From NCBI GenBank assembly GCA_043750125.1, contig JAYVCD010000032.1:1-26326 (forward strand): DNA of 26,326 nucleotides. Reading direction: 5' to 3'. The notes beneath the pieces are model-generated. The model did not search any database. It was given only the letters and a program-made list of their open reading frames with translations, and was not told the origin of the DNA. Every line of letters begins with the position of its first letter. Within the stretch, counting starts at the first letter, position 1. The translations under genes were made by a program, and so were the position numbers. The stretch comes from Archangiaceae bacterium. Lineage in GTDB: Bacteria; Myxococcota; Myxococcia; Myxococcales; Myxococcaceae. This document shows positions 1 through 26,326 of the stretch, one piece after another.

Positions 1-1028
1 GGAGTGTCCAGGGACAGCGTGCCCGAGGTGGCCTGCGCGCCCGAGGTCGAGGTCCAGAACACGACTCCGCCGGTCGAGAGCTCGACGAGGTCGGCGTTCA
101 GCGTGGTCCAGGTCAGGACGAACTTCTGGCCCGTCGTCGCGTACTCAGGAGCGGTGAACGTCTTGATCTCGGGCAGGTTCGACAACACCACGCTCACCGT
201 TTGCGTCACCGTCGGGCCCGCGCCTTCCACCGAAAGGGTGTACGGGACCACCGTCCCCAGAGGGGAATTGGGCAGGGTGGTCACCGACGAGCCATCGGCC
301 ATCTTCGCCGGGTCGGTCTCGGTCAACAGCGCCGGTCGACCCGGGGTGGTGAGGATGACCTTGCCGGCTCCGGTGGTCTTCCACGCGAGGGTGACTGCTT
401 CTCCCGGCAGCGACAGGCTCTTGCTGACGGTGAAGCTGACCACCGCCTGCTCGACCGCCACGGTCGCCTGCTTCAAAAAGCCATCGGCGTTGAGGGTGTA
501 GAGCGTGGTCCCCGTGGGCTTGACCTCGACCGAGCCCAGCTCGCCCTGTCCCTTCAAATCGATCGCCGTCCCGCCGGCGGGAGTAATCGTGATCACCCGG
601 GCTCCCGGAGCGTTCCAGACCAGCGTCGCCGCGCCTCCGGCCGAAATGACTTCGGGCAGCGCTGCGAACGAAGCCTTCCCCGCACCGCCCTCGAGCCCGA
701 CAGTCACCAACGCCGTCGCCTTCACCCCGCGCTTGTTGAAGGCCGAAAGGACGAACAGGGTGTCCGCGTCGATCGTGACTTCGATTGAGCCCGCCGCTTT
801 GTCGTCGACTCCGCTGACCGGGCCCGCGCCCACTTTCACGATTTCGACCGTGAGCGCGTCTGCGGTGTCCCAGGCCAAGGTGACCTTGGTGCCCTTGGCG
901 ACCCGCCCCACCGACGCGGTGAAGCTGTGGATCGACGGGGGGCTGGGCAGCGGGTCGAGCTTCGAGCCGTTGTTGCAACCGGCCAGAGCCAGCGCGAGGA
1001 AGACCAACCTGAGTTTGTTGAAGTTCAT
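1..1028 (-). CDS. Large surface lipoprotein with Ig-like repeats, paralog of the upstream gene; 3' end runs off the window
   Basis: Not in the ORF track because it has no stop in the window. ATG at 1028 with GAGGA RBS. Translates MNFNKLRLVFLALALAGCNNGSKLDPLPSPPSIHSFTASVGRVAKGTKVTLAWDT..., with an LAGC lipobox and repeated PxIxxFxA...LxWxT units. Confidence 0.85.
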   Translation of the reverse strand, partial: MNFNKLRLVFLALALAGCNNGSKLDPLPSPPSIHSFTASVGRVAKGTKVTLAWDTADALTVEIVKVGAGPVSGVDDKAAGSIEVTIDADTLFVLSAFNKRGVKATALVTVGLEGGAGKASFAALPEVISAGGAATLVWNAPGARVITITPAGGTAIDLKGQGELGSVEVKPTGTTLYTLNADGFLKQATVAVEQAVVSFTVSKSLSLPGEAVTLAWKTTGAGKVILTTPGRPALLTETDPAKMADGSSVTTLPNSPLGTVVPYTLSVEGAGPTVTQTVSVVLSNLPEIKTFTAPEYATTGQKFVLTWTTLNADLVELSTGGVVFWTSTSGAQATSGTLSLDT

Positions 1029-1044
1029 GGGTAGGGTCCTCGGG

Positions 1045-4000
1045 TTACGGCTTGGGAGTGAAGCGATACGCGGTGTTCGGCTCGATCACCGCCGCGTTGA
1101 CTCCAATCGGCAGCGCCGCCGCGCCCGTCTTCTGCTCGAGCCAGATGGTCGAGCTGTTGCCATTGGCGTAGTTCGCGGTGCCGCCACTGACCATCTGCGC
1201 GTAGTGGTACTCGATGACCCCGGTGTCGAAGAGCTTCACCTGGAAGTTCAAGTCGTCGGCGGCCAACCAGTGCTCGTAGTGGTTCCACTGAATGATCCAG
1301 TGTGCGCCCGGGTTCGCGGGGTCGACGCCCGCCGAAATGCGCTTCGAGTAGACGTTGCTGTTGGGCAGGGCCGACGAGTCGAGGTCGTCCCAGAAGACGG
1401 CCAACGAGCCTTTGGTCGTTGCCGAGGTGCTGGGGGTCGTGCGGTTGCTGGTCCCTGAGTCGGTGGTCGTGCTGTCGAAGACCACGAAGCCATTGGTCGA
1501 CGCCTTGAGCGCCATCGCCGGGGTCTTGAAGAACGGAAAAGGCGCGGACGAAATGTCGAGCGTGCCCAACGCGCTGTCCCCGGCGGTGAGCACCGTGCCG
1601 GTGGTCGAGATGTCGAAGTAGCTGACCTGAGTTGCTTCCAGCGTGTACTCGAAGCAGCTCTCGTTGGCCTTCCCGGGCGTGCCGACCGACATCACCGCCA
1701 CCCCGTATTTCTGGGTCCGGGTGCAGGCCAGCGTTCCCAGCGCGGTGTCCAGCTGCACCGATTCGGCCGCGACCGCCGTGGTCCAGGTCAGCTTGCTGAT
1801 TTCGAAGGGCGAGGCGCCCGGAATCAGCAGCCGCACCCCGTCGCCCGCGCCGGTGAAGGCCACGTCGGTGCCGTAGGCCACCGTCACCGTCGCTTCGCCA
1901 TTCTGCGTCGGGTCCACCGACTGACCCAGCACCAGATACCCCTTGGCCGGGATGAGCGTGCCCTCGGGCAGCAAATAGCCCGGAGTCGGCACCAGCGTCG
2001 CGACCAGCTGCAGCCCCGAGACGTCGAGCTCCACCGACTGGGGGTTGTACAGCTCGACGTATTGCCCCATCGGCGCGGCCGGGTCGGGCAGCGGCATCGC
2101 CTCGTTGATCCGCACGCTGTTGAGCCCGAACACCCGGACCGGAATGCTGACGTAGACGTAGCCGCCGCCCGCCGTCTTGTAGAAGAAGCCGGGAGTCACG
2201 CCGGTGGTGCCGACCTTCAACATCGCGGTTCCGCTCGCGGCGCCCTGGGTGAACCACGACAGTTCCTGGCCCTCGATCAGTGGAACGGTGCCGTTGTACG
2301 AGTATTGACCCGCGAAGCTCGTCGCCCCGGCGAATACTCCGATCGTCGCGCTCTGCCCCTGGGCGGCCGTCGTCGCCGAGTCGACCAGGGTCTTGTAGAT
2401 GAACCGCATTTCGCCGGTCTCGAACAGCTGAACCTGGAACGTCAGAGTGCTTCCCGCATCGCCGAGGATGTTCACCTTGTTCCACTGCACGATCAGCCGG
2501 CGGGGAAACGCAGTTCCTTCCAGCGCCCAGAACACTTCCCCGTTGGTCCCCAGGTCCAGGTTGTCCCAGAACGGCGCAATCAGCGGCACCGTCGGCAGCC
2601 CGGTCGTCGCCTTCAGGTCCACATTCGAGCTCAACGCCAGGGCCGCCGGGGCGAGGGCCAGGAAGCCGTTGACCCCCGCGGTGAAGGTCCCAAAGCTGGT
2701 CGCGATGAACGGGAACTTGTAGCCCTGCGGCACGGTGAAGGCCGCCGTGCCATCGCTGCGATCGGCGAAGTACAGCTTCTTTGCCTCGCTCAAATTTTCG
2801 AGATCGAAGAAGTCCGGCGACGTTCCCGTGACCTGCACCGTCTCGGACGGGATCCCGATGACTTCCGTCTGGTCCAGCGTCGACACGTCCCAGGTGAGCT
2901 GCACCGTGGTGTTGGGCGAGGTCGGGTTGGGGGTCGCGCTCGCCGTCGCGGGCGACATCACGCTCACCGTCCGTTCGAACGAGTCTTTGTCGCCCGCGGC
3001 GTTGTAGGCCTCGAGCACGTAGGTGGTATCGCGCGCCGGGTTGACCGTGGCCGTGCCCGCCGTGACCCGTGCGGCCGTCGAGGTGGTGAAGACCGCCGGC
3101 CCGTTCTTGATTCGCAGCACCAGCAACGTTGCGTTCGAGGTGGTCCACATCGCGCCCGCCGCATTGCCCGCGGCCATCACCGAAGCGGGCAGGGTGAAGG
3201 TCGAAATCTTCGCGGGCTTGACTGCTTTCACTACCTGGGACTGCGAGACCGTCAGCCCGAGGTAGTCGAACGCCACCACGGTCACTTCGGTGTCGGCGGT
3301 AATTCCCGGCAGCACCAGGCTTCCGGTCGCCAACGCCGGCGGCACCGTCGCGTAGACCGGCAGGCCGTCGAGCAGAATCTGAGCCCGGAACGCGCTCGCC
3401 TTCCAGCTCACGGTGAAGGGTCGGCTCTCAGAGACTGCAGCCGGAACATCGAAGCTGTTGATCATCGGGCCATCGCGCACCACCGACGAAAGCGCGGCGG
3501 TGACGACCTGCATCGGCGAGTTGGAAGTGGCGGTGAGGGTGAAGCGCAGCGGAAAATTGTCGGGCACCAGCGAGCCAGAGCCTGCGTCGGCGGGCCCACC
3601 GAAGTTCGTCGGGACGAGGAAGTCGTGGGTCCCGGTGGCCACATCGGTCGCGGTCGCGACGAGCTCGCCGAAGGTCTCTTCTTTGATCGCCACGCTGTCC
3701 GCGCCCGCGGTGCGCCACTGCAGCTGAATCTTCTGACCCTGGCGCGCGGCGGGAGGCGAGGCGCTGAATTCCTTGATCACCGGCCGCACCGTCACCCGGG
3801 CGGTGGCGCTCATCACTCCGGTCGGCCCGTCGGCGCGCAGGGTCCAGGTGGTCGTCTTCTCGGGCACGGCGCTCTTCGTCCCTGTTTCCTCGGTGGACAC
3901 CGTCGTTCCCGAGCTGTCCTTGATGCTGATGTGGGTGCCACCCAGAGCGCTCCACACCAGCTCGACGCTCTCGCCCGAGGCGATCTCGGTGGGGACTGCG

Positions 4001-4365
4001 ATCAAGAACACCTGCTTCAGCCCCTCGTTCACCGCCACCTGCACGAACGCGCTGTCTTTGCCGCCGTCCCCGCTGACCCTCAGGACGTAAAACGACGTCT
4101 TCGTCGGCATGACCGTCGCCGAGCCCTCTGCGACGCTTCCGGTAATCGGAATCGACGTCCCACTTTGATCGATGAGGGAAAAGTCGTTGGCACCCTCGGT
4201 GGTGAACGAGAGCTTCACGGCGTCGCCGGTGCTGACGGTCGAGAGGTCCGCTGAGAAGGTCTTGATCACCGGAGGGGCCGGAGGAGGGGGCCCGACTCGG
4301 GTGGAGTTGCACGCGGCGGTGAAAAGAAGGGCAAGGGCGGCGAGCGCCCTGAGCGAAACCTTCAT
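1045..4365 (-). CDS. 1106-aa lipoprotein: about 6 Ig-like repeats, NIDO-like domain, lamin tail domain (LTD), second NIDO-like domain
   Basis: AGGAG RBS; FTAAC lipobox followed by a Pro-rich linker; repeats PVIKTFSA / PVIKEFSA / PMINSFDV / AKISTFTL; NIDO-like motifs IAPFWDNLD and LAVFWDDLD; LTD signature VRINEAMP...QYVELYNP...LDVSGLQL. Confidence 0.85.
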   Translation of the reverse strand: MKVSLRALAALALLFTAACNSTRVGPPPPAPPVIKTFSADLSTVSTGDAVKLSFTTEGANDFSLIDQSGTSIPITGSVAEGSATVMPTKTSFYVLRVSGDGGKDSAFVQVAVNEGLKQVFLIAVPTEIASGESVELVWSALGGTHISIKDSSGTTVSTEETGTKSAVPEKTTTWTLRADGPTGVMSATARVTVRPVIKEFSASPPAARQGQKIQLQWRTAGADSVAIKEETFGELVATATDVATGTHDFLVPTNFGGPADAGSGSLVPDNFPLRFTLTATSNSPMQVVTAALSSVVRDGPMINSFDVPAAVSESRPFTVSWKASAFRAQILLDGLPVYATVPPALATGSLVLPGITADTEVTVVAFDYLGLTVSQSQVVKAVKPAKISTFTLPASVMAAGNAAGAMWTTSNATLLVLRIKNGPAVFTTSTAARVTAGTATVNPARDTTYVLEAYNAAGDKDSFERTVSVMSPATASATPNPTSPNTTVQLTWDVSTLDQTEVIGIPSETVQVTGTSPDFFDLENLSEAKKLYFADRSDGTAAFTVPQGYKFPFIATSFGTFTAGVNGFLALAPAALALSSNVDLKATTGLPTVPLIAPFWDNLDLGTNGEVFWALEGTAFPRRLIVQWNKVNILGDAGSTLTFQVQLFETGEMRFIYKTLVDSATTAAQGQSATIGVFAGATSFAGQYSYNGTVPLIEGQELSWFTQGAASGTAMLKVGTTGVTPGFFYKTAGGGYVYVSIPVRVFGLNSVRINEAMPLPDPAAPMGQYVELYNPQSVELDVSGLQLVATLVPTPGYLLPEGTLIPAKGYLVLGQSVDPTQNGEATVTVAYGTDVAFTGAGDGVRLLIPGASPFEISKLTWTTAVAAESVQLDTALGTLACTRTQKYGVAVMSVGTPGKANESCFEYTLEATQVSYFDISTTGTVLTAGDSALGTLDISSAPFPFFKTPAMALKASTNGFVVFDSTTTDSGTSNRTTPSTSATTKGSLAVFWDDLDSSALPNSNVYSKRISAGVDPANPGAHWIIQWNHYEHWLAADDLNFQVKLFDTGVIEYHYAQMVSGGTANYANGNSSTIWLEQKTGAAALPIGVNAAVIEPNTAYRFTPKP

Positions 4366-4473
4366 TGAGCAAACTCCTGTGACGCGTGGGGTGCGGGGTT
4401 CTTAAATGAGGGTCGGTCGGGGGGCAACCGGTCGGGACGGGTCCCCCTTTGGCACCGAACGGCCCGCGGAGTC

Positions 4474-5247
4474 CTAGAAAGTCACGCCCAGGCTTCCGCC
4501 GATGAAGGTGTCGTCGATGTAGCCCCGACGAAAACGCGTCACTTCGATCCGAAAGCTCAACCGAAGCCCGTTCTGCGCCTCGGCATAGTCCGCGTTGGCC
4601 CCACCCTTCCGGGCCCAGGTGATGACCAGCGGCCGAAAGCGAAGCCCGAGGCCGTATTGGATCAGCAGCTTGTTGCCGACCACCGAAGTCGAGGCCTGGT
4701 TGATCACAATCACCGATGGGTTGAAGGCCAGGCCCACCCCGAGCTGTACGAAAAACGCAGCGGGTAGCTTCCCGAACGGAATCGAGAACGCGGGGGCGAA
4801 GGAAAAGAAATGGTAGTTGCTGGTGGCGTTGACCTCGGTGGTGCCTTCGCCCGCCGCCGCGTGGGTCCACGTCAGATCGACGAAGAGCAATTCGCGAAAC
4901 CACTCGTCGGAAAAGAACGTGCGGCTCAGCTCCCAGGTGAAGCGCACCCCCGCCATTCCCTTCGGCTCGAACAGCGCGCCCCGGCTCGAGTCGAGCAGCA
5001 ACACGCCCCCGACGAGCTCCAGCGACAGTCCGATGCTCGGGTCATCGATTGCCGCCAGCGAGCGACCGCGATCCTTCGATTCGACTTCCGTCTCTTCGCG
5101 CTGATCGGTCGAAGACTCCGAGCCTTTTGGAAGCTCGCGACGATCGCGATCGTCCTGGCTGTGATCGTCCGAGTACGGAATCGCCCCTTCGTCCTTCTGG
5201 GCGTGGGCCACCGAAGCGGCCAGCAGTACGACGCAGAAGACCCTCAT
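4474..5247 (-). CDS. Putative outer-membrane beta-barrel protein (257 aa)
   Basis: Start ATG at 5247 overlaps the upstream stop (ATGA). Signal peptide MRVFCVVLLAASVAHA, acidic linker, alternating amphipathic strands, and C-terminal GGSLGVTF ending in Phe (BAM-type signal). Confidence 0.7.
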   Translation of the reverse strand: MRVFCVVLLAASVAHAQKDEGAIPYSDDHSQDDRDRRELPKGSESSTDQREETEVESKDRGRSLAAIDDPSIGLSLELVGGVLLLDSSRGALFEPKGMAGVRFTWELSRTFFSDEWFRELLFVDLTWTHAAAGEGTTEVNATSNYHFFSFAPAFSIPFGKLPAAFFVQLGVGLAFNPSVIVINQASTSVVGNKLLIQYGLGLRFRPLVITWARKGGANADYAEAQNGLRLSFRIEVTRFRRGYIDDTFIGGSLGVTF

Positions 5248-6509
5248 TGCGGGGGAAGAACGGGGCAGGACGTGCCCTTGGTCGCTGAGTCGCACGCCGG
5301 AACCGCGTCGCACGGAAACGAGGGGCACTCAGCCAATTGGAGCCGATCGCTCAGCTGCTTGCAGACCTGCCTCTTCAAATCGAGATCCGAAATGTGAATC
5401 GCGATCGTGTTCACCATCAGCTCGGGGGTGAAGGCCTGCTGGGTCTGCAGGTTCAGGTTGATCACCTGGCGAAAACCGGGCTTGGCGGCGCTGGGGTCAT
5501 CGAGAGACTCGATCAGCGCTTTCTGCATCACGTCCTCTTTCCCCAGCGGAGCCGACGCCTGGTACAGCGAAGTCGCGATCAAGGTTCCAATCTTGTATTG
5601 CAAGCCGGGGCGAGTGAACTGGGTGGGCTGGAAGTTGTTGAACGCGCTTCGCAGCTCGGCGGTCATGCAGTGCGTGGCGTCGGCGATGTTGCGCGCGGCG
5701 AGGACGTCTTTGTCCGCGATCGAAGCGGACAGGAAAGAGGGAAGGCAGCCCGAGCCCGACGCGGCCGTGGTGCAGGTCACCCCGTAGCCATGGAAGTCGG
5801 CGAACCCTTCGTCCATCGACTTGAGCAGGTTGAAGGGCGCCAGGGACCAGGTGACGAGGGGCAACGGCAGCGCAGCGCCCTCGTAGACCTTCTTGTTGAA
5901 CACCAGGTGCGCGAACTCATGACCGATGACGCCGATGTTCAAAGACAACGGTACCTTCTGGAACTTTTCGAACGGGAGGACCATGAATGAGCCCACCGTC
6001 GAGAGAAAGATCGCGTTGTCCCGCTGATCGAGGTCCGAAAGGCCCGTCAGATCCTTGAACCCCGCCCAATAGAAAACGCGGATGTTCTTCAGCTCTTCGG
6101 TCGATTTGCCGTTGTAGATCTTCTGGTAGTAGGCGAACGCCTGCTCGTAATTGTAATAGGTGGTGGTCATCGCCCACGAGTGGAAGTCCGCGGGCCAAAG
6201 CACTCCGCTTTTGTCGACGAAGCTGGCCCGCACCGACTGGCCCTTGTTCTTCATCATCAGCTCGAACAGTTGCTCGTTGGTTGCGCCCGCAGGCGGGTCT
6301 TCGGCGGGGATCTCGATCTGCGCGCCCCCGACCAACGTCAGCAGGCTGCCCGTCATGTGGACGATCGAATCGGCCGTCGTGATCTCGACCTGCCGCGTGT
6401 CGTAGGTCCCGGTGCGGTTGGGGACGATCGCCATCACCTTCACCGGGCTGGTCACCGCCGGCTCGCACGCCGCGAGGAGGACGACGCCGCACAGCGCTCG
6501 AAATCTCAT
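5244..6509 (-). CDS. Lipoprotein zinc metallopeptidase, gluzincin (M4/M36-like)
   Basis: LLAAC lipobox; GHEFAH (HExxH at 5907-5921) with downstream DEGFADF supplying a third-ligand Glu; upstream DNAIF resembles the thermolysin NAFW motif; Cys-rich C-terminus. Confidence 0.75.
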   Translation of the reverse strand: MRFRALCGVVLLAACEPAVTSPVKVMAIVPNRTGTYDTRQVEITTADSIVHMTGSLLTLVGGAQIEIPAEDPPAGATNEQLFELMMKNKGQSVRASFVDKSGVLWPADFHSWAMTTTYYNYEQAFAYYQKIYNGKSTEELKNIRVFYWAGFKDLTGLSDLDQRDNAIFLSTVGSFMVLPFEKFQKVPLSLNIGVIGHEFAHLVFNKKVYEGAALPLPLVTWSLAPFNLLKSMDEGFADFHGYGVTCTTAASGSGCLPSFLSASIADKDVLAARNIADATHCMTAELRSAFNNFQPTQFTRPGLQYKIGTLIATSLYQASAPLGKEDVMQKALIESLDDPSAAKPGFRQVINLNLQTQQAFTPELMVNTIAIHISDLDLKRQVCKQLSDRLQLAECPSFPCDAVPACDSATKGTSCPVLPPQ

Positions 6510-6609
6510 CCGGCGCTTTTACTACGGCTTTTTCAGCACTGTCCTGTTCGACCGGACCCTCGTCCGCAATCGTTGCGGTCGAGATTATCCCCCGGTAGGA
6601 CCTCGCCCC

Positions 6610-8487
6610 ATGACGAGCCAGTTCATCACCCAGCTGAAGCGGACCCATTCGTGCGGCGCAGTGCGCGCATCCAACATCGGCGAAGAGGTCATTCTCTTTG
6701 GTTGGGTTCAGTTCCGTCGCGACCACGGAAGCCTGGTGTTCATCGACCTGCGCGATCGCGACGGCCTCACCCAGATCGTCTTCGACCCCGATCTTTCCAA
6801 AGAGGCCCACACCCTCGCCGAACAGATGCGCAGCGAGTGGGTGATCGGCATCCGCGGCAAGGTCCGCTCGCGCGGTCAGCAGTTCTCGAAGAAGGAAAAC
6901 AAGCTCGTCGCCGCCACCAACCCCAACCTGGCCACCGGGGAAGTCGAAATCGAAGTGATCCAGGCGACGGTGTTCAACAAGGCCGAGACCCCCCCGTTCG
7001 AAATCCAGGACGCGACCACCACCAGCGAAGAAAAGCGGCTCGAGTTCCGGTACCTCGATCTGCGGCGCGCTCCACTGCAGAAGACGCTGATGACCCGCTC
7101 GAAGATGAACGCGCTCACCCGCTCGTACCTCGTCGACAACGGCTTTCTCGAGCTCGAGACCCCGTTCATGGGCAAGTACACCCCCGGCGGAGCCCGCAAC
7201 TTCCTCGTCCCCTCGCGGCTCAACCCCGGCAAGTTCTACGCGCTGGCCGAATCGCCCCAGCTCTACAAGCAGCTGTTCATGGTCGCCGGCTTCGACCGCT
7301 ACTTCCAGATCGTGAAGTGCTTCCGCGATGAAGATCTGCGCGTCGACCGCCAACCCGAGTTCACCCAGATCGACGTAGAGATGAGCTTCGTCTCTCAAGA
7401 CGACGTGTTCGCGATCATCGAAGGACTGATCAAGAAGCTCTGGAAAGAGGTGCTCGCGATTGACGTCCCGACTCCATTCCGGCGCATGGATTTCTACGAG
7501 TCGATGGACAAGTACGGGAACGACAAGCCTGACCTTCGCTTCGGGCTCGAGCACGTGCTGCTCACCGAGCTGATCAAAGAGCACGGCGTCGGCGGAGGCT
7601 TGCCGATGATGCTCGACGCGATCCAGAAAGACGGAATCGTCAAGGCGATGGTGCTTCCGGCTGCCTACGGAATGTCGCGCGCCGAATCGGACAAGCTCGA
7701 GGAATACGTCAAGGGCATGGGCGCCGGGGGCCTGGCCCGCGCGAAGCTCAACGAGGCCGGCGAATGGACCCAGTCGCCCCTGAGCAAGACCATCTCGCCC
7801 GCACTGCGCGAGGCGATCAACGTCAAATGCGGCGCCAAGAACGGCGACCTGCTGCTCTTTCAGTTCGGCCGCCCCTCGCTGGTCCAGACGGTGATGGCCA
7901 ACCTGCGCGTCCACCTCGCCAAGAAGGTGAAGCTCATTCCCGAGTTCGGCTCGGGCGGAAACTGGAACTTCCTCTGGGTCGTCAACCCCCCGCTGTTCGA
8001 GTACGACGAAGAGAACAAGACCTGGGCCGCCGCCCACCACGCGTTCACCCGGCCCCACGACGACTGCGTCGAGCTGCTCGAGAAGGACCCCGGCAAGGTG
8101 CTGTGCTGGCGGTACGACGTCGTCCTCAACGGGTTCGAAATCGGAGGCGGCTCGATTCGCCTTCATGACCCGGCCGTGCAGTCGCGCGTCTTCACCGCGC
8201 TCGGGATCCCCGAGGCCGAAGCCCGGCAGAAGTTCGGCTTCCTGCTCGACGCGCTCAAGTTCGGTGCCCCGCCCCACGGGGGAATTGCGATCGGAATGGA
8301 CCGCCTGGCGATGTTGCTGTCCAACGCCGAGAGCCTGCGCGACGTGATCCCCTTCCCCAAGACGCAGAAGGGCACCGACCAGATGACCGGTGCTCCGGGC
8401 GAAGTCGATGAGCGCCAGCTGCGAGAGCTGCACGTGAAGGTCAACGCTCCACCCGCCCGCGTTTCCCCCCCCACCGAGACCCCATGA
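6610..8487 (+). CDS. aspS: Aspartate--tRNA ligase, likely non-discriminating Asp/Asn type (625 aa)
   Basis: KRTHSCG, RRDHGSLVFIDLRD, RLEFRYLDLRR, motif 2 CFRDEDLRVDRQPEFTQID, NGFEIGGGSIR and motif 3 PPHGGIAIGMDR. ATG at 6610 after AGGA. Confidence 0.98.
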   Translation: MTSQFITQLKRTHSCGAVRASNIGEEVILFGWVQFRRDHGSLVFIDLRDRDGLTQIVFDPDLSKEAHTLAEQMRSEWVIGIRGKVRSRGQQFSKKENKLVAATNPNLATGEVEIEVIQATVFNKAETPPFEIQDATTTSEEKRLEFRYLDLRRAPLQKTLMTRSKMNALTRSYLVDNGFLELETPFMGKYTPGGARNFLVPSRLNPGKFYALAESPQLYKQLFMVAGFDRYFQIVKCFRDEDLRVDRQPEFTQIDVEMSFVSQDDVFAIIEGLIKKLWKEVLAIDVPTPFRRMDFYESMDKYGNDKPDLRFGLEHVLLTELIKEHGVGGGLPMMLDAIQKDGIVKAMVLPAAYGMSRAESDKLEEYVKGMGAGGLARAKLNEAGEWTQSPLSKTISPALREAINVKCGAKNGDLLLFQFGRPSLVQTVMANLRVHLAKKVKLIPEFGSGGNWNFLWVVNPPLFEYDEENKTWAAAHHAFTRPHDDCVELLEKDPGKVLCWRYDVVLNGFEIGGGSIRLHDPAVQSRVFTALGIPEAEARQKFGFLLDALKFGAPPHGGIAIGMDRLAMLLSNAESLRDVIPFPKTQKGTDQMTGAPGEVDERQLRELHVKVNAPPARVSPPTETP

Positions 8488-8744
8488 AAAAAGGCATCAC
8501 GATCGTCGCCGCCGTCTGTTTTGGAGCCGCCTTCGGCGCCTGTGTCCGCAACGTGGTCAGCGATGCCCGCGCTCAGCCTTCCGCCGGCGGCACTCGGCTC
8601 GAGTACAAAGTGGTGGGCGCTTCGATGAGCGCGAGCGGCTACGAGAAAGATCTCAACGAGGCGGCGGCCGAGGGGTGGCGCTACTCCGGTTCGATCGGTC
8701 TGGGCGGCGCCAACTCCTTGCTTGTCGTCGAAAGAAACCGCTGA
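8484..8744 (+). CDS. Small exported DUF4177-like protein (86 aa)
   Basis: ATGA overlap with aspS; signal-like N-terminus; EYKVV...LNEAAAEGWRY...LVVER pattern typical of DUF4177. Confidence 0.65.
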   Translation: MKKGITIVAAVCFGAAFGACVRNVVSDARAQPSAGGTRLEYKVVGASMSASGYEKDLNEAAAEGWRYSGSIGLGGANSLLVVERNR

Positions 8745-10100
8745 CCCAGCGATTGTTGAAGCGCAGCCCGCTGCCGGTCCCCGCCCAGACGGTGTGGGAC
8801 TGGCATGCGCAGGCCGACGCCTTCGCCCGCCTCAACCCCCCGTGGGATCCAGTCGAAGTTCTCGAGCGCACCGGCGGTCTGGAAGCCGGCGCCCGCACTG
8901 TGATTCGAATGAAGGTGGGCCCGGTGGATCAGACCTGGGTCGCGGTCCACACCCAGTGCGAGCCGAAAATCGTTTCAGGACACCCAGCAATCGGGGCCGT
9001 TCGCACGCTGGGTCCACACCCATCGCTTCCTCGATCAGGGCCCGAGCTCGATCCTCGAAGATGACCTCGAATTTGCGCTGCCACTGGGCGCCATCGGGGA
9101 GGCTTTTGCTGGAACGTTCACCCGTCGCGCGCTCGAGCAAGTCTTCGGTTACCGTCACCAGGTGACTGCCCTCGACCTCCAAAGACACGCCCGCTATTCC
9201 GGCCTTCCCCGCTTGAAGGTCGCGATCACCGGCGCAACGGGTTTGATCGGCACCGCGCTCTCGGCCTTCCTCACGACCGGGGGCCACGAGGTCCGGATGA
9301 TGCGGCGCGGTCGCAGCGGCGCCGAAATCGACGCCGCCGCGCTCGACGGCGCTGACGCGGTGGTGCACCTGGCCGGGGCAGGGGTCGCCGACGGCCGCTG
9401 GAGCAAAAATCGGAAAGAAGAGCTGGTCCGCAGCCGGGTCGATTTCACCCGCGCGCTGGTGCAGACGCTTCAGGCGATGCCCAGGCCGCCCAGGGTCCTG
9501 GTGTCCGGCTCGGCCATCGGGATCTATGGCGATCGCGGGGACGAAGAGCTCACCGAGCGCTCAGCCCCAGGTCCGCGCAAAGACAACCGAGGAGCCGCCT
9601 TCCTCTCGAAGCTGTGTGAAGACTGGGAAGCCGAAGCGACCCGGGCCCAGGCTCTTGGAATCCGCGTGGTGCTCGCGCGCACTGGCGTCGTGCTCACCGC
9701 CCGGGGTGGGGCCCTGGCGAAATTGTTGCCGTCGTTCAAGCTCGCAGCCGGGGGCCCAATCGCCGGCGGCAAACAGTGGATGAGCTGGATCTGCCTCGAA
9801 GACGCGATCGGTGCCCTGCACCACGCACTCTTCACCGATGCCCTACAGGGTCCAGTGAACCTGGTCTCGCCTCACCCCGTCACCAATGCCGATTTCAGCA
9901 AGACCCTTGGCGCAGTGCTTTCACGCCCCGCGGTCATGCCCGTCCCGGCGTTTGCGCTTCGCGTCGCATTCGGTGAGATGGCCGACGGCACGGTGCTGCC
10001 CAGTCAGCGCGTCCTGCCCACAGCTCTGCAGGCGTCGGGGTTTGCGTTCGTGCACCCCCAGCTGGAACAAACGCTGCGCTTTACCCTCGGCAAAACCTGA
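8741..10100 (+). pseudogene. SRPBCC + TIGR01777 (YfcH-like) NAD-dependent epimerase fusion interrupted by a frameshift near 8966-8969; epimerase part intact from about 9162
   Basis: The frame of 8741 gives TQRLLKRSPLPVPAQTVWDWHAQADAFARLNPPW...WVAVHTQCEP. The +1 frame from 8970 gives SFQDTQQSGPFARWVHTHRF...LEQVFGYRHQVTALDL and runs into KVAITGATGLIG, VVHLAG, SGSAIGIYG, GKQWMSWI and SQRVLP. Confidence 0.8.
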
Positions 10101-10312
10101 ATTTCGATGGCGTCGCGCCCGCGCTTTGCCGGCGTCAGCCCCTGAAATGGGCCTCAGCCATTCTTCATCTTCATTTCGTCAGCCGCCTTGTCGAGACGGC
10201 GCGGCGAAAGCTGCCGACGCGGCCCGGGAATCGAGTGGCTGACGTGCGGTCGCGAACGACCCGTTCGGCTCTGAATTCGGCTTTGGTTGCGGCGGTTGGC
10301 TAGTCTTGGAAA

Positions 10313-11074
10313 ATGGTGTCTTCAATCCTCACCGCAGCTCTGCTCACCGCCGCGCCCGACTTCGGGTTCGCCTTCTCGAACGACACCGGCGAAAAACTGC
10401 TCGCCCTCGAGCCGCTGGCGGCGCCCGCCGAGATGAAAAAGGTGAGCTGTGACGGAAAGGTGCTCAACGTGACGTACCTGTCCGAGCAATCCACAGGCGC
10501 AAAAGACACGGGCCGACAGTCCGCGCGCAACTTCAGCCAGGTGAAGGGCTCGCTCTTCAAAGTGATGAGCGGCCGGGTGCCCGCCGACACCCAGTGCCTG
10601 CTCGGCACCGACGCGGCCTTCGCTTCGCGCAAGGTGTTGCCAGTCACCGCGACTCGTTCGACGAAGTGCGATGGGAAGTCTGCGGCGCTGGCCGCGAAGG
10701 TGGGAAGGCGGAAGGTCGCCAATTGCTTCTCAACCGGCACGTTTCCCGGAGGCAAGCTCGCGTTCGTCAGCTTCGTCCGCAAGGGCCCCAGCGCGCTGGT
10801 GGGCGTCGTGCTCGAACCAGAGCCCGGCGCGCCCGCGATGCGCGCGTTCCCAGCAACGGTCGACCACGAGGCTCAGAGCTGCTGGCGCGTCGACGACGGC
10901 TGTCAGTTCGACGAGGCGAGCTACCGGGTGAAGTTCGTCATGACCGGCGCCGCTGGCCTTGAGCTCTTCGCGTTGTGGGGGGGAGCCGAAGGCGAGAACG
11001 CCGAGTTGCTGCGGGTGAAGGGCAAAGAGCTGTCAGCGGCGCTGAGCGCCAGTCGGTACTGGTCTGCGGAATAG
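10313..11074 (+). CDS. Hypothetical secreted protein (253 aa)
   Basis: Signal-like MVSSILTAALLTAA, several Cys pairs, GC3-rich codon usage; no family recognised. Confidence 0.7.
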   Translation: MVSSILTAALLTAAPDFGFAFSNDTGEKLLALEPLAAPAEMKKVSCDGKVLNVTYLSEQSTGAKDTGRQSARNFSQVKGSLFKVMSGRVPADTQCLLGTDAAFASRKVLPVTATRSTKCDGKSAALAAKVGRRKVANCFSTGTFPGGKLAFVSFVRKGPSALVGVVLEPEPGAPAMRAFPATVDHEAQSCWRVDDGCQFDEASYRVKFVMTGAAGLELFALWGGAEGENAELLRVKGKELSAALSASRYWSAE

Positions 11075-11131
11075 GGCGATCAGCATTCTTGATTGCTCGC
11101 GCCGCTGGCTGTGTCTCCCTCTGGTCATCGG

Positions 11132-11146
11132 GCGCAATTTTTGCGC
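11132..11146. promoter_or_regulatory. Inverted repeat GCGCAA-TTT-TTGCGC, candidate transcription factor site
   Basis: Perfect 6-bp dyad with an AT-rich spacer about 120 bp upstream of the response regulator gene. Confidence 0.3.
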
Positions 11147-11264
11147 TCTGCGGCCTGAATGCACCGCCAAGATGAGGCTCCTACATGCGCAGCCGCTCCC
11201 GTTTCGTGCATAGTTCGAAGGCTTTGGGCCCTGACGCCCAGGCCAAGGCTTCAGGCAATTCCAA

Positions 11265-11900
11265 ATGACGACCCCTCTCCTCGACGCGCTCTTCACCACG
11301 CATGACGCAGCACGGATTCTCGGAATCCACCCCTTCACCGTCGGCAGGTGGATCGACCTCGGGCTGCTCAAAGCCCACCGCACCGCCGGAGGTCACCGAC
11401 GCGTTCGCGGCCCCGACCTGCGCCGCTATCTGCTCGAGCACGACATGCCCGTGCCCCAGGATCTCGCCAATTCCGGAGGCACCCGGCTCAAGCTGCTGAT
11501 CGTCGACGATGAGCAACTGATGCTCAACGCGCTGAAACGCTCGTTCCGCCCGTTGGCCTCGGAAGTCGAGCTCACCGTCACCACCTCGGCCGTCGACGCG
11601 TTGCTGCTGCTCGCCGACATTCGCCCCGACGGAATGCTGATCGACATCAACATGCCCGATCTCGATGGCTTCGAAGTCTGTCGCCGGGTGCGCGCCTTCA
11701 AACCTCTTCAAGACGTGAAGCTGGTGGTGATGACCGCCCTCTACCGATCCGACATCGTCGGCAGTGCACTTCGTGCCGGAGCCGTCGCCTGTCTCGCCAA
11801 GCCCATCGACGTGAAGGAAGTCCTCGTGCTGATCGGTGGCGCCCAGCCTGCCGTCATTGGCGCACCGAAGACTGCCCGGCGCGGCCGCACCAGCCCCTGA
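11265..11900 (+). CDS. Response regulator with N-terminal excisionase/MerR-like HTH (HTH_17) and C-terminal receiver domain
   Basis: FTTHDAARILGIHPFTVGRWIDLGLLKAHRTAGGHRRV HTH; receiver residues IVDDE, IDINMP (phospho-Asp), VMTA and AKP are intact. Confidence 0.9.
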   Translation: MTTPLLDALFTTHDAARILGIHPFTVGRWIDLGLLKAHRTAGGHRRVRGPDLRRYLLEHDMPVPQDLANSGGTRLKLLIVDDEQLMLNALKRSFRPLASEVELTVTTSAVDALLLLADIRPDGMLIDINMPDLDGFEVCRRVRAFKPLQDVKLVVMTALYRSDIVGSALRAGAVACLAKPIDVKEVLVLIGGAQPAVIGAPKTARRGRTSP

Positions 11901-11901
11901 G

Positions 11902-12280
11902 TTACGAGCAGCCCGCGTCGAAATTGCTCGTCGGCCTCGGGCTGAACACCGCGCTGCCTCCAACACTGCAGCCGTTGACCGCGTTGATTCGCACCCGGCC
12001 CACGCCCGCGCCGCCGCCGCCTACTCCCGCCGGGTTCAACGAATGATTGTTTCCGGCAGTCGCGGCCACACTTCCCGTCGCGCGATTGGCTCCGCGGCCT
12101 CCCGCATTGAGGCTCGTGCCTCCCGTTGCGGCTTCGTCCTTTCGAACGTTCCCGCTCGATCCGTTCTGACCTCCGAAGAAGAGATCCGAGCCTTCTCCCC
12201 CAGAGCCCCCGTTGGCGGTGACCGCTCCGGTCGGGCCGACAATCACGAACAGCCCTTCGAGCAACACCCCTCCGCCTTCC
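11902..12280 (-). pseudogene. C-terminal remnant of a glycine-rich exported protein
   Basis: GGGVLLEG...VTANGGSGGEG...GGGGAGVGRVRIN...FSP..CS-stop, a typical Gly-rich C-terminus, with no plausible N-terminus or start of its own. Confidence 0.6.
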
Positions 12281-12635
12281 CCCCATGGGGACCTTCGAGC
12301 ACCCACGCCGTCCACAGCGTCCCGTCCGAATCGAACAGCCCGCGATTCGAGAAGTGCTGATTCGGCACGCTTCGGATTTTCAGCGCACCCAGGTTCAACG
12401 ACTGCCCCCAGTCGAGTTCGTGCACCTGGGTCAACCCCTGGCTCAGCAGGTACTCGCGCACCCCCAGGCCATAGAAAATTTACAGGTGGGGAAATTCGAC
12501 CTGCAGCCGCTTGAGGGTGTCGACATTGAGGTGGTCGTAGTGGTTGTGGCTGATCATTACCGCGTGAATCGGAGGAAGGTCTTCGAACTTGATCCCCGGC
12601 GGACGAACCCGATGCGGGCCGACGAACGTGGACGC
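12281..12635 (-). pseudogene. Internal fragment of an MBL-fold metallohydrolase (NAPE-PLD/RomA-like) with an in-frame stop
   Basis: FVGPHRVRPPGIKFEDLPPIHAVMISHNHYDHL...FPHL*IFYGLG...ELDWGQ...VPNQHFSNRGLFDSDGTLWTAWVL. HxHxDH motif present, TAA at 12480-12482, N- and C-termini missing. Confidence 0.85.
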
Positions 12636-12721
12636 GGGCAGGGGCCGGGCTTTTCCGGACTGGCACTTCGCCCCGCAATCGATCGTCGGGGCCCTTGCGC
12701 TCTGCGTTATGGTGCGCGCGC

Positions 12722-14284
12722 GTGACAGCGATCGCCAGCCACCCGGTGGGCGCCTTGCCTGCTCCTTCTCGGCAAGCGCTCGCGGTCGAGACCGAGCTCA
12801 AGACCTTGCTGGGCGGCCGCGTCTCGCACACCGATCAAGATCGCCTCAGCTACGCGCGCGACATGTGGCCGCTGGCACTGCTGTGGGTCCGGGCGGGGCG
12901 CACCCCGGCTCCTCCCGATTTGATCTGTTGGCCGAAGTCGGAAGCCGAAATCATCAGCGTCATTGCGCTGGGCCGCAAAGAGCGTCTGGCCCTCATTCCC
13001 TACGGAGCCGGCAGCGGGGTGTGTGGCGGCATCTGGGCCCTGCATGGGGGCATCACCCTCGATCTCAAGCGCCTGGATACCATCGGCGAAGTCGACGAGC
13101 GCCACCACACCGTCGACGTAGGCGCCGGAGTCATGGGCGAAACGCTCGAGCGGCGGCTCAACTCCCGGGGCTGGACCCTGGGCCATTTCCCCTCGTCCAT
13201 CTACATGTCCACCGTCGGCGGGTGGCTCGCGGCCCGCAGCGCCGGCCAGCTGTCGAGCAAGTACGGAAAAATCGAAGACATGGTGGCCTCGGTCACTTTC
13301 ATCACCGGCACCGGCGAGAAAATCGTCACCCCCGAACGGCCCTTCAGCGGCCCCGACCTGGCCCAGGTGCTGATCGGGTCGGAAGGGACCCTGGGGATCT
13401 TCACCTCGGCCCGGCTGCGCGTCTTTCCCCTCGCCACCGGGAAGGTGTTTCACGGCTTCGAATTCAAGAGCGTCCCCGACGGGCTCGAGGCGATTCGACA
13501 GATCTTCCGCGCCGGCCTTCGACCCGCGGTGGTGCGCCTTTATGATCCGTTCGACACCGCGATGGTCGGAAAGGGCAAACCCGCGACCGTCAAGGCCGAG
13601 CCCAGCGCGATTCGACGGCACCTCATCCCCGCCTTGCTTCGGGTCGTCGCGCCGCAAACCCTGGGGCGCCCGCAGATCTTCAACTCTGCCACCCGGCTGT
13701 TCGCCAAGAGCCGACTGATCTTGATGTTCGAAGGCGACGCGGCCCGGTGCGAAGAGGAAGACCGCGCCGCCCGCGCACTCTGCGCCGGGCTCGGGGCCAC
13801 GGATCTCGGCGAAGAGCCCGGCAAGCACTGGTACGCCAAGCGGTACGACGTGTCGTATCGAATGTCGAAGGTGATCGACGCCGGTGCGTTCGCCGACACG
13901 ATGGAAGTCGCGACCACCTGGGACAAGGTCTACCCGGTCTACGAGAAGGTCCGCGCCGCCGCGAGCCCCCACGCGTTCGTCCTCTGTCACTTTTCCCACG
14001 CGTACCTCGAAGGCTGCTCGCTCTACTTTTCGTTCGTCGGCTCGGCCGGCTCGCAAAGCCAGCTGCTCGAGAAGTACGACGCCCTATGGAGAGACGCGCT
14101 CTCGGCCGCAACCAGCGCCGGAGCCAACGTCAGTCACCACCACGGAATCGGGATCTTCAAGGCCCGCGCCCTTCAGGATTCTCTGAACGAGGGGCGGACT
14201 CTGCTCGCCGCGCTCAAGCGCCACTTCGACCCCGACGGGGTGATGAACCCCGGCAAGCTCGGCCTGAACGGAATGGCGACCTGA
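12722..14284 (+). CDS. FAD-binding oxidoreductase, alkyl-dihydroxyacetonephosphate synthase (ADPS/AGPS)-like (about 520 aa)
   Basis: PYGAGSGVCGG, GHFPSSIYMSTVGGWLAARSAGQLSSKYGKIEDM, IGSEGTLG, CHFSHAY and C-terminal SHHHGIG...MNPGKL. The HHH motif is typical of the ADPS branch rather than the GlcD EHG motif. GTG start at 12722 is inferred. Confidence 0.85.
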   Translation: MTAIASHPVGALPAPSRQALAVETELKTLLGGRVSHTDQDRLSYARDMWPLALLWVRAGRTPAPPDLICWPKSEAEIISVIALGRKERLALIPYGAGSGVCGGIWALHGGITLDLKRLDTIGEVDERHHTVDVGAGVMGETLERRLNSRGWTLGHFPSSIYMSTVGGWLAARSAGQLSSKYGKIEDMVASVTFITGTGEKIVTPERPFSGPDLAQVLIGSEGTLGIFTSARLRVFPLATGKVFHGFEFKSVPDGLEAIRQIFRAGLRPAVVRLYDPFDTAMVGKGKPATVKAEPSAIRRHLIPALLRVVAPQTLGRPQIFNSATRLFAKSRLILMFEGDAARCEEEDRAARALCAGLGATDLGEEPGKHWYAKRYDVSYRMSKVIDAGAFADTMEVATTWDKVYPVYEKVRAAASPHAFVLCHFSHAYLEGCSLYFSFVGSAGSQSQLLEKYDALWRDALSAATSAGANVSHHHGIGIFKARALQDSLNEGRTLLAALKRHFDPDGVMNPGKLGLNGMAT

Positions 14285-15294
14285 CCCCCGCGCTCGACAC
14301 CGCCCTGGGCGCCCTCGCCGTGCCTGGCCCCGCGGGGCCGACGCTCGTCCCGTCTTCCACCCGGCAGCTCACCGAGGCGCTGCAAATCCTCGCCTCTCAG
14401 GGGGCGTCCCTCAACAAGCACGTCCACCTCTCGCTCGGCGAGCTGAAGCAGGTGACGAAGATTTTGCCCCGCGCAGGAACAGTCGAGGTCGGCGGCGGTC
14501 TGGTGCTGGCCGCGCTCGACGCCGCGCTCGCCGCCCACCAGCTGACCCTCGGGCCGCTGTCCCCGCGCGCCCGGGCACTGACCCTCGCCGAGTTCCTCGA
14601 AGGCCCCGATGCCGGGCTGCGCGCGATTCCCGGCGGAGGTCGGCTCGAGCCAATGTGCCTTGCGATCACCGTCGTGCTGGCCGACGGCCGCGTCTACCGA
14701 TCTCACCCCAGCCCCCGAAGCGCCGCGGGCCCGGACCTCGTGGCGTTGATGCTCGGGGGCCAGCGCCGCCTGGGCGTGATTACCGAGGCGGTGGTGCGCT
14801 GCTTCCCGTTTGCTCCCGCCCGCCGCAACCAGGCGTTCAGCTTTCCTTCGGCCGATGCGTTCGTCTCTGCGCTGATGGCCTGTCTTGCCGACGGGGTGTG
14901 GTTCGAGTCGGTGCGGGTCGAGACCCGGTCTGATCGCGCCCAGGTCGAGCTCAACTGCCTGGGCACCGACGAAGCAGTCGAGCGTGACTTCAACACCATC
15001 GCCCGTCGCGCCTTCGATGTCGGCGGGCGCCCCGCCGGCCGGCTCACCGGGGAATTTCCCTTAGCCGATTCCAAAGGAAACCCGTGGGACGAACAGGAAG
15101 TGACCTGGGACGCGATTCGGATTTCGGTCGCCGCGTCCTCGCCGCTCGAGCTGCATCGCCTTTCGCTCGCGAGCGTGATCGCGCGCGGTGACATTGCGGG
15201 CTTGTCGCTCAGCCGCCCGGGGACCTGGAACGCTGCGTCGACTGCGCTCGCTGCTGCGATCGACCCCCACCGGGTCCTGGGAGGCCCTCCATGA
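14281..15294 (+). CDS. Degenerate FAD-binding oxidoreductase subunit (GlcE-like); start uncertain (CTG 14281 or GTG 14320)
   Basis: VEVGGGLVLAALDAAL, VVLADGRV...PRSAAGPDLVALMLGGQRRLGVITEA and C-terminal AAIDPHRVL. Stop overlaps the next ATG. Confidence 0.75.
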   Translation: MTPALDTALGALAVPGPAGPTLVPSSTRQLTEALQILASQGASLNKHVHLSLGELKQVTKILPRAGTVEVGGGLVLAALDAALAAHQLTLGPLSPRARALTLAEFLEGPDAGLRAIPGGGRLEPMCLAITVVLADGRVYRSHPSPRSAAGPDLVALMLGGQRRLGVITEAVVRCFPFAPARRNQAFSFPSADAFVSALMACLADGVWFESVRVETRSDRAQVELNCLGTDEAVERDFNTIARRAFDVGGRPAGRLTGEFPLADSKGNPWDEQEVTWDAIRISVAASSPLELHRLSLASVIARGDIAGLSLSRPGTWNAASTALAAAIDPHRVLGGPP

Positions 15295-16376
15295 CAACCC
15301 CGCTCGCAAAACATTCTCACGCGCTGACGATGTGCACCTACTGCCCCAAGGTGTGCCGCTTCTCCTGCCCCGTCTCAGAGGCCACCGCGAACGAGTCTCA
15401 CAGCGCCTGGGGAAAAATGACCACCGCCCACCAGGTCGCCCTCGGTCAACGGCGAATGGACGAGAGCGCCAGCAAGGCGATCCACGCCTGCACCGGGTGC
15501 GGCCGGTGCAAGAGCTTCTGCAAGCACGACAACGAAGTGGGAGACGCGCTGTTCGCCGCCCGTTCCATCGCCCGCGCCGAAGGACTGCAGCCCCAGGGCG
15601 CCGCCACCACCATGGCCACCTTCACCCAGTCCGGAAATCCTTTTGGCCAGTCGCTGGGCGAAGTGGTCGCGCGGTTCAAAGCCCAGACCCCGATGCGCTA
15701 CCCGCTGTTTCCCGGCTGCGGCACCCTGGTCAAGCGCACCGGGCTGATCGACGACGCGCTCACCGTGGCCAATGCCTTCGGCGCTCCGATGGGCGTTTGC
15801 AAGGCCAGCACCCGCTGCTGCGGCTACCCGCTGTACGCCGGGGGAGCCACCTTGCAGTTCGTCGAGCACGCGAAGTCTTTCGCCGCCACCCTCGAGCACT
15901 ACCCCGAGCTGGTGGTGATGGATCCCGGCTGCGCCCACACCCTGGCGGTCGTCTACCCGAAGTTCGAGATCAAGCTCCCCTCGCGCATTCGCACCCTCTA
16001 CGAAGTGCTCGCGGACAACCTTCCCCACGCGCCGATCAAGCCCCCGCTGGACGAGACCGTCGGCTACCACGACGCCTGTCACCTCGGCCGGGGCATGGGC
16101 CAGTACGAACAGCCGCGGGCGCTGCTGTGGCGAGCGGTGAGCCACGTGCTCGAGGCGCCCAGCAGCCGGGCCGAAGGGGGCTGCTCGGGCGGAGGCGGGC
16201 TGTTGCCGCGCACCATGCCTGAAGCCTCGGTCGAGATCGCGCGGCGGCAAGCGCTGGAAGTCTCTTCGGGTGGGCAGAGCGTGGTGACGGCGTGCGCCAC
16301 CTCGAAGCGGATGTTCGAACGGGCAGGCAAAAAAACGGAGGATCTGGTGTCCATCTTGCGGCGGTGGCTTGAATGA
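15291..16376 (+). CDS. (Fe-S)-binding oxidoreductase subunit, GlcF/GlpC/HdrB-like (ferredoxin-type clusters plus CCG domains)
   Basis: CTYCPKVCRFSCP, CTGCGRCKSFC, FPGC, RCCG, YHDACHLGR, GCSGGGG and TACATS. Confidence 0.9.
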   Translation: MTTPLAKHSHALTMCTYCPKVCRFSCPVSEATANESHSAWGKMTTAHQVALGQRRMDESASKAIHACTGCGRCKSFCKHDNEVGDALFAARSIARAEGLQPQGAATTMATFTQSGNPFGQSLGEVVARFKAQTPMRYPLFPGCGTLVKRTGLIDDALTVANAFGAPMGVCKASTRCCGYPLYAGGATLQFVEHAKSFAATLEHYPELVVMDPGCAHTLAVVYPKFEIKLPSRIRTLYEVLADNLPHAPIKPPLDETVGYHDACHLGRGMGQYEQPRALLWRAVSHVLEAPSSRAEGGCSGGGGLLPRTMPEASVEIARRQALEVSSGGQSVVTACATSKRMFERAGKKTEDLVSILRRWLE

Positions 16377-17290
16377 AGACTTTCTTCGTCGTCAATCCGG
16401 CCAGCGCCAACGGCACCACTGGGAAACGGTGGGCCGAGCTGCAGGGAAAGGTGGCGCGCGCGATCCCGGACTTCGATCACGCGTTCACCCAGCGCCCGAT
16501 GCACGCAGTCGAGCTGACGCGGGCGGCGATTCACAAGGGCTACGCGTGCGTGGTCGCCGTCGGTGGGGACGGCACCATCAACGAGGTCACCAACGGGTTT
16601 TTCGAAAACGGAAAGGTGATCAACCCCCAGGCGGCGCTGGGAGTCGTCTCGCGCGGCACCGGCGGCGATTTTCGAAAGACCTTCGGCTGGGACACCGACT
16701 TCGACCTCGCGCTGAAGCGGGTCGCCTCGGGCACCAACATTCCCTTCGATGTGGGCGAGCTCGAGTTCCGCGCCCACGATGGCCAGACCGGGCGCCGCTA
16801 CTTTGCGAACATCTGCAGCTTCGGCGTGTCCGGCGTCGTGGACCAGGAAGTCAACCGCACCAGCAAGCTGCTCGGGGGGAAGCTGTCGTTCATGTTCGCC
16901 TCGGCCAGGGCGATGATGAAGTACGACGATCGCAAGGTGCGCTTTTCCGCTGACGGAGGCCCCGAGGAAGAAGTCCTCGTCACCACCCTCGCGGTCGCCA
17001 ATGGAAAGTACTTCGGAGGGGGAATGAAGGTCGCTCCCGACGCCGAGGTGAACGACGGGCAGTTCGACGTGACCCTCTGGAGCGGCTACGGCCTGATGGA
17101 CTTCGCCCTCAAGCAGTCGAGCATCTACAGCGGTGAGCACGTCAACTGGGCCGGCACCCGCCGCCTGCGATGCAAGACCTTTACCGCCCAAAGCGCGCAG
17201 GAAGTGCTGATCGACTGCGACGGGGAACAGCCTGGAAAGCTGCCCTGCACGATGACGATTCTGCCCGCGGCAATTCAGCTGAGGACCTGA
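16373..17290 (+). CDS. Diacylglycerol/lipid kinase family protein (YegS/Rv2252/BmrU)
   Basis: VVNPASANG, VGGDGTINEV, RGTGGDF, ANGKYFGGGMKVAPDAEVNDGQFDV and DGE. Confidence 0.93.
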   Translation: MKTFFVVNPASANGTTGKRWAELQGKVARAIPDFDHAFTQRPMHAVELTRAAIHKGYACVVAVGGDGTINEVTNGFFENGKVINPQAALGVVSRGTGGDFRKTFGWDTDFDLALKRVASGTNIPFDVGELEFRAHDGQTGRRYFANICSFGVSGVVDQEVNRTSKLLGGKLSFMFASARAMMKYDDRKVRFSADGGPEEEVLVTTLAVANGKYFGGGMKVAPDAEVNDGQFDVTLWSGYGLMDFALKQSSIYSGEHVNWAGTRRLRCKTFTAQSAQEVLIDCDGEQPGKLPCTMTILPAAIQLRT

Positions 17291-17712
17291 TGGAACCGCC
17301 GTGGCCGATCACTTTGACGGTGCAGGTGGCGTGGGGCGAGATGGATGCCTTTGGTCACGTCAACAACACCGTCTACCTGCGGTGGTTCGAGTCGGCGCGA
17401 ATCATGTATTTCGAAAAGCTCGGCGTCGCGACCACGCTCGATTCCGGCTCTGAGGCCTGGCCGCTGCTCGCGCACTCGTCCATCGATTATCGGGCGAAGG
17501 TCGTCTACCCGGACACGGTCGACATCTCGGCCCGCGTCACCCATCTGGGAAATACCTCGTTCGAGATGTCCTACCGCGCCTCGTCCACCCGGCAGCAGAA
17601 GCTCGTCGCCGAGGGAAAGGCCGTGGTGGTGATGGTCGACCCGAAGGCGGGAACCAAGGTGCTCTTGAATCCAGAGCTCCGCTCGAGAATCTCCACCTTC
17701 GAGCGGCTCTGA
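17290..17712 (+). CDS. Acyl-CoA thioesterase, 4HBT/FadM hot-dog family (140 aa)
   Basis: TGATG overlap and GAGGA RBS; VAWGEMDAFGHVNNTVYLRWFESAR. Confidence 0.92.
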   Translation: MEPPWPITLTVQVAWGEMDAFGHVNNTVYLRWFESARIMYFEKLGVATTLDSGSEAWPLLAHSSIDYRAKVVYPDTVDISARVTHLGNTSFEMSYRASSTRQQKLVAEGKAVVVMVDPKAGTKVLLNPELRSRISTFERL

Positions 17713-17719
17713 GCTCTGC

Positions 17720-18340
17720 TCAGCCCTTGATCATCATCACCGCCACCACCCAGCTCACCACCGCCAGCCCGTAGAGGCCGACCGCCGCGAGGATCTTCAG
17801 CGGCTTTGATTCGGTCCGCCTCGCGATGGCCACTGCCCCCGCGCCCGCTGCTGCCCCGAGCAGGCCGAGCAAGGCTCCTCCCAGCACGGCCAACACCACG
17901 GTGGGCGCGAAGTAGGCCATCGCCGCCGCGTTCTTTGCCGCTTCCTGGCCCAGCCGATCGCTGCAGCCTTTGCAGTGGGTCAAGTCTGCCCCCGCGCATT
18001 GAGGACAGGCAAAGGCGCCGCAGCGGGCGCACGCGAACCGCGCCGCTGCGCTGTGGACCGCGCAGAGGCTGCCCACCACCGCCGGCGCCGGTACAACGTG
18101 CTTCGCCGAGAGCGGAATCTTCTCGCCGCGTTCGTTGAACAGGTCCGTCTTCGGACCCATGAAGCCTTTGGTCCGTTTGAGCTCAAAGGGTGCTCCGCCA
18201 ATCGACAGCGGCCACTGGCCCTTTCCCGACAACTTCTGCTCATGCACCGACGCGCCGTTCTCGAGCACGACGATCTTCCCAGCGGGGAACGCTGCCCCGA
18301 GCTGCACTCTTCTTCCGTCTACCGACCACCCTTGTGCCAT
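17720..18340 (-). CDS. Membrane protein with B-box-like zinc finger and C-terminal transmembrane helices (206 aa)
   Basis: ATG at 18340 after GAAGGGGG; CAVH...CARCGAFACPQC...CKGC; hydrophobic C-terminal segments. Confidence 0.75.
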   Translation of the reverse strand: MAQGWSVDGRRVQLGAAFPAGKIVVLENGASVHEQKLSGKGQWPLSIGGAPFELKRTKGFMGPKTDLFNERGEKIPLSAKHVVPAPAVVGSLCAVHSAAARFACARCGAFACPQCAGADLTHCKGCSDRLGQEAAKNAAAMAYFAPTVVLAVLGGALLGLLGAAAGAGAVAIARRTESKPLKILAAVGLYGLAVVSWVVAVMMIKG

Positions 18341-18454
18341 CGAGCCCCCCTTCACAAAACCTCAGGCGTGCGAAATGGGCCCACCCTATTTCAGCCCTTT
18401 CGAGAATTCGAGGGACAGGCTGCCCTTTCCAACCCGACTGGCCGCCCCCAGGTG

Positions 18455-18536
18455 CAGCGGCGATGTCGGCAGCAATCTCGCAGGTCAGCTCGTCGAGCTC
18501 GATCACGTTCAACCGCAGCCAGTTTGCCGCGAACTG
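18455..18536 (-). pseudogene. Possible short remnant of a VapC/PIN-domain toxin gene
   Basis: Reads QFAANWLRLNVIELDELTCEIAADIA, resembling the central helix-strand-helix of VapC proteins; lacks the N-terminal D-S motif and the downstream TLDALH motif. Confidence 0.4.
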
Positions 18537-18551
18537 GGGAGTCGCTCAGGG

Positions 18552-21257
18552 CTACTGCAGCCAGAAGTACGCAGAGGCGATCAACGATCTTCCCGCCACC
18601 ACCTTCGACTTCTGGGTCAGCTGCGCCAGCGTGCGGTCCTTCTCGGCGTACTTCTGCTCTTCCTGCTGGCGCAGCGCGGCCAGCCGCTTGCGGTACTCGC
18701 GTTCCAGCCGCTCAGACTGCGCCCGCTGCTTCAACCGCTCGGTCGAGTCGTCGATCGTCAGCACCTTGCGCCGGGCGAGTTCCCACTCTTCGCGCCCCTT
18801 CACCACCGCCGCTCGGGGTTGCAGCAGGCAGTCTTCCGCAAAGCGATCGGCCCGCTCTCGCGCCGCGTCGAGCTCGAGCGCGTTCTTCCGTTCGGCCACC
18901 CGCGTCAGCTCGTCCTTCGCCGCGACCAGCGCCTTCTCGTGCTCGAGCGTCACCGAGACCGGAGGGCTCTTTCGGGTCTGCTCTTCCGTCGCTCCCAGCC
19001 GCGGAAACTGCTCGGCGTCGGCCAGCGACAACGCGCGAAACGAGTCGCCGTCTCGCACCATCACCAGGTGCATCACCTTCTCTTCTGCCTTCAGCCCCGA
19101 CAGCTCGACCCGGTACGCAAACCACCAGCCCTCTTTGCCCGCCAGAGTTCCCAGCTTGTCCGGCAAAGTCGAGGCGTCGAGCGCGAGGTAGCTGACCGCG
19201 TCGTTGGTCCGGGTGCGAACTTCCTTCGCCGCGTGCTGCAATTGGCGCCGACCGGTGGCCCGCTCACCCAGCACCGAGCCCGTCAGCGCCTGCGCCGACT
19301 TCACCCGCTCACCGACCTTCACCTTCGCCTGCTCGCCTGCGATCTTCAGCCGCCGCCGCACGTCGCCATCGAACCGCTCGAGCAACAACGAGCGCGCTTC
19401 GGTCATGCGCAGGTCGATTCGGGTCTCGAGGTCTTTTTGCAGCGCTTCGAAGGCCGCGTTGATTTCTTCCGGCAATCGGCACGATTGGTAGATGTCCAGA
19501 ATCCGCTTCTCGAAGTCGACGCCATTTTCCAGCGCTCCGAGGATCTCGTCCGAGGCGCCGAACACTCCGTCGAAGAGGTTCAGCTTCTTCTCGAGCAGCT
19601 CGTACAGCCGCGCGTCGGCCGCGTTCTGACGGTTCAAGAAGTTGAGCACCAGCACATCGCGCTGCTGCCCGTACCGGTGGCATCGGCCGATGCGCTGCTC
19701 GATCCGCTGCGGGTTCCAGGGCAGGTCGTAGTTCACCACCAGGTTGCAGAACTGGAGGTTCAGCCCTTCGGCACCGGCCTCGGTCGACAACAGAATCTGC
19801 GCCGAATTTCGAAACCGCTCGACCAGCGCCATCCGCTCTTCGGGCGTGCCCGCGTCTCCCGACAGCAGTGCGATCTTTCCTTCCCACCCGTTGGCCGAGA
19901 GCAGGTTGTAGAGGTACTTCTGGGTCCGCTTGCTCTCGGTGAAAATCACCGCCTTCTCGGGCCACTGGTGGGCGCGGGCCACGGTAAACACCCGATCCAA
20001 CGCGCGCTTCAGCGCCTCGCCCTTGGCGTTGATCGTGATCTTCGCCGCGCGGTCGGCGTACGCGCGCAGCTCGAACAGCTCGCTGGTCAGCGTCTTCACC
20101 GACGCCGGGCGCGAAGGCTCGTCGGCCCATTCTTCAGCCTCTTCGGCGTAGTTCTTCGCGTCTTCCGAATCGAGGAACAGGTCTGCCGCCGCCGACAGCT
20201 TGGCGTTCTTGATTCGCGCCTCGAGCGAGTCGGCCAGCTTCGCCAGCGTCGGAGCGATCGCAAACGTCGAGGACGCCAACAGCTTGCGGTACACCAGCGT
20301 CAACAGCGTCTTCTTTCCCGGCTCGATCGCCGCCGCTTCGCTGCGCCGCAGGTACTCGCTCACGTCGTCGTACAGCCCCTGCTCTTCGGTCGAAGGCGCG
20401 AAGTCTTCGACCACGCTGCGACGATTGGTGAACCGCACGTACTCACGCACCTGCCGCCGCAACGTTCGCTGCACCACCGGCGCCAGCCGTTCTTTGAGCG
20501 CGATCGACGCCGACTCGGACAGCCCGCCGTGGTCTGCGTCGACCGGGTAGTGGGTCTTGAAGGCATCTTCCGGCCCGAGGATCTGCTCGTCGATCAACGA
20601 CAGCAGCCCAAACAGCTCGGTCAGGCTGTTCTGCAGCGGAGTCGCGGTCAGCAGCAGCTTGGGACGATCTTTGAGCGCCGCCCGCAGCGCCTTGCCGGTC
20701 TTGTTTCCCGGCTTGTGCGAATTGCGCAGCCGATGGGCCTCGTCGATCACCACCAGGTCCCAGGGAATTGCCGACAGCAGCTCAGGTCTTCCGGCCGCGA
20801 AAGGAATCGAGGCGATCACCGGCATCGCCTGGTCGAAGCAGTTGCCCGTGGCGCGCACCGTCCGGCCGTCCACCACCATCGTCTCGAGATCGAACTTGCT
20901 GCGCATCTCGGCCTGCCACTGAGATCTCAACGTGGCCGGGGTGAGAATCAACACCCGCCCTTTTCCTTCCGCACACAGCTGGGCAATCACGATTCCCGCT
21001 TCGATCGTCTTCCCCAGCCCCACCTCGTCCGCGAGCAGACAGCCTCCGCGGCTCATCGCGTCGAGCGCGAACGCGGCCGCTTCCACCTGGTGCGGGTTCA
21101 AGTCGACCTTCGCATCCGACAGCGCGCGAGCGACCCGGGCGTTGCCGTCACCCCCGCGCGCGAGCAGCTCTTCGGCGACCAGACGCTGGTGAAAGCGCGT
21201 CAGCGCAGAGCCTCTTTCTTCGATGACAGGGGGAACTGAAACCTCGGCTGCGAACAT
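18552..21257 (-). CDS. SNF2-family helicase/ATPase with C-terminal coiled coil (about 901 aa; start could be 21299)
   Basis: VDLNPHQVEAA, LADEVGLGKT, DEAH, LLTATPLQN, STEAGAEGLNLQ and NYDLPWNPQRIEQRIGRCHRYGQ. Confidence 0.93.
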   Translation of the reverse strand: MFAAEVSVPPVIEERGSALTRFHQRLVAEELLARGGDGNARVARALSDAKVDLNPHQVEAAAFALDAMSRGGCLLADEVGLGKTIEAGIVIAQLCAEGKGRVLILTPATLRSQWQAEMRSKFDLETMVVDGRTVRATGNCFDQAMPVIASIPFAAGRPELLSAIPWDLVVIDEAHRLRNSHKPGNKTGKALRAALKDRPKLLLTATPLQNSLTELFGLLSLIDEQILGPEDAFKTHYPVDADHGGLSESASIALKERLAPVVQRTLRRQVREYVRFTNRRSVVEDFAPSTEEQGLYDDVSEYLRRSEAAAIEPGKKTLLTLVYRKLLASSTFAIAPTLAKLADSLEARIKNAKLSAAADLFLDSEDAKNYAEEAEEWADEPSRPASVKTLTSELFELRAYADRAAKITINAKGEALKRALDRVFTVARAHQWPEKAVIFTESKRTQKYLYNLLSANGWEGKIALLSGDAGTPEERMALVERFRNSAQILLSTEAGAEGLNLQFCNLVVNYDLPWNPQRIEQRIGRCHRYGQQRDVLVLNFLNRQNAADARLYELLEKKLNLFDGVFGASDEILGALENGVDFEKRILDIYQSCRLPEEINAAFEALQKDLETRIDLRMTEARSLLLERFDGDVRRRLKIAGEQAKVKVGERVKSAQALTGSVLGERATGRRQLQHAAKEVRTRTNDAVSYLALDASTLPDKLGTLAGKEGWWFAYRVELSGLKAEEKVMHLVMVRDGDSFRALSLADAEQFPRLGATEEQTRKSPPVSVTLEHEKALVAAKDELTRVAERKNALELDAARERADRFAEDCLLQPRAAVVKGREEWELARRKVLTIDDSTERLKQRAQSERLEREYRKRLAALRQQEEQKYAEKDRTLAQLTQKSKVVAGRSLIASAYFWLQ

Positions 21258-21388
21258 GTAGAGCCATTGTGCTGGCCCCGATCCACTTCGCAAGTCCATG
21301 TTCTACAGAGCCGATTTACCGCCTCGCGCGCGATCGCCTTGTAAGCGCTTCAGCGACATCGAGGTGTGTTGGTGTGGGCTTTTGCCCG

Positions 21389-21757
21389 TCAAGGATCTTC
21401 GTAGCGGGGGTGCAAATACTTGCGCAGCTTCTTCGCCACGTAGTCGCGCGCGAAGCCGCGCCACAGCCCGCCCGGATCGCTCGACTCGCACTTCACCGAG
21501 CTGTCAGAGACTTCCAGAATCGCACTGAAGTCGACCCGCATGATGTTGCCGGAAACCCACACCCGCTCTCCCGACCAGCTCTGGGACACGCCGAACCTGC
21601 TCTTCCAATAATCGAGCAACTGCTGAACGCGGGCGTGGGCTTCAGCGGTCGAGAACTTGTGGCCGACTTTGAGGGTGATTGTTTCTGGGCCCAGCTTCTT
21701 CACGTCCGTCGAAACGGATCCCGAGAGGCACAGGCTGATGAGGACCGCGGTGATCAT
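21389..21757 (-). CDS. Polyhydroxyalkanoic-acid-system (PHA_gran_rgn-like) family protein with N-terminal hydrophobic extension
   Basis: VGHKFSTAEAHARVQQLLDYWKSRFGVSQSWSGERVWVSG...LEVSDSSV...KKLRKYL pattern; ATGA overlap with the upstream gene. Confidence 0.65.
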   Translation of the reverse strand: MITAVLISLCLSGSVSTDVKKLGPETITLKVGHKFSTAEAHARVQQLLDYWKSRFGVSQSWSGERVWVSGNIMRVDFSAILEVSDSSVKCESSDPGGLWRGFARDYVAKKLRKYLHPRYEDP

Positions 21758-22425
21758 CGCGGATTCCTTTTACAGCCACTGCAGCTCGGAAGAGAAGCCA
21801 ACTGGGCATAGATGCGACGATCTGCAAAGCGCGGAATTCCCGTCGGGCGGCTCTTCCAGAAATTGATCGCGATCGTCAACCGCAACTTCGGCTCGCGCGG
21901 CAACCTTCGCCCCGGAATCTGGTTGGTTGCGTCCAGCACCCCGTGGGTCAAAGCCCCACCGAACCACACGTAGCGGTTGGGTAGCGGTTGCACCAGATCC
22001 AATGCCAGGTTGTCAGGCGCCATCGCCGCGTTCTCGGGGTTCGGCGCTTCGCGGGTCACGGCGAGCAGCCCCCCCCGACAGCGATTCAAGAACAGCACCG
22101 AAGAAATCGCCGGGTGCACCTGAGGTCCGCCGCTTTGCGCCAGCCGTTCGTCAAGGTCGCGGTGGAAGTCGACCTGCACGTTGGAAGTCCGCATTCGCGA
22201 CAGCCACCATTCGACGCCCGCAAAATTTCCCGGAGCCCTCGCGCGCAGCTGCTCGATCGCCTCTTCGACCACGTTCGATGGCGCGGACTCGCACCCGAAC
22301 CAGAATGTCGTCTGGTAGGTGCGCCGCAGCCGTTGCTCACCCAGCGCCTCGACCGCTCTTTTCAGCCGACGGAACAGCGGCCCGGGCAGCGCGTCGTCCG
22401 ACAGCCGCACCAACCCGCGGGTCAC
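21754..22425 (-). CDS. 2OG-Fe(II) oxygenase-like protein (223 aa)
   Basis: DFHRD (HxD), SSVLFLN...GGLL, PLPNRYVWFGGALTHGV (distal His) and RLTIAINFW (2OG-binding Arg); GTGA overlap. Confidence 0.75.
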   Translation of the reverse strand: MTRGLVRLSDDALPGPLFRRLKRAVEALGEQRLRRTYQTTFWFGCESAPSNVVEEAIEQLRARAPGNFAGVEWWLSRMRTSNVQVDFHRDLDERLAQSGGPQVHPAISSVLFLNRCRGGLLAVTREAPNPENAAMAPDNLALDLVQPLPNRYVWFGGALTHGVLDATNQIPGRRLPREPKLRLTIAINFWKSRPTGIPRFADRRIYAQLASLPSCSGCKRNPR

Positions 22426-24071
22426 TTCGGGGAAATCGAAATCGCCAGGTCGCGCACTTCACCTTCGGCCTGGGCAGGCGGCAGCATTTCCATCAGCGCC
22501 GACACCGTGGGAGCCACGTCGACCACCCGGATTTGATGGGGGTAGTAGCCCGGCTTCACCCCCCGCCCCAGCAGCAGCAGCGGCACCATCACGTCGTACG
22601 AGTAGGGCGAGCCGTGCGAGGCCCCGGCCACCTCGACCTCGCTCACCCTTCCTTGCTTCAGCAGCATCAGCACGTCTCCGCTGCGGTCGGGGTGAAAGCC
22701 GGCCCGCAGGTACGGCAGCCACCCCGGCGACGCGTCGGCTCCGAACAGATCTTCGCGCGCCACCGCCAGCGCTACGTCCGGCTGGCGGGCCAGCCACGCC
22801 GCGGTAAATCGGCGAACCACCGCCAGGTCGAGCTTCTTGTCCGCGATCGCCTTCTGGTCCAGGTACACGTCGGCCTCTTCGATCGCGCTCACCAGGCGGC
22901 CGGCGTTGAACTTCGTCCCGAGCTCTTTTTCGAGCGCCTTCTCGAGCGTGGTCGGGTTGAAGCGCACGGCGTCGAGGCCCAGGGCGGCCCACTGCTCGGG
23001 GATGTTCGCTCCGCCGTGGTCGGCCGAGAGCACCACCAACAGGTTGGCCCTTCCGCCTGCCGCTTTCTCGGCAAACGCAATCAGCTCGCCGATCGCGCGG
23101 TCCAGCCGCAGCACGTGGTCCTGCGCTTCCCACGAGTACGGGCCGAACAGGTGGTAGGTGCGGTCGAACGCAGAGAGGCTGACCGAGAGCAAATCGGGAA
23201 TGTCGTCTTTCCCCAGCGCCTCCCCGTCGATCGCCGCCTTGGCAAAGCCCACCATCACTTCGTTGAACATCGGCGAGGTTGCGAGCGCCGAGTACGACTG
23301 GGGGCCGGGCTGGGCCAGACCTCCATTGAGCGGGTGGGGAAATTTCTTGCCCAGCCCGTACGCGTCGCTTTCCCCGGCTCGGTCGTCCTCGCCGATGTAC
23401 TGAGCGACCGGCTCGAGCAGGCTCCACTCTTTGCCGAAGTAGGCGTCGGGCAGCTTCTTGTCGTTGAAGGTCTTCACCCAGGCCGGAAATTCCTTCCGGT
23501 AGTAGGTGCCGGTGACGAACTTGCCGACCTCTTCGGAAAACCACCACGCCTCACCGAGCTTGCCGCCCATCGCGATGGCCGACCGGGCCTTGCCGCTGAT
23601 CGAGACCGACTTCCCGCGCGACTGGGTCGATTGGCGCAAGCGGTCCGACAGCGTCTCGGCCAGCAGGTTCAAAGGCGAGACATCGTCCTGGCTCAGCGGG
23701 GCTTCGAGCACCGGGTGATTGGGGTCGGCGAAGATCCTTTCCAGCTTCCCGGTGGCGCGGTTGAGCACCCGGTTCGACGCAATTCCGTGGCGCGCGGGGT
23801 TGGTCCCGGTGGCGAGCGTTGCGTGACCTGCCGCCGTCACGGTCTCGGCATAGTCGTACCGCGCGGTGGGAAAGCTCGCCCCGTCCCGGACCAGCGTCAA
23901 CAGGCCCGCCTTGAACTTCGGGCGGCTGCGCAGGAACACGTCCGAGCCGAACGCATCGACGGTGATGAACAGCGTCAGCTTCGGAGCCTTGGCCGACGCA
24001 GAGCCTGCGCCTCCCAACACCGACACCACCATCAACGCCCGCAAGGTGGCCCAGCGACGCAAGAAATTCAT
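22422..24071 (-). CDS. Alkaline phosphatase superfamily protein (PafA-like / nucleotide pyrophosphatase), secreted, 549 aa
   Basis: Signal peptide; ITVDAF, ETVTAAGHATLATG (Thr nucleophile), SGKARSAI, DRTYHLFGP, SADHG and SHGSPYSYD. Confidence 0.92.
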   Translation of the reverse strand: MNFLRRWATLRALMVVSVLGGAGSASAKAPKLTLFITVDAFGSDVFLRSRPKFKAGLLTLVRDGASFPTARYDYAETVTAAGHATLATGTNPARHGIASNRVLNRATGKLERIFADPNHPVLEAPLSQDDVSPLNLLAETLSDRLRQSTQSRGKSVSISGKARSAIAMGGKLGEAWWFSEEVGKFVTGTYYRKEFPAWVKTFNDKKLPDAYFGKEWSLLEPVAQYIGEDDRAGESDAYGLGKKFPHPLNGGLAQPGPQSYSALATSPMFNEVMVGFAKAAIDGEALGKDDIPDLLSVSLSAFDRTYHLFGPYSWEAQDHVLRLDRAIGELIAFAEKAAGGRANLLVVLSADHGGANIPEQWAALGLDAVRFNPTTLEKALEKELGTKFNAGRLVSAIEEADVYLDQKAIADKKLDLAVVRRFTAAWLARQPDVALAVAREDLFGADASPGWLPYLRAGFHPDRSGDVLMLLKQGRVSEVEVAGASHGSPYSYDVMVPLLLLGRGVKPGYYPHQIRVVDVAPTVSALMEMLPPAQAEGEVRDLAISISPK

Positions 24072-24137
24072 GCGCGCACTGTGCTGAGAAAGGGGCGGGG
24101 CGGACAGCGAAAAGTGTGTTACTCGCTGCAAGCAACC

Positions 24138-24533
24138 ATGGCGGTCGAAGCGCGCTTGAGGGTGATTTACGGCGACACCGATCAAATGGGAGTCGTCTAC
24201 TACGCCAACTATTTTCGCTACTTCGAGTTCGCGCGCGGCGAGTACTTTCGGGCCCGGGGGGGCTCGTACGTGGACGTAGAGAAAGGAGGGCACCGCCTGC
24301 CGGTCTACGAGGCTTCGTGCAGCTACCGCGCCCCGGCCCGCTACGATGACCTGCTGGTCGTCAAGGTCAACCTCGGCGAGGTGCGCCGGGCCTCGCTGGT
24401 CTTTGAATACGAAGTTCGCAAAGAAGGTGACGACGCGATTCTCGTTACCGGCCAGACTTCCCACGCGTGCATCAACTTCGAAGGACGCCCGACCGCATTG
24501 CCTGAACAGGTCGTCCGCTTGCTGAAACCTTAA
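24138..24533 (+). CDS. YbgC/FadM-family acyl-CoA thioesterase (131 aa)
   Basis: RVIYGDTDQMGVVYYANYFRYFEFAR...YRAPARYDD. Confidence 0.93.
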   Translation: MAVEARLRVIYGDTDQMGVVYYANYFRYFEFARGEYFRARGGSYVDVEKGGHRLPVYEASCSYRAPARYDDLLVVKVNLGEVRRASLVFEYEVRKEGDDAILVTGQTSHACINFEGRPTALPEQVVRLLKP

Positions 24534-24552
24534 CTGCCAAAGGAAACCCCGA

Positions 24553-25518
24553 ATGGATCGCAACCTTGCTCTGGAAGTCGTTCGCGTCACCGAGATGGCC
24601 GCCATCGCGTCCGCGCGCTTGATGGGCCGGGGAAACAAGGACGAATCGGACCAGATGGCCGTCGATGCGATGCGCAAAGCGTTCGACGCGCTGCAGATCG
24701 ACGGGACGGTGGTGATCGGCGAAGGCGAGCGCGACGAAGCGCCGATGCTCTACATCGGGGAGCGGGTGGGAAAGATGGGCCCGGGGACCACGCCGGTCGA
24801 CATCGCCCTGGATCCGCTCGAGGGCACCAACCTCTGCGCGTTCGGCCGGCCCGGCGCGATCTCGGTCATCGCGATCGGGGCCCGGGGGATGCTGCTCAAC
24901 GCCCCCGACACCTACATGCAGAAGATTGCCGTCGGCCCCTCGGCCCGCGGGGCGATCGATCTGTCGAAGTCACCCACCGAGAACCTGCAGAACATTGCCA
25001 GGGCGAAGAAGCGCGAAGTCGAGGACCTGACGGTGATGATCCTCGACCGCGAACGCCACCTCGAGCTGATCAAGGAAGTGCGCGAGGCGGGCGCGCGGGT
25101 TCGGCTGATCGAAGACGGAGACGTGGCCGGGGCCGTCGCCACCTGCTTCGAAGAGACCGGCGTCGACGTGTTGATTGGCACCGGCGGGGCCCCCGAGGGG
25201 GTGATCGCCGCGGCCGCGGTGCGCTGCGTCGGAGGCGAGATGCAGGGGAAGCTCAAGCCCCGCAACAATCAGGAAATCGCGCGCGCCGCGAAGATGGGCA
25301 TTACGGACATGAACAAGATCTACACCGCCGAAGAGCTGGCCCGGGGCGAAGTGATGTTCGCCGCCACCGGCGTGACCAGCGGCGATTTTCTCAAGGGCGT
25401 CCGCTTCTTCGGCGGCGGCTGCGAGACCCACTCGGTGGTGATGCGCAGCAAGACCGGCACGGTGCGCTACATCACGTCTACCCACCGGTTCGACAAGAAG
25501 CCCGGCTACGTTCTGTAA
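24553..25518 (+). CDS. glpX: Class II fructose-1,6-bisphosphatase
   Basis: MDRNLALEVVRVTEMAA, VVIGEGERDEAPMLYIGE, DPLEGT, GGAPEGV and FAATGVT; AAGGA RBS. Confidence 0.98.
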   Translation: MDRNLALEVVRVTEMAAIASARLMGRGNKDESDQMAVDAMRKAFDALQIDGTVVIGEGERDEAPMLYIGERVGKMGPGTTPVDIALDPLEGTNLCAFGRPGAISVIAIGARGMLLNAPDTYMQKIAVGPSARGAIDLSKSPTENLQNIARAKKREVEDLTVMILDRERHLELIKEVREAGARVRLIEDGDVAGAVATCFEETGVDVLIGTGGAPEGVIAAAAVRCVGGEMQGKLKPRNNQEIARAAKMGITDMNKIYTAEELARGEVMFAATGVTSGDFLKGVRFFGGGCETHSVVMRSKTGTVRYITSTHRFDKKPGYVL

Positions 25519-25562
25519 AGCAGGCCGCACCCACCGTCAGCACAGAAAAGAGGGACACCCAC

Positions 25563-25985
25563 ATGGCAGGCGCGACCCGTTCGATCGTCATCAACGCTTC
25601 GATGGAAAAGTTGTTTGCGGTGATCACCGACTACGAGAAGTACCCGGAGTTTCTGCCCGAGGTGAAGAAGATCCGCCTCGGGCCTCGCAAGGGAAACGAA
25701 GTCGAGGTCCACTACGAAGCCGAGATCGTCAAGACCATCAAGTACGCGCTGAAGCTGAAAGAGGAAAAGCCGAACAAGGTCAGCTGGTCCTTCATCGAAG
25801 GCGAGTTCATGAAAGACAACAAAGGCGGCTGGGTGCTCGAGGACCTCGGCGGAGGAAAAATCAAGGCCACCTACAACATCGAAGTCACCGTCGGAATGTT
25901 GGTCCCCAAGGCGATCATCACTGCGTTGATCGACACCCAGTTGCCCAAGACGCTCGAGGCTTTCAAGAAGCGCGCAGAGGCTTGA
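25563..25985 (+). CDS. SRPBCC/START-fold protein (polyketide cyclase / RatA-Coq10-like)
   Basis: SIVINASMEKLFAVITDYEKYPEFLPEV...FMKDNKGGW...LEAFKKRAE; GAGGG RBS. Confidence 0.9.
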   Translation: MAGATRSIVINASMEKLFAVITDYEKYPEFLPEVKKIRLGPRKGNEVEVHYEAEIVKTIKYALKLKEEKPNKVSWSFIEGEFMKDNKGGWVLEDLGGGKIKATYNIEVTVGMLVPKAIITALIDTQLPKTLEAFKKRAEA

Positions 25986-26065
25986 TCCAGTTGGCCCTGC
26001 GGCCCCCCTGCATTAGAATCAAGGTGCCTGACAGATGTGGCAGGTCGGTTGCCCAGGTCCGCGGG

Positions 26066-26078
26066 CAAGCCGTTGATT
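26066..26078 (-). promoter_or_regulatory. IHF consensus site
   Basis: Minus strand reads AATCAACGGCTTG, which matches WATCAANNNNTTR, in an AT-richer intergenic region. Confidence 0.4.
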
Positions 26079-26172
26079 TAGTTCGGCGGCGATGGGGTCC
26101 TCAACTTGCAATCATCAAGCTCAAGAACCGTTTTGCAGCTGGGGCGCACTGAAGGGTAGGGAGGAACACTGA

Positions 26173-26326
26173 ATGCTCGATGTCTTCATCATTGAGGAGC
26201 TCAAACGCCGGGAACGGGAACGCTCGAAGCACGAGCGCAGCCGACCTGCGCTCGAGATCCCCGCGCCGGATCCTGACCGCGACGATGAGGACGAAGAAAA
26301 TCGTCGGTCGGAAGAGAAGCAAGATC
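26173..26326 (+). CDS. Small charged hypothetical protein, 3' end runs off the window
   Basis: Strong GGGAGGA RBS; MLDVFIIEELKRRERERSKHERSRPALEIPAPDPDRDDEDEENRRSEEKQD...; not in the ORF track. Confidence 0.7.
   Translation, partial: MLDVFIIEELKRRERERSKHERSRPALEIPAPDPDRDDEDEENRRSEEKQD

Follow-up and report, generated by a model that had tools for sequence, protein, structure and literature searches.

The window analysed here, a 26,326-nucleotide stretch of DNA from an Archangiaceae bacterium (contig JAYVCD010000032.1), contains five adjacent genes that place a flavoprotein of the alkyl-DHAP synthase (ADPS/AGPS) type together with an Fe-S protein, a lipid kinase and a thioesterase. What would an enzyme of this type do with an electron-transfer partner? 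The canonical ADPS reaction needs no net redox, so the role of the Fe-S subunit could be limited to holding the flavin in its oxidised state. Alternatively, the complex may carry out a reaction of a different kind.

The five genes and their products

Five open reading frames were confirmed at positions 12722-17712, all co-oriented on the + strand. The overlapping stop and start codons described in the earlier note are found at each junction when read from the sequence: CTGA between g1 and g2 (CTG at 14281, TGA at 14282-14284), ATGA between g2 and g3 (ATG at 15291, TGA at 15292-15294) and between g3 and g4 (ATG at 16373, TGA at 16374-16376), and TGATG between g4 and g5 (TGA at 17288-17290, ATG at 17290). 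GC3 is 0.83-0.86 across g1-g5, the range expected for real genes in the host genome. None of the five proteins contains a transmembrane segment, which bears on access to a lipid substrate or to quinone.

The first gene, g1 (12722-14284, + strand), starts with GTG at 12722, has an alternative in-frame TTG at 12695, and codes for a 520-residue ADPS/AGPS-like FAD flavoprotein, the putative catalytic subunit, with FAD_binding_4 (PF01565) and FAD-oxidase_C (PF02913) domains. It carries the motifs CHFSHAY (residues 422-428) and VSHHHGIG (residues 470-477). The best solved relative is ADPS 2uuu (E 8.7e-59), followed by 4bby (5.1e-53), both matching over the full length; with 9qgz, a glycolate oxidase / D-LDH entry, the match is limited to the N-terminal half of g1 (1.8e-32). 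All 36 family members compared, from bacteria and archaea, share R272, Y435 and H472-474. R272 aligns with the catalytic Arg (guinea-pig R419, Dictyostelium R352) and Y435 with the Tyr base (Y578 and Y508, respectively), so that both, together with the HHH stretch, are kept in g1; the residue roles are those given in the available text of PMC3509576 and in the PDB titles of the mutants 4bc7 and 4bca. These matches and invariant residues bear out the earlier assignment of g1 to the ADPS type. A grouping with GlcD/LDH was not found, GlcD having GEHGIG and lacking the ADPS Arg and Tyr. Judged by its sequence, g1 belongs to the ADPS/AGPS branch rather than to the GlcD/LDH type. The catalytic R447 of the Dictyostelium enzyme corresponds to M381 in the g1 alignment, where the neighbouring R380 is non-conserved, and about 70 or more N-terminal residues present in the eukaryotic enzymes are missing from g1.

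The second gene, g2 (14281-15294, + strand), occupies the GlcE position and encodes a degenerate flavoprotein paralogue of 324-337 residues. Because relatives (L002, L008, L014 and L020) have Met at the position of the CTG, its start is either this rare CTG at 14281 or the in-frame GTG at 14320. The match to FAD_binding_4 is weak (4.6e-8) and the FAD pyrophosphate loop (PYGAGSG) is missing, and g2 probably does not bind FAD. Its AF2 model (pLDDT 86) finds ADPS 2uuv/2uuu (TMq 0.70) and D-LDH as the best folds. The two flavoproteins are fused in an 853-residue relative, P0039, residues 536-853 of which are 44% identical to g2. Four further proteins of 844-871 residues, known by length alone, are among the listed relatives.

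The third gene, g3 (15291-16376, + strand), encodes a 361-residue Fe-S/CCG electron-transfer subunit (Fer4_8 and CCG) consisting of two Cys4 ferredoxin motifs and two CCG-type Cys-rich domains. Among 33 relatives, C15, C18, C22, C26, C67, C70 and C77 are invariant, and C143, C176, C177, C214, C263, C298 and C335 are nearly so. The NCBIfam matches to TfrB, GlpC and LdhH are all below threshold. For the g1-g3 pair, multimer prediction agrees with the complex proposed in the earlier note: the co-fold has an ipSAE of 0.91 in each of three runs, a mark attained by 58 of the 80 solved complexes and 2 of the 110 mismatched pairs used for comparison, and the best of three controls has 0.00, although a fused solved homologue, 9ojn, may contribute by memory. 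The runs agree to at least 94% and the partner pLDDT is at least 91. In the predicted interface g3 binds g1 through residues 13-63, of which residues 13-25, the holders of the first Cys4 cluster, face the FAD loop 96-98 of g1. The model thus supports binding of the flavoprotein to the Fe-S subunit.

The remaining two genes encode enzymes of lipid-related families. The fourth, g4 (16373-17290, + strand; 305 residues), is a lipid kinase of the YegS/Rv2252/BmrU family with DAGK_cat and YegS_C domains; its TIGR00147 score is 145.3 bits against a cut-off of 118.65, and its best solved relatives are the diacylglycerol kinases 4wrr, 3s40 and DgkB 2qv7 (about 7e-19). The fifth, g5 (17290-17712, + strand; 140 residues), is a hot-dog fold thioesterase, YbgC/FadM-like, with a 4HBT_2 match of 1.6e-22. 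It scores 53 bits with TIGR00051, under the cut-off of 68.7, and its solved relatives are the thioesterases 5byu and 5dio.

Upstream and divergent from the operon lies the decayed remnant of a NAPE-PLD-type phospholipase D with a metallo-beta-lactamase fold (12243..12680, - strand). It consists of two fragments, 12480-12680 and 12243-12476, with an in-frame stop codon between them (12477-12479); they match positions 11-54 and 83-133 of the Pfam Lactamase_B_2 profile. A tblastn search with the intact 362-residue protein of locus L004 (L004:5854-6942:-), for which human NAPE-PLD (4qn9, E 1.2e-59) is the best relative of solved structure, shows that the remnant covers only residues 137-251, at 61% identity. 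An open reading frame on the + strand, 12285-12725, was rejected as a gene; it is an antisense shadow of the remnant, with a GC3 of 0.64.

Conservation and genomic context of the module

Co-occurrence was counted in the 65 related loci whose downstream flank reaches 3 kb or more. An Fe-S/CCG gene is found with the flavoprotein in 51 of them, so the pairing noticed at first in a single operon extends far beyond the clade. A gene-2-like degenerate flavoprotein is present in 37/65 loci. A lipid kinase homologue is present in 36/65, and the kinase never occurs there without the Fe-S gene. The thioesterase homologue occurs in only 10 of the 65 loci and is confined to a narrow clade. Thus, of the two genes that had been proposed as conserved neighbours, the kinase has held up and the thioesterase has not. 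Synteny within the clade covers the entire neighbourhood, from aspS through to the SNF2 helicase. Close relatives therefore give little independent support, and the conservation seen there is partly plain synteny, but the linkage of g1, g3 and g4 reaches beyond the clade. An order-level search recovered the g1-g2-g3-g4 arrangement in loci of a different family (L103, L104 and L106), at roughly 50% identity. The set of flavoprotein, Fe-S subunit and lipid kinase is a widespread module. Many of its carriers are anaerobes or archaea.

Glycerol-3-phosphate dehydrogenase genes lie beside the module in 20 of 78 loci, in distant relatives; 18 of these have GlpA- or DAO-type genes and the other 2 have only GlpB. 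Asgard, Thermoplasmatota, Bacillota and Bacteroidota members are among them, as is L018, which is labelled Myxococcaceae. In L035, L039, L055 and L070 a single protein combines the Fe-S/CCG part with a DAO-type dehydrogenase. A full-length NAPE-PLD-type gene is located upstream and divergent in 14/78 loci, close relatives among them; GDPD is present in L078 and PAP2 in L059. An FGGY sugar-type kinase replaces or adjoins the lipid kinase in the archaeal version, L077. In the window no GlpA-type gene was found next to the operon, and the GlpA/GlpD-like gene of the host genome is on another contig.

Possible functions of the complex

Our tentative answer is that g1, g2 and g3 may form a flavo-iron-sulfur dehydrogenase that acts on a glycerol-phosphate lipid made by the kinase. 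The enzyme would be soluble or peripheral, and its catalytic subunit would have an alkyl-DHAP synthase active site. First, g4 would phosphorylate a glycerolipid with a free primary hydroxyl, such as a monoalkyl-, monoacyl- or diacyl-glycerol. The sn-glycerol-3-phosphate lipid formed in this way would be the substrate of the complex, which would work at the glycerol-phosphate/DHAP oxidation level and send two electrons via the ferredoxin-like clusters of g3 to quinone or a different acceptor. Such a pathway would serve glycerophospholipid or ether-lipid turnover and not primary ether-lipid synthesis. Because an Fe-S/CCG subunit appears to be wired to g1, unlike any studied AGPS, electrons could leave or re-enter its flavin. 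The substrate, the direction, the net oxidation and the electron acceptor of the complex are those that we infer, as is ether lipid as the substrate class. The Met in place of R447, the shortened N-terminus and the want of an adjoining GlpA-type gene stand against this assignment.

Instead of a lipid, the complex could use a phosphorylated polyol or ketol that is small and soluble, either an isomer of glycerol phosphate or a modified form of it, the DAGK-family kinase phosphorylating a soluble glycerol derivative. Proteins devoid of membrane segments would suit such a substrate, as would the position of the module in operons of the glycerol type, alongside GlpABC or DAO/Pyr_redox_2/DUF1667 dehydrogenases, and, in L068, beside GAPDH and PGK. 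The type of kinase swaps between lineages, both in the loci surveyed and in the available text of PMC8151288, and the FGGY kinase of the archaeal (L077) and Pseudomonas versions points away from a lipid and fits a small soluble substrate. However, the neighbours within the clade are lipid enzymes (the TIGR00147 kinase, the acyl-thioester hydrolase and the NAPE-PLD-type phospholipase D of relatives), and the Pseudomonas cousin operon is described as co-regulated with PlcA (PMC8151288, available text). A soluble substrate is on the whole rather unlikely.

It is quite unlikely that g1 works as a genuine alkyl-DHAP synthase, redox-neutral and making ether lipids, with an Fe-S subunit that only re-oxidises reduced flavin. 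Such repair or priming of the flavin would be useful where O2 cannot re-oxidise it, and anaerobes or archaea are among the many carriers. The Arg, Tyr and HHH residues of ADPS are invariant, and ADPS needs oxidised flavin and with acyl-DHAP gives rise to a reduced species that is stable to oxygen (PMC3509576, in the part available). Furthermore, the host genome encodes an ElbD-architecture protein and a CarF/PEDS1 homologue, and the host therefore probably makes ether lipids. On the other hand, archaea synthesize their ether lipids by a route other than ADPS, so the archaeal carriers do not fit. Neither do the catabolic context (a GntR regulator, GlpABC and GDPD), the shortened ADPS-specific N-terminal region and the non-conserved R447 equivalent. 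Finally, no FAR or GNPAT gene is linked to the operon, unlike MXAN_1676-1675 as described in the available text of PMC9131029.

Less probable again is an alternative or accessory glycerol-3-phosphate dehydrogenase, in which g1 and g2 pass electrons taken from glycerol-3-phosphate itself to a GlpC-like subunit or dock on GlpAB. GlpA and GlpB are directly upstream in L018, L026, L029, L036, L040, L042, L047, L050, L059 and L069, and the sole GlpC-like match in L018 is the g3 homologue. Small Fer4_8 proteins precede g1 in L027, L059, L068 and L073, and g3 itself has weak matches to GlpC models. Nevertheless, complete GlpABC coexists in many loci (e.g. L026 and L040) with a module that has its own Fe-S protein, which suggests that the module carries out a further, distinct step. 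Moreover, an active site of the ADPS type is built for C1 chemistry on the DHAP moiety (PMC3509576, as far as its text is available).

An ordinary GlcDEF-type dehydrogenase of glycolate or D-lactate can practically be dismissed: although the succession of FAD subunit, second FAD-fold subunit and Fe-S/CCG subunit mirrors glcDEF and the top NCBIfam match of g1 is TIGR00387 glcD (145 bits against a cut-off of 568), the alignment of g1 with GlcD comprises two short stretches at 25% identity, while that with ADPS runs over the full length, g1 has HHHG in place of GEHG along with the ADPS Arg and Tyr, and g2 and g3 can hardly be aligned with GlcE and GlcF.

Comparison with known systems

AGPS/ADPS (EC 2.5.1.26; 2uuu from Dictyostelium, 4bby from guinea pig) has the same two-domain VAO/PCMH fold as g1, but g1 is accompanied by a degenerate second subunit and an Fe-S/CCG protein, and is also distinct from the canonical myxobacterial AGPS. 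MXAN_1676 is reported to be about 42% identical to human AGPS (PMC9131029, available text), and g1 scores only 184 bits against the guinea-pig enzyme. In M. xanthus, MXAN_1676-1675-1674 has linked FAR/GNPAT, which the g1 operon lacks (available parts of PMC9131029 and PMC13012113). A separate match of about 640 residues, at 27-29% identity, is found in related large genomes of the same family and is taken to be a putative canonical AGPS.

E. coli GlcDEF has a catalytic FAD subunit, a second FAD-fold subunit and an Fe-S protein with CCG domains. The GlcE/GlcF-like character first ascribed to g2 and g3 holds at the domain level, but hardly in sequence: g2 is 30% identical to GlcE over 61 residues (E 3e-4) and g3 matches GlcF with an E value of 0.009. 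Furthermore, the catalytic subunit g1 is of the ADPS type, and g2, unlike GlcE, lacks the FAD pyrophosphate loop. The Fer4 and double CCG architecture of g3 is shared with GlpC, and GlpAB(C) genes adjoin the module in many lineages. However, g3 scores 63 bits against the GlpC cut-off of 278, and its predicted partner is ADPS-like rather than GlpA/B.

E. coli YgcU is an ADPS-like flavoprotein that keeps the Arg/Tyr/HHH set of g1 at only 28% identity. By annotation, its neighbours ygcQ and ygcR code for putative flavoproteins, ygcN for a putative FAD/NAD(P)-binding oxidoreductase, ygcO for a putative 4Fe-4S protein and ygcE for a kinase; the first four are presumably ETF-like and ETF-QO-like. 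This putative electron route is unlike a CCG protein, the kinase is a sugar kinase, and YgcU is uncharacterised. Nevertheless, its residue set and putative redox neighbours suggest that the ADPS-like branch is generally redox-linked.

Mycobacterial Rv2251 is presumably ADPS-like as well. In the cluster Rv2249c (glpD1)-Rv2250c-Rv2251-Rv2252 the flavoprotein adjoins a diacylglycerol kinase and a glycerol-3-phosphate dehydrogenase (PMC4564863 and PMC6689984, available text). The adjacency of Rv2251 and Rv2252 named in the earlier note is in print, with glpD1 alongside; the available part of PMC4564863 lists no Fe-S/CCG gene there, and reports that the glpD1, regulator, flavoprotein and DAG kinase genes are co-induced in BCG.

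A published, unsolved and presumably related cousin is the P. aeruginosa operon PA3026-PA3025-PA3024(-PA3023) of the GliR (PA3027) regulon, known here from the available text of PMC8151288. As described there, it has no Fe-S/CCG protein, second flavoprotein-like subunit or thioesterase and has an extra FGGY kinase, and its deletion gave no phenotype on glycerol, on Biolog plates, in motility or in biofilm formation. Its annotated products are an FAD-linked oxidase, for which the AGPS step was proposed, two kinases, of which one is a YegS-like lipid kinase, and a homologue of GlpD. The operon is co-activated with the phospholipase C PlcA, which links this cluster to phospholipid turnover.

The five-gene operon and its surroundings

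Five genes at 12722-17712 on the forward strand form the operon, which was established by direct reading of the sequence. They encode an ADPS/AGPS-like flavoprotein (g1, 12722-14284), its degenerate paralogue (g2, 14281-15294), an Fe-S/CCG subunit (g3, 15291-16376), a lipid kinase (g4, 16373-17290) and a thioesterase (g5, 17290-17712). An earlier note had described the genes as co-oriented and overlapping, and this is exact: the junctions are CTGA (14281-14284), ATGA (15291-15294), ATGA (16373-16376) and TGATG (17288-17292). The sole soft point is the start of g2, where the window has CTG at a position occupied by Met in relatives; an in-frame GTG is found at 14320. GC3 is 0.83-0.86 in all five genes, the window having a G+C content of 62-69%, and none of the five proteins contains a transmembrane stretch. 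A promoter and terminator scan of 11800-18500 gave nothing exceeding shuffled expectation, and an RNA family search of 11850-12800 gave no match at E up to 1. The window belongs to contig C32 of a genome that comprises 6.17 Mb in 460 contigs and is 89% complete, and the nearest relatives of the window are MAGs labelled Archangiaceae, Archangium or Myxococcales.

The remnant of a NAPE-PLD-type phospholipase D is located on the minus strand at 12243-12680. It consists of two Lactamase_B_2-matching fragments split by an in-frame stop (12477-12479), lacks both gene ends and covers residues 137-251 of the intact protein. A full-length protein of this type, about 362 residues long, is encoded upstream of and divergently from the g1 homologue in 14 of the 78 related loci (L001-L078). 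The best solved relative of the copy in L004 is human NAPE-PLD (4qn9, E 1.2e-59). Gene loss in the window has left the remnant abutting g1, within about 40 bases of its start. A forward-strand open reading frame at 12285-12725, the stop of which overlaps the g1 start, was considered as a conserved sixth gene and rejected, because GC3 and six-frame analysis identify it as the antisense shadow of the remnant.

Upstream of the operon (11265-11900, +) is the gene of a response regulator whose DNA-binding domain is of the MerR/HTH_17 type; a homologue was seen in L002 only. A Gly-rich minus-strand reading frame is located at 11902 to about 12300. Its C-terminal part has no Pfam family but recurs in 12 related loci (78-154 bits), at a distance of about 2 kb from the NAPE-PLD-type gene. 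Downstream of the operon are a type I phosphodiesterase and a GlpX-type fructose-1,6-bisphosphatase, at 22422-24677 (-) and 24553-25518 (+).

The flavoprotein and its partner proteins

The g1 protein has 520 residues and consists of FAD_binding_4 and FAD-oxidase_C domains (Pfam). Its best solved relatives are Dictyostelium ADPS (2uuu, 8.7e-59, residues 52-513) and guinea-pig AGPS (4bby, 5.1e-53, residues 39-508); the glycolate oxidase/D-LDH entry 9qgz aligns to its N-terminal half only (1.8e-32). R272 of g1 pairs with R419 of the guinea-pig enzyme and R352 of the Dictyostelium enzyme, Y435 pairs with Y578 and Y508, respectively, and H472-H474 pair with the HHH stretch of both. An HHH loop beside the flavin is a defining feature of ADPS. 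R272, Y435 and H472-H474 are invariant in 36 of 36 aligned family members from bacteria and archaea. In Dictyostelium ADPS, R352 and Y508 are reported to matter for catalysis, with the tyrosine as the proposed base (PMC3509576), and the Protein Data Bank contains the Arg419His and Tyr578Phe mutants of the guinea-pig enzyme. The full-length ADPS match and the invariant Arg, Tyr and HHH place g1 in the ADPS branch, as the earlier note had proposed, and not with GlcD, the model of which (TIGR00387) g1 matches at 145 bits, far below the cut-off of 568.

The second catalytic arginine of the Dictyostelium enzyme, R447, pairs with M381 of g1, with R380 adjacent, and both columns fall outside the invariant and nearly invariant set of the family alignment. 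The ADPS alignments begin at chain residue 125 (Dictyostelium) or 180 (guinea pig) versus g1 residue 52 or 39. The N-terminus of g1 is shorter than that of the solved enzymes by about 70 residues or more, the region of the ADPS-specific extra domain, whose gating helix controls the lipid channel, being compared by alignment only. E. coli YgcU shares the Arg, Tyr and HHH of g1, as does a second ADPS-like protein from the same genome, encoded on contig C11. Nothing on the YgcU protein itself was found among the literature matches listed for ygcU.

The g2 protein has a weak FAD_binding_4 match and lacks the PYGAGSG pyrophosphate loop, which even GlcE retains. The closest folds to its AF2 model (pLDDT 86) are ADPS and D-LDH (TMq about 0.70). 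The g3 protein contains two Cys4 ferredoxin-type motifs and CCG Cys-rich domains with a conserved Cys set (Fer4_8 and CCG in Pfam), and is below every NCBIfam cut-off. The earlier note called the two GlcE/GlcF-like, which holds for the kinds of subunit, an Fe-S/CCG protein and a degenerate flavoprotein, but not for orthology. The BLASTP match of g2 to GlcE has an E of 3e-4 over 61 residues, g3 is barely alignable with E. coli GlcF (E 0.009), and all matches to GlcE and GlcF models stay below the respective cut-offs. The g4 protein has DAGK_cat and YegS_C domains, passes the YegS/Rv2252/BmrU lipid-kinase model TIGR00147 (145.3 bits, cut-off 118.65) and has DAG kinases as its best solved relatives. 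The g5 protein has a clear hot-dog 4HBT_2 thioesterase domain (1.6e-22), but remains below the cut-off of the YbgC/FadM acyl-CoA thioesterase model TIGR00051 (53.1 bits, cut-off 68.7).

The three redox proteins total 1218 residues; g1 and g3 were co-folded, each with its own alignment. The pair scored 0.91 in each of three runs compared to 0.00 for the best of three controls, a mark that 58 of 80 solved complexes attain, as do 2 of 110 mismatched pairs. At least 94% of contacts agree between the runs, and the partner pLDDT is at least 91. In the predicted interface, residues 13-63 of g3, which include the first Cys4 motif, are positioned on the FAD domain of g1, including its FAD loop 96-98. 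Part of this result may reflect likeness to the solved fused homologue 9ojn and not independent evidence. Of the complex of redox proteins envisaged earlier, structure prediction supports the g1-g3 pair.

Conservation and genomic context

Neighbors were counted in the 65 of 78 loci whose sequence continues for at least 3 kb beyond the g1 homologue on its downstream side. An Fe-S/CCG gene is present in 51 of the 65, a g2-like gene in 37, and a lipid kinase in 36, always together with the Fe-S gene. The thioesterase is found in 10, so that of the two neighbors expected to be conserved the kinase is and the thioesterase is not. Within the window's clade the whole neighborhood from aspS to the SNF2 helicase is syntenic, and close relatives therefore add little weight. 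More telling are the distant loci, together with a different family of the order that keeps the g1-g2-g3-g4 order at about 50% identity. The g1-like branch with Fe-S and kinase genes extends over many bacterial phyla and Asgard and Thermoplasmatota archaea.

Three groups can be distinguished in a tree from a quick maximum-likelihood search, in which little trust can be placed in the long branches (GlcD, the C11 paralogue, YgcU) and the sequence set leaves out eukaryotic AGPS, M. xanthus MXAN_1676, PA3026 and Rv2251. A 24-row clade contains the window, and its rows with enough flank carry g2 and Fe-S genes. A 37-row clade from many phyla has mostly Fe-S or Fe-S and kinase neighbors, and a 13-row Polyangia clade has neither. 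Polyangia homologues in L028, L032, L046, L061, L071, L072 and L076, which have no Fe-S or kinase neighbor, continue for about 110-175 residues beyond FAD-oxidase_C; in the four copies that were compared with Pfam (L028, L046, L061, L071), this extension matched no family. One protein, P0039 (853 aa), is a g1-g2 fusion, residues 536-853 being 44% identical to g2, and four further proteins of 844-871 aa, noted by length only, are in the homologue list. Open frames of 1022-1185 aa in another family resembled a triple g1-g2-g3 fusion. This is a high-GC artefact, because tblastn shows four separate genes in different frames.

A Pfam scan covered 131 of 147 neighboring reading frames, in 19 of 20 chosen distant loci. 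The module directly follows GlpA-GlpB(-GlpC) in L026, L036, L040 (Asgard) and L059. Four loci of Methylocystaceae, Chitinophagales and Syntrophomonadaceae encode the Fe-S/CCG protein as a fusion of 937-940 aa with a BON, DAO and BFD flavoprotein of the glycerol-phosphate-dehydrogenase type (L035:5095-7908, L039:1790-4612, L055:8379-11195 and, by tblastn only, L070:8406-11228). The gene order there is a GntR regulator, the fusion, Pyr_redox_2, DUF1667 and the lipid kinase. On sequence grounds, the fusion is a Rosetta-stone link between the module and glycerol-3-phosphate-type dehydrogenases. The same proteins are unfused in Thermoplasmatota L077 and L065, with an FGGY kinase added in L077. Other neighbors are a GDPD phosphodiesterase and Na/Pi transporter (L078), GAPDH and PGK (L068) and PAP2 (L059). 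When all 78 loci were surveyed by tblastn, 18 had GlpA- or DAO-type genes and a further 2 had only GlpB; this set includes L018, a member of the window's clade. Small Fer4_8 ferredoxin-like proteins of about 140-150 aa, as if split off from the N-terminal half of GlpC, are encoded directly upstream of the g1 homologue at L027:757-1206, L059:6570-6986, L068:3105-3533 and L073:6426-6884.

The g1 protein is not the canonical myxobacterial AGPS. M. xanthus MXAN_1676, with a reported identity of about 42% to human AGPS, is described as an operon partner of a FAR-GNPAT fusion and an epimerase (PMC9131029, PMC13012113), a genomic context that differs from that of g1. The C11 paralogue (L080:1204-2835:+, 543 aa) has the HHH motif, scores 232 bits to 2uuu and adjoins Ser/Thr kinase and cytochrome c maturation genes. 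Its neighborhood contains no Fe-S or kinase partner and no FAR, GNPAT or epimerase gene, and because of the latter three it is not callable as the MXAN_1676 orthologue. A g1 match at E 1e-40 or better was found in 67 of 151 sampled genomes of the order, with orthologues of at least 60% identity in only three other genera of the window's family. In one genus with 9-10-Mb genomes the only matches are 27-29% identical to g1; their open frames, about 640-730 aa long, presumably encode the canonical AGPS. Another genus of the family gave no match in 14 genomes. All these figures come from samples and are no proof of absence.

The window's own genome encodes a CarF/PEDS1-type lipid desaturase domain (C211:8609-9136, E 4e-61), which has no match in 14 control genomes. 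Contig C382 encodes a 1477-aa protein with the ElbD architecture of FAR, AMP-binding, ACP and acyltransferase domains (L102:3180-7613:-), adjoined by an epimerase (L102:2110-3183:-). With these, the genome has the known myxobacterial ether-lipid and plasmalogen genes, and the CarF/PEDS1-type and ElbD-type genes suggest that the organism probably makes alkyl and vinyl ether lipids. The biochemistry of the ElbD-dependent main route in myxobacteria is itself described as unresolved (PMC9131029).

Possible function and relation to known systems

AGPS is the textbook flavoenzyme without net redox chemistry, yet this AGPS-like branch, with its catalytic residues retained, is tied to an Fe-S electron-transfer subunit and a kinase. 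Such linkage points to a putative reaction in glycerolipid or glycerol-phosphate metabolism. The best-supported reading, which we favor tentatively, makes the complex a flavo-iron-sulfur dehydrogenase whose active site is of the ADPS type and whose role would lie in glycerolipid turnover. Its substrate would be the phosphorylated product of the lipid kinase, and the complex would act at the glycerol-phosphate/DHAP level. Catabolism or remodelling, and not primary synthesis, is suggested by the phospholipase D of close relatives, the GDPD and GlpABC of distant loci, the GntR regulator and the thioesterase. Because ADPS chemistry takes place at C1 and the organism has ElbD and CarF genes, an ether-lipid substrate is plausible, though unproven, and these genes make the link to ether-lipid turnover testable in myxobacteria.

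Among the alternatives, a small soluble substrate fares best, but is unlikely for a module that includes a lipid kinase. It is rather less probable that g1 is a true AGPS with a flavin-reoxidising partner. The conserved active site would suit this role; the AGPS of myxobacteria shares its operon with a FAR-GNPAT fusion, whereas no FAR or GNPAT gene was found in the window or in the 19 distant loci scanned. An accessory glycerol-3-phosphate dehydrogenase, which the GlpABC neighbors would suit and the ADPS-type residues would not call for, is improbable. A glycolate or lactate dehydrogenase of the ordinary kind is all but excluded: in E. coli GlcD the motif reads 'GEHGIG' and the ADPS Arg and Tyr are absent, whereas g1 has HHHGIG and both residues.

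Two published clusters resemble the module by description. P. aeruginosa PA3026-PA3023 encodes a GlpD homologue, two kinases (one FGGY, one YegS-like) and an FAD oxidase that has been proposed to catalyze the AGPS step; GliR activates it along with the phospholipase C PlcA, and its deletion is reported to give no phenotype (PMC8151288). For BCG, co-induction is reported for four genes listed next to one another, namely glpD1, a regulator, the flavoprotein gene Rv2251 and the DAG kinase gene Rv2252 (PMC4564863), which bears out the adjacency of the last two stated in the earlier note. Unlike the module, neither cluster has an Fe-S partner in the accounts that these reports give of them. A literature search, supplements aside, returned no description of an ADPS-like/Fe-S/kinase module, although the AGPS datasets of PMC13012113 may list members, and nothing on AGPS with glycerol-3-phosphate dehydrogenase in archaea or on an ADPS and DAG kinase operon in bacteria.

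A more specific and doubtful proposal is that g1-g2-g3 is a two-step enzyme, which would oxidize the alkyl- or acyl-glycerol-phosphate made by the kinase and then perform ADPS-type chemistry at C1. The flavin would take a hydride from C2 of 1-O-alkyl- (or acyl-) sn-glycerol-3-phosphate and pass the electrons to the Fe-S subunit. The re-oxidized flavin would then carry out covalent chemistry at C1 of the alkyl-DHAP just formed, and the fatty alcohol would be expelled or swapped for a fatty acid that the thioesterase provides. Such a mechanism would explain the position of the module beside glycerol-3-phosphate dehydrogenase genes in anaerobes and archaea. The sole enzyme reported to cleave alkyl ether lipids in animals, AGMO, depends on oxygen and pterin; the two-step enzyme, if real, would be the first oxygen- and pterin-independent system for cleavage or remodelling of alkyl ether glycerolipids.
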